In this document: in pieces, positions 1 through 42,310 of the stretch | Numbering within the stretch: the stretch's first letter is position 1 | Layout of the letters: every line of letters starts with the position of its first letter | Virus record (IMG/VR): IMGVR_UViG_643692022_000008 | Length of the DNA: 42,310 nt | Strand: one strand, 5' to 3' | Origin: a virus | Taxonomy: Duplodnaviria > Heunggongvirae > Uroviricota > Caudoviricetes | Notes under the pieces: model-generated | What the model was told of the DNA's origin: nothing | What the model saw: the letters and a program-made list of their open reading frames with translations, nothing else | Databases searched by the model: none | Made by a program: the position numbers and the translations under genes

Positions 1-74
1 CAACGTCAAAAAATAATTTACGTTGGTGATAATTAAAATATATTTTCTCTCCCCTTTTTAAACAGTATTTATAT

Positions 75-335
75 TTGTGGGAGAGAAATACGAACTCTTT
101 CGAATTGCAAATCATTACCGCTGGGTATCTGTGTACAAGGAAAGCGGCGCTGAGACGAGCTGGTATTGATGATTTCAGATTTCACGACTTGAGACACACC
201 TGGGCAAGTTGGCTGGTTCAGGCCGGAGTCCCGTTGTCAGTATTACAGGAAATGGGAGGCTGGGAGTCTATCGAAATGGTTCGTCGATATGCTCACCTCG
301 CGCCTAACACCTTACCGAACACGCACGGCAAATAG
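75..335 (+). pseudogene. C-terminal remnant of a tyrosine integrase from a neighbouring or older integrated element
   Basis: Translation ends with [19 protein letters not shown]...MVRRYAHL, matching the catalytic C-terminus of the intact integrase at 39692-40852 ([19 protein letters not shown]...RYAHL). In-frame stops at 27-29 and 30-32 leave only ~86 codons; AT-rich sequence upstream. Confidence 0.75.
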
Positions 336-407
336 ACTCGATCCTGAACCCATCGGTCCCAAATTTGTCCCAGTCAAAAAATAAGGAAGATATTAATGAT
401 GTGTAAC

Positions 408-466
408 TTATTGATTTAAGTGGTGCCGATAATAGGAGTCGAACCTACGACCTTCGCATTACGAAT
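408..466. repeat. Distal att copy: duplicated 3' 46 nt of tRNA-Thr plus ~13 bp of shared flank
   Basis: 421-466 (tggtgccgataataggagtcgaacctacgaccttcgcattacgaat) is identical to 40867-40912; the flank aacttattgattta is also shared with 40851-40864. Confidence 0.9.
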
Positions 467-907
467 CTGTAGCACCAATCATAACTATCTGTTTTAGCAA
501 GCATTAACCGCATTCACTAAGCTATAGTTGATGGCACAAACAGAAAGTTGATGCATGATGTTGTCATGTGTATGTCACAAATACGGCACAACGATCTTCA
601 AACATGTAGCCACACATCCACAGAAGAGCGCAAAGCCTTGCAATCCAGTACAAAGCTTTGTGTGTCTCATTTTTGTCTCACCTTTTATTACGCAAAAAAA
701 GATAAGCCTGAAACCAAACGGCGCCATAGGCATGTTAACGGGAGAATTACCTACCAGGAACTTACAAACCGTTTAAATGATGTGGAAGTATTAACATGTA
801 AAATCGGTAACGGCTGGAAATCATTCAATACTCGCACTATCAAAAGTTCACCAGCCAGCCGCAGCACGTTCTTGCATACGACGTGGCTGCGGCATATCAC
901 AAAACGA

Positions 908-1492
908 TTATTCCATGACAGGGATTACCGGCCACTCAACATCAGGTGCAGTTGATGTATCAACACGGTTCAGCAACACCCGATACTTTTTCCAGGCTTC
1001 CAGCAATGAGGTTTCTACCTCCGTTGCGATCTCAAGATCTACCGCATCCTGAAGTGGCGCAATATTCTCACTGGCTACCCGCATTAGGCTGTTTTTTGTT
1101 TCTTCCGCCTCCCGTATCCGAAACAGTTTTTCTGCTTCTGCATCTTTCACCCAAATTATGCCGTTCCACTTCTGATATTCCCCATCCGGCGACAACCAGG
1201 TGACATTTTCCGGTAACGGGCCGAGTTCAGAAATAAATAACGCGTCCCCTGATGCCACGTCATAGACCGTTTTTTCCCTGTGGTCTTCAACGAGATGCCA
1301 TGATGTATCCTCACTGTTAAAAACAGCCACGAAGCCAGCCGGAATATCTGGCGGTGCAATATCGGTACTATTTGCAGGCAGACCTGTATGAGGGGGAATG
1401 TATGCATCACCTTCACCAATAAATTCATTGGTTCCGGCCAGCAGATTATAAATTTTTATAGTCCGTGGTTGTTCACTCATTCTGAATGCCAT
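908..1492 (-). CDS. Tail fiber assembly protein (Tfa/gpG-like)
   Basis: 194-aa ORF immediately downstream of the tail fiber gene; start overlaps the fiber stop; sequence resembles enterobacterial phage Tfa chaperones. Confidence 0.8.
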
Positions 1493-3180
1493 TATGCAAG
1501 CCTCACAATATAGTTAAATGCGATGTTTTTGACGGTGTTTTCCGCGTTACCAGCAGCGTTAACGGTGATGGTGTGTCCATGTGCACCCAGCGCCACAGTG
1601 TGTGCATGGGCACCAATACCTACGGTGTGGTTATGCTGACCAATATCGACTGTATGGGCGTGTGCTCCGTCAGAGCTTGACACCTGGTTGGTTCCTGACA
1701 CCTGAACACGTTGTTTACCCCCAATGGAGTCACCACCGTAACGACCACCGACAGTGTGCGTATGCGCTCCTGTATTGTTTGTCGTTTTTGTGCCGTGGTT
1801 AAACGTGCTGACTGTTTTTGTCCCGTAATCAAACGAACTGGTTGTTTTCGTACCCAAATCCGTACTGGATGCACTGGCACTGTGGGTATGCGATTTAATG
1901 CCGTCCTGTTCCTGAGACAATACAGCGCGACCACTGGCGGGTTTGCCCTTAATTGTCCAGCCACGCATATCAGGGATCACACCAGATGGGTAAGCTGCTG
2001 CAAGCAGGGGATAGGCAGCCTTGTCAAAAGTCTGCCCCTGCATAATCGCATAACCTTCCGGAACTATGTCCGAAGGCCAGGCTATTGGTGCCCCCACAGG
2101 AAAAGCATTAACAGGTTCAAATCCCCGTTCAAATCCATACCCATCACGGGATGAGCGGTAATAAAGCCCTCTGTTTTTATAATCCGCACGTAGCTGAAAT
2201 GACCGGCAACTCCCTACACCACTAAAAAAATGAGCAACGATATATGAAGCGCCGCCGTCCATGACATTGTAAAGACCGCTTTTTGCGTTCCATGGCACCC
2301 CACCATCTGAACTCGGATACTGACCTGTACACCCAAGAGAAAAAGCATTTACATCTTCAGGTGATAACTTAATGTCAGATGACAGCGCGTGACCATTAAC
2401 CTTACGTCCTGAGGGCACACGCCCGTTTGCATTGTCATTAGCAGCTTTCACTGCTTTCGGAGTCGCGGCAAGCGTTTCAGAGTCACTGTTAGTGGCGCTG
2501 CTTAACTGAACAATCCCTTTTCGTGCCGTGGTGGCGTCCTGTGCAGTGTATTTGCCATCAGCAAGGTCATATGCTGTCTTAACCGCCTTTGATGTCGCTG
2601 CCTGTGTCTCACTGGTGCTGTTCACCGCACTGTTCAGTTGCACCAGACCTTTTTGCTTAGTCGTGGCATCCAGAACACCAAGAGACTCGCGGGATTCTTT
2701 TTGCGCGCCAGCTCCGCGCGCTTTTATTTCCTTCAGGTTCTGGTCAATGCGCAGAAAAAGTCCGTCTCCCGTTGCCACATTTAACGTGATGTTTGAGGTG
2801 TCAGATACAGCAAGCCGGAACTGCATATTGACACTGACACCGCCAACCGGTTTGTCAATCGCCGGGCAGTTCGCCACGGCATACAATTCCCCTCCATCAG
2901 TCATCAGTCCCACTTCGCGGACTGTAAAACCTCCCGTTCCCGTTGGTAGCACAATTCTGGCCATGAGCTGTGTCGGCTGTTCCGGTGATACCACCAGCTC
3001 TGCAATATCTCCACGGTAGGTTTCATTAACAAGCTGCGTTTGTGCCGGATCGGGTTTCAGCGGTTTGCCATTACTGTCGCCAACCACAAACTGTGTCAGA
3101 ATAATCTGGCTACCACTGGCAAGCGCTTCCGCCTCCAGTTCTTTTCCCCGGTTAGTAATAATTGAATAATATTCAGCCAT
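1492..3180 (-). CDS. Tail fiber protein (P2 gpH-like) with C-terminal HxH-repeat tip
   Basis: ATG at 3178-3180 preceded by an RBS, overlapping the gpI stop; N-terminus [12 protein letters not shown]... is gpH-like; internal KG(L/I)VQLxSAxNSxSET repeats; C-terminal [28 protein letters not shown] repeats. Confidence 0.85.
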
Positions 3181-3736
3181 GAGACTCCCCGGCAAAAATA
3201 TCCACATCGATATGTGCTGTCGTCGCACCTGAAATATAAAAAGCGCCATCCATCCCGATATTCGCCAGAACATCTATTTTGCTCAGATGACTGCGCAGGT
3301 TTTTAGCCCGGTCAGTAAGCTGACGAATCTGGTGATACAGTGCATCGCTGACGCCCTGACTGCTGTGAACTTCAATCCGGAATGTGTAGGGTGCAGCCTG
3401 CGGTGAATCCTGCCACCACTCCACGACAGTGGTCGGCAGGTTTACCGCCCCCAGAGAACGCCTGACCGCACCCGCCGTTCCCCGGTGCTGGTGCACGTAA
3501 GCGGCGTCCTTAATCACCTGACGCTTTTGTGTCTCTGTCCAGCTGTCATCCCAAAAATCGACGGCATGTTCCCACGCAAGCCACGGTAAAAGATGTGCCG
3601 GGCAGCTGGCCGCATCTTTCACCTTACGCACCATGTTGGTATCCAGTGCGATGATGTGTTCTGTCGTCGCCTGCTCCTGCGCCCGTTCTTCATGAAATGC
3701 GCCCGGCGGCAGCAGGGAGCGAAATTTATCCGTCAT
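3173..3736 (-). CDS. Baseplate/tail protein gpI-like
   Basis: 187-aa ORF between gpJ-like and the tail fiber gene, in the P2 J-I-H order. Confidence 0.75.
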
Positions 3737-4646
3737 GGCTGCTTACCTCCCTGCGGGTGACGTTGATGGCAGTACACCACGGTGCTTTTCCGGCTTCGGC
3801 TTCCAGATCAGCCACGGGAGAGATCAGTCTGACGCGAACCACACCGGATTGCTGTAAAGCGGCATAGATGGCAGATAACGGCACCACGGTGTTAATCCGG
3901 TGAGACAGCATGGTGTAGGACTGCAAGGCTTCAATGGCATTGTTCAGAACTGTCGTGGCGTCCGGGCCGTCCGGGATCTCCAGTTCAGCCGTGATGGCAT
4001 AATTTGTGATGGTGGCGCTCTTCACCGTCACGTAGTCTGTCAATGGACGGATTTCATCGGCATTCAGTGTGCTGTTAACTTTATCCAGCAGTGGTGCAGC
4101 TGCTGTTCCGTCTCCCGTACGGGAAAGCACATACACATCAACACACCCCGGGCGGCTGTGTGTTTCGGGGCCATAAGCTTCAGCATCCAGCACATCGGTA
4201 TCCGCCGATTTCGCATGGAAGCGGTAAGCGTTGCGGGCACCCGCCGTATTTAGCTGTGCCCAGGACAACTGAATACGTTCACGAAATGCGCCGTCATCTT
4301 CCAGTTCCACTTCGACGGGGGGAACGGCATCCGGATCACCCGGTCTGATAACCTGGCGTTTAACATTGAAGGCAGCGCCAATATGATCAAGGTCTGCGCC
4401 TCTGGCGCTGGCAAGAAATACTGCCCGCACTGCATCATTGACACGCTGAAAGGCCAGCGTCAGCTGATATGCATTCACCTCTCCCTGTTTAAACGCCGGA
4501 TCGGACTCTACCAGCGCATCAAACTGCGGATCCAGCTCCTGCAGACGTGCCAGCCATCGGGAGAAAATCTCTGCGGCATCCGGCACTACAAGCGCATCAG
4601 GAACAGCGAGTTCAGACAGATTGATCACATCATAACTGTTGGGCAT
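3726..4646 (-). CDS. Baseplate assembly protein gpJ-like
   Basis: 306-aa ORF, overlaps the gpW-like and gpI-like genes; size and position match P2 gpJ. Confidence 0.8.
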   Translation of the reverse strand: MPNSYDVINLSELAVPDALVVPDAAEIFSRWLARLQELDPQFDALVESDPAFKQGEVNAYQLTLAFQRVNDAVRAVFLASARGADLDHIGAAFNVKRQVIRPGDPDAVPPVEVELEDDGAFRERIQLSWAQLNTAGARNAYRFHAKSADTDVLDAEAYGPETHSRPGCVDVYVLSRTGDGTAAAPLLDKVNSTLNADEIRPLTDYVTVKSATITNYAITAELEIPDGPDATTVLNNAIEALQSYTMLSHRINTVVPLSAIYAALQQSGVVRVRLISPVADLEAEAGKAPWCTAINVTRREVSSHDG

Positions 4647-4983
4647 TTAGCGTTATTTCTCCTGTTCTGACGGGTAAGCCGTCTTCTTTTTTGATCCCTT
4701 CGATATCCAGAACACAGCCGGATTCGCCCGCCGGGAAGGTGACCATCACCCGCGTCACCTTTAAACGCGGCTCCCAGCGAGCCAGTGCAGTCGCTGAAGC
4801 GGCGATTATCCGCAGACGCGTCAGGTCATCCCGTGGGTTATCCAGCAACGAAAACAGTTCACTGCCATAGTCACGGATCAGCACACGACTCCCGACGGGC
4901 GTGGTCAGAATGTCCCGGACAGACTGGCGCAAATGCGCCACGCCAGACAGACGTTTGCCTGTCCGGCTGTTTACACCGTTCAT
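4630..4983 (-). CDS. Baseplate protein gpW (gp25-like)
   Basis: 117-aa ORF with a GPW/gp25-like sequence immediately upstream of gpJ. Confidence 0.8.
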   Translation of the reverse strand: MNGVNSRTGKRLSGVAHLRQSVRDILTTPVGSRVLIRDYGSELFSLLDNPRDDLTRLRIIAASATALARWEPRLKVTRVMVTFPAGESGCVLDIEGIKKEDGLPVRTGEITLNAQQL

Positions 4984-5023
4984 GATGATTTTCCGTTACA
5001 AAAGCGCCGGATGGCGCGATGGA

Positions 5024-6142
5024 TTAACCGAAGTAAGCCGGACCAGTTTTATCCTGTTGCTTCGATTTTTTTGCTGATTTTTGTGGTTTGTGAATATCCA
5101 CCACCAGATTGCAGGTATAACTGAATCCGGCAGCGGTCAGTGAAAAGACCAGCGACTCAACCACCCAGGCTCTGTCTTCCCGGGTACCAAATCCTGAGGT
5201 TGCCACCCCTGCTTCTGCCGTCAGGGGAATATGCTGTGGTCGGCAGGGGCCGGTGAGCGTCATTTTCTGCTCATTCCGTCTTGCCTGTGTTTTTCGTGCT
5301 TTCGCCTGCTTCTCTGCCGTATCCTTTTCTGACTGGGTATACGGGTTGGTCATTGCCGGTCCGTCATGTTCGACCGCTGCGGTTTTTGTCCTGCCATCCA
5401 CTTCATCGTAATAGCGAACCCCGATTTTCTCTTTTGCTTTACCCCCGCTTTCCGTGACTTTACCCGTGGAACTCCCCCGCTCACCTTCACTGTATGACCA
5501 CGTTGTCACGTCTGCAGGCGTAATGGTGATACTGTCAATCTGTTTACCGGAAACTGTCGCTGTCGCCCCCTGCGGCAGAAAAAGCCAGTAACCACCGGAA
5601 GGTTTACTCACCGCGTTGTAGATGCGGGCAAGCCGGGACAGCAGGTTAGCATCAGATTCAGCCACCTGGTCGATGTGGTTAATGTGAATATCTTTCAGCG
5701 CGGCAGCGACTCTGGGGATCAGGCCATTATCGGTGGCCACGGTTTTCACCACATCCTCCAGACGAATGTTATCCCAGCTTCGTGTTTTCTGACTGGTGAC
5801 GTCACCGGGTTGCTTCCGGGCATTCATGGGCGCTGCGGTGGCATAAATTTCAATGCGCCTCGGTGGCCCACTGCTGGCAACTCCGCTGACAACAAACCAG
5901 CCTTTATCGACAAGCTGCTCATTAAATCCCAGCGCAACCTGTAGTCGCGCCCCTCTGGGCGGAAGTGTCAGCGTTTCAGAAAGCAGGGTAATCTTCAGTT
6001 CATCGGCTCTGGCGGTCGCGCCACCGTAATCTGTCAGCGTCAGTTCAGAAAGGCATTGCTCAATTATGCGGGTAATATCTTTCCCTTCTGCCTTTATGCG
6101 GAATGCTGGCGCATATTCAGGAGTCATCGTCTGAGAAACCAT
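5024..6142 (-). CDS. Phage late control protein D (P2 gpD-like tail protein)
   Basis: Start taken at internal ATG 6140-6142, which abuts the gpX stop; TPEYAPAFRIKAEGKDITRIIE...LPPRGARLQVALG resembles the P2 gpD N-terminus. Confidence 0.75.
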   Translation of the reverse strand: MVSQTMTPEYAPAFRIKAEGKDITRIIEQCLSELTLTDYGGATARADELKITLLSETLTLPPRGARLQVALGFNEQLVDKGWFVVSGVASSGPPRRIEIYATAAPMNARKQPGDVTSQKTRSWDNIRLEDVVKTVATDNGLIPRVAAALKDIHINHIDQVAESDANLLSRLARIYNAVSKPSGGYWLFLPQGATATVSGKQIDSITITPADVTTWSYSEGERGSSTGKVTESGGKAKEKIGVRYYDEVDGRTKTAAVEHDGPAMTNPYTQSEKDTAEKQAKARKTQARRNEQKMTLTGPCRPQHIPLTAEAGVATSGFGTREDRAWVVESLVFSLTAAGFSYTCNLVVDIHKPQKSAKKSKQQDKTGPAYFG

Positions 6143-6143
6143 A

Positions 6144-6359
6144 TTAATCCCATAAGCTGAATGCAGACTCCACAACCGGGATCACCCGTTCCGGCAGAAT
6201 AACAGACTGACCGGAGGGATATACCGCGCCACGATCAGCCAGCCCGGGATTTGCCTCCAGAACCTGGATTATCGTGTCAGCGAGATTTTCGCTGCCATAG
6301 TGCGCGGCGCAAATCGCATCCAGCACATCACCGTCACGGGTTTGATATATCGTCGGCAT
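6144..6359 (-). CDS. Tail protein X (P2 gpX-like)
   Basis: 71-aa ORF between the gpU-like and gpD-like genes. Confidence 0.7.
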   Translation of the reverse strand: MPTIYQTRDGDVLDAICAAHYGSENLADTIIQVLEANPGLADRGAVYPSGQSVILPERVIPVVESAFSLWD

Positions 6360-6804
6360 AGTGTTTCAGTGTCATTGTCCAGTTTTTATTACGGTGACCA
6401 CCTCCCGGCAGGAACCGGTTAGTGGTGTCAGTAAAGTCAGTTACCACCCACCATCCCAGAACATCCCCTTCTCCACTGACCAGCTGCAGTGGCTTCGCCT
6501 GGTCGGCAAGAGCAAACAGGTCATTGACGGGGCCAACACCTTTTCGAAAAAAGGCATGGGATTCGCCTTCAAGTCTGACGGTACGCCCCGGCTTTCCGGT
6601 GTACTGGAGAAGATCCTGCTTACCAATGCGCTCCTGTTCGCTCCAGCGCCAGGTTGCTTCGCGGGTCAGCTGGTTATAGGCTGTCGTATCAATCGAAAAA
6701 GCAAAATCTCCCAGCATCATCATCACGCGGGCGGTTCCTGCCGAACGCAGGTTTTCAGCCTGTTGCTGACCAAATTCATCAATAAAAGACATGAAATTAC
6801 TCAC
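6334..6804 (-). CDS. Tail protein U (P2 gpU-like)
   Basis: 156-aa ORF directly after the tape measure gene; MMMLGDFAFSIDT...VLGWWVVTDF...TMTLK pattern is gpU-like. Confidence 0.75.
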   Translation of the reverse strand: MSNFMSFIDEFGQQQAENLRSAGTARVMMMLGDFAFSIDTTAYNQLTREATWRWSEQERIGKQDLLQYTGKPGRTVRLEGESHAFFRKGVGPVNDLFALADQAKPLQLVSGEGDVLGWWVVTDFTDTTNRFLPGGGHRNKNWTMTLKHYADDISNP

Positions 6805-8711
6805 CAGACCAGTCCTCCATCCGTCAGACGGTTGTCCCCGTTAAAAGCCGGATTATTTCGGGTGACCGTGGTCAGTTCATCGGCAATGGCTTTTTCATCC
6901 TGCCCGGGAGCTGCATTAATTTCGAAGTGATAATCAAACTTCCGGTTATCGATAACCTGCCTGGACGGCGGCTGTTTATCCAGTGCGTCCATTTTCTGCA
7001 GCAGGTTTTCCCAGTAGCCCCCTGTTTTGTCCTCCTGCTCTCTGGCAGAACGCGGATCCGGGGCTTGTTGTTGTCGTGAAGAAAATGTGATTTCCGGTAG
7101 AACAGCAGGAAAGACGGGAGGTAACACATCTTTATTCCAGGCTTCGGTATTGTTCTCCGTCATTGCCGGAACGTAATGCATAAATGTGTTGTTTTCTGTC
7201 GTCGTCGGAGCGGTATGAATAACTGTGTTATTTTCCGTTGTTACCGGGGGCAACGATGCAGACTCCCGCTGGTTACGCTGTAAAGCGGTATTCCAGTTTA
7301 ATAAGGATTCGTGGCTTTCCGGGGTCAGATAGTGATCAACAGACTGGTTAAATGCCTCATCATCCGAATCAAAACCCAAATAACCACGTGTCGATGCCCA
7401 GGACTGTTTCACCTTTTCCGGTAAGTCCGGATGCGCTGTTAACTGCTGTTCAAACCATTCCCCCTGTCCACTTCGCTGCGCGGTCAGTCTGGCAAAGTCA
7501 ACGGAACCTCTTCTGGCGAGCGCTTTCAGCACATCACGCTGATCTTCACGCTCATCCGGTAACAGCCAGGCCAGTTTTTTAGCCAGCGCATAGACAATTT
7601 TGCCAACAAAAACCACGCCCTGACCAAAGGTCAACACCCCGGGATAAAGATCGTTACGCAGGAAAGTGACAATACGCCTGACGCCGCCCCCTTTAAACCA
7701 GTCTGCCAGATCGTCCGTTAATCGCCGGATATCAGGTGCCAGCTCGTTACCCAGTTGCCCGGAAATCTCCGCCACCGCCGAAGAGAACACCGTGCGCAGA
7801 TTACTGATAGCCTGATTACCGGCAATCGCACCTTCTGCCCCCTCCCGGGTCACCAGGTTATAACGACGCTGCTCGTCCATCAGCTCCCGGTAGCTTCTAC
7901 CCGACTGTTTGATCAGCATCAGCAGCTTACTGGCCTCCCCGCCAAAAAGAGAGTCCAGCGCAAAAGATGCTTTTGCCTCATCCTGGAGACTGAGCGCCCG
8001 CTCAACAATTTTATCGAACTGCGCCATATCACTGAGCCCGGCAAAATCGCCCTCTTTAAATCCCAGCGTTTCAAAGGCATCCTGCAGAGAGCCCTGTTTC
8101 CCGTTTTGCTTATACTCACCCGCTTTGTGCAGATACTCCTCAAAAAGGTCACCAATATTTTCGGCATTCATATCGTACTGCCGGGCCAGGGAGTCCCACG
8201 CACTGAAGGTGGCGACATCCACACCGTAGCTTTTCGCCACACTGGCGCGGGTGGCAGTTTCAGCATTCGTTGCTGCCGGGGCGATAAGCGTGCCGAGCGC
8301 TGAGGCCACCACACCACCGCCACCAAATGCCAGTCCGGTACCGAACATACCTCCGACCTGACCGGCAATCCCCAGACCACGCCGGAACAATCCCTTCCCG
8401 GCACCTTTGAATGCCTCAATCCGCTGTGCTTTTTGCATCTGGACATTCAGTTTCTGCTGCTCTGCCTCTGCCTTGCGGATCTCTCTGGAAACTTCGCTAT
8501 AACGGCGTTTCAAGTTTCCCAGACTTTCACCTGCCAGTTTCGCGCGTTTAATTTCAGCAGCCAGTTTTGTCTGCTCCTTTGTCAGACGTTCTGAACGTTT
8601 CCCGACATCATTCAGGCTCTTTTGTAAACCGTCAGCCGATCGCTTCCATGAACTGTCCAGGTTACCGCCAAACGTGATAACGGCTTTAAGATTCTGGCTT
8701 ATTCCGCCCAC
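6801..8711 (-). CDS. Tail tape measure protein
   Basis: 636-aa ORF (GTG start) with coiled-coil-rich N-terminus and Gly-rich segments; follows the tail chaperone gene. Confidence 0.85.
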   Translation of the reverse strand: MGGISQNLKAVITFGGNLDSSWKRSADGLQKSLNDVGKRSERLTKEQTKLAAEIKRAKLAGESLGNLKRRYSEVSREIRKAEAEQQKLNVQMQKAQRIEAFKGAGKGLFRRGLGIAGQVGGMFGTGLAFGGGGVVASALGTLIAPAATNAETATRASVAKSYGVDVATFSAWDSLARQYDMNAENIGDLFEEYLHKAGEYKQNGKQGSLQDAFETLGFKEGDFAGLSDMAQFDKIVERALSLQDEAKASFALDSLFGGEASKLLMLIKQSGRSYRELMDEQRRYNLVTREGAEGAIAGNQAISNLRTVFSSAVAEISGQLGNELAPDIRRLTDDLADWFKGGGVRRIVTFLRNDLYPGVLTFGQGVVFVGKIVYALAKKLAWLLPDEREDQRDVLKALARRGSVDFARLTAQRSGQGEWFEQQLTAHPDLPEKVKQSWASTRGYLGFDSDDEAFNQSVDHYLTPESHESLLNWNTALQRNQRESASLPPVTTENNTVIHTAPTTTENNTFMHYVPAMTENNTEAWNKDVLPPVFPAVLPEITFSSRQQQAPDPRSAREQEDKTGGYWENLLQKMDALDKQPPSRQVIDNRKFDYHFEINAAPGQDEKAIADELTTVTRNNPAFNGDNRLTDGGLVW

Positions 8712-8813
8712 AGTTCATCGTCTCCAGTTCATCAGTAAGAAAATCAGAGAAAGTGCTGAACGGCATATCCAGATAGTCCGACATCGGAAAATGCAGTCGC
8801 CGTCCAAGGAGTT

Positions 8814-9125
8814 TTATCGCCCGGAGGAGGTGTCTTTCGGACGCTTCGCGGGCGGTAGCATAAAAACATTGAAGGCATCCAGCAGTTGCGCATAGTCTGC
8901 AGCCGTCAGTTGCCAGATGTCCTTTTCACTGAGGTTGCACAACAGCGCAATCATCCGGGCTTCTTTTTCTTCTTCATTACCGCGATCTTTGGCATGAGCA
9001 ATACGATCGCGCACCAGCGGTTCACGCATCGTCACTTCCTCAAGGATCACGCCACCCTCCAGAATGACAGGGGAAAACAATCGGATAACGCGGGTTTCAC
9101 CGGGAAAAAGCATAATCACCTCCAT
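8814..9125 (-). CDS. Tail assembly chaperone (gpE-like); possible -1 frameshift extension to ~8686
   Basis: 103-aa ORF between tube and tape measure genes; the -1 frame is open from ~8925 to a stop at 8686-8688 and a T5 run lies at 8862-8866 (minus strand). Confidence 0.65.
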   Translation of the reverse strand: MEVIMLFPGETRVIRLFSPVILEGGVILEEVTMREPLVRDRIAHAKDRGNEEEKEARMIALLCNLSEKDIWQLTAADYAQLLDAFNVFMLPPAKRPKDTSSGR

Positions 9126-9171
9126 TAAAAAACGGCCCGCAGGCCGTCAGGTAGTTAAAGAACGGGAATAA

Positions 9172-9678
9172 TCAGAGACGAACTTTTGCCGCCAGACCCG
9201 ACAACATATCGACACCATTTACCCGACGGGAAAAGCGCTCGGTATCAATGGCAAACAGTTCACGACCATCCAGCGTCTGTCGGTAATAACTGACCGCAAT
9301 ATCGACCGTGATAGCATTTTCAGAAAGATTATCCTTACCCCGCGCATCCGGCGTGACAGCCTGAATAAACCCTTCAATTTCCTCAACAGTACCGCGAGCA
9401 GTACCGTTGCCGAGATACCCCTGGTAGGCCGTAAAGCGGGAACGACTGCCACTGACAAATCCAAAGCTGGCCAGCATATCCGTGTCCAGACCGTAAAATT
9501 TCACCTGACAGGTCAGTGCTTCCATCCCGTCATCCACGGGCGTGGGCGCATCCTGGGCACCAGTTCGCAGGTCAGTTTTCACGATTGTCAGCGATGGTGG
9601 CGTAAACTCATGCGCCCCCTGAATACGGATCCCCTGCCGGAAGAAAGTCCAGGCACGTAGTGTATTTTTATCGCTCAT
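9172..9678 (-). CDS. Major tail tube protein (P2 FII-like)
   Basis: 168-aa ORF immediately downstream of the sheath gene. Confidence 0.8.
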   Translation of the reverse strand: MSDKNTLRAWTFFRQGIRIQGAHEFTPPSLTIVKTDLRTGAQDAPTPVDDGMEALTCQVKFYGLDTDMLASFGFVSGSRSRFTAYQGYLGNGTARGTVEEIEGFIQAVTPDARGKDNLSENAITVDIAVSYYRQTLDGRELFAIDTERFSRRVNGVDMLSGLAAKVRL

Positions 9679-11144
9679 GCTGCCAGCATCTCCTCAAGCG
9701 CATAGTTATTATTCACCCGGACGCGCAAACTGATAAGTTCAGTCGGCGATTTCGGTCCAAAGTCATAGTTGATATACAGGACACCTGCCGCCATGCTCTC
9801 TGCGGTATTAAGTTCTTCATCCAGCCAGGCCCGACCGCCGAAGATGGCGCCCAGTCCGACCAGTTGTCGCATATAGGCATTAATGGTGCCGATAATGTCA
9901 TCGGCATTTTCGCGATCCAGCGGACGGTCAACATACTCCAGCATGGTTTCCTGAATGCTGTCCTCGATAACATCTGCTGTACGTCGTACGGATTCAAAAC
10001 GCCACTGCGGATCGGTTGCGCACAGACGGTTTCCCCAGTGTTTAAAGCCCGCACGACGGATAATGGTGGATACGTTCTGCATGTTGAGCAGGTTCGCATC
10101 GCAGTTTTCATCCCCGAGAATAAATTCGTCGATCTGCTCCACCCCGAGGATATTGTTGATGTCCTGGTTCGATTTGCTCCACCACCAGCCCTTTTCGTAG
10201 TCGATACGGGCACGTAATCCGGCGGCAAAAGCAGAGTAAGGGCGATACACTAACTGGCCATCCGCATCGGCAGCCTGAACACGCGGTCGCAACAGTTCAG
10301 TACGGGCACCATAGGACTGACGGCGCTGTACCACCTCCTGCAACGTTGCACCGGAAGCACAGTCAACATAAGCCACCGCGCGTAATTTCCCGGCCACCGT
10401 TTCCAGGGCTTTCCCGACCGCATCGTCCTCACTAAATCCCGGCGCAATCACAATACGTGGCTGATACGTGGTAATGGATTTTGCTGATGACAGAAGCCCA
10501 ATCCCTTTCAGTATGGCTGCCCGTTTTTTTGCCCCGTCAGTTTCATCAGCCACCCGCACCACCACTGTCAGCGCATTACGCTGATCATTAATCTCTGTCA
10601 GCGCCTGTTTGAGAGTCCCCTTGTCTCCCAGACGATTAATGAGCGCGGTGCCCGCCACAGCCACAGGCGTATTTAACGGAAAAGGCTCATCTTCGCCCCC
10701 TTCCAGCTTTACACTGAACGTTGCCAACAGCCCCTCGCCACTGCCTTCGGCCTGAACTTTGACGCCATCCAGCGCATTGACCACACTGACCACATCAGCA
10801 GGTCGCGCCGTGATCACCCCCTGCTCATCACAGCCCAGTGTCACCGTCAGTTTGTGCGTAACGTCATCCCAGGATGCCGATGTGTTAACAGCCTGCGGGC
10901 TTTCCGTATCTGGTACCGCCGCCACCGCGTCCACCTGGATAACATTGCCAGCCCGGCCCCTCTCCTTTGCTGTGAAGTTCAGAACGTTATCCAGAATCGG
11001 CGTCCCGGTGGTGACCGCTGCCGCACTCCCGGCAGACGACTCCGGTGCCGTGCCCACCAGACCGATAATAGCCGTCTGGATAGTGGTCACCGCCACAGTT
11101 CCCGAGGTCAGTTCAATTGTTTCAACACCATGTAACTGAGACAT
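9675..11144 (-). CDS. Tail sheath protein (P2 FI-like)
   Basis: Start at ATG 11142-11144 with GGAG RBS; ~490 aa; C-terminal region (GAIFGGRAWLDEE...LYINYDFGP) is sheath-like. Confidence 0.85.
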   Translation of the reverse strand: MSQLHGVETIELTSGTVAVTTIQTAIIGLVGTAPESSAGSAAAVTTGTPILDNVLNFTAKERGRAGNVIQVDAVAAVPDTESPQAVNTSASWDDVTHKLTVTLGCDEQGVITARPADVVSVVNALDGVKVQAEGSGEGLLATFSVKLEGGEDEPFPLNTPVAVAGTALINRLGDKGTLKQALTEINDQRNALTVVVRVADETDGAKKRAAILKGIGLLSSAKSITTYQPRIVIAPGFSEDDAVGKALETVAGKLRAVAYVDCASGATLQEVVQRRQSYGARTELLRPRVQAADADGQLVYRPYSAFAAGLRARIDYEKGWWWSKSNQDINNILGVEQIDEFILGDENCDANLLNMQNVSTIIRRAGFKHWGNRLCATDPQWRFESVRRTADVIEDSIQETMLEYVDRPLDRENADDIIGTINAYMRQLVGLGAIFGGRAWLDEELNTAESMAAGVLYINYDFGPKSPTELISLRVRVNNNYALEEMLAA

Positions 11145-11181
11145 GTCTTTCTCCAGCCATAAAAAAACCTGCCGCAGCAGG

Positions 11182-11799
11182 TCACATTTTCTGATTAGGT
11201 TTATCCGTACTCCCGCCACTGTCGCCGGGGTGGTTGTGCTCGTTAAAGATGTTGCGGATCCCGCTCATACTGCCGGTTTTGTCGGTAATTTCTGCAGAGG
11301 CACCAATATTACCCTTCACCGTCGTATCGGCGTTAATCTGCGTTTTCCCCTGTACAGTCAGGGTATCGGTGATTTCAACCGGACCATCAAGCGTACCCTT
11401 ACCGGTGATTTTGTAAGTGCCTCCTTCGGTCAGGGTGATCGTCAGGGCATGAGCTGCCCGGTCATACCGGATCTCTGTGCCGTCGCTGTAACGGGTAATA
11501 TGTTCGCTGTCGCTGCCCTCCGGCACGGGTAATTTCCCGGTGTTCCAGCCAGGAAACACCCGCCCGTTGTTTAACTCTCCGGCCTCCGACAACACTGTCA
11601 CCGCATCACCGACGGCATAAGGATTCGAATCAGCCCGGTTTGCGCCAGAAAAACCCTGACACAGCGGCAGCCAGGTCGTGATGATATCGCCCAGATCAAC
11701 CCGGCATTTGGGGATACCATCATGCCGGACAGAATGAATCACACCGCGTCGTACCAGATTTGCCAGTCTGCGTTGCAAATCCCCTGTAATGTCACTCAT
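11182..11799 (-). CDS. Baseplate assembly/spike protein V-like
   Basis: Start at ATG 11797-11799 with AGGAG RBS; C-terminal HNHPGDSGGST motif resembles the gpV family; placed upstream of the sheath gene rather than next to gpW. Confidence 0.5.
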   Translation of the reverse strand: MSDITGDLQRRLANLVRRGVIHSVRHDGIPKCRVDLGDIITTWLPLCQGFSGANRADSNPYAVGDAVTVLSEAGELNNGRVFPGWNTGKLPVPEGSDSEHITRYSDGTEIRYDRAAHALTITLTEGGTYKITGKGTLDGPVEITDTLTVQGKTQINADTTVKGNIGASAEITDKTGSMSGIRNIFNEHNHPGDSGGSTDKPNQKM

Positions 11800-12343
11800 C
11801 AGCTCCTGCCTCCAGGATAAGGTAATAGTCGTCCACATGCTGCCGCCCCGTATCCGGTGCTACTCCCAGCCAGACCTGACTCAGTGGCATAGCGGTGCGG
11901 GCGAACGGATCCACGCCAAAAGCTGCCTCCTGGGTAAACGACACCCGCCACACCAGGTAGTCATCCATGCGAGGATCAAATTCGTCACGCTCTGCAGCAG
12001 TGAATACGGCGGGTGAAATGTGAGTCAGACCAAACTGTTGCCCGTCAATCCACTGCGTAATATCTGCTGCCGCTGTTCGCAGGAAGATTTCCGGACAACT
12101 GAGACCAGACGCGGCATCAACCACCACATAAAGATCGCACGAGAGTTCAACATTGAGTTGCCCCTCATTGCCGCCGTTCTGCTCCCAGCTGTTAATGGTG
12201 AAATACACGGCAGGCGTCACCAGCCCGGTGAAACGGGGAATATTTTTTTCAGGATAAGCTCCGGCATCACTTACCCACGTTATCTGCTTCAGCGCACTGA
12301 TAACCGCATCGTGGTATCGGGCCAGAGATAAAGGTTCAGCCAT
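11792..12343 (-). CDS. Virion structural/tail completion protein (hypothetical)
   Basis: 183-aa ORF in the head-tail joining block, overlapping the downstream gene. Confidence 0.5.
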   Translation of the reverse strand: MAEPLSLARYHDAVISALKQITWVSDAGAYPEKNIPRFTGLVTPAVYFTINSWEQNGGNEGQLNVELSCDLYVVVDAASGLSCPEIFLRTAAADITQWIDGQQFGLTHISPAVFTAAERDEFDPRMDDYLVWRVSFTQEAAFGVDPFARTAMPLSQVWLGVAPDTGRQHVDDYYLILEAGADE

Positions 12344-12353
12344 TGTGATGACC

Positions 12354-13010
12354 TCATACAGATATCCTGGCTTTCACCCGCCCACGGATATCTGTTTCAA
12401 AATGGTGCATGAAAATGTCCATTGCTTCGGCAAAGGCGTTATCTTCAATGTAATTGAGCATCGGTTCATAAATATCCACCTCAGCTTCCCGGGTACGCCG
12501 GGTTTGCGGATCACGAATAACCACCGTTCGCCGATTCTCTCGTTTTGAGCGGGCGACTTCGCCATTTTCGAAGGTCAGTGTCGAAAGCAGACTGCCTTTA
12601 GGCGTAAACCCGGCATTTTTTACCTGTCGACGAGCTTTGATAAAACGCCCCGTGGATTTATCCCGCAGGGTATGGCGCGGGCGTAGCCGCCCGTTAATTC
12701 GCCCTTTCAGGTCTTTAACCTTAATGGCGTTGAGACCAAACCAGATCCTGAAATTATCCAGCCGGGAGCCTCTGTCGAGGCGAAAAGAGAGCAGACGGCG
12801 GCGTACCAGCCCGATACTGCGCGGCGCCAGCCCGTCTTTCAGATCAGCCAGCGCTTTTTTGCGCAGGGTGGCAGCAGTTCGTCTGAGCGCCCGGGAGTAG
12901 GCTGCCCGAAACTGTTTTTGTGTGGCACCGATACTGTCCGCAATCTGCCAGATAGCATCCACATCAATATCGATCGGTAAATCCCGTCGCAGTCTGAATC
13001 CTCGCGCCAT
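12354..13010 (-). CDS. Phage virion morphogenesis protein-like
   Basis: Start taken at internal ATG 13008-13010 abutting the upstream stop; lies between head and tail modules. Confidence 0.5.
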   Translation of the reverse strand: MARGFRLRRDLPIDIDVDAIWQIADSIGATQKQFRAAYSRALRRTAATLRKKALADLKDGLAPRSIGLVRRRLLSFRLDRGSRLDNFRIWFGLNAIKVKDLKGRINGRLRPRHTLRDKSTGRFIKARRQVKNAGFTPKGSLLSTLTFENGEVARSKRENRRTVVIRDPQTRRTREAEVDIYEPMLNYIEDNAFAEAMDIFMHHFETDIRGRVKARISV

Positions 13011-13011
13011 A

Positions 13012-13368
13012 TCAGCTCCATTGTTCAATCGGTGGCTGAACGTTTCCCGGTGCGCCATACGCCAGCGTGACACGGGTGCGCCCGGCTTCGTTCGCACCGA
13101 CATGCGTTACCCGGTAGCGAATATTGTTCACCACCACCTCATCATGCCTGGACAGTCCGACAATATCCGTCGTCATCGCACTGAATGCCGGGGCGTGATT
13201 GCTGATTTCTCCGCCACCCGGAACACTGACCGGAGCATCCGGCGTTTCAAAAATCACATTCACCTGACGACATTCATTACCGATGTACAACACTGCGGGG
13301 TATGGCTGCGCAAAAAGTCGCGTTATGCGGGCCTCTGCCCGCATCAGCCGTTCATGGAAATTGCCCAT
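13012..13368 (-). CDS. Head-tail connector/adaptor protein (hypothetical)
   Basis: Start at ATG 13366-13368 overlapping the upstream stop (ATGA); ~118 aa. Confidence 0.45.
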   Translation of the reverse strand: MGNFHERLMRAEARITRLFAQPYPAVLYIGNECRQVNVIFETPDAPVSVPGGGEISNHAPAFSAMTTDIVGLSRHDEVVVNNIRYRVTHVGANEAGRTRVTLAYGAPGNVQPPIEQWS

Positions 13369-13697
13369 CAGTAACCGAGACGCACACACACGGTAGCATC
13401 GCTGGTTTCTGCCGCTGCCCATACGGTTCCCACCAGCGCATTGCCCGATTCTGTTGCTGTCAGCGTGGCAGTATCAGACCTGAGATATACCCGTTTTCCC
13501 TGTGTCAGTTCTTCAGCTTCTTTGGGTAATGCAAAAATCCCCGTGGTATGCAAAACACCTGAGCCATCCTGCAGAATATCCGCATGCGCCACCCCGATCA
13601 GATTGTCTTTAACGACCAGTTCCCCGGATAAGACTGTTTTACCGCTATCGTTCACCCATTCAACGGTCGTACCGTCCTGAACATAATTTTTTGACAT
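13368..13697 (-). CDS. Small head-associated protein (possible decoration protein)
   Basis: 109-aa ORF directly downstream of the major capsid gene. Confidence 0.4.
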   Translation of the reverse strand: MSKNYVQDGTTVEWVNDSGKTVLSGELVVKDNLIGVAHADILQDGSGVLHTTGIFALPKEAEELTQGKRVYLRSDTATLTATESGNALVGTVWAAAETSDATVCVRLGY

Positions 13698-13768
13698 TTT
13701 TACCTCCGGTATAAGCGGCTCCCGACGGTGCCGCCTGAGTAAAAAAAACCGCCTGACGCGGCGGTGAA

Positions 13769-15814
13769 TTACTGTTTTTTGACTTTAACCATGCCACGCC
13801 AGTCAAGCGGTGCGACCCCGGCATCAATGCGCACTTTGAATGCGGCCCCGTCAACGGTAAAGCCCTGCTGCTGTTCCAGATACGGAGTATCGATACCGTC
13901 AAGATAAGCCACTTCAATCGTGTCACGCCCCTGTGCCGCCACCAGGTAATAATCGGTCGGGCTGCTGTCATCCAGACGGGCTTCTGACAGAACGGTGGCA
14001 AAGTTCTGGATCGGGTTAACAATGCCGCTGTTGGCATCTGCCCCCGGTACACTGGAAGATTTAATTAACTGACTTGCCCGGGATTCAATGGCAACAGGTG
14101 TCAGCATAAAGGCCGGACGAATATTCAGGCGGCGGCTACCGGACTTTTGCAGCAACATGGCTTTACGCCCTGCATCCAGTCCTTCAATGGACAGATCCGC
14201 AGTCACCAGGTTGCCGTGATCGGCATGGAACAACGGTTTACCATCAGACATTTTCGGGTTGCTGGTCAGTACGGCCCAGACAAGATCGCCCACTGTGGTA
14301 CGCGCTGCTGCTCCCATTGCCATCGGAATACGGGTCAGCATATCCAGGTCATCGTTAATGATGGTCTGGCGATCAATGCTGAAGAGTTCGCCATACGTAG
14401 CCAGCGCAATGGGCTCACCGCGATCTTTAAGGGTTACATACTTATATTCAGCGCCCGGCTGAACCTGTCGCAGGGTCGGGAAAGCCTCCAGCCCCACACG
14501 GTGGGCAGTTTTAAAATCTGACAGCGTGCCCTTGCGGGTCCACTGGTCAAACGTTTCACTGGCGCTGCCCCAGCCCTGCAGTGCCGCTTTGTGAGCAACA
14601 TCCATCAGGATATTGCCAAAGTCACTGCCACTGTGGGTGAATGCCAGCCCCACCATTGCCATCGGTGCGGCATGTCCGGAAATTCCGATGCCGCGATCCA
14701 CCAGTGAGGCACGCGCCAGTTCGCGTAGCGTAAAGCCGTTATAGGCATTGTCTTTTTCGGCTTCGCTGTACCCTGCGCGAGCCATCACTGCTGCACGGAT
14801 GGAATCACCCACCAGATTGCCGTTTCCTGCGTAAATGTGTGCTGCTCCCGGCCCGGCACAGGGCGTGGTACCCGCCGCCAGCGCCTGCAGCAGTCGTTCA
14901 CGGGCTTTTTCAGCCGAGCAGGTGAAATCGCTCAGGCATTCCGCTTTCAGCGAGGCGAATGCCGGAAATGCGTCGAACACGGCAGAGACGGCGTTCACGC
15001 GTTCCGCATTGGCAGCCTGCATCTGCTGCTGTAGCTGAGTGGCCAGCGCGGCAATATCTACGGCGCCTGGCTGCGGTGTGTCCTGAGATACCTGTGGTGC
15101 CGGAGGCTGGCTGGCCTGCAGTGGGGTAACCTGAGTTTCTGCACGCGGAGCAAAAAGAGCATTAACCTGTTCTGGCATATTCTGATAATCCTTCAGTTTA
15201 TTTTGGTTCACACAGGCCGCAGCCTGTAATTCGGGTTCGAGGGAGTCTGCAAAGCCCTTTTCCACAGCTTCAGCGCCGCTGAGCCAGGTTTCCGATTTCA
15301 GCATGGCCTCCAGCTCCTCCTGCCCCAGTCCGGTTTTATTCATGTAGGCAGACAGCATCAGCGCCTCGTTGCGATCCAGCCAGTCGGCATAATCACGCAT
15401 ATCATCGGAATCACCGGCGATCCCGCCCCAGGGCTTATGCACCATAATCCAGGCGTTTTCAGGCATATGTACTGTGGCTCCGGGAAGGCAGACGATCATC
15501 GATGCCATACTGGCAGCGACACCATCCACCCAGATATCCACCTTCGCTTTCAGGCGTGACAGCGTGTTAAAGATGGCAAAGCCCTGCATCACATCACCGC
15601 CCGGGCTGTGGATATGCAGATCAATGGCGCTGGCCTCAAACACCCCCGCATCTTTACAGTCAGTGATAAACTGCTGCGCGGTGATGCCCCATCCACCAAT
15701 CACGTCATAGAGGAAAATTTCCACCCGTCCGGTTGCCTGTGCACGGATTTCGTACCAGCACTGACCGTTTGCGGCATCGACACCCGCAAGGCTGGCGCGG
15801 GGATTAATCGTCAT
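13769..15814 (-). CDS. Prohead protease (ClpP/S49-like) fused to major capsid protein
   Basis: Start taken at ATG 15812-15814 just after the portal stop; N-terminal half has a ClpP-like serine protease core (HIHSPGGDV...VDGVAASMASMI); long C-terminal capsid-like domain. Confidence 0.8.
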   Translation of the reverse strand: MTINPRASLAGVDAANGQCWYEIRAQATGRVEIFLYDVIGGWGITAQQFITDCKDAGVFEASAIDLHIHSPGGDVMQGFAIFNTLSRLKAKVDIWVDGVAASMASMIVCLPGATVHMPENAWIMVHKPWGGIAGDSDDMRDYADWLDRNEALMLSAYMNKTGLGQEELEAMLKSETWLSGAEAVEKGFADSLEPELQAAACVNQNKLKDYQNMPEQVNALFAPRAETQVTPLQASQPPAPQVSQDTPQPGAVDIAALATQLQQQMQAANAERVNAVSAVFDAFPAFASLKAECLSDFTCSAEKARERLLQALAAGTTPCAGPGAAHIYAGNGNLVGDSIRAAVMARAGYSEAEKDNAYNGFTLRELARASLVDRGIGISGHAAPMAMVGLAFTHSGSDFGNILMDVAHKAALQGWGSASETFDQWTRKGTLSDFKTAHRVGLEAFPTLRQVQPGAEYKYVTLKDRGEPIALATYGELFSIDRQTIINDDLDMLTRIPMAMGAAARTTVGDLVWAVLTSNPKMSDGKPLFHADHGNLVTADLSIEGLDAGRKAMLLQKSGSRRLNIRPAFMLTPVAIESRASQLIKSSSVPGADANSGIVNPIQNFATVLSEARLDDSSPTDYYLVAAQGRDTIEVAYLDGIDTPYLEQQQGFTVDGAAFKVRIDAGVAPLDWRGMVKVKKQ

Positions 15815-17315
15815 CCCGCGACAGGGCGGGCTTATCATTTGCTGCATCAGGGAGCACTCCTTTATCGTTGGCGGCGTCAGAATCGAACACCAGCCCGTTT
15901 TGTCGGTTAAATTCGGTTTCACGCATTCGCTGGCGTTTGACCTCCTGCGGTGACTGCCCTCTGGCACGGATCCACTCGGCTTCTGTTCCTGCTCCACCAC
16001 GAAGAATGGCCCGCCATGCTGCAGCCTCTTTGACGGGATCAATCCACGGCATCACCGGACCAAGATAGGTCGCGTTAAAGAGCGTGGTTTTGTCGATATC
16101 AGGCGGGATATCCATATCAAGCAGCGCCATTGCCAGCCAGGCGCGGTACACCGGACGGCTGAACTGCCCCACAAACCATTGCTGCAGGACGTTATAACCT
16201 TCGTAACTTTCCACCAGTTCCTGACGTTGTGCGCTGTAGGTGCCGTTGTAGTCACGGGCAATACTGGAATAGCTGCCGCGACTCCCGGCGGCAACCGCCC
16301 GCAGTTGCCCGTTACGAAACTCATGGAGGTGGACGTTCGGACGGTTTGACTCAACCATGCCCAGATCTTCCCCCGGCGCCAGGTCGTCGAAAATCATGCC
16401 TGGCGCAATATCAAAGTGGCGGTACTTTTGTCCTGAGGGTTTCCAGTCTTCATCCGCCGGAAAGCTGGCGGCATCACCACGCTTGATGTAGAAGCCCAGC
16501 GCGGCAGCAATGCGGGCAGCCACACGTTCGCTCTCTTCGTAGTCCTTAATGTCACCCAGACGGCGGATCACCCCATGAAGCAGACTTATGCCACGTAACT
16601 GGTGAAGGCGTTTACGCTGGGCAAGGTGCAGCATGTTCTCTGCCGCAATGGTTTTCAGTTCAGCGCTGAAGCGCGTCATACTGGCCGGGTGATATTTGTA
16701 AACCCGGTAACCAACAGGACGCCCCCAGTCGTTAACGATAATGCCCTGGCGGATCTGCTGCCCCGATGTGCTGTTAAGACTGAACGGGACAAAATCAGCT
16801 TCCAGCAGTTCCAGTGAAAACGGCACTCGGGTTGCGTGCGTCAGTCCGGCAACCGGGCCCCGCACCAGCTGCGTGAACATCTCACCATCACGCAGTGCTG
16901 AACGCAGCGCCAGTCGCTCGGCTTCCGGACGGGTAAACACCCCCGTCACCTCCGGACGCACCGACCATTCCGACCAGAGTGCAGATATCTGTGCTGCAAA
17001 TTCTTCATGCAGCTTACCGTCCAGACTGAGCGGTTGCGGCTCCACCTGGATCCCCTGCGCACCAATAACACGTTCTTCCAGCTTATCCAGCAGACCAATC
17101 ACTATGTCATGGTCTTCATCCAGTGCCCGTGCCTGCTCACGCAGAGATACGCCAGCCACACCCACCGCAGTATCTGCCGCCCGACTCTCACGTTTTGTTT
17201 TGTTCACTCTGGAGGGGTGCGCCGCCTCGTAGGCGCGAAGAAGCATTCTGTTTCTGGCGCGCGAAACAGCCCACCCTGGCGCAATCGCGCCAAGTGCCCT
17301 GTCAAAAATGCCCAT
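15804..17315 (-). CDS. Portal protein (lambda gpB-like)
   Basis: 503-aa ORF between the gpW-like and protease-capsid genes. Confidence 0.8.
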   Translation of the reverse strand: MGIFDRALGAIAPGWAVSRARNRMLLRAYEAAHPSRVNKTKRESRAADTAVGVAGVSLREQARALDEDHDIVIGLLDKLEERVIGAQGIQVEPQPLSLDGKLHEEFAAQISALWSEWSVRPEVTGVFTRPEAERLALRSALRDGEMFTQLVRGPVAGLTHATRVPFSLELLEADFVPFSLNSTSGQQIRQGIIVNDWGRPVGYRVYKYHPASMTRFSAELKTIAAENMLHLAQRKRLHQLRGISLLHGVIRRLGDIKDYEESERVAARIAAALGFYIKRGDAASFPADEDWKPSGQKYRHFDIAPGMIFDDLAPGEDLGMVESNRPNVHLHEFRNGQLRAVAAGSRGSYSSIARDYNGTYSAQRQELVESYEGYNVLQQWFVGQFSRPVYRAWLAMALLDMDIPPDIDKTTLFNATYLGPVMPWIDPVKEAAAWRAILRGGAGTEAEWIRARGQSPQEVKRQRMRETEFNRQNGLVFDSDAANDKGVLPDAANDKPALSRDDD

Positions 17316-17323
17316 GAATGACC

Positions 17324-17539
17324 TTACAGAAAGTTAGCGAGTTTGAAGTTGGTGCCGCGACCGTTGACGGCCTGCCAGCGTTTTTCCCAGTATTCAAGCT
17401 CTTTACGAAGTGCGACGGGATCATGGTTGGTAATGGCGCGCCCATTCACGCCAGTAAAAGACACGCTTTTCCCGTCCAGAGAATCACGATACGCCTGGCG
17501 TACCGTGACCAGCATCTGCTGGATTTCAGATTTCGTCAT
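17324..17539 (-). CDS. Head-tail joining protein (lambda gpW-like)
   Basis: 71-aa ORF overlapping the large terminase stop, in the lambda A-W-B order. Confidence 0.7.
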   Translation of the reverse strand: MTKSEIQQMLVTVRQAYRDSLDGKSVSFTGVNGRAITNHDPVALRKELEYWEKRWQAVNGRGTNFKLANFL

Positions 17540-19653
17540 AGCCAGCCTCCGTTACCACTGACCCCCAGCCAGCCGCCAGACAGTGGGCTGGCCTGTTCGG
17601 TGACGGCAACCGGAGATGAACGAGCGGATATCGCTTTTTTCACTCCCCTCTCCCCGGGGCGTTCCCCGTCAATAATGTCCGGATTTGTGTCCTGAGATGC
17701 CGCCCAGGCAGGCGGCTGCTCCCAGTCTCGGATTTTTTCGTAACCACGCAGAATAGCGACGGCATGGGCATAGCAGAACAGGTCGAATGCTTCGTTGTTC
17801 CCTTTACCTGGCTTGCGCCATTTTCCGTCGCTGCCCCGCTCCTCATAAGTCAGCTCCTCGTAAAACCACTCACCGAGCCAGTCGGGAAAATGGATATACC
17901 CGGCCCCCGGGGTTTCACGCTCCAGATTATTGCTGAGTTGATCTTTGAGCAGATCGGTCTGCAACAGATATACCGGTACTTCGCCGCGGGCATCAGCCCG
18001 GCGATCGCTTCGTCCGGTATTATCAGGGTGTGTTCGGGTGATCACTTTCTGGCGACGGGTACTATCACCTTTTATCAGGTATACCCGTTTTCCCAGACCA
18101 TCACGGCGGCATGTGCGCCAGAACTTATACGCATTATCCGTCACACCATCCTCACCCCCACTGTCCACAGCCATAGCCAGCACGGGCATACGGCGGGAAG
18201 GATTTGACTGGAGAGGGTATGTTTTCTCCAGCACATCCGTGATCAGCAACTGCCAGTCCTCAGGGTAAGAGCCCGGATGAATCGTCAGTGCCTCGCCGTT
18301 TTCATCACAGCGCAGGGACTGACGAATGTTATAGCGATCCACCAGCCAGCGTTCGCCGTTCTCACCGTAACCGATAATCTGCACCACAAAACGACGTTTC
18401 TTCCCGCCCTGTACATCCACCGATGCCAGCAGAAAACGCACCTTCGGTGGTACCAGACGTTTACCGTAGTCCTCCGCCCGCTGCATCAGTACATCAGCCC
18501 TGCGCTGTTCGGTCGCCGCGCGTGGCAGATAAGGTAAGCCCCAGTCAGTGTTGATCACCGTTTTCAGTGTTTCTTCACTGCCTGTGGTTTCATAGTCCTG
18601 CTCTGCCGTCAGTAATTTGTAAACCAGCTGTGCCCAGGTCTGGTAAGCCGCGGCGGGACCTTCCATCCAGAAGGACGCGATGCGGGAACGACGGGCATCA
18701 CCCGATACATTCCCGGCTTTATCAATGCTCTGACCTTCCCTGAGCCAGACGCCACGTCCGTTAAGCTCCCGCTTTTTATCAGCTGTGATCACCCCGTTAC
18801 AGTGCGGGCAGACGATATGTGCCGCTTCACTGGCTTTTACCGGATCGGCAATATCGCGGTAACCGGTCATCGCCTCCATAGCAGGCTGAAAGTACCCACC
18901 ACAGTGCGGACAGGGCCAGTACCAGCGACGGCGATCACCGCGATTATATAAAGCCAGAATACCGGTAGTGGGTGGCGCTTCATGGGGTGATTTTCGTCGC
19001 CATTTGGTATTGGTGATTTCCCGCCCTGGCGAGCTCTCCACCAGGGTCATGCCCGCCGACATAAATGTGGTGGTTCGTTTTGAGGCCAGCGAAAAACCAT
19101 CGCCTTCCCCGTCGATATCCTCCGGAAAACGGTCGTAATCCGTCAGTGCAACGCATTTAAAATCCGAGGATGACATGATGTTGACGGAGGGCCAGCCAAT
19201 CTTGAGGTAGTTTCCGGCAAGAAACGTGCGGTCATGAACGTTGTTATCGTTACGCGACGGACTCAGCCTGCATGCCACTTCCGGGCTGACGCGAAATGTT
19301 CTGGCCAGACGTTTTTTGGAGTGTTCACGCGCTTTTTCTTCCGTCATCTGGACGATAAGCATATCCGACGGGTCACACACCACGTTGTACACCACCCAGC
19401 CGTCAATCAGCCCAATTGTTTTACCTGTTCGGGCCGGACCAACAAAAATAACAGCATCATACTCACGTGATGCCAGGCAGTTCATCGGCTCCACGACATA
19501 GGGGGCGAGTTGCGGATCCCATTCGACGGAGTTTCCGACGCCCACGGGAACCCGCATGTACTTATGAACGGCCTCGGCAACAGGCATCCGACGCGGTGCC
19601 TTTATGATCCCGGCGGTATTCTTTCTGACTTCCGCCGCCGTGGCCTGTCGCAT
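17536..19653 (-). CDS. Terminase large subunit (lambda gpA-like)
   Basis: 705-aa ORF following the small terminase gene; N-terminal ATPase region (VIFVGPARTGKT) and C-terminal nuclease region. Confidence 0.9.
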   Translation of the reverse strand: MRQATAAEVRKNTAGIIKAPRRMPVAEAVHKYMRVPVGVGNSVEWDPQLAPYVVEPMNCLASREYDAVIFVGPARTGKTIGLIDGWVVYNVVCDPSDMLIVQMTEEKAREHSKKRLARTFRVSPEVACRLSPSRNDNNVHDRTFLAGNYLKIGWPSVNIMSSSDFKCVALTDYDRFPEDIDGEGDGFSLASKRTTTFMSAGMTLVESSPGREITNTKWRRKSPHEAPPTTGILALYNRGDRRRWYWPCPHCGGYFQPAMEAMTGYRDIADPVKASEAAHIVCPHCNGVITADKKRELNGRGVWLREGQSIDKAGNVSGDARRSRIASFWMEGPAAAYQTWAQLVYKLLTAEQDYETTGSEETLKTVINTDWGLPYLPRAATEQRRADVLMQRAEDYGKRLVPPKVRFLLASVDVQGGKKRRFVVQIIGYGENGERWLVDRYNIRQSLRCDENGEALTIHPGSYPEDWQLLITDVLEKTYPLQSNPSRRMPVLAMAVDSGGEDGVTDNAYKFWRTCRRDGLGKRVYLIKGDSTRRQKVITRTHPDNTGRSDRRADARGEVPVYLLQTDLLKDQLSNNLERETPGAGYIHFPDWLGEWFYEELTYEERGSDGKWRKPGKGNNEAFDLFCYAHAVAILRGYEKIRDWEQPPAWAASQDTNPDIIDGERPGERGVKKAISARSSPVAVTEQASPLSGGWLGVSGNGGWL

Positions 19654-19656
19654 GGC

Positions 19657-20175
19657 TTACTCCTCTTGTGACAAACTGTCCTCCTGTTCTGGCGACTCTG
19701 CCAGCTCAACCTTCATGGCAATCTGATCCCGCAGGTCATCTATGACTTTTTGCACCCTGACGACGGCTGACGGTGTCATTGCACAGTCACGCTCGAGAAT
19801 ATCCGGTAGCGTTTCCAGTACCTGAACGACAGCTTTTGCCATTGAGGCAAACTCCCGGCTGACTTCTGAGGCCGGGATAAGCTCTCCGGTCTCCTGCTGA
19901 AACTTGAGGCGCTCCCGCTCAGACTGAAACCACGCCTTTCGATCCGGCGGTGTCATTTTGTCAACAGCAACCAGCTCCGGCGTCGTAGTCCTGCCCAGTA
20001 ATTCCCTGAGAATATCCAGAACCGAATACAGCTTGAGGCGGGAGTTACTTCCGGGGGCAGGCTCAACATTGCTCAGTCTACTTGCGACGGTCTGACGATG
20101 CAGATTAGTCAGCGCCGCCAGCTGGTTAATATTGAGGCGAAGATTTTTCAGTTCGTTATCCATGATGGTGAACAA
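19657..20175 (-). CDS. Terminase small subunit (Nu1-like, HTH)
   Basis: 172-aa ORF with N-terminal HTH (NINQLAALTNLHRQTVASRL), 3 bp upstream of the large terminase gene. Confidence 0.8.
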   Translation of the reverse strand: MFTIMDNELKNLRLNINQLAALTNLHRQTVASRLSNVEPAPGSNSRLKLYSVLDILRELLGRTTTPELVAVDKMTPPDRKAWFQSERERLKFQQETGELIPASEVSREFASMAKAVVQVLETLPDILERDCAMTPSAVVRVQKVIDDLRDQIAMKVELAESPEQEDSLSQEE

Positions 20176-20755
20176 TATTTAAGCGAATCGACATCATGAA
20201 TAATTTCACAACTGAAATATCAACAGGTTAGATAAAAGATGATGATGCCGATAAAATGCAAAAAACCAGCCGTTTTCCGCGTGTCCGCAGCCCCCCGGTG
20301 TTTCAAATCGCCAGGAGGACCCGCCAACCGCTCTGGTTTACTCCGCAAAACGAATGAAAATCTGAACGACCACGGTCGCACAGACTAGAATACATGTCCT
20401 GTTTCTTCCCCCCCACACAGAACTTGCGAGCATGAGGGACAAACCCGCGAATAATTAGCGCGGTAAAAACCCGGTGTGCATCGTTTTTGATTATTTCCGC
20501 ACACTCGCGCAGAGGAGTTCCCCGTCGGGCTACGGTCATTGTTAATGCGGGAATACGGCGACGATACAGCGCAGCTAAAAGGGTAAAGGACAGATAGAGC
20601 GGTTTATTTCATTCCACAGGATTCTGAATGTCCCCAACTCCCTCCAATAGTCTGAGCGTCCACCTGTGTAGTTTTAATTTTCATCAATTCATTTAACTAT
20701 CGTTTAATTGTTGTCACATAGGATTCTGCCGTTTTTAACAATGCAGGATAATAAG

Positions 20756-21049
20756 ATGAAAAAAATGTTGTTTTCTGCCGCTCTGGCAATGCTTATTACA
20801 GGATGTGCTCAACAGACGTTTACTGTTGGAAACAAACCGACAGCAGTAACACCAAAGGAAACCATCACCCATCACTTCTTCGTTTCGGGAATTGGACAGG
20901 AGAAAACTGTTGATGCAGCCAAAATTTGTGGCGGCGCAGAAAATGTTGTTAAAACAGAAACCCAGCAAACATTCGTAAATGGATTGCTCGGTTTCATCAC
21001 TTTTGGCATTTATACTCCGCTGGAAGCACGGGTATATTGCTCACAATAA
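20756..21049 (+). CDS. bor: Bor/Iss-family outer-membrane lipoprotein (serum resistance)
   Basis: Start at ATG 20756 with RBS; MKKMLFSAALAMLITGCAQQTFTV...LEARVYCSQ closely matches lambda Bor including the lipobox (ITGC). Confidence 0.9.
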   Translation: MKKMLFSAALAMLITGCAQQTFTVGNKPTAVTPKETITHHFFVSGIGQEKTVDAAKICGGAENVVKTETQQTFVNGLLGFITFGIYTPLEARVYCSQ

Positions 21050-21057
21050 TTGCATGA

Positions 21058-21087
21058 GTTGCCCATCAATATGGGCAACTTTATCTG
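21058..21087 (+). terminator. Rho-independent terminator after bor
   Basis: Hairpin gttgccca/tcaata/tgggcaac (21058-21079) followed by ttta. Confidence 0.55.
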
Positions 21088-21542
21088 CACTGTTCCTTAA
21101 TATACTGCTGAGTCCCTTCCAGTTGTTTCTGCATTATTATCAGTCTATCTCTGAGGGTGAAATAATTCCGTTCAGCGGTGTCTGCCAGTCGGGGGGAGGC
21201 TGCATTATCCACGCCGGAGGCGGTGGTGGATTCACGCACGGACGGACAGACTGCTTTGATGCGCAACCGACGACGACCAGCGGCAACATCATCACGCAGA
21301 GCATCATTTTCAGATTTCGCATCATCTAACTCCTTCGTGTATTTTGCATCGAGCGCAGCAACATCACGCTGGCGAAGCTGCATATCAGTAATTGTCGAGT
21401 TCGCCAGCTTCAGTTCACTGGCCTTGTTATCGCGCTGCTCTTTGTAGGCGATTGCGTTATCACGGTAATGATTAACAGCCCATGACAGGCAGACGATGAT
21501 GCAGATAACCAGAGCGGAGATAATCGCGGTTACTCTGTTCAT
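21081..21542 (-). CDS. Rz: i-spanin Rz
   Basis: [34 protein letters not shown]... closely matches lambda Rz; start overlaps the endolysin stop. Confidence 0.9.
21140..21325 (-). CDS. Rz1: o-spanin Rz1 (embedded in Rz, +1 frame)
   Basis: [19 protein letters not shown]...[27 protein letters not shown] matches lambda Rz1 lipobox and proline-rich region. Confidence 0.85.
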
Positions 21543-22036
21543 TGCTGACCCCACAAACAGATTTCACGCTCAATCTCACGACGAGTCATGAGACCTTTCC
21601 ATTGCTTACCGCCAGCGTATGTCCAGCGCCGTAGCTGATCACATGCGCCTTTGATATCACCCTGGTTTATTTTGCGAAGAAGCGTCGATGTTCTGAAATT
21701 GCCAGCACCCACGTTGTAGACGAACGAGTAAAGAGCGCCGCGCGTTGTTTCCGGTATATCGACTTTGATGTACGGGTTAATTTGTCTGGCGACAGTGGCA
21801 AGGTCTTTATTCAGGAGGGCTTTGCATTCTGCTTCGGTATACGTTTTACCGAGCATAATGTCTTTTCCGGTGTGTCCGTAACATACAGTCCATACACCAA
21901 CTATGTCTTTGTAAGGATTATGTCTCACACCTTCCAGACCATCGTTACCACTTGGGCCAGTGATTAACACAGATGCTATAGCAATAGCCCCGCCACCAAT
22001 AGCAGCAGCAACAGCTTTTCGTAATGATGGAGGCAT
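21539..22036 (-). CDS. R: SAR endolysin (phage 21 R-type lysozyme)
   Basis: N-terminal SAR segment ([20 protein letters not shown]) plus lysozyme domain; near-identical to R21 as I remember it. Confidence 0.9.
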
Positions 22037-22251
22037 TATTCACCTCTCGCAGCCTTGCGCTTATCTTCTTTAATCTTGAAATAAAGGTTTGTCAGGTACG
22101 TCAGCAGGCCAAATACCAAGCTACCCAGCACACCTATTGCTGCCCACTGTGAGGGCGTGACTTTATCGAGCAGCTGTAAAAACCAGTAGCCAGCACTGCC
22201 TGCGGAGGTGCCGTAGGCAATGCCCGTTGTTAACTTATCCATGGATTTCAT
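22036..22251 (-). CDS. S: Pinholin (phage 21 S-type)
   Basis: 71-aa protein [26 protein letters not shown]... with two TM segments, overlapping the endolysin start. Confidence 0.9.
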
Positions 22252-22345
22252 AGCCTCACCTCCGCAAATAACGGATGGTGTACACGGTTCGGAACGAAGA
22301 GGAAAGGTATAGAAGTTACATTAGCGTAAGGCTTGAACATCTATT

Positions 22346-22378
22346 CAAAAAGAAAAACGCCAGCGATTATTCTGGCGT
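22346..22378 (-). terminator. Rho-independent terminator downstream of the AraC-family gene
   Basis: Hairpin acgccag/cgattatt/ctggcgt (22357-22378) followed on the minus strand by a U-run (plus-strand aaaaagaaaaa 22346-22356). Confidence 0.6.
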
Positions 22379-22439
22379 AGCTGAAAGCATCATACAATTA
22401 TCAAATACGAAAATTACAAAATCATTAAAACGCATCACG

Positions 22440-23180
22440 TTACATCATGTCTTTTTCTAAAAAAAATCTTGATGAATATTGATGGGGAGGAACACCAAAA
22501 TATCTTCTGAAAACACTTACAAAATATGACGTGTTTTCATAACCGCATATCTCAGCAACTTTTCCAACAGAATATAAATTGTAGCTTAATAACCTTTCCG
22601 CCATCACCATTCGCTCTTCAAGAATTAACTTACTAAATGATAAGCCTTCGTGCTTTAATTTTCTTTTTAACAGACTTTCACTCAGATACAGTCTTGAAGA
22701 TATATCACAAAGTCTCCATGCTGCAGATATATCCGTGTGAATAATAGCCTTAACTTTACTTCCTAAACTATTAAGACATCCAAATAAAAAACTTTGCACT
22801 ATTTTCTCTGAAGATAAGATAGCAAGACATGCAAGTGATATTTGATTTCTAACAAAATCTACAGTTCTGCCATCACAATTCAAGCATGCAATCAAGTTCT
22901 TTAACAATGAAAAATCTTCACATTCCACCATCAAGTATGCCGGATAAAACCTTCTTACAGAAAAAGGTGAGAGTGTGTTGCTTTTAAAGAAATCATTAAC
23001 TGTTTTCTCTTCAACATCTACGATCATTACATGATCTATATTTGATGAAAAAAAATCTTTTAAATTGTAATCAATGAGAACAGCACTTCCCTTTTTAAAC
23101 AAAATATCTTCTTTACCAATTCGGGCATCAAACGAGTTCAACACCAAAATGATAGAACATATGTATGGCATATTATCCAC
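22440..23180 (-). CDS. AraC/XylS-family transcriptional regulator (AT-rich cargo gene)
   Basis: 246-aa ORF with C-terminal AraC-type HTH (VGKVAEICGYENTSYFVSVFRRYFGVPPHQY); very AT-rich gene and 340-bp AT-rich upstream region. Confidence 0.8.
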   Translation of the reverse strand: MDNMPYICSIILVLNSFDARIGKEDILFKKGSAVLIDYNLKDFFSSNIDHVMIVDVEEKTVNDFFKSNTLSPFSVRRFYPAYLMVECEDFSLLKNLIACLNCDGRTVDFVRNQISLACLAILSSEKIVQSFLFGCLNSLGSKVKAIIHTDISAAWRLCDISSRLYLSESLLKRKLKHEGLSFSKLILEERMVMAERLLSYNLYSVGKVAEICGYENTSYFVSVFRRYFGVPPHQYSSRFFLEKDMM

Positions 23181-23520
23181 CTGATATCATTGAGGTTACA
23201 CCAGGTAAGTATAGGTGGAAAATCAATATTCGCCAGTTCAACAATAAGGAAAATCTCATTGCATCACAAGTATAAAATTATGTATTTAACTCACAAAGAC
23301 AAATTATTAAACCAATCTGTTATATTATATATAGCTGCGTGGAATCATAATATTATATTTTGACTGGCATGTTTACCAACTTTAAGTTGCATCTCAATGG
23401 TTTCTTCAGCGTAAACAGAGTTTTTATACAAACTGACACTCTGGGTATCATAGTGTAGTTTTTACGATTGTAAATATCCTGCATGCAGGAACTCATCCTT
23501 TTGGATGATATCGCATACAA

Positions 23521-24480
23521 TTAATTTACCATCAGTCTTAGAGCCAGTTCGTCCGGATAGGGATCGAAGTAATTCTGTGTAAGCAAGTAATCATTAGGAT
23601 ACTCACCCAGATAATGCTTCAGCAGAGTCAACGGCGCAAGAAGAGGTAATGTGCCAGAACGATAGTTAAGTATAACCTCGCTCAACTCTTTACGCTGGCG
23701 TGTACTTAAGTAGTTACTAAAATACCCCTGTATATGCATCAGCACATTCGTGTGATTTTTACGTGATGCAGGTTTTCTGAGAATCGCCATCAGCTTATCA
23801 CGATACACCTCAAAGTATGATTCAAGGTCCGCCCACTCGTGTATTGCAGCCACAAATGGTCCCATATCTTTATAGCCTGCCTGACTATGCGCCAACAACT
23901 GAAGCTTATAACGACTATGAAAAGCTAATAACTCTCTTCTTGATAATTTCTCCTTGTAAAGGTGATTGAGCTCATGCAAAGCAAAAACTCTTTCAACAAA
24001 ATTCTCACGAAGCACTGGATCATGTAATCGCCCATCCTCTTCAACCGGTAGCCAGGAAAACTTTTCCATCAAAGTGCTCGTAAATAGTCCCACTCCATCT
24101 TTACGACCTCGATTACCATTTTCATCATAGACACGCACGCGCTCCATGCCACAGCTGGGAGATTTAGCACAAACCACAAACCCCGATACATCCTTTAATT
24201 TGTCCATATAAGAACGACTAAACTCTGTCATTCTCTCTGTCACATCCTCATTCTGGTCGTGGCTGAAACACATCCGTATATTTCCTTGCGTCGAGCGCAC
24301 AAGACGTAGAGCAGGACGCGGAACTGGCAGCCCTATAGCCATTTCTGGACATACTGGTCTGAATGTTACCCATTCCACTAATTTGTCCATTAAAAAGTCA
24401 GCTCTTTTGTGACCACCATCAAAACGAACAGCAGAACCGGCCAAACAACCGCTGATTCCAATCACAGGTTTTTTTATCAT
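23521..24480 (-). CDS. DUF523 + DUF1722 (YbgA-like) protein, possible Fe-S desulfidase-type enzyme
   Basis: 319-aa ORF; N-terminal Cys-rich region (GISGCLAGS, PVCPEM, CAKSPSCGME) and YbgA-like C-terminal half. Confidence 0.65.
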   Translation of the reverse strand: MIKKPVIGISGCLAGSAVRFDGGHKRADFLMDKLVEWVTFRPVCPEMAIGLPVPRPALRLVRSTQGNIRMCFSHDQNEDVTERMTEFSRSYMDKLKDVSGFVVCAKSPSCGMERVRVYDENGNRGRKDGVGLFTSTLMEKFSWLPVEEDGRLHDPVLRENFVERVFALHELNHLYKEKLSRRELLAFHSRYKLQLLAHSQAGYKDMGPFVAAIHEWADLESYFEVYRDKLMAILRKPASRKNHTNVLMHIQGYFSNYLSTRQRKELSEVILNYRSGTLPLLAPLTLLKHYLGEYPNDYLLTQNYFDPYPDELALRLMVN

Positions 24481-24672
24481 ATTCTCCCCCTTGACTAATT
24501 CATTAACATATAAACTGTGTAGTGCACGGAATAAATTGCCTTTCTGGCGTCATCACTGACAATTTTTCTGTTATGGACTATTCCTAATATAGTATGAAAG
24601 TTCTTTAAGTGATCGGTCGTAATCATCTATCTTTCATACTTACTCTCAACTATCAAAAGTACAGGATTTATT

Positions 24673-25197
24673 ATGAAGTTATGGCCTGTGTTGACTGGCA
24701 TTGCACTCTCTTTCACTCTTATAGCATGTAAGGCCCCGACACCACCTAAAGGTGTGCAGCCGATTACAAATTTTGACGCCAACCGCTACCTCGGAAAATG
24801 GTATGAAATAGCTCGCCTCGAGAACCGGTTCGAACGTGGTCTGGAACAGGTCAGCGCTACTTATGGAAAACGGAACGACGGAGGGATTCGTGTACTTAAC
24901 CGTGGATACGATCCAACGAAAAATAAATGGAGCGAGAGCGAAGGTAAAGCATACTTTACTGGAGATACTAAAACTGCAGCGTTGAAGGTTTCGTTTTTTG
25001 GCCCCTTCTATGGTGGCTATAATGTAATCAAACTGGATGATGAGTATAAGTATGCTCTTGTCAGTGGTCCGAACAGAGAATACCTATGGATTCTGGCAAG
25101 GACCCCAACTATTCCAGATAAAGTAAAAGCAGACTATGTGCGAACCGCTCAAAAGTTGGGATTCAATGTCAATGAATTATTATGGGTTAAACAATAA
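24673..25197 (+). CDS. blc: Outer-membrane lipoprotein Blc (bacterial lipocalin)
   Basis: Lipobox LIAC; NFDANRYLGKWYEIARLENRFERGLEQVSATY and KVSFFGPFYGGYNVIKLD match E. coli Blc motifs. Confidence 0.85.
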   Translation: MKLWPVLTGIALSFTLIACKAPTPPKGVQPITNFDANRYLGKWYEIARLENRFERGLEQVSATYGKRNDGGIRVLNRGYDPTKNKWSESEGKAYFTGDTKTAALKVSFFGPFYGGYNVIKLDDEYKYALVSGPNREYLWILARTPTIPDKVKADYVRTAQKLGFNVNELLWVKQ

Positions 25198-25224
25198 AAT
25201 CCCTACTCGAAATAATACTTATTA

Positions 25225-25251
25225 GAAAAAACCAGCCTTTGGAGAGGCTGG
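25225..25251 (-). terminator. Rho-independent terminator on the minus strand downstream of Q (tR'-like)
   Basis: Hairpin ccagcct/ttggag/aggctgg (25232-25251) followed on the minus strand by UUUUUU (plus aaaaaa 25225-25230), ~100 nt downstream of the Q stop. Confidence 0.6.
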
Positions 25252-25351
25252 CTAAATCAGGAAACAAGCTGTTATATGATAATAACTACGTTGCGATTCC
25301 AACATTTAAAATGTTAGACTAATGACAATCAGACAGCAACTTTTCCTTTAA

Positions 25352-25744
25352 TTATTTCGAACAATCAGCATCCATCTCCAATCGGAGATCCAACACCATC
25401 AGCATACCCTCCACTACGCCCTCAGCTTTCTGGAGCATCCTGCCAACCCAACAATCAGATCGCCCATGCTTACGTGCAAGCGCCATAAAAGTCATGCCGC
25501 CGACATAATAGTCCACCAATAAATCATGCAAATCGCTGTTGTTCTTTTTCAGACGGGCCATGCACCCGCAAATGATCATCGCGTCATCGTCACAACATTG
25601 TGGGCGAGATTTTACTTTTGAAGGAATTAATCCCTTAAAACCGGCGGCAATGGACGACCAGGTCACATCTTCATGATTATTAGCCGCCCACGCTCCCCAA
25701 CGCTCAAGAACCATCTGAATATCACGCATCAACTTACTCCACAA
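25352..25744 (-). CDS. Q: Late antiterminator Q (QuuD-like)
   Basis: [22 protein letters not shown]... Cys-rich Q-family protein; lies between rusA and the lysis region as in DLP12. True start may be the internal ATG (MRDIQ). Confidence 0.8.
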
Positions 25745-25951
25745 AAATCAGACCAGAACGCCAATTACAAGCAAAAATCAACAAAACAGTATTAGTTGAT
25801 TGTTATCTCTGACTTCATACTCCTGCTCCTGTCAGGGTTTTGGCGTAATTCTTCAGTATCCGGTAATCGGTCAAAACAGAACCGGGGAAACGATATAAGC
25901 GCAGGCGCATCCAGCGGTGGCGAAGACGTTCTGCCACATAAAACTCAAACA

Positions 25952-26314
25952 TCATTCATTCCCCATTTCGGTGATGGTCAGTTCCAGCCTCCCACCTTTG
26001 GTAACTGGCATCTTCACAACGCGGTAATCAACGACCTGAGCATCATCCAGCCAGAAACCTGCTTTGGTGAGTGCGTCAAAAGCGGCTTTTTGTAGATTAT
26101 CCAGGTCACGGCGACGGCGATCCGGCATGTGGCACTCAATGCGGATTTTCACAGGCATAGCCAGACCGATATCCAGCATTGCGTTTTTAATGATTCGGGC
26201 GACGTTATCGCGGTATGCCTGCCCTTCTGCGCTGATGTGCGTGCGCCCTCGATTATGGCGGTAGTAGCGGTTATTGCTCGGCGGCCAGGGTAGTGTGATG
26301 TGGTAAGTATTCAC
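25952..26314 (-). CDS. rusA: Holliday junction resolvase RusA
   Basis: 120-aa protein [18 protein letters not shown]...; RusA-family signature, DLP12-like context. Confidence 0.9.
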
Positions 26315-26601
26315 GCCTTAATTACTCCCTCTTTCAGCCAGATAACCTGCGTTCTCGCCATACCTTCCAGCGCGCATTCTTTTGCGTACTCAGCATCGAC
26401 AAAATGCGTGCGGCGGTCGATTTCGTCGAGACAGGCAGAACAGGCAATGGTGGCAATAAGGTCTGGCGGTTTAATACCGGTGCCGCACAATCCAGCCAGC
26501 CGGATATGTGCCAGTACAGACGTTTCAGGATTGCCATTACATACGCCAGGGATTCTTACCTGGCATTCCCGACTACGCGCTGCTTTTCTCAAATCAGCCA
26601 T
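26311..26601 (-). CDS. ybcO: YbcO-like protein (DUF1364)
   Basis: [35 protein letters not shown]... with a conserved Cys cluster; start taken at internal ATG. Confidence 0.7.
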
Positions 26602-26764
26602 GATTCCTCCTTGCTGCCAGTCGCAACCATTTTTTATCAACCAGGCTAGCGGTATATCCGAGCAGTGTTGGTATTTCGGATGGCTTCAGCTCAGGCTTAC
26701 GCTTACGACGATTTGATACTCTGTAGATGTGTCCGTTCATGACACGAATAAGCGGTGTAGCCAT
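26594..26764 (-). CDS. ninE: NinE-like protein
   Basis: Short basic ORF (RRKRKP...WLRLAARR) between the ybcN-like and ybcO-like genes; start taken at internal ATG abutting the upstream stop. Confidence 0.55.
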   Translation of the reverse strand: MATPLIRVMNGHIYRVSNRRKRKPELKPSEIPTLLGYTASLVDKKWLRLAARRNHG

Positions 26765-27219
26765 TACGCCTCCTGCTTGTCGCGGAGCAGCTGGAACTCG
26801 CAGCTCTGCGGAATAGTCAGGTGGCAGCCAATATTCACCGCCCAAGCTTCAACCTTACACAGGAAGATATACATCTCTCCGGTATCAAGATCGGAGGTAT
26901 GGCGTAACGACTGGATAGCGGTGATCTCACCGGTTACGACATCAACCAGGTCTTTGGTTTCATAACCGAGATATGTGTGTTTGAGAGCATCTTTTACCCA
27001 AGCTGGAGTGGCGAACGTTTTACCACTGCTGATGAGGTATTCACTGATTTCGCTGTACCACATGTGGCTGAGTGCATTCTGGGAAAGACTGCGTTTCTCA
27101 CGCCACGGTTTAAGCACCATGCGAAAGCATTTTCCGTCCTCCAGATAAGGCTGGATCTGCTGGCCGATAGCGGTGAAGTTGCCGCGATGTAGTTTGATGC
27201 CGTCTTGTGGGAGGTTCAC
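26764..27219 (-). CDS. ybcN: YbcN-like protein (DUF1367)
   Basis: 151-aa [33 protein letters not shown]... matching DLP12 YbcN as remembered. Confidence 0.7.
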
Positions 27220-27406
27220 GCTTCACCTCCGTAGAGGTAAAACGCAGAATACAAAAAATCGCAGGTGCATTTCTGCATCTGTGACGGGAGAAGTGAGTTT
27301 GGATTGTATGTGCGCATAAACGTCCCCGTTTAGCGCAGAAGTCACCGGAGTTGTTCAGGCTCCGATGACATGATTATGGCGGGTTGATTATGGAAAATCA
27401 ATCAAG

Positions 27407-27916
27407 CTATGTTTCATCGGCGAGGTCATCATCTGTGACAATCATGAGGTTAAAGAATGAAATAATGTTTAACCACTGCGAGTAAATATCGCTCGTCATG
27501 CTGGTTAGCTCCTCTCCGTGAAAGAAGGCATCAGGCCCAACCTCATAGTTGAGCTCTTCAAAAAGCTCCATGTTTAATTGGCTAATAAAGAATTGCTTCA
27601 GACCTTTCATTGCATCCTGATTGTTGGTATCTGAGTAATTTATTATGCTCCCCATTGCCATGTTCAAACATCGAACAATATTGGCTGCGTCATGAAAGCT
27701 CCAGTCAGCCCCTTTCTTTCCTTTTGAGTATGAATTCGCTCTCTCAGCGCAAGCTTTTAATGTCTCGTACAAATACTGCTTTCCTTGCAACTGCAAAGCT
27801 TTTTCGGATGTGGCCCTGCTAGCTTCTGAGGATCGCCATGCTAAATAAGTTGCTACCGCAGATGCGATAGCTGCAATCGCAGAAACTGCATCTATACCGT
27901 TATCCCAACCAGACAT
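27407..27916 (-). CDS. Hypothetical membrane-anchored protein (AT-rich cargo gene in nin region)
   Basis: 169-aa ORF with one N-terminal hydrophobic helix (AVSAIAAIASAVATYLAW); AT-rich; RBS embedded in a hairpin at 27923-27942. Confidence 0.6.
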   Translation of the reverse strand: MSGWDNGIDAVSAIAAIASAVATYLAWRSSEASRATSEKALQLQGKQYLYETLKACAERANSYSKGKKGADWSFHDAANIVRCLNMAMGSIINYSDTNNQDAMKGLKQFFISQLNMELFEELNYEVGPDAFFHGEELTSMTSDIYSQWLNIISFFNLMIVTDDDLADET

Positions 27917-27965
27917 AAAAACCCCCTCGATTATTTGAGGGGATTATACCTTCAAAGTTTCCGCG

Positions 27966-28187
27966 CTACCCATTCATAACTAAAGCTTTTGCTTTCCAAT
28001 GAGAAAGCGCGCTATGTTCGCTAGAACCTGTTTCGACTATATGGCGCCCCCAGGAATCTCCCCATGCCCTCCACGTTGACTTGCCGGTTTGGACTACTGT
28101 GACAACATACTCTTTGCCGTCGATGTTAACTTCATGCTGCACTGGTGATTGTGATTTCATTTTCAAACCTCTGCTTATCGTTGACAT
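27966..28187 (-). CDS. Small hypothetical protein
   Basis: 73-aa ORF; more likely starts at internal ATG 28160 (MKSQSPV...), which has an AGAGG RBS. Confidence 0.45.
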   Translation of the reverse strand: MSTISRGLKMKSQSPVQHEVNIDGKEYVVTVVQTGKSTWRAWGDSWGRHIVETGSSEHSALSHWKAKALVMNG

Positions 28188-28307
28188 CGCAATTATGCTG
28201 TCACGACATAATCACTTCGCCTCCTGCTGCGGTGCTGCTGCGATCATGGCCTTCCATTGGTGGTCTGGGCTCCATAATCTACCGCCATCTTCACACTCTT
28301 CCTGCGC

Positions 28308-29018
28308 CTAATGGTACGCCTCACGCATTTCTGGAGTTGGCTCCTTAGGAACCAGCACCCAACCATCCGGAATCACCGGAGAGTTGCTGACGGGCGACTC
28401 GGAAATTTTTGGCGAAGAATCTAGGGCTGGCGCGGTCTGCATGGTGGTGGGCGACTCGGCTTTTTCGGCACCCTGAAGCATGGCGTCGCGGCATCCGTCA
28501 TACGCTTCTTTCATAGCATCACGCACCCATCCGACAGGTTTCTGCTCAGTCAACTCACACCATTTCTCGAATGTGGGCACAGATACCGGAACTGGCGGTG
28601 CTGCATAAAGCGCCTGACAACTCCAGCCAGACCAGTGAGCACCCTCCGCTCTCTCATCATCTTCAGGGCGAACAAGCGTGACTTCGCTCGGGTGTTTCCT
28701 GTGTGACCACAGCCAGGCTACGGTTTCGGCATTGGCTGGCTCTGGCGGGGCGGAGTAAAAATACTCATCCTCAATCCCATCAACGGGCTTTGAGAAGCCG
28801 ATAAAATCACCATAATGCCAAGGATAGGGGCCGTATGGCTCAGAGGTCACACGACGCCACCGGTGAATGGCAGGCTCCGCTTCGAGCGATGCCAGCGCGA
28901 TACGCAGTGCCGCCAGCGTGTTGCTGTCGCCTTCGTCCAGACCGAACGGGATTTCATCTCTGGCTGCTTCCATGTCGGCAATTTTCTGCTGCAGCCATTG
29001 TTTGGTAATAGTGCTCAT
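28308..29018 (-). CDS. Hypothetical phage protein
   Basis: 236-aa ORF in the early-right operon, overlapping the upstream gene. Confidence 0.55.
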   Translation of the reverse strand: MSTITKQWLQQKIADMEAARDEIPFGLDEGDSNTLAALRIALASLEAEPAIHRWRRVTSEPYGPYPWHYGDFIGFSKPVDGIEDEYFYSAPPEPANAETVAWLWSHRKHPSEVTLVRPEDDERAEGAHWSGWSCQALYAAPPVPVSVPTFEKWCELTEQKPVGWVRDAMKEAYDGCRDAMLQGAEKAESPTTMQTAPALDSSPKISESPVSNSPVIPDGWVLVPKEPTPEMREAYH

Positions 29019-29428
29019 GATGCCTCTCCTTTACCGGATGCGGCGGCGATCAGCTTCTGCGCCTGCTGAATGTCAGGATTGCCTGCAATCATCACTTCTG
29101 GCGCGTCACAGTCACCGCCAAGGTCAAGAATGCGCTCATGTCCGGTACGCAGGCAGGATTTGTATCCTGAAACCGTCTGCTTGAGCGATTCGGTCAGCAC
29201 AGCAATCCTCTGGTCTTTGGCTTCCAGCTCATCCAGCAGCGCCAGCACTGTGGCTGGGTTGGCTGCGGAGTTCAGCGCGTTCAAGGCAGTGATATCTGCA
29301 TCAAGCTGAGTTCCTTCTGCCAGTGAGATATCGAAAATGTCATCAGGCGGCATAACACTAAGGCGCTCATGCGCACCAACTGCTGCCTCAGCGATTTCAC
29401 GTAATGCGCGTTTGTCGATGTTGCTCAT
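29015..29428 (-). CDS. Hypothetical phage protein (MSNIDK paralog 1)
   Basis: 137-aa ORF; first 20 nt identical to the neighbouring gene's start. Confidence 0.55.
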   Translation of the reverse strand: MSNIDKRALREIAEAAVGAHERLSVMPPDDIFDISLAEGTQLDADITALNALNSAANPATVLALLDELEAKDQRIAVLTESLKQTVSGYKSCLRTGHERILDLGGDCDAPEVMIAGNPDIQQAQKLIAAASGKGEAS

Positions 29429-29655
29429 TCTTCATCCTCCAACTCAGATACGGCGTCCATTACATCTGAGCCGCGAATGGTTTCGAATGCCACGCAAGCC
29501 ATTTCAAAGCACAGGCGCTCATGCGGGTGCGGAGATTGCCAATACTTGAAGCCAGGACGATGCGAATAGCCCTGCATCGCATAAAACTCTCCGGCCAATT
29601 CAATGGCGGCATCCACCAGTTCACGGTTTGTCATTGGTTTGTCGATGTTGCTCAT
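29425..29655 (-). CDS. Hypothetical phage protein (MSNIDK paralog 2)
   Basis: 76-aa ORF beginning MSNIDKP; overlaps neighbours by 4 nt. Confidence 0.55.
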   Translation of the reverse strand: MSNIDKPMTNRELVDAAIELAGEFYAMQGYSHRPGFKYWQSPHPHERLCFEMACVAFETIRGSDVMDAVSELEDEE

Positions 29656-29852
29656 TGGGCGGCCTCCTGGATTAACTTTTCGAGAATGGCATCAAGGGCT
29701 TTCCGTTTTCCGATATACCCGCCACCAACCCACTCTCCACGAAGCAAGGCGTAATATTTCCCGTCGTCTTCGTGATACGGTCCTCGGATAGACCAGTCGG
29801 TTGTGATGGCGTCGATAGCCTTTTTAGTTTCTGCGAAATCCATCATGCTCAT
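29652..29852 (-). CDS. Hypothetical small phage protein
   Basis: Start taken at internal ATG (MSMMDF...) overlapping the Ren-like stop. Confidence 0.45.
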   Translation of the reverse strand: MSMMDFAETKKAIDAITTDWSIRGPYHEDDGKYYALLRGEWVGGGYIGKRKALDAILEKLIQEAAQ

Positions 29853-30142
29853 ACCCCTACCCTCCCCCAAACCATCAACACCCGCTTCATCGCGGCACTC
29901 TGGCGACACTCCTTAAAAATCAGGTTAGTGCTCACCTTTCCTTCCCGTTCTTCCCTGGTAGCGAATCTGTAATACACCGTTCGCCAGACCTTACCATCAA
30001 TGACCAAGATTCCTGCCCGCGCCATTTTAGCCGCAGCCTGATTTATGCTGGTTACTGTTGCGCCTGTTGCCGCAGCTACATCCGGCGCGCAGAAAGTCCG
30101 GTGCGTTTTCAGGTAGTGAAGAATTGCCTCTTTGCCTGTCAT
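29849..30142 (-). CDS. ren: Ren-like protein
   Basis: 97-aa ORF immediately downstream of P and overlapping its stop, the position and size of lambda ren; sequence identity is from memory only. Confidence 0.55.
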   Translation of the reverse strand: MTGKEAILHYLKTHRTFCAPDVAAATGATVTSINQAAAKMARAGILVIDGKVWRTVYYRFATREEREGKVSTNLIFKECRQSAAMKRVLMVWGRVGV

Positions 30143-30840
30143 ACACTGGCTCCTTTCAGTCCGAACTTAGCTTTGATTTCTGCGATCTTCGCCAGAGCCT
30201 GAGCCCGGTTAAGTGGTCTACCGCCCATGACAGGAAGTTGTTTTACTGGTTCAGGTATAGCCTCACCACGGTTAATTCGTGCGGTCATACAGGACAGTTC
30301 ATCGGCAGCCTTGCGCCGTAATTCCGCGTCAGTCAACGCATTGGCCCGCATGTTCTGATACAGGTTGGTAACCAGCCAGTAGTGCGCGTTTGATTTCCAC
30401 GGATAAGACTCCGCATCCGGATACAGGCCTCGCTTCCGGCAATACTCGTAAACCATATCAACCAGCTCGCTGACGTTTGGCAGTCCGGCGATAACGGATG
30501 CTTCTTCCCGGCACCATGCAACAAACTGCCCGGGTGATGGCAGGAATGGTCGATTCTGCCGACGGGCTACGCGCATTCCTGCGTTAACCTGTTCCATTGT
30601 GGTGATCCCGTTTTCCCGGAAAGCCAGAACCCACTGGCGGCGGATTTCGTTCAGTTCGTTCTGATCCCGGTTAGCCAGGCTCGCAGGGAAAGTTGCCAGT
30701 AACTGGCTGAACACACCGTTGATGATCTGCGCTACCTGCTGTACCTGCGGCTTTTCGTCGTACTGTTCCAGCATATTGTTGGCGATCCGGCGCATCTGCT
30801 CACGGTCAAAGTTAACCATCTGTGCGGCGATGTTTTTCAT
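30139..30840 (-). CDS. P: Replication protein P (DnaB helicase loader)
   Basis: 233-aa protein MKNIAAQMVNFDREQMRRIANNM... essentially matching lambda P as remembered. Confidence 0.95.
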   Translation of the reverse strand: MKNIAAQMVNFDREQMRRIANNMLEQYDEKPQVQQVAQIINGVFSQLLATFPASLANRDQNELNEIRRQWVLAFRENGITTMEQVNAGMRVARRQNRPFLPSPGQFVAWCREEASVIAGLPNVSELVDMVYEYCRKRGLYPDAESYPWKSNAHYWLVTNLYQNMRANALTDAELRRKAADELSCMTARINRGEAIPEPVKQLPVMGGRPLNRAQALAKIAEIKAKFGLKGASV

Positions 30841-31856
30841 AAATCCACCCCGTAAATCCAGTCAGTGTTCGTCAGGTCGAGTTTTGGTTTGCCGGCTGTC
30901 ACGCCAGCCTGTTGCTTGTTTCGGTTGATTTCGAGCTGGGTCCACTTGTCGCGGAGTTTGGCCGGACTCAGCACGTTACCGGACCAGAAGTTGTCCTGGC
31001 ATGCCCAGCGGAACAGTACACACATATCGCGGTGGTTACGCCCGTCACGCTCACGCATCAGGCGGATATCGTTAGCCCACCCTGCAAAATTCGGTTTTCT
31101 GGCTGATGGCGCGATGGTCTTCACCATGTCAAACATCCACTCTGCGGCGGTCAGGTCTTCTGCTGTCCCCCACTTGCTGCCGCTCTGAATCGCAGCATCC
31201 GGTTTCACCACAGGAAGGTCGTTTTCTGGCTGGTCAGAGTATTCGCCAGAATTCTCGGACGAATAAGGTTTTATATTGTCTTTTGTTAGTTTGTCTTTTG
31301 TGTTTACCTGATTCGGGTAAGTGCCTTTACCTGATTTGGGTAAACTTTTCTTACCTGATTCAGGTAAATTTACCTCTTTCAGGTAAACTTTATTTTTCTT
31401 ACCTGATTCGGGTAATGTTGACCATTCACTGACCACATTATTAATGCCTATATTCCGCCCGCTCTGAATAAAAATCCCACGCTTTACCAGAACACTTTTT
31501 GCAGCAGAACACTTGTGCGGCAATATCCCGGTCAACTCGGAAAGTTGCTCGTTGCTCACCCAATCCAGTTTTTTATTAAAGCCATATGTTTTGCGCATGA
31601 CAGCCAGGAAGACCAGAAGCTGGTGCTGTGTTAATCCGGCCAGCATTACAGCTTCCAGCAACTCATTTGCAATGCGCGTATAACCATCATCGAGATCTGC
31701 CACGCGCGGCTCCTTTTGTGCCGCATCCGGCACAGGAAAATTGAATATCTCAGCAGTGTTTGCCATAATTCCTCCCGCAATGAGTGTGTTACGATTTGCA
31801 CCTGAAAGTCGGTTCTGTTCCCGCAGACCGACTTTCGCCATTTTTAAACCTGTCAT
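30837..31856 (-). CDS. O: Replication initiator O (lambda O-like C-terminus, distinct N-terminal DNA-binding domain)
   Basis: 339-aa ORF overlapping P; contains the iteron array and AT-rich tract internally; C-terminal region resembles lambda O. Confidence 0.9.
   Translation of the reverse strand: MTGLKMAKVGLREQNRLSGANRNTLIAGGIMANTAEIFNFPVPDAAQKEPRVADLDDGYTRIANELLEAVMLAGLTQHQLLVFLAVMRKTYGFNKKLDWVSNEQLSELTGILPHKCSAAKSVLVKRGIFIQSGRNIGINNVVSEWSTLPESGKKNKVYLKEVNLPESGKKSLPKSGKGTYPNQVNTKDKLTKDNIKPYSSENSGEYSDQPENDLPVVKPDAAIQSGSKWGTAEDLTAAEWMFDMVKTIAPSARKPNFAGWANDIRLMRERDGRNHRDMCVLFRWACQDNFWSGNVLSPAKLRDKWTQLEINRNKQQAGVTAGKPKLDLTNTDWIYGVDL
31304..31415. repeat. Replication origin iterons inside the O gene
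   Basis: Five ~17-bp copies of TTACCTGATTCGGGTAA-like repeats at 31304-31320, 31327-31343, 31351-31367, 31369-31386 and 31399-31415, followed in the direction of O transcription by an AT-rich tract (31261-31300). Confidence 0.85.
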
Positions 31857-32398
31857 ATTGCCCCCAACATGGTGGTAACCATCGCCATCAATGGACCAGC
31901 CAGATCCGGGTCCACACGAAACATCGACACAATACCTTCACTCATCTCCTTCAGTTTCTGGTGGCGTGGTGCGTTGAGAATGACAGCCTGTTTTGCCTCA
32001 CTGAGTTCCTTTTCCATTTCAGCCAACCGAGTCATGAAGCTATCCTGCTCAACCAGGTAACCGCGATATTCCAGCGGTAGTACCGCCAGAATTGCCGGGG
32101 TCAGTTCACGCACGTTATTTCGGTATTTTTCAGAATCGAATTTGTTATCGAGGAAGCGGAACAGCTTCTGGCGTGCACGGCTGACATCATCAGGGAAATC
32201 GATGGTGCCGCCGCCCTGCTCCCGATACTCATTCACAATGAGTGCGGCAACAACATCCTGATTATCTGCAGCCGACCAGGCGCGGACGGCATCACGGATT
32301 TTTTCGTGGCCTGGCACCTGTTTTGTTTGAGAACGATTTATCACCGCAGTCGGGCTAAATCCGCTAGTCTGTTGGTATGTAAGTGGTTGCATAGTCAT
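31853..32398 (-). CDS. YdaT-like protein (cII-position regulator/toxin-like)
   Basis: 181-aa ORF between the cro-like gene and O; EYREQGGG...ELTPAILAVLP resembles Rac YdaT as remembered. Confidence 0.5.
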   Translation of the reverse strand: MTMQPLTYQQTSGFSPTAVINRSQTKQVPGHEKIRDAVRAWSAADNQDVVAALIVNEYREQGGGTIDFPDDVSRARQKLFRFLDNKFDSEKYRNNVRELTPAILAVLPLEYRGYLVEQDSFMTRLAEMEKELSEAKQAVILNAPRHQKLKEMSEGIVSMFRVDPDLAGPLMAMVTTMLGAI

Positions 32399-32422
32399 TG
32401 CCTTATCAGTTAACGCCGCAGT

Positions 32423-32650
32423 TTAGGCGGCAGAATTACTCGCGTTAAACAATGGTGCGAGGTCGGGACGAATATCTGCTGGTTTAATCTTTCCACCAGT
32501 GGCTGAGACAATTTTCATTACATAGCGGGCATCAATTCCGCCACCGTGTAGCCAACGCCAAACTGTGGGTTGGGCTACACCGCATAGATCTGCCAGTCGT
32601 TTTTGACTACCTGTAATACTGATTGCGAGTTGAATGGTTTGATTTGTCAT
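32423..32650 (-). CDS. Cro/YdaS-like HTH repressor
   Basis: Small HTH protein (RLADLCGVAQPTVWRW) transcribed divergently from cI; likely start at ATG 32648-32650. Confidence 0.75.
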   Translation of the reverse strand: MTNQTIQLAISITGSQKRLADLCGVAQPTVWRWLHGGGIDARYVMKIVSATGGKIKPADIRPDLAPLFNASNSAA

Positions 32651-32656
32651 TATCAA

Positions 32657-32760
32657 TTCCTATTGGTATTGCAATGAATGAATAATAGCAATGAGTATTA
32701 ACCCAAGCAATAGCAAAACGTGTTTTGACCATCAATACGCAAGCGTATAAATTAAAACTT
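32657..32760. promoter_or_regulatory. OR-like operator region with divergent pR and pRM candidates
   Basis: Repeated ATTGCAAT/ATAGCAAT/CAATAGCAA motifs; minus-strand promoter -35 at 32705-32710 and -10 TATTAT at 32682-32687; plus-strand promoter TTGACC at 32725-32730 with -10 ~32747-32752, giving an apparently leaderless cI start at 32761. Confidence 0.6.
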
Positions 32761-33453
32761 ATGAAAAAAGAAACTCTTGCTGATCGCTTAAATCTAGCGA
32801 TGGAACAATCTGGAATGTCTCAAGGCGCTCTTGCAAAGGCGTCTGGCGTAGCTCAACCCACAATCTGGAGACTGACAAGCGGCAACGCGCGCGGCTCAAC
32901 AAAAATTGTTGAAATAGCTAATGCATTGGGTGTTCGAACAGAATGGCTCTCTTCAGGCATAGGCCCGATGAGAAATGACGGTCAACAATCAGGGAAGCCT
33001 GCTGTCAGCCATTCCAAATACTTCAAAATTGACGTTCTTGATATAGAAGTCAGTGCCGGGCCGGGTGTAATCAACCGTGAGTTTGTAGAAGTTCTACGCT
33101 CGGTTGAATACTCGTTTGACGATGCTCGTCACATGTTCGATGGCAGGAAGGCGGAAAATATCCGCATCATTAACGTGCGTGGTGACAGCATGTCAGGAAC
33201 GATCGAACCAGGTGATCTGCTGTTCGTTGATATCACGGTTAAATCTTTCGACGGTGATGGTATCTATGCGTTTCTGTATGACGACACCGCCCATGTAAAA
33301 CGCCTGCAAATGATGAAGGATAAGCTGCTGGTTATCTCTGATAACAAGAGCTACTCACCGTGGGACCCGATCGAGAAAGACGAGATGAACCGCGTGTTCA
33401 TCTTCGGGAAAGTCATCGGGAGCATGCCGCAGACATATAGAAAGCATGGGTAG
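32761..33453 (+). CDS. cI: CI-type repressor (HTH-XRE + S24 LexA-like peptidase domain)
   Basis: N-terminal HTH (QGALAKASGVAQPTIWRL) and C-terminal S24 domain (GDSMSGTIEPGDLLFVD...KRL); start at ATG 32761. Confidence 0.85.
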   Translation: MKKETLADRLNLAMEQSGMSQGALAKASGVAQPTIWRLTSGNARGSTKIVEIANALGVRTEWLSSGIGPMRNDGQQSGKPAVSHSKYFKIDVLDIEVSAGPGVINREFVEVLRSVEYSFDDARHMFDGRKAENIRIINVRGDSMSGTIEPGDLLFVDITVKSFDGDGIYAFLYDDTAHVKRLQMMKDKLLVISDNKSYSPWDPIEKDEMNRVFIFGKVIGSMPQTYRKHG

Positions 33454-33582
33454 AAATCAGAACAAAATTATGCACTTCGCTTTTCAGCTTACTGTAGTAA
33501 GGCAATAAATTAGGCTTGACGTTAGCTATCAGGTGCACAACAATAATTGTTGAATAATAGGTTTTTTTAACTAGGTGATAAC

Positions 33583-34722
33583 ATGGCAGCGGTTGAATTT
33601 CAATTGTCTAGGAAGATGATTGATTGGATAGCAAATTCTCAAGGAGTTTCTATCGAAACTCTTGCTGACCAAGTCATGCCCAAAAAGATTAATAAATTTC
33701 TTAACGGAGTGGTAAGTAAATCCGCAGCAGAAAAACTGGCAAAAATTGGAGGAATCCCTTTCGGTTTTTTATTTCTTGAAACGCCACCAACTCCAGCCAA
33801 ACCCAAGATCCCTGACTTAAGGCAAGCTATAAATAGCCGTGAGTTAGGAAAAGATTTTTTTGATGTTTACTATGATATAGAATATAAACTTGAGTGGTAC
33901 AAAGACTATTTAAGAGAAAATGGTAATGATGATCCACTCGATTTTATTGGTAAATTTAAATTTAATAGAAAATTAAATTATAAGGTTGTTGCTACAGACA
34001 TAGCAAACACAATACATTTTGATATACAAAAAGAGATAAAAAATGTCACTTTTGAGAGCTATTTTTCTAAAGTGGCAAAACTAATAGAAGACACTGGCGT
34101 ATTAGTTTTCAAGAATGGTGTTGTGGGTAATAATAATAAAAGAAAACTTGACACGCGAGAGTTTCGTGGTTTCTGTATATCTGATAGCGTTGCTCCGATC
34201 ATTTTTGTAAATAGCTCGGACGCGTTATCTGCGCAGGTATTTACATTATTTCATGAGGTGGCTCATCTTTGGCTTGGAGTCGATGGAGTCTCTGGGTGGG
34301 ACACAGAAAAAAACATAGAATCTTTTTGTAATAAAGTTGCTGCTGAAATCTTAATGCCTGATAATCTCTTCAAATCTTTCTGGCTTAATGCATCCAGCGA
34401 TAATAATTATTATCGAGTAAAAGAGGTTTCTAAGTTATTTAAGGTTAGTGATTTCGCTTGTGCAATCAAAGCGTTACAATTAGATTTGATAGAAAGAAAC
34501 ACTTTGGAGATAATTAAAGATCAAGCTTACAATAAGCCCAAAAAAGAATCCAATGGTGGTTCTTTCTTTAACACATTACCTGTTCGTAACAGTCCAAAAC
34601 TTACGAATATAATAATTTCCAAAGCAATGTCTCAACAATTACCATTAAGGGAAGCAGGCGTACTGCTAAATGTAAAAGCAGATACAGTTGTTGAATTTTA
34701 TAAAAAACGAGAATCTCTATGA
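33583..34722 (+). CDS. HTH + ImmA/IrrE-family (DUF955/COG2856-like) HEXXH metallopeptidase
   Basis: 379-aa AT-rich ORF with AGGTGA RBS; N-terminal XRE-like HTH; HEVAH motif at 34251-34265; stop overlaps the next gene's start (ATGA at 34719-34722). Confidence 0.7.
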   Translation: MAAVEFQLSRKMIDWIANSQGVSIETLADQVMPKKINKFLNGVVSKSAAEKLAKIGGIPFGFLFLETPPTPAKPKIPDLRQAINSRELGKDFFDVYYDIEYKLEWYKDYLRENGNDDPLDFIGKFKFNRKLNYKVVATDIANTIHFDIQKEIKNVTFESYFSKVAKLIEDTGVLVFKNGVVGNNNKRKLDTREFRGFCISDSVAPIIFVNSSDALSAQVFTLFHEVAHLWLGVDGVSGWDTEKNIESFCNKVAAEILMPDNLFKSFWLNASSDNNYYRVKEVSKLFKVSDFACAIKALQLDLIERNTLEIIKDQAYNKPKKESNGGSFFNTLPVRNSPKLTNIIISKAMSQQLPLREAGVLLNVKADTVVEFYKKRESL

Positions 34723-35231
34723 TTCATAATGGAAAATTCTTAATTGATAGTAATGTCTTCATAGAGGCAAAAAACTTTGCATATAACTTCAATTATTGCA
34801 AAATATTTTGGGATTTTCTTCTCGCTTTACACATTAAAGGTCTGATTTATAGCATTAATGCTGTAAAAAAAGAACTATGTGCAAAAGATGATCCATTGTG
34901 TAAATGGATTAAAGAAGAGTTACCATCATCATTCTTCGAAGATGAGCATAGTTCAATAGAAAATTATGCAAAGTTAATAAATTGGTCAACTAAATTAGAT
35001 GTTACCGAAAAGGCAAAGTTTGATTTTGCAAGCCATGAAAAAGCAGATGCTTTTTTAATAGCCCATGCGATGACACATGGATATACTATTATTACCCATG
35101 AGAAACCATCCGGTGGCAAACCTAAAAAAAGAATAATGATCCCGGATGCTGCTGCTTCTCACGGCGTTAAGACATTAACACTATATGAATTTCTTCCAAG
35201 ATACGCTAGTCATAATTTTTCTTTGAAATAA
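34719..35231 (+). CDS. DUF4411 PIN-like putative nuclease
   Basis: 170-aa AT-rich ORF translationally coupled to the upstream peptidase; N-terminal FLIDSNVFIEA strand with conserved Asp typical of PIN-like folds. Confidence 0.65.
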   Translation: MIHNGKFLIDSNVFIEAKNFAYNFNYCKIFWDFLLALHIKGLIYSINAVKKELCAKDDPLCKWIKEELPSSFFEDEHSSIENYAKLINWSTKLDVTEKAKFDFASHEKADAFLIAHAMTHGYTIITHEKPSGGKPKKRIMIPDAAASHGVKTLTLYEFLPRYASHNFSLK

Positions 35232-35236
35232 AACGT

Positions 35237-35263
35237 CCCGGCCACCGTGCCGGGTTTTCTTTT
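35237..35263 (+). terminator. Rho-independent terminator after the two-gene module (tIMM-like)
   Basis: Hairpin cccggc/caccgt/gccggg (35237-35254) followed by ttttctttt. Confidence 0.7.
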
Positions 35264-35379
35264 GCCTCCCCTCATCACACACACCATTCAAAAAACCACC
35301 ACAACCCCGCTTCAGTTATCGCTATGCGATGCAAGTCACAAAATTAATTCTTTTTGCTATCAAATATTTAATATCAAAA

Positions 35380-35432
35380 CACATCTAGCAATAGCAATAA
35401 GTATTGATATCATCAATAGCAATAGCTATTAT
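35380..35432 (+). promoter_or_regulatory. OL-like operators with candidate pL promoter
   Basis: CAATAGCAA(T) motifs at 35386-35397 and 35414-35426 match the OR motif; TTGATA (35404-35409), 17-bp spacer, TATTAT (35427-35432) on the + strand facing gam-bet-exo. Confidence 0.55.
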
Positions 35433-35625
35433 CACCATGTCGCAACAACACAACGATACGGCAATCACCTGATTCACCGTTGCGATGACCGCTTAGATCC
35501 GCAGCTTGAATTTCAGCAGGCTCCGGGGAGTGCGAGGGGTGAAGCGGACGCGTGAACGTCGGTGTGACCAGCTGAAATCAACTCAACACTTCATACCTCA
35601 GTCGCTTCAACGAGGCGGCTTAGTT

Positions 35626-35916
35626 ATGACAACCGGCGGCCATCCACCGCCTGAATACGCGCAGAAGTCTTTATATGTTCAGCAGCCCAGCTTACGGGCA
35701 GGAGTTTTTATGGTTCATCAACATTACGGAACGCAGACCGTTAATCGCGGTGCGGTCATGCCAGGAATGCTGGTCAAACACAAAGATGGTACCTGGACTG
35801 CATCAGCTAATTTACGCGGACGGCTTTATCTGCATCGCGGCATCGAGCGCACTTATACCCGTGATTTGCTCGTGGAAGTTTTTCTCGACGGACGCGGTAA
35901 CGGCCTCAATCACTAA
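35626..35916 (+). CDS. Hypothetical early-left protein
   Basis: ORF between the OL-like region and gam; start uncertain (track ORF starts at 35506, internal ATG at 35626 has a GAGG RBS). Confidence 0.35.
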
Positions 35917-35991
35917 TCCCCTTTCCTGTTTTCCTAATCAGCCTGGCATTTCGCGGGCGATATTTTCACAGCCATTTTCAGGAGTTCAGCC

Positions 35992-36288
35992 ATGAACGCT
36001 TATTACATTCAGGATCGTCTTGAGGCTCAGAGCTGGGCGCGTCACTACCAGCAGATCGCCCGTGAAGAGAAAGAGGCAGAACTGGCAGACGACATGGAAA
36101 AAGGCCTGCCCCAGCACCTGTTTGAATCGCTATGCATCGATCATTTGCAACGCCACGGGGCCAGCAAAAAAGCCATTACCCGTGCATTTGATGACGATGT
36201 TGAGTTTCAGGAGCGCATGGCAGAACACATCCGGTACATGGTTGAAACCATTGCTCACCACCAGGTTGATATTGATTCAGAGGTATAA
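35992..36288 (+). CDS. gam: Gam (RecBCD inhibitor), short GamS-length form
   Basis: 98-aa protein [42 protein letters not shown]... matches lambda Gam; in-frame stop at 35935-35937 upstream. Confidence 0.85.
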
Positions 36289-36293
36289 AACGG

Positions 36294-37079
36294 ATGAGTA
36301 CAGCACTCGCAACGCTGGCTGGGAAGCTGGCTGAACGTGTCGGCATGGATTCTGTCGACCCACAGGAACTGATCACCACTCTTCGCCAGACGGCATTTAA
36401 AGGTGATGCCAGCGATGCGCAGTTCATCGCATTGTTGATCGTCGCCAACCAGTACGGCCTTAATCCGTGGACGAAAGAAATTTACGCCTTCCCTGACAAG
36501 CAGAACGGCATCGTTCCGGTGGTGGGCGTTGATGGCTGGTCCCGTATCATCAATGAAAACCAGCAGTTTGATGGCATGGACTTTGAGCAGGACAATGAAT
36601 CATGTACATGCCGGATTTACCGCAAGGACCGTAATCATCCGATCTGCGTTACCGAGTGGATGGATGAATGCCGCCGCGAACCATTCAAAACCCGCGAAGG
36701 CAGAGAAATCACGGGGCCGTGGCAGTCGCATCCCAAACGGATGTTACGGCATAAAGCCATGATTCAGTGTGCCCGTCTCGCCTTCGGATTTGCTGGTATC
36801 TATGACAAGGATGAAGCCGAGCGCATTGTCGAAAATACCGCATACACTGCAGAACGTCAGCCGGAACGCGACATCACTCCGGTTAACGATGAAACCATGC
36901 AGGAGATTAACACTCTGCTGATCGCCCTGGATAAAACATGGGATGACGACTTATTGCCGCTCTGTTCCCAGATATTTCGCCGCGACATTCGCGCATCGTC
37001 AGAACTGACACAGGCCGAAGCAGTGAAAGCTCTTGGATTCCTGAAACAGAAAGCCACTGAGCAGAAGGTGGCAGCATGA
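36294..37079 (+). CDS. bet: Bet (Red-beta single-strand annealing protein)
   Basis: 261-aa protein [43 protein letters not shown]... matches lambda Bet. Confidence 0.95.
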
Positions 37080-37756
37080 CACCGGACATTATCCTGCAGC
37101 GTACCGGGATCGACGTGAGAGCTGTCGAACAGGGGGATGATGCATGGCACAAATTACGGCTCGGCGTCATCACAGCTTCAGAAGTTCATAACGTAATAGC
37201 AAAACCCCGATCCGGAAAGAAATGGCCTGATATGAAAATGTCCTACTTCCACACCCTGCTTGCCGAGGTTTGCACCGGTGTGGCTCCGGAAGTTAACGCT
37301 AAAGCACTGGCCTGGGGAAAACAGTACGAGAACGACGCCAGAGCCCTGTTTGAGTTCACTTCCGGCGTGAATGTTACTGAATCCCCGATCATCTATCGAG
37401 ACGAGACTATGCGTACCGCCTGCTCTCCCGATGGTTTATGCAGTGACGGCAATGGTCTTGAGCTGAAATGCCCGTTTACCTCCCGGGATTTCATGAAGTT
37501 CCGGCTCGGTGGTTTCGAGGCCATAAAGTCGGCTTATATGGCCCAGGTGCAGTACAGCATGTGGGTAACGCGAAAAAATGCCTGGTACTTTGCCAACTAT
37601 GACCCGCGTATGAAGCGTGAAGGCCTGCATTATGTCGTGGTTGAGCGGGATGAAAAGTACATGGCGAGTTTTGACGAAATGGTGCCGGAATTCATCGAAA
37701 AAATGGACGAGGCACTGGCTGAAATTGGTTTTGTATTTGGGGAGCAATGGCGATGA
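37076..37756 (+). CDS. exo: Exo (Red-alpha 5'-3' exonuclease)
   Basis: 226-aa protein [44 protein letters not shown]... matches lambda Exo. Confidence 0.95.
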
Positions 37757-37914
37757 AGCATCCTCACGATAATATCCGGGTAGGCGCGATCACTTTCGTC
37801 TACTCCGTTACAAAGCGAGGCTGGGTATTTCCCGGCCTTTCTGTTATCAGAAATCCACTGAAAGCACAGCGGCTGGCTGAGGAGATAAATAATAAACGGG
37901 GGCTGTATGACTGA
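37753..37914 (+). CDS. Small hypothetical protein (orf60a-like position)
   Basis: 53-codon [21 protein letters not shown]...; ATG overlaps the exo stop and its stop overlaps the methyltransferase start. Confidence 0.4.
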
Positions 37915-38464
37915 TTTCACCGGAAGCAATACTCCTGCCGAACATCGCGACAGCTGGCGCACACCACCAGAGATTTTTGCTGCGCTGAATGCAGAGTTCG
38001 ATTTTCAACTTGATGCTGCAGCCAACGAAAAAAACCGACTATGTCGGCTTTTTATCTCACAGGAGCAGAACACATTAACCACTTCATGGCCTGAAGCAAT
38101 GGGATATGCCTCTGGTTATGTCTGGTTGAATCCACCATACAGCAATATTTCCCCTTTTGTGAAAAAGGCAGCCACTGAAAACAAATTCAGTAGTGTGGGA
38201 TGTGTAATGTTATTGCCTGCTGACACATCTGTCGGATGGTTTCATGAAGCGATACAAACCGCCAGTGAGGTCAGATTCATCACGGCAGGACGACTGGCAT
38301 TTATTAACCCACTCACCGGGAAACCCGTCAGTGGAAATAATAAAGGCTCGATGCTCATTATCTGGCACCCATACCCCCGTACACACTGCCACTTTACGAC
38401 CGTTGATCGTGGCGAGTTGATGGCGTTCGGCTCAAGGATTCTTGCCCGTCGGGAGGCTGCATGA
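37907..38464 (+). CDS. DNA N6-adenine methyltransferase (phage Dam-like, NPPY motif)
   Basis: 185-aa ORF with DAAAN motif (FQLDAAANEKN) and catalytic NPPY (WLNPPYS). Confidence 0.8.
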   Translation: MTDFTGSNTPAEHRDSWRTPPEIFAALNAEFDFQLDAAANEKNRLCRLFISQEQNTLTTSWPEAMGYASGYVWLNPPYSNISPFVKKAATENKFSSVGCVMLLPADTSVGWFHEAIQTASEVRFITAGRLAFINPLTGKPVSGNNKGSMLIIWHPYPRTHCHFTTVDRGELMAFGSRILARREAA

Positions 38465-38544
38465 CAACCACGGAATGCATTTTTCTGGCAGCGGGCTTCA
38501 TATTCTGCGTGCTTATGCTTGCCGACATGGGGCTTGTTCAATGA
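38461..38544 (+). CDS. Putative 27-aa hydrophobic peptide (MTTTECIFLAAGFIFCVLMLADMGLVQ)
   Basis: ATG overlaps the methyltransferase stop (ATGA 38461-38464) and its stop overlaps the next ATG (38541-38544); single predicted TM helix. Not in the ORF track (<60 aa). Confidence 0.35.
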   Translation: MTTTECIFLAAGFIFCVLMLADMGLVQ

Positions 38545-38756
38545 CACCTCAGCAGGAAAACACCCTTCGCAGCATTGCCCGTCAGGCTAATTCTGAAATC
38601 AAAAAAGCCAGACAGCAGTGTCCGGATAAAAACGTCGATGACATTTGCCGTAGCGTACTGAAGAAGCACCGCGAAACAGTAACGATGATGGGATTCACAC
38701 CGACTCATTTAAGCCTGGCGATCGGCATGTTAAACGGCGTCTTTAAGGAACGGTGA
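38541..38756 (+). CDS. Hypothetical small phage protein
   Basis: 71-aa ORF starting at ATG 38541 (MTPQQENTLRSIARQ...), translationally coupled to the upstream peptide ORF. Confidence 0.5.
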   Translation: MTPQQENTLRSIARQANSEIKKARQQCPDKNVDDICRSVLKKHRETVTMMGFTPTHLSLAIGMLNGVFKER

Positions 38757-38854
38757 GCATGAAAAACAAAATCATCATGGAGCTACAGGCTCCTTTTTTA
38801 TTATTCGCATTCACCCTCAAGCGTATTAACCAACAATTCAGGGATTAATGAAAG

Positions 38855-39073
38855 ATGGCAGACATCATTGATTCAGCATCAGAAATTGAAGAATTACAGC
38901 GCAACACAGCAATAAAAATGCGCCGCCTGAACCACCAGGCTATATCTGCCACTCATTGTTGTGAGTGTGGCGATCCGATAGATGAACGAAGACGCCTGGC
39001 CGTTCAGGGTTGTCGGACTTGTGCAAGTTGCCAGGAGGAGATCGAACTTAAGAACAAACAATGGGGACTGTGA
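38855..39073 (+). CDS. TraR/DksA-family C4 zinc-finger protein
   Basis: 72-aa protein with CxxC...CxxC (CCECGDPI...CRTCASC). Confidence 0.75.
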   Translation: MADIIDSASEIEELQRNTAIKMRRLNHQAISATHCCECGDPIDERRRLAVQGCRTCASCQEEIELKNKQWGL

Positions 39074-39120
39074 TGGCCTCAAAGCAGCAAATTTCAACAT
39101 CGTCCAATTGAGGTGTAAAA

Positions 39121-39399
39121 ATGTTCAGAATCATTTTTCCTAACACCTGGTACGTCGATCACCACGGCACTCCCTGCAAAATCCTGCGTTCTACCCACAA
39201 CAAAGTTCACTACATCCGAAAAGGCAGAACATGTATCGCCAGCATGTTCCGATTTAATCATGACTTTGAACCTGTGAATAAAGCTGATGCAGATCGGATA
39301 GCAGAAGAGATCGAAACGGCAGAACACATTAAGAAGTTACGTGACATGCGTTCAAAAAGCAGAGGTAACCATGGAATCATACAGCCTCACACTCGATGA
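39121..39399 (+). CDS. Hypothetical phage protein
   Basis: 92-aa ORF upstream of xis. Confidence 0.45.
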   Translation: MFRIIFPNTWYVDHHGTPCKILRSTHNKVHYIRKGRTCIASMFRFNHDFEPVNKADADRIAEEIETAEHIKKLRDMRSKSRGNHGIIQPHTR

Positions 39400-39467
39400 G
39401 GCCTGCCAGCTTCTCAAGATATCCAGACCTACAGCAATCATGTCAATCCAATAAATGGAGACTCCAA

Positions 39468-39815
39468 GTGGAAGAAGAAATCTTCACTCGTGAAGAGGCT
39501 GCGTCGTATCTGAAGGTAGACAAAGGCACTATCACGCAGTGGATACGAAGTGGACGACTTCAAGCCGCAAAGATAAATCCAGATAAACCTAAAAGCCCAT
39601 ATCGCATTTGCAAGTCAGACTGCATTGCGGCGCTTAAGTCTGTGAGACACAATAGCGCGGTGAATGCGGTTGATGTGCAGGAGGTTAAAGCATGTCAATC
39701 AAACTGCGCGGTGGCACATGGCACTGCGATTTCGTCGCGCCAGATGGATCAAGAGTTAGACGCTCTCTTGAAACATCGGACAAAAGGCAAGCGCAAGAAC
39801 TTCACGATCGTCTGA
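39468..39815 (+). CDS. xis: Excisionase-like HTH protein (Xis)
   Basis: Probable GTG start at 39468 with GGAG RBS; HTH (TREEAASYLKVDKGTITQWIRSGRL); overlaps the integrase start, as xis and int overlap in lambda. The exact stop is uncertain. Confidence 0.6.
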   Translation: MEEEIFTREEAASYLKVDKGTITQWIRSGRLQAAKINPDKPKSPYRICKSDCIAALKSVRHNSAVNAVDVQEVKACQSNCAVAHGTAISSRQMDQELDALLKHRTKGKRKNFTIV

Positions 39816-40852
39816 AAGCAGAAGCGTGGAGAGTAAAAAATCTCGGGGAATCACCGAAAAAGCTATTCAAGGAAGCCTGCATACGGTGGCTGCGTGAGAA
39901 ATCGGATAAGAAGTCCATTGATGATGACAAGAGCATTATATCGTTCTGGATGTTGCACTTCAGAGAAACCATTCTCTCTGACATAACAACAGAAAAAATA
40001 ATGGAGGCGGTAGACGGGATGGAAAACCGCCGCCATCGCCTGAACTGGGAGATGAGCCGGGACAGGTGTTTGCGGCTTGGCAAGCCAGTGCCGGAGTATA
40101 AACCAAAGCTGGCAAGCAAAGGAACGAAGACGCGGCATCTGGCAATACTTCGCGCTATTCTCAATATGGCTGTTGAATGGGGATGGCTTGACAGGGCGCC
40201 CAAAATATCAACACCACGCGTTAAGAATGGACGAATCAGATGGCTTACAGAGGAGGAATCGAAGCGCCTGTTTGCAGAAATTGCTCCTCATTTCTTCCCT
40301 GTGGTCATGTTTGCAATCACGACAGGCCTTCGTCGTTCCAACGTTACAGACCTTGAGTGGTCACAGGTCGATCTGGATAAGAAAATGGCATGGATGCACC
40401 CTGATGAAACAAAAGCTGGCAATGCGATCGGAGTTCCTCTTAACGAAACCGCATGCCAGATATTAAGAAAACAGCAGGGGCTCCATAAGAGATGGGTATT
40501 TGTCCACACCAAACCTGCCTACCGAAGCGACGGAACAAAAACAGCAGCGGTAAGGAAGATGAGAACCGACAGCAACAAGGCATGGAAGGGAGCGTTAAAG
40601 CGGGCAGGCATTAGCAACTTCCGCTTCCATGACCTGAGGCATACCTGGGCAAGCTGGCTGGTTCAGTCCGGTGTCTCTCTTCTTGCACTTAAAGAGATGG
40701 GAGGATGGGAAACTCTCGAAATGGTTCAAAGATACGCCCACCTTTCAGCTGGGCATCTCACCGAGCACGCGAGCAAAATCGATGCGATTATAAGTCGCAA
40801 TGGCACAAATACGGCACAGGAGGAGAACGTAGTTTACTTAAATGCGAGGTAA
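39692..40852 (+). CDS. int: Tyrosine site-specific integrase
   Basis: 386-aa ORF ending 14 bp before the tRNA 3' end; C-terminal catalytic region [10 protein letters not shown]...RYAHL. Confidence 0.92.
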   Translation: MSIKLRGGTWHCDFVAPDGSRVRRSLETSDKRQAQELHDRLKAEAWRVKNLGESPKKLFKEACIRWLREKSDKKSIDDDKSIISFWMLHFRETILSDITTEKIMEAVDGMENRRHRLNWEMSRDRCLRLGKPVPEYKPKLASKGTKTRHLAILRAILNMAVEWGWLDRAPKISTPRVKNGRIRWLTEEESKRLFAEIAPHFFPVVMFAITTGLRRSNVTDLEWSQVDLDKKMAWMHPDETKAGNAIGVPLNETACQILRKQQGLHKRWVFVHTKPAYRSDGTKTAAVRKMRTDSNKAWKGALKRAGISNFRFHDLRHTWASWLVQSGVSLLALKEMGGWETLEMVQRYAHLSAGHLTEHASKIDAIISRNGTNTAQEENVVYLNAR

Positions 40853-40866
40853 CTTATTGATTTAGA

Positions 40867-40942
40867 TGGTGCCGATAATAGGAGTCGAACCTACGACCTT
40901 CGCATTACGAATGCGCTGCTCTACCAACTGAGCTATATCGGC
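40867..40942 (-). tRNA. thrW: tRNA-Thr (anticodon CGU), thrW-like; 3' 46 nt form the att core
   Basis: Reverse complement reads GCCGATATAGCTCAGTTGGTAGAGCAGCGCATTCGTAATGCGAAGGTCGTAGGTTCGACTCCTATTATCGGCACCA: cloverleaf with CGT anticodon and encoded CCA. Confidence 0.95.
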
Positions 40943-41056
40943 CCTGAAAGGACATGTTCACGAGCGTGAATCACGGTGGACAAGGTTAAAACTAACCGGG
41001 CGATGCGTCAATGGCCTTGTGAATCAAATGGCTACTTTTGCATCACCCGGTTTTAT

Positions 41057-42310
41057 TTATGCACGAATGGTGTAATCACCAATGCCGATCCACTTGTAGG
41101 TGGTCAGAGCTTCCAGGCCCATCGGGCCACGCGCGTGAAGTTTTTGTGTGCTTACCGCCACTTCCGCACCCAGTCCAAACTGGCCGCCGTCGGTAAAACG
41201 CGTAGAGGCGTTAACGTAAACAGCGGACGAATCCACTTCGTTAACAAAACGCTGGGCGTTGCGCATATCGCGGGTCAGGATCGCATCGGAGTGTTGTGTG
41301 CCGTGTTCACGAATATGGGCGATGGCATCGTCAAGATCGCTGACGATTTTGACGTTCAAATCTAATGACAGAAACTCATCGTCATACTCTTCCGCTTTAA
41401 CAGCCACCACCTTCGCGGGGCCTGTCTGCAACTGCGCCAGTGCACCTGCATCAGCGTGTAACGTCACGCCACTTTCCGCCATTTGCTTGCTTAATGCGGG
41501 CAGGAAGCTATCTGCGATGTTTTTATTTACCAGCAACGTTTCTACCGTATTACACGTGCTCGGGCGCTGAGTTTTCGCGTTGACAATCACTTTCAATGCT
41601 TCAGCGATCTCTGCACTTTCATCAACGTAAATATGGCATACGCCTATACCACCTGTGATTACCGGAATCGTCGACTGCTCGCGGCACAGTTTATGCAACC
41701 CAGCCCCGCCGCGTGGGATCAGCATGTCGATGTATTTATCCATACGCAGCAGTTCACTGACCAGCGCACGGTCAGGATTATCAATCGCCTGCACGGCACC
41801 CGCCGGTAAACCGCAGGAATTCAGAGCATCCTGAATCACCGCCACCGTTGCAGCGTTAGTGCGACAGGTTTCTTTGCCGCCGCGCAGGATCACTGCATTA
41901 CCGGTTTTCAGGCACAGTGAAGCAACATCAACCGTCACGTTCGGGCGCGCTTCATAAATTACACCAATCACCCCCAGCGGTACGCGACGGCGTTCCAGAC
42001 GCAGGCCGCTGTCCAGCACCCCGCCATCAATTACCTGCCCCACCGGATCAGCGAGGTTACACACCTGGCGCACATCATCGGCAATGCCTTTCAGCCGCGC
42101 GGGCGTCAACGCCAGACGATCAAGCATCGCGTCACTAAGACCATTGGCACGCGCGTCAGCAACATCCTGGGCGTTAGCATTGAGGATGCTTTCGCTTTGT
42201 GCTTCCAGTTCATCGGCGATTTTTTCCAGCACGCGATTTTTTTCGCGGCTGGAGAGTTGCGCTAATTTATACGAGGCTTGCTTTGCGGCAATGCCCATTT
42301 GTTCCAGCAT
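41057..42310 (-). CDS. proA: Gamma-glutamyl phosphate reductase ProA
   Basis: 417-aa [43 protein letters not shown]... matches E. coli ProA; start codon is at the window edge. Confidence 0.95.

Follow-up and report, generated by a model that had tools for sequence, protein, structure and literature searches.

The question raised by this locus is what two translationally coupled genes are doing between the repressor gene and the early left operators of a lambdoid prophage, whether a pair of this kind is already known, and what it may do for a lysogen. The window, by which we mean the whole 42,310-nt stretch of DNA that was analyzed (IMG/VR record IMGVR_UViG_643692022_000008), carries both genes inside a low-GC cassette between a cI-type repressor and a backbone terminator (Table 1). 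In the lambda map, rexA and rexB sit downstream of cI, before pL/OL. The original prediction, made from the letters alone, had put the pair forward as a candidate exclusion module at that position, with an ImmA/IrrE-type peptidase as sensor or antitoxin and a PIN-like protein as effector.

The stop codon of ORF1 and the start codon of ORF2 overlap as ATGA (34719-34722), making a coupled bicistronic operon with the antitoxin first. The left edge of the cargo slot is the cI stop codon, where homology to other E. coli loci stops; in BLAST comparisons with an empty site and with loci carrying other cargo, the shared sequence ends at 33453 and restarts at 35236/7. GC content is 0.30-0.38 over 33450-35250, and about 0.5 in the flanks. 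The terminator hairpin has a 6-bp, all-GC stem (35237-35254) followed by TTTTCTTTTG, and the identical hairpin also stands 3' of the empty site and of HipA-like/DUF3037 cargo in other genomes, so it belongs to the prophage backbone rather than to the cassette. Farther downstream, the OL-like direct repeats CAATAGCAATAAGTATT and CAATAGCAATAGCTATT (35389-35430) have the core ATAGCAAT in common with OR (32685), and a promoter scan places a pL-like TTGATA-17-TATTAT at 35404-35432, upstream of kil, gam, bet and exo. On all of these points the original prediction had read the locus correctly: the two coupled genes with their 4-nt overlap, the end of cI (an HTH_3 and Peptidase_S24 repressor), the terminator followed by OL-like operators, the AT-rich composition against the flanks, and the rexAB-equivalent position, which is here a variable cI-to-pL slot. 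Compared with E. coli JNEC-KY177, the window is a mosaic relative in which the early left and int regions differ, and coordinates transfer only within the immunity region.

Table 1. Coordinates of the cassette, its genes and its flanking features in the window
Feature	Positions	Strand	Description or basis
cI-type prophage repressor	32725-33453	+	Pfam Peptidase_S24 (1.5e-18) and HTH_3 (1.5e-6); RefSeq start 32761
Variable cargo cassette (own candidate promoter, ORF1, ORF2)	33454-35236	+	BLAST boundaries and low GC
Candidate sigma-70 promoter of the cassette	33516-33544	+	TTGACG (33516-33521), 17 nt, AACAAT (33539-33544); consensus scan
Candidate operator for ORF1 autoregulation	33538-33552		Perfect 7-1-7 inverted repeat CAACAATAATTGTTG over the -10 hexamer
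ORF1	33583-34722	+	379 aa, predicted VapB52-like antitoxin/sensor
D78-L79-R80 codons of ORF1	33814-33822	+	Equivalent of the VapB52 'FR' self-cleavage motif, in the linker between N-terminal domain and peptidase
ORF1 zinc site	34252-34320	+	H224-E225-V-A-H228 (34252-34266) and E246 (34318-34320)
ORF2	34719-35231	+	170 aa, predicted DUF4411 PIN-like toxin (VapC52-like)
Intrinsic terminator of the repressor operon	35237-35264	+	CCCGGCCACCGTGCCGGG then TTTTCTTTTG
OL-like operator repeats and pL-like promoter	35389-35432	+	Direct repeats, promoter scan

ORF2 has the PIN-like DUF4411 identity that had been proposed for it (Pfam 1.6e-37; NCBIfam gives no match). Its AF2 model has a pLDDT of 87, and the top 17 fold matches in the PDB are all VapC or other PIN-domain proteins. 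The acidic residues D10, E52, D58, D110 and E128 are invariant across 28 homologs. By profile it matches chains of VapC52, the toxin of a Mycobacterium tuberculosis pair, at E = 7e-14 (9vzy_D) and 4e-13, and the pairwise alignment to VapC52 has 26% identity (E = 3e-13) with D10 aligned with D6. ORF2 is thus most likely a PIN-fold endoribonuclease, with tRNA as its predicted substrate.

ORF1 is a Peptidase_M78 (ImmA/IrrE) protein (Pfam 1.2e-13). Its AF2 model (pLDDT 88.6) consists of a five-helix N-terminal domain at residues 1-65 (helices at 10-64), a linker, an M78 peptidase core with a helical subdomain at about 130-317, and a four-helix C-terminal domain at about 328-379 (helices at 328-378). 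The zinc-peptidase motif HEVAH had been noticed correctly and is completed by a downstream Glu, but the coordinates given for it, 34251-34265, were one nucleotide early. All 122 DUF4411-linked partner sequences compared have H224, E225, H228, E246 and C249. The N-terminal HTH that had also been claimed is not called by Pfam, and what stands in its place is the five-helix domain, for which the structure model and the homology to VapB52 are the sole sources. The best fold matches in a Foldseek search of the PDB are CapP (7t5t) and IrrE (3dti). The library for that search held entries to April 2026 without 9VZY, and VapB52 and VapC52 surfaced by a sequence search of PDB chains, in which the ORF1 family profile matches VapB52 (9vzy_A) at E = 7e-23 over positions 10-334; the pairwise alignment has 27% identity (E = 5e-14). 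The domain and structure checks that had been suggested accordingly confirm a DUF955-type M78 fold and a DUF4411/PIN fold. The suggested search of a defense database divided between the proteins. In PADLOC, ORF1 matches capP best (1e-14) and, weakly, 12 RmrA models (E from 6e-8 to 8e-4, some over residues 20-314), while ORF2 matches no defense model at E<=0.1, RmrT included. In NCBIfam, ORF1 has only a sub-threshold match to the spr1629 antitoxin.

The M. tuberculosis pair VapB52-VapC52 (Rv2515c-Rv2514c; PDB ID: 9VZY and 9VZZ) has been characterized in detail (Singh et al., NAR 2026, PMC13273310). VapC52 is a toxin that cuts tRNAs in the anticodon loop, the VapB52-VapC52 complex is 1:2, and VapB52 sheds its own toxin-binding N-terminal domain by self-cleavage upon ssDNA binding (PMC13273310). 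The window pair resembles it in the antitoxin-first gene order, in the DUF4411 PIN-fold toxin with its first catalytic Asp in alignment, in the large antitoxin with a five-helix N-terminal domain, an M78/IrrE peptidase of the HEXXH + Glu type, a helical subdomain and a four-helix C-terminal domain, and in a D-(F/L)-R motif kept in the linker. The differences are that identity is only 26-27%, that the C-terminal domains agree by predicted four-helix architecture alone and are not alignable by sequence, and that the Mtb locus is chromosomal and actinobacterial, whereas the window copy is repressor-operon cargo of an enterobacterial lambdoid prophage. From these comparisons we consider it very probable that ORF1 and ORF2 constitute a VapBC52-type toxin-antitoxin module. 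Predictions of the M78-DUF4411 pairing date from 2009 and 2017; its validation as a toxin-antitoxin system, by toxicity and rescue only (Rv2514c/Rv2515c, PMC6504116), followed in 2019 and its characterization in 2026. Hence the window pair belongs to a family already predicted and characterized, and the novelty that had been hoped for it does not hold. The division of labor that had been suggested, with the peptidase as sensor or antitoxin and the PIN protein as effector, matches the experiments on the Mtb homolog. It is for the Mtb homolog alone that experiments have shown a toxin with rescue by its antitoxin, a 1:2 complex, cleavage of tRNA and self-cleavage set off by ssDNA.

The zinc site of ORF1 aligns to H216, H220 and E245 of VapB52, and D78-L79-R80 is aligned with the D-F-R of VapB52. 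R80 is present in 122/122 partners, and the residue before it varies: F occurs in 69 of them, L in 38 and M in 10 (117/122 together). The linker holding this motif has a pLDDT of 65-71, the lowest of the N-terminal half. By its conservation, D78-L79-R80 is the predicted self-cleavage site of ORF1. The equivalent of the VapB52 cysteine switch, Cys229, is Ser237 in ORF1 (34291-34293); this position is Ser in 106/122 partners, and a Cys anywhere in the same loop occurs in just 1/122. Since the cysteine switch is missing from ORF1, the activation mechanism may differ from that of the Mtb protein.

As to expression, an internal promoter had been expected at about 33515-33560, and the sigma-70-like hexamers found there are kept as a motif, with the same spacing, in cassettes of 61-86% protein identity in which the spacer sequence has diverged. 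We take this conservation to suggest that the cassette is transcribed from its own promoter. Read-through from the repressor promoter is also probable, because there is no terminator between cI and the cassette. The inverted repeat lying over the -10 hexamer was found by a custom palindrome script, while a general repeat search did not report it. An ACAAT-N(1-3)-ATTGT repeat also occurs in loci L110 and L105 of the family and is missing from L106 and L001. The suggestion that it could be an operator for autoregulation by ORF1 is a weak one, because the repeat is only partly conserved. Promoter-like matches also occur upstream of ORF2, for example at 34486-34514 and 34586-34613. A pLIT-like internal promoter was considered and rejected, the cassette having 12 hits against 9.1 +/- 2.8 expected in shuffled sequence.

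The pairing extends far beyond this prophage. An M78 gene lies immediately upstream of DUF4411 in about 154/168 loci examined, from many phyla, usually with an overlap of 1-8 nt (-1/-4/-8), and the DUF4411 family amounts to at least 5,400 clusters at 50% identity. The family has two typical homes. One is behind prophage repressor genes: a co-oriented S24 repressor gene is directly upstream in 22/48 non-redundant IMG/VR loci, and across these repressor-adjacent loci the identity of the cassette ranges between 33% and 99%. The other is within type I restriction-modification operons, subunits of which are frequent beside chromosomal loci (HsdS 13, HsdR 9 and HsdM 5 of 104 neighbors). When the cassette was compared by megablast with 50,697 sequenced phage genomes, the 34-nt terminator was the sole match, and tblastn of ORF2 against sequenced phages gave a single match at 27% identity, so that no isolated sequenced phage supplies annotation or experiments.

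The slot between the repressor gene and pL/OL is a known hotspot of mosaic diversity. In other E. coli the same slot holds a SIR2 protein (PDC-S25/ThsA-like), a PD-T4-6-type Ser/Thr kinase, the candidates PDC-M66, PDC-M11 and PDC-M63, or nothing, and the window pair adds one further cargo type to the catalog for this hotspot. The two genes, we propose, encode a type II toxin-antitoxin module that a lambdoid prophage carries as accessory cargo within its repressor operon. In a lysogen it would be expressed from its own conserved promoter, probably together with read-through from the repressor promoter. By analogy with VapB52, ORF1 would keep ORF2 inactive, its N-terminal domain gripping the toxin and its C-terminal domain covering the active site. 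The most likely trigger would be ssDNA, arising either from DNA damage or from a superinfecting phage during its replication or recombination; this ssDNA would activate the M78 peptidase to cut its own linker at (L/F)R80. Loss of the toxin-binding domain would free ORF2 to cut tRNAs, translation would stop and the infection would abort. The trigger, the target and phage exclusion in E. coli are extrapolated in this scheme from the homolog and the context. Phage exclusion as the role of the cassette in the lysogen we put only slightly above an even chance, and the combined reading, a VapBC52-type module with a phage-exclusion role, we regard as moderately probable. Counting against it are the distant homology, the missing cysteine switch, the lack of a PADLOC model matching ORF2, the IS1-split copies of ORF1 with ORF2 intact and the finding that the intact Mtb pair did not protect against phage (the last two are taken up below). 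An ssDNA trigger would also fire at the prophage's own SOS induction, with a risk of self-harm to the phage.

A variant of this reading would have an abortive-infection system with a sensor gated otherwise than by a cysteine switch, and its placement behind RecA/ssDNA-responsive S24 repressors might be functional; we hold this as doubtful. Under it, two sensors of DNA damage or ssDNA could be paired, with the tRNase telling superinfection from the prophage's own induction, or timing host shut-off.

Apart from exclusion, the cassette could be a selfish addiction or stabilization module, penalizing loss of the immunity region or of the prophage and having no specific anti-phage role. The architecture is that of a genuine toxin-antitoxin system, at least 26 plasmids carry homologs, many of these plasmids being conjugative, and the early validation of the Mtb homolog covered toxicity and rescue only. 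Furthermore, over-expressed VapC52 alone protected against phage D29, whereas the intact pair, VapB52 co-expressed with VapC52, did not (PMC13273310). We nevertheless think addiction unlikely, since the alternative cargo of the slot consists overwhelmingly of defense candidates, relatives are embedded in type I restriction-modification operons, and an ssDNA-sensing protease domain is unnecessary for simple addiction. Also against it, IS1 splits ORF1 and leaves ORF2 intact in two E. coli genomes, which implies that cells can bear the toxin when its partner is truncated, at least where the toxin is possibly not expressed. As evidence against toxicity the same IS1 copies are ambiguous: the predicted toxin-binding domain is still present in the N-terminal fragment, and the insertion may have a polar effect on ORF2.

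A host stress or DNA-damage brake, in which ssDNA or another stress frees the tRNase and growth slows to a benefit independent of phages, draws on the biology of the homolog and of the protease family. The role proposed for Mtb VapBC52 is in copper stress and intracellular survival, the knockout having stress and virulence phenotypes (PMC13273310), and DNA damage is what the M78 relatives IrrE/PprI and CapP sense. The window copy, however, is prophage cargo in a defense-type hotspot, its sequence points to no particular stress, and an arrest triggered by damage would coincide with prophage induction through the adjacent S24 repressor, all of which makes such a brake quite improbable here.

That the cassette is decaying or silent cargo, a horizontally acquired remnant no longer expressed or functional, might be read from the IS1 insertions in related copies of ORF1, from frameshifted DUF4411 genes in three loci (L103, L119 and L015) and from the presence of the cassette in just 33/5426 complete E. 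coli genomes. But the full-length copies among those genomes are at least 99% identical, both genes are uninterrupted in most of the E. coli copies listed, and in the window neither ORF is truncated, every catalytic residue is kept, the Shine-Dalgarno sequence is intact and the promoter is conserved, so we rate decay as very improbable. Poorest of all are the prospects of an ImmA-type anti-repressor, in which ORF1 would cleave the neighboring repressor as a lysis-lysogeny switch with ORF2 as an accessory: ORF1 is indeed of the ImmA/IrrE family and often directly follows a repressor gene in the phage-borne loci, but the adjacent repressor has an S24 autoprotease of its own, whose Ala-Gly site and Ser/Lys motifs are the usual ones, many genomes use the same repressor with different cargo or with the slot empty, the partner of ORF1 is DUF4411 and not a repressor across nearly all loci, including restriction-modification operons and plasmids, and the closest characterized relative cleaves itself and not a partner.

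The abortive-infection variant with another kind of gate, if true, would be the first demonstrated case of phage defense by an intact member of the family, in a tractable E. coli/lambdoid setting. The only characterized member of the family is mycobacterial, and the window pair is a convenient prophage-borne representative from the enterobacteria, where E. coli and lambdoid genetics make testable whether the cassette protects against phages from its native promoter, what activates the protease where a Ser takes the place of the switch cysteine, as in most of the family, and how the prophage survives its own SOS induction.

Among the other systems that might be compared, RosmerTA (RmrT/RmrA) comprises phage-defense toxin-antitoxin systems (Millman et al. 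2022; Ernits et al. 2023, PMC10440598), and in the NetFlax analysis the ImmA node also pairs with PIN-like domains (PMC10440598). A possible likeness is in an antitoxin of HTH plus ImmA-like Zn-peptidase with a swappable toxin. Instead of being a nuclease, the Rosmer toxin tested from phage Kita depolarizes membranes (PMC10440598), ORF2 is outside the RmrT families, and the RmrA matches of ORF1 are weak, CapP scoring higher. The PADLOC rules would not call the window locus Rosmer, and Rosmer was rejected as its family.

CapP, the best PADLOC and structural match for the ORF1 peptidase core, cleaves a separate repressor, CapH, turning on CBASS transcription (Lau et al. 2022; PDB ID: 7T5T). Both are M78 proteases, CapP is DNA-sensing and ORF1 is proposed to be, and a cysteine gates the peptidases of both CapP and VapB52. 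In the window, the partner is instead a predicted toxin, and the characterized relative VapB52 cleaves itself. A CapH/CapP-CBASS assignment was rejected, there being no CapH, CD-NTase, effector gene or CBASS operon among the neighbors. In ICEBs1, ImmA cleaves ImmR. An ImmR/ImmA pair was likewise rejected for the window, the adjacent repressor having a Peptidase_S24 domain and ORF1 co-varying with DUF4411 and not with the repressor.

PrrC and RloC, anticodon nucleases with links to type I restriction-modification loci, resemble the family in context and probably in target: family members often lie between hsdS and hsdR, as prrC does, and VapC52, the homolog of ORF2, cleaves tRNA in the anticodon loop. 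The proteins themselves are unrelated, PrrC being an ABC-ATPase with a nuclease domain. The latency of PrrC comes from the restriction-modification enzyme, that of the window pair would come from a dedicated protease-antitoxin, and the window copy has no restriction-modification linkage.

RexAB consists of a sensor and a membrane channel and BstA of one protein; both are abortive-infection systems. Searches with Pfam, PHROG and PADLOC give only M78 and DUF4411 families for the window proteins and no RexA or RexB homology; in sequence and domains the window pair, a predicted protease-gated PIN nuclease toxin-antitoxin system, is unrelated to them. What it has in common with lambda rexA-rexB and with bstA of Salmonella phage BTP1 is position and expression logic, as cargo between the repressor gene and pL/OL.

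The cassette consists of ORF1, encoding an M78 (ImmA/IrrE) protein, and ORF2, encoding a DUF4411 PIN-like protein, joined by an ATGA overlap; both ORF calls and the overlap are exactly those of the original prediction. GC is 0.30-0.38 over 33450-35250 and ~0.5 on either flank, in line with the AT-richness that had been remarked on, and the terminator and OL-like operators said to lie downstream are found as well. Past the terminator come repeated operator-like sequences with a core, ATAGCAAT, common to the OR region, then a pL-like promoter, and then kil, with gam, bet, and exo directly after it. Between the pL-like promoter and kil, the matching RefSeq record annotates nothing like an N antiterminator gene, and none is evident. 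The strand opposite the repressor carries a Cro/YdaS-like gene; the Pfam family names of the YdaS-like and YdaT-like proteins say "toxins", and here they occupy standard lambdoid regulatory positions. Beyond exo, genes for TraR/DksA zinc-finger and DUF4222 proteins come after the phage-encoded Dam-family gene. An aldehyde-dehydrogenase-family host gene lies past the tRNA gene, and from the integrase, tRNA-Thr(cgt), and host gene at 39396-42310 we conclude that the element is integrated at the tRNA-Thr gene and has kept its integrase.

Coordinates of the cassette and of other features in the window
Feature	Position	Strand	Remarks
IS009 RNA family match	951-1149	-	Rfam, full length, 210.8 bits, E=2e-51; distant from cassette
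YdaS-like and YdaT-like genes	31853-32656	-	Cro and cII positions; divergent from repressor
cI-type repressor	ends 33453		upstream of ORF1; HTH_3 + Peptidase_S24
Candidate promoter	33516-33544		TTGACG-17-AACAAT
Inverted repeat	33538-33552		CAACAATAATTGTTG, perfect
ORF1	33583-34722	+	379 aa
HEVAH motif	34252-34266		in ORF1
ORF2	34719-35231	+	170 aa
Terminator	35237-35264		downstream of ORF2; GC-rich hairpin + T-run
Interval from pL-like promoter/operators to kil	35433-35710		~270 nt
kil	35710-35916		
Dam-family N6-adenine methyltransferase	37907-38464		just past exo; Pfam Dam, 8.8e-57
Excisionase-like HTH_17 protein	39396-39815		prophage end
Integrase	39692-40852		prophage end
tRNA-Thr(cgt)	40867-40942	-	prophage end

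ORF1 matches Peptidase_M78/IrrE over residues 169-291 (Pfam, 1.2e-13), PHROG 2439 over its full length (3e-76), and in PADLOC the capP model at 1e-14, with weak matches to a dozen RmrA models. In the AlphaFold2 model (pLDDT 88.6), five helices form the N-terminal domain, residues 71-90 make up a linker of low confidence, the alpha/beta peptidase core carries a helical subdomain, and the C-terminal domain has four helices; the closest solved structures are CapP (7T5T), IrrE (3DTI/3DTE), and PprI (8SLN). A 43-sequence alignment shows H224-E225-x-x-H228, E246, and C249 to be invariant, and contains conserved N-terminal blocks (W15, PFGFLFL, PP, D78, R80) as well as C-terminal ones. The zinc peptidase assignment is therefore upheld, with the position of HEVAH corrected in the table; of the XRE-type HTH proposed for the N terminus, the model supplies a five-helix domain, but Pfam itself gives no HTH. 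ORF2 matches DUF4411 (Pfam, 1.6e-37), the 17 best PDB fold matches of its model (pLDDT 87) are all VapC or other PIN-domain proteins, as expected of the predicted nuclease, and D10, N12, E52, D58, D110, and E128 are invariant among 28 homologues.

The window was compared with three loci, one empty (E. coli E89), one with SIR2 as its cargo, and one with the HipA-like/DUF3037 cargo. In all of these homology ends at the repressor stop codon; for E89 and the HipA-like locus it restarts at the hairpin, 35236/7, so the terminator is a backbone feature of the prophage, and the cargo lies inside the repressor transcription unit. In the SIR2 locus, which carries a terminator and operators of its own, homology restarts only at 35473. 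No terminator-like site was found between cI and ORF1. The cassette also has its own candidate promoter, where an internal one had been proposed, and the hexamers and their spacing are kept in other enterobacterial prophage cassettes with proteins 61-86% identical, the spacer having diverged. The inverted repeat overlaps the -10 hexamer, and as it is just partly conserved, we raise autoregulation through it as a suggestion and not as a result. E. coli JNEC-KY177 (NZ_AP045173.1) has 100% identity to the window over 32725-35950 and differs in the nin and early-left/int regions (compared over 28300-30900 and 37700-42310), which makes the immunity module one common to mosaic prophages.

Among 5,426 complete E. 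coli genomes, about half (2,742) gave a match to a query running from repressor to kil, and just 33 have the M78-DUF4411 cassette. Elsewhere the slot holds SIR2 (PADLOC PDC-S25, ~1e-234; ThsA-like), Ser/Thr kinases of PD-T4-6/mad6 type with a RuvC-like or PP2C partner, a HipA-like kinase with DUF3037 (PDC-M66A/B), an ASCH pair (PDC-M11A/B), DUF6932 (PDC-M63A), or a BamE-like lipoprotein, and in some genomes it is empty. In E. coli, the slot between repressor and terminator (33454-35236 in the window) is a hotspot for cargo, and the claim that the cassette takes the place of rexAB holds; the cI-N interval has already been published as a hotspot with rexAB and bstA (PMC8585504, citing Degnan 2007). 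Most cargoes, comparing the window with loci L009-L011 and L173-L176, match known or candidate PADLOC defence models.

The two genes are a single module. Among 160 related loci (80 from species-representative genomes, 80 from IMG/VR; ORFs called anew by a longest-ORF rule), a full-length M78 gene lies immediately 5' of the DUF4411 gene in ~154 of 168 DUF4411 hits, usually with an overlap of 1, 4, or 8 nt; contig ends, frameshifts in DUF4411, and artefacts of that rule account for most exceptions. Hosts include Proteobacteria, Actinobacteria, Chloroflexi, Planctomycetes, Bacteroidetes, Spirochaetes, and others, and at 50% identity the DUF4411 family comprises 5,418 clusters when E<=1e-3 is required, or 2,678 at E<=1e-10. 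A co-oriented S24 repressor is directly 5' of the M78 gene in 22 of 48 non-redundant IMG/VR loci, whose cassettes range from 99% down to 33% identity to the window's; a Rac-like prophage of Klebsiella shares this layout, with recET next in line, and another phage has the pair beside an arc/arc/ant immI-type region. In chromosomal loci of many phyla (L014-L091), the pair is often embedded in type I restriction-modification (R-M) operons, with HsdS upstream and HsdR downstream (HsdS 13, HsdR 9, and HsdM 5 among 104 flanking proteins), a placement reminiscent of that of the anticodon nuclease PrrC. At least 26 plasmids carry homologues, which are essentially absent from 50,697 sequenced phage genomes (INPHARED). 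In Xenorhabdus vietnamensis, a Tad2-like (Thoeris anti-defence 2) gene adjoins the pair (locus L012, 1998-2756, minus strand; 8.8e-16), hence an anti-defence gene beside the cassette there. In E. coli ATCC 43886 (locus L008, 3130-5555), and also in E2528-C1, IS1 sits in the M78 gene near codon 189; what is left is an N-terminal ORF of 189 aa, a peptidase fragment of 205 aa, and DUF4411 intact, so the toxin gene is tolerated without its full-length partner; DUF4411 is split by frameshift or stop beside an intact M78 gene in three loci (L103, L119, L015), so decay occurs on the toxin side too.

The original prediction left novelty open, and this type of system proves to be already characterised. 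In 2009, COG2856-Xre fusions associated with PIN toxins were put forward as predicted TA-like modules, with M. tuberculosis Rv2515c as the named example (PMC2701414); DUF4411 was described downstream of HTH-DUF955 fusions in 2017 (PMC5499597); validation of Rv2515c/Rv2514c, through toxicity and rescue, followed in 2019 (PMC6504116); and NetFlax in 2023 noted ImmA/Rosmer-type antitoxins with PIN-like partners (PMC10440598). Against PDB chains, the ORF1-family profile matches 9VZY_A (E=7e-23, profile positions 10-334), and that of ORF2 matches 9VZY_D and 9VZZ_A (~1e-13), both labelled "DUF4411 family protein"; these are the M. tuberculosis VapB52-VapC52 complex (NAR, June 2026; PMC13273310). Direct BLASTP aligns ORF1 to VapB52 at 27% identity (E=5e-14) and ORF2 to VapC52 at 26% (E=3e-13). 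We hold with high confidence that the pair belongs to the VapBC52-type TA family. VapC52 is a PIN tRNase cutting anticodon or variable loops, and VapB52 binds the toxin dimer 1:2; its N-terminal five-helix domain is needed for binding, its C-terminal four-helix domain occludes the active site, and its middle domain is a CapP/IrrE-like zinc peptidase kept inactive by a "cysteine switch", C229, until ssDNA induces VapB52 to cleave itself at a conserved FR motif and so shed its N-terminal domain (PMC13273310). The antitoxin/sensor and effector roles first proposed for ORF1 and ORF2 are, by analogy, probably these.

Building on the observed architecture, residues, homology, and context, and on biochemistry established for the M. 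tuberculosis homologue only, we infer for E. coli a trigger, a target, and an exclusion phenotype. The module would be expressed in the lysogen with ORF1 sequestering the ORF2 dimer; the M78 peptidase would be turned on by a nucleic-acid signal, in all likelihood ssDNA arising from superinfecting phage replication or recombination or from DNA damage, and would cut its own linker at (L)R80, and the freed toxin would cut tRNAs, halting translation and aborting infection. We lean slightly toward phage exclusion as the selected function. An addiction module would fit the plasmid copies and the failure of co-expressed VapB52 and VapC52 to protect M. smegmatis from phage D29, against which over-expressed VapC52 did protect (PMC13273310), but it is unlikely given the defence-rich slot, the R-M embedding, and the tolerated IS1 disruption of ORF1 with ORF2 intact. 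A stress brake, borrowed by analogy from M. tuberculosis phenotypes, seems a little less likely still. Silent or decaying cargo is very improbable because the ORFs, catalytic residues, and promoter are all intact. An ImmA-type anti-repressor is hardly credible beside a repressor that has its own S24 domain and works with other cargo or none, and with M78-DUF4411 coupling so strict.

By alignment, zinc ligands H216/H220/E245 of VapB52 correspond to H224/H228/E246 of ORF1, the D-F-R cleavage motif to D78-L79-R80, and catalytic D6 of VapC52 to D10 of ORF2, whereas switch residue C229 is replaced by Ser237. In a set of 122 distinct M78 proteins partnered with DUF4411, no variation is seen at the zinc ligands, R80, or C249, and R80 is preceded by F (69), L (38), or M (10), so that the self-cleavage motif looks universal; the switch position is Ser in 106 and any Cys in that loop occurs in 1, and hence the cysteine gate does not look like a general family feature. 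Modestly new, then, are an enterobacterial prophage copy of the pair in the rex slot, the two settings in which the pair is typically found, downstream of S24 repressors and within type I R-M operons, and a cysteine switch missing from most of the family, and the cassette is a good experimental handle on whether intact VapBC52-family systems really defend against phage.

Follow-up and report, generated by a model that had tools for sequence, protein, structure and literature searches.

A seldom annotated 27-codon ORF between a Dam-family methylase and orf61 in the exo-xis region of a lambda-like prophage probably encodes a hydrophobic peptide

In a viral DNA sequence of 42,310 nucleotides (Caudoviricetes; IMG/VR record IMGVR_UViG_643692022_000008), the whole of which we refer to as the window, a gene for a Dam-like methyltransferase is followed by a 27-codon ORF and then by an ORF of 71 amino acids. 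A preliminary description of the locus, made from the sequence alone, proposed that the three are translated as a unit, that the short ORF encodes a single hydrophobic helix which might be a membrane-active toxin or division inhibitor, and that the methylase may serve in anti-restriction. The locus raises the question of whether so short an ORF is a gene at all, and whether the three ORFs belong together.

Organization of the locus

The locus belongs to the exo-xis part of a lambda-like prophage's early-left (pL) operon, where the genes run in the order bet, exo, orf60a, cargo, 27-aa ORF, orf61, TraR/orf73, and int (Table 1). An ORF check recovered the three ORFs as first described together with both ATGA overlaps, which lie at 38461-38464 (methylase/27-codon ORF) and 38541-38544 (27-codon ORF/orf61). 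ATGA or short overlaps likewise occur at the bet/exo, exo/orf60a, and orf60a/methylase junctions: exo overlaps bet by ATGA at 37076 and orf60a by ATGA at 37753, and the 3'-most 8 nt of orf60a are shared with the start of the methylase. Chaining thus characterizes the operon as a whole and is not limited to these three genes. With both ATGA ends fixed, the frame between them was open in 30% of shuffles, so such a frame is not rare by itself.

The locus resembles the exo-xis region of lambda and Stx phages (orf60a-orf63-orf61-orf73-ea22) in gene order, in its pL position between exo and xis/int, and in the DNA of orf60a, the 27-codon ORF, orf61, and the TraR-like orf73, which is 95-98% identical. 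It differs in that a Dam-family methylase replaces orf63 and in that ea22 is absent. The 29-codon ORF that follows orf61 appears as a hypothetical protein in the annotation of some phage records.

Table 1. Coordinates of features around the cargo slot, given as positions in the window
Feature	Position	Strand	Basis or remark
exo, lambda exonuclease, 226 aa	37076..37756	+	Pfam YqaJ 3.4e-30; exonuclease in the annotation of homologous records
orf60a (DUF1317)	37753..37914	+	PF07026 1e-33; junction comparison
Orphan N6-adenine DNA methyltransferase, 185 aa	37907..38464	+	PF05869 / TIGR01712
Shine-Dalgarno (SD) GGGAGG	38451..38456	+	4 nt 5' of the 27-codon ORF ATG, within the 3' end of the methylase gene
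27-codon ORF, encodes MTTTECIFLAAGFIFCVLMLADMGLVQ	38461..38544	+	ATGA overlap at each end
orf61, 71 aa, phrog_303	38541..38756	+	Three predicted helices; weak own SD
29-codon ORF (31 codons from GTG at 38753)	38759..38848	+	Terminator-like hairpin inside, 38779-38793
TraR/DksA-type zinc-finger protein, lambda orf73 homolog	38855..39073	+	PF01258 1.2e-08; homologous annotations; downstream backbone
Tyrosine integrase	39692..40852	+	Marks the prophage end, with a tRNA gene 3' of the integrase
tRNA gene	40870..40942	-	Follows the integrase; prophage end

The methylase and its cargo slot

The methylase matched PF05869 (Dam) over nearly the full profile (8.8e-57; 191.9 bits, cutoff 28.1; aligned to 1-168 of the 169 profile positions) as well as the NCBIfam equivalog TIGR01712 (168 bits, cutoff 97.05), and its best PADLOC model was oMTase, "orphan methyltransferase." Its NPPY motif occupies residues 75-78, and LDAAA spans residues 35-39; within the latter, we take DAAA (36-39) to be the AdoMet-binding motif from what is known of the family. 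Its neighbors are orf60a (DUF1317), the 27-aa ORF, and orf61, with no adjoining restriction endonuclease, and we found no second methylase-like ORF in the window. Because the family motifs are intact and no nuclease lies next to it, the enzyme is assigned as an orphan N6-adenine methyltransferase, as had first been described. A PDB sequence search returned no relatives, and a single-sequence AlphaFold model built without an alignment (pLDDT 30.5) was unusable.

In its full-length HMM match, its NPPY motif, and its small size (185 aa), as well as in having neither a separate target-recognition domain nor a partner nuclease, the methylase resembles the T1 Dam and HP1 Dam type (PF05869 / TIGR01712), and it is 37-47% identical to methylases of T1-like phages. 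By analogy with the family, we expect it to act on adenines of replicating phage and host DNA. M.EcoT1Dam methylates GATC (PMC4996451), which was the only statement on the target of a PF05869 enzyme that our literature search found, and the target here is probably GATC-like, after this characterized relative. What is generally known of orphan methylases in phages makes the proposed anti-restriction role plausible, if unsupported.

The methylase occupies a slot in which lambda and most E. coli prophages carry orf63. In the alignment, homology to orf63-carrying phages stops exactly at the cargo ATG and restarts at the ATGA of the peptide ORF; a junction comparison showed that all cargo genes share this start ATG, preceded by AAACGGGGG(G)CTGT. 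Among 5,426 E. coli genomes, 2,887 had orf63 followed by the peptide, 244 had the Dam version, and 95 carried a 250-aa cargo; the loci that we fetched comprised about 80 with orf63 and the peptide and about 20 with Dam and the peptide. The contents of the slot are unrelated to one another and include orf63, Dam, the 250-aa phrog_887 protein, and a DndB-like protein. A methylase gene more than 95% identical to this one was present in only one of 50,697 phage records (PhiR30_1). Lambdoid phages such as HK97 and VT2-Sakai carry a PF05869 paralog, 46.6% identical, in the nin region, unlike the methylase here in its exo-xis slot.

Methylase and Orf61 in distant phages

In distant Orf61 clades at 31-49% identity, an adenine methylase of one of three families lies just upstream in about 60 of 76 loci. 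Counted within 700 nt upstream, a methylase was present in 27/36 Yersinia-type, 30/36 P0127-type, and 3/4 Klebsiella-type loci, and the families matched were PF05869, MT-A70, D12, and C5. The methylase stop falls 1 nt before the Orf61 start, or overlaps it, in 28 P0127-type loci. Small ORFs encoding a transmembrane (TM) segment lie between methylase and orf61 in 28 of the 36 Yersinia-type loci, and the intervening TM ORFs of the distant clades have pN/pS values of 0.22-0.46; such an ORF is absent in Klebsiella-type and most P0127-type loci. Homology of the peptide to the Yersinia-type TM ORFs was rejected since there is no visible similarity, and we therefore treat them as analogous. Single-protein scans with P0123 and P0117 gave no matches. 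Given the upstream methylases of three families and the frequent small TM ORFs, the chain of adenine methylase, small TM ORF, and Orf61-family gene emerges from these sequence comparisons as a recurrent architecture in enterobacterial temperate phages.

This adjacency could still be meaningless if the stretch upstream of orf61 were a recombination hot spot for accessory genes (morons), DNA-modification genes being common early phage cargo. The precise exchange of cargo between conserved flanks, the unrelated genes found in the slot, the presence of orf63 in the slot of most E. coli prophages, and the position of the PF05869 paralog in the nin region all fit such a hot spot, as do T1-like virulent phages, whose Orf61-like gene has no methylase or TM neighbor, and Vibrio phages, whose Orf61-like genes likewise lack a methylase neighbor. 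However, the adjacency recurs in three clades at 31-49% Orf61 identity and with three methylase families, it is kept despite a rearrangement that places the TraR-like gene on the other side, and the non-methylase cargos match families related to DNA modification (DndB-like; phrog_887, "queuine tRNA-ribosyltransferase"). We regard the hot spot as a serious possibility that falls a little short of probable. A more far-reaching idea is that Orf61-family proteins and small TM peptides are functional partners of phage orphan adenine methyltransferases, together forming a conserved three-part DNA-modification module in which they might regulate the enzyme, target it, or tether it to the membrane; we put this forward tentatively, as possible though on balance doubtful.

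Selection on the 27-codon ORF

To assess selection on the 27-codon ORF, we used polymorphism in 106 haplotypes of close relatives because diverged homologs are lacking, which makes dN/dS at deep divergence impossible; the test consequently rests on 31 polymorphic changes among close relatives. Searches with blastn in distant mode and with tblastn returned no homolog of the peptide below 92% identity, and every DNA match to the ORF was at least 92.9% identical. The ORF was intact in 105 of the 106 haplotypes. In its frame, 16 changes were synonymous and 15 nonsynonymous, where 8.5 synonymous ones would be expected (P=0.003), an excess of synonymous change that neither of the other two frames displayed (P=0.48 and P=0.92). 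Among changes found in at least three haplotypes, 8/9 were synonymous in the 27-aa frame, and pN/pS was 0.27 for this frame versus 0.29 for orf61. As far as polymorphism among close relatives can show, purifying selection acts on the 27-aa frame alone.

The ORF also stands out in hydrophobicity and in its start signal. With a GRAVY score of 1.62, it ranks first among the 198 small ATG-ORFs that the window contains across its six frames, and peptide residues 6-26 average 2.42 on the Kyte-Doolittle scale over a length sufficient for a membrane span, with one Asp (D22) inside it. The GGGAGG preceding the ORF forms a duplex of -10.3 kcal/mol with the 3' end of 16S rRNA, the strongest of the starts tested in the region, compared with a median of -2.55 for SD pairing at all ATGs in the window; at the peptide start of orf63-type loci, the value is -5.6, versus -10.3 in the Dam type. 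Top hydrophobicity, the strongest SD, and frame-specific purifying selection are not expected by chance. The ORF thus has the properties of a genuine gene whose product is a hydrophobic helix, as first proposed, and we judge it likely that it is a backbone gene for a single-helix hydrophobic peptide, one that is almost never annotated.

The further proposal, that of a membrane-active toxin or cell-division inhibitor, fared less well. The peptide is short and strongly hydrophobic and is encoded in an early-left operon that also encodes Kil (the Kil homolog of this prophage type lies upstream of gam), and when Phi24B lacks its entire exo-xis region, infection is followed by lower levels of degP and htpX, genes of the envelope and heat-shock stress responses (PMC10789677); a product that perturbs membranes would be in keeping with this effect, which is not specific to this ORF. 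However, the peptide had no match in Pfam, PHROG, or NCBIfam and no similarity was found to known toxin, Kil, or DicB families. The interval 36000-41000 had no Rfam match, and so no antisense RNA family, apart from a tRNA, and we found no promoter-like site on the + strand; unlike type I toxins (Hok, TisB, Ibs, Ldr), the ORF lies in a polycistronic operon joined by ATGA overlaps, with no promoter or antisense RNA of its own. In the published orf61 deletions, the annotated ORF was replaced and the peptide gene was lost along with it, yet these deletions gave mild regulatory phenotypes only (PMC6213356). We consider a toxin or division inhibitor unlikely.

Alternatively, the ORF may be a translational relay that feeds ribosomes to the weak orf61 start, its peptide sequence being functionless. 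This would account for the ATGA at both ends and the weak orf61 SD, and it agrees with natural variants that do without the peptide and with the many distant loci in which methylase and orf61 are joined without an ORF between them. A relay would tolerate any residue change, yet the low pN/pS and the nearly all synonymous common polymorphisms indicate that residue changes are not tolerated freely; a relay also leaves aside that the peptide is the most hydrophobic small ORF of the window and that other clades have, in the corresponding place, unrelated small TM ORFs on which purifying selection acts as well. A relay with a functionless product is thus quite improbable, and a peptide gene remains our preferred reading.

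Occurrence and annotation of the 27-codon ORF

The identical peptide is encoded in lambda (NC_001416 30925-31008, complement), in 933W, and in about 175 phage records, and over half of the complete E. coli genomes have the peptide. The gene that precedes it, through the same ATGA junction, is orf63 in lambda, 933W, and about 2,900 E. coli genomes. The pairing of methylase and peptide as first described therefore holds for the junction and not for the peptide itself: a peptide specific to the methylase was rejected, as the identical one follows orf63 in lambda and most E. coli prophages. The peptide was lost in two kinds of natural variant. In variant L009, a 14-nt deletion shifts the ATG with the strong SD into the orf61 frame and destroys the peptide, and the variant with the 250-aa cargo lacks the peptide altogether; the peptide is therefore dispensable.

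The ORF is without annotation by PGAP and in the records of lambda, 933W, phage 21, and phage 434. Annotation is nearly always missing because an "orf61" is drawn over the same stretch; in the reference records, this "orf61" is mis-started, and in lambda it is also frameshifted. The sequence of the peptide was not found in the literature searched. A review that cites the lambda ribosome profiling of Liu et al. 2013 names, for this region, new ORFs of 7 aa and 31 aa only. The exo-xis literature (Wegrzyn and Donaldson laboratories) does not recognize the 27-codon ORF and gives Orf61 as 93 aa (Phi24B, 933W) or as a "truncated" 61 aa (lambda).

The length of Orf61

Judging from its homologs and start signals, the true length of Orf61 is 71 aa. 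The protein aligned to positions 23-93 of phrog_303 (4.7e-34) and is syntenic between the cargo slot and the TraR-like gene. Distant homologs, about 20 proteins of 69-75 aa, all start at the Met of the 71-aa form and join phrog_303 only from profile position 23. SD pairing is -4.7/-3.9 at the orf61 start and -2.6, without spacing, at the ATG of the 93-aa "long orf61"; in the variant with the 250-aa cargo, a stop codon lies directly 5' of the Met of the 71-aa Orf61, and PGAP calls the 71-aa form. It is very unlikely that there is no separate peptide gene and that the stretch instead supplies the first 22 residues of a 93-aa Orf61: the frame stays open upstream and has an ATG at 38475, is annotated in 933W (L0070), Phi24B, and many GenBank records, is built into phrog_303, was the form used in PMC8614690 and assumed in the exo-xis literature, and has a strong SD and ATG in variant L009, but it looks unconstrained (9 synonymous / 21 nonsynonymous, P=0.48, pN/pS 0.73, with nonsynonymous common polymorphisms), its ATG has no usable SD, and the homolog starts, the variant stop codon, and the PGAP call all argue against it.

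The name "Cell division protein ZapA," which the 71-aa protein bears in many NCBI records, was rejected, as it is backed by neither a Pfam or NCBIfam match nor a fold match. An AF2 model of Orf61 consists of three helices (pLDDT 74), and a fold search with this model gave no PDB match at E <0.5; a homeodomain-like Orf61 has been proposed (PMC8614690). Two sets of apparent relatives were discarded. The seemingly diverged matches of a first homolog search were due to errors in assembly, to an IS insertion, or to a truncated remnant of a prophage, and those of a contig scan with Orf61 were mostly lambda DNA contaminating unrelated assemblies and were useless for divergence.

Proposed expression of the three genes

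The explanation that we consider likely as a whole is a methylase in a cargo slot, followed by a peptide gene and a 71-aa Orf61, with the three translationally coupled. Ribosomes that end at the methylase stop would restart at the overlapping ATG, aided by the strong GGGAGG, and the peptide would be made and then inserted in the inner membrane. A second restart at the next ATGA would bring ribosomes onto orf61, which has a weak ribosome-binding site and probably owes its translation to reinitiation after the 27-codon ORF. With successive restarts at the ATGA junctions, all three products would appear at the same time, early in induction or infection, when N antitermination has set in. The coupling that had been suggested from the start-stop chaining is thus consistent with the ATGA junctions and the weak orf61 SD.

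Coupling through overlapping stop and start codons is known, for example at ATGA junctions such as trpB/trpA. The locus is like this type in its chained ATGA junctions and in a weak downstream SD that would rely on upstream translation, and unlike it in having a very short intermediate ORF whose own sequence is conserved. Small single-helix membrane proteins include AcrZ, MgtS, and KdpF as well as the type I toxins TisB, Hok, and Ibs. Like these, the peptide is shorter than 50 aa, is predicted to form one hydrophobic helix, and was missed by annotation, being detected here through selection on its frame; it has no sequence similarity to any of them.

Implications for lambdoid phages

If the 27-codon ORF is indeed a gene, lambda, among the best-studied of genomes, would have an unannotated 27-codon gene between orf63 and orf61, one more protein-coding gene on its map, and the same would hold for 933W and Phi24B-type Stx phages. 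Constructs of the long Orf61 carry 22 probably non-native residues, and the published orf61 deletions also lack the peptide gene; the phenotypes and solubility problems described for Orf61 may need reinterpretation. The slot itself is a place to seek new phage DNA-modification or counter-defense cargo. The repeated adjacency in Escherichia, Yersinia-type, and Klebsiella-type phages links the exo-xis genes to DNA modification as a testable idea. [quoted passage not shown]

Gene anatomy in the pL operon

The region analyzed is the "exo-xis" part of a lambdoid prophage pL operon; apart from the methylase, it shares 96-98% identity with lambda-like and Stx phages. The preliminary description had placed three ORFs here, joined by two ATGA stop/start overlaps, and both the coordinates and the overlaps held on the + strand. 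Stop/start overlaps were also found at bet/exo, exo/orf60a and orf60a/methylase, so that chaining characterizes the operon as a whole. A review reports that lambda ribosome profiling revealed a 31-aa ORF in the exo-xis region; this may be the ORF directly following orf61, which carries a terminator-like hairpin at 38779-38793 (GGAGCTACAGGCTCC then T6).

Coordinates of the methylase, its partners and the surrounding genes in the window
Feature	Coordinates	Strand	Remarks
bet	36294-37079		pL operon gene upstream of the trio
exo	37076-37756		pL operon gene upstream of the trio
orf60a/DUF1317	37753-37914		just before the methylase
Methylase, 185 aa	37907-38464	+	PF05869/TIGR01712
27-codon ORF	38461-38544	+	encodes MTTTECIFLAAGFIFCVLMLADMGLVQ; between methylase and orf61
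71-codon ORF (orf61)	38541-38756	+	Orf61 family
29-codon ORF	38759-38848		31 codons from GTG at 38753
TraR/DksA zinc-finger protein	38855-39073		downstream neighbour
DUF4222 protein			listed between TraR/DksA protein and integrase
Integrase	39692-40852		downstream neighbour
tRNA	40870-40942	-	

Selection on the 27-codon ORF

Lambda (NC_001416 30925-31008, complement), 933W and VT2-Sakai encode the identical 27-aa peptide, as do about 175 phage records. Its presence in lambda, 933W and orf63-type genomes rules out a peptide specific to the methylase. PGAP leaves the ORF out, and it carries no annotation in the records of lambda, 933W, phage 21 and phage 434; a few GenBank/UniProt entries carry the peptide as hypothetical, and a literature search did not find its sequence.

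Because no diverged homologue was found (all DNA matches were at least 92.9% identical), we tested selection on polymorphism, using 106 haplotypes taken from IMG/VR and from phage records, with P values from simulation. The 27-aa frame held 16 synonymous and 15 nonsynonymous changes, with 8.5 synonymous expected (P = 0.003; pN/pS 0.27), and 8 of 9 changes seen in at least three haplotypes were synonymous. The orf61-extension frame gave 9 and 21 (P = 0.48; pN/pS 0.73), the third frame of the same stretch 6 and 24 (P = 0.92), and orf61 itself, for comparison, 24 and 25 (pN/pS 0.29). Selection acts on the peptide frame, and all but one of the 106 haplotypes keep the ORF intact. Shine-Dalgarno pairing in the region is strongest at its start (-10.3 kcal/mol in the window, -5.6 kcal/mol in orf63-type phages); pairing at the orf61 start is -4.7/-3.9 kcal/mol, and at the "long orf61" ATG (38475) there is practically no pairing. 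Judged from these sequence signals, the 27-codon ORF looks like a real gene.

The peptide had been described as hydrophobic, and it ranked highest in hydrophobicity among the 198 small ORFs of the window. The accompanying suggestion of a toxin or division inhibitor was unsupported: our searches returned neither a family match for the peptide nor a dedicated promoter or antisense RNA. In infections with Phi24B from which the entire exo-xis region is deleted, degP (-3.0 log2 vs wild type), htpX (-2.4 log2) and heat-shock chaperone genes are induced less (PMC10789677, Table 4). The weaker degP/htpX response is a loose hint at such a role; it would fit a membrane-stressing or aggregation-prone product of the region, assignable to no single ORF.

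An exchangeable cargo slot

In alignments, homology with phage 4A7 and lambda ends at the cargo ATG and restarts at the ATGA opening the 27-codon ORF; in both phages, orf63 (DUF1382) occupies the interval held by the methylase in the window. On this alignment, the methylase is swapped-in cargo. Across 5,426 complete E. coli genomes, 2,887 carried orf63 with the 27-codon ORF, 244 the Dam version and 95 a 250-aa cargo. The 250-aa protein, encoded likewise in Shigella phage SfI (1241-1993 in locus L111 and in the SfI locus, L242), matched phrog_887 (annotated queuine tRNA-ribosyltransferase, 4e-99) and no Pfam family, and may be a DNA-modification enzyme. In loci with this cargo, the 27-codon ORF is missing and the opening codons of orf61 are rewritten. 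Escherichia sp. E1V33 has a DndB/DGQHR-family protein in the slot (locus L009 371-1438), and a 14-nt deletion relative to the window (L009 1423-1460) shifts the strong-Shine-Dalgarno ATG into the orf61 frame, producing a 93-aa Orf61 and abolishing the peptide.

The methylase itself is ordinary, and its PGAP name is already correct. It matched Pfam PF05869 over its full length (8.8e-57) and the NCBIfam equivalog TIGR01712 (168 bits, cutoff 97), has NPPY at residues 75-78, and adjoins small phage proteins and no nuclease; with "orphan methyltransferase" as the best PADLOC model, the initial identification as an orphan N6-adenine methyltransferase was supported. Only one phage record, PhiR30_1, carries a methylase more than 95% identical; lambdoid phages such as HK97 and VT2-Sakai encode, in the nin region, a paralogue of 46.6% identity; the relatives in T1-like phages are 37-47% identical. 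One relative, M.EcoT1Dam, targets GATC (PMC4996451). Lambda and P22 virion DNA is under-methylated by host Dam.

The true start of Orf61

In the literature and in many records, Orf61 has 93 aa (933W L0070; Phi24B), and the lambda protein is called truncated. Orf61 is 71 aa long. An exhaustive HMMER search returned about 20 distant homologues (69-75 aa, 31-62% identity), all of which share the start Met of the 71-aa form and match phrog_303 only from profile position 23 on; in the 250-aa-cargo variant, a stop codon immediately precedes this Met. The lambda reference "orf61" (locus L003 3140-3325, - strand; lambda 30839-31024) is a composite. It starts upstream, in the frame overlapping the 27-codon ORF, and one extra base in an A-run (7 A vs 6; cf. 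window 38601-38606) frameshifts the 71-aa protein that is intact in other phages, leaving the C-terminal 60 codons as an ORF of their own that is not annotated. In the published delta-orf61 mutants the annotated ORF was replaced (PMC6213356), and the peptide gene was therefore removed with it.

Many NCBI entries name the 71-aa protein "cell division protein ZapA", which no Pfam/NCBIfam model supports; a predicted three-helix model had no PDB match. An apparent diverged homologue in E. coli GCA_026134875.1 proved false: orf61 is broken there by an insertion (L110 ~2400-2560) whose upstream flank resembles a transposase gene end. Many assemblies from unrelated bacteria (Shewanella, Pseudomonas, Paenibacillus, Kitasatospora, Oceanobacillus and others; L010-L023) carry the lambda-type frameshifted (214-nt) version on low-coverage contigs of ~48 kb or less, suggestive of lambda DNA contaminating public genomes.

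Recurrence in distant phages

By tblastn and locus inspection, Orf61 homologues directly follow DNA methylases in Klebsiella and Yersinia temperate phages. Yersinia phage vB_YenM_29.18 has an unannotated 31-codon hydrophobic ORF between a D12-class methylase, which it overlaps by ATGA, and the Orf61 homologue.

Methylases and small TM-like ORFs beside distant Orf61 homologues (distinct loci; methylase scored within 700 nt upstream)
Clade	Loci	With methylase	Methylase classes	TM-like ORF
Yersinia-type	36	27/36	PF05869 10, MT-A70 8, D12 7, C5 2	28, between
P0127-type	36	30/36	PF05869 15, MT-A70 12, D12 3	5 flagged, 3 after methylase
Klebsiella-type	4	3/4 (4-nt overlap)	MT-A70 2, C5 1	0

The Yersinia-type small TM ORFs fall into at least four sequence families, with no match in PHROGs or Pfam; the three tested are under purifying selection (pN/pS 0.22-0.46, pS up to 0.47). 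In some Yersinia-type loci (L247, L255, L257, L268, L272, L277; ~2183-2497), a ~100-aa protein with a ClpX-type C4 zinc finger (PF06689) separates the TM ORF from the Orf61 homologue and ends 3 nt short of the latter's start. P0127-type methylases stop 1 nt before, or overlap, the Orf61 start in 28 loci, and a TraR-like gene lies upstream of the methylase; the methylase-Orf61 adjacency therefore survives rearrangement. The architecture of methylase, TM micropeptide and Orf61 is thus recurrent.

Transcription of the trio would come by N-mediated readthrough from pL, and ribosomes finishing the methylase would reinitiate first on the peptide ORF, then on orf61. The peptide would be inserted in the inner membrane, and the methylase would modify adenines of replicating phage DNA. 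We consider a real functional link of the peptide or Orf61 with the methylase possible but somewhat doubtful; the peptide and Orf61 may merely adjoin a cargo hot spot and do no work with the methylase. Counter-examples to the recurrent arrangement exist: in T1-like virulent phages and in Vibrio phages, Orf61-like genes lack methylase or TM neighbours. In the T1-like Drexlerviridae tunus, aalborv and mar001J1 (L317-L319 1864-2222), a 76-aa Orf61-like protein, ~32% identical to the distant homologue P0127, is encoded near terminase genes; just ahead of it, with a stop/start overlap, comes a hydrophilic 42-aa protein, and neither a methylase nor a TM ORF adjoins. The interest of the region lies in an overlooked micropeptide gene under selection, common to lambda, and also in the corrected Orf61 and the conserved arrangement of methylase, TM micropeptide and Orf61.
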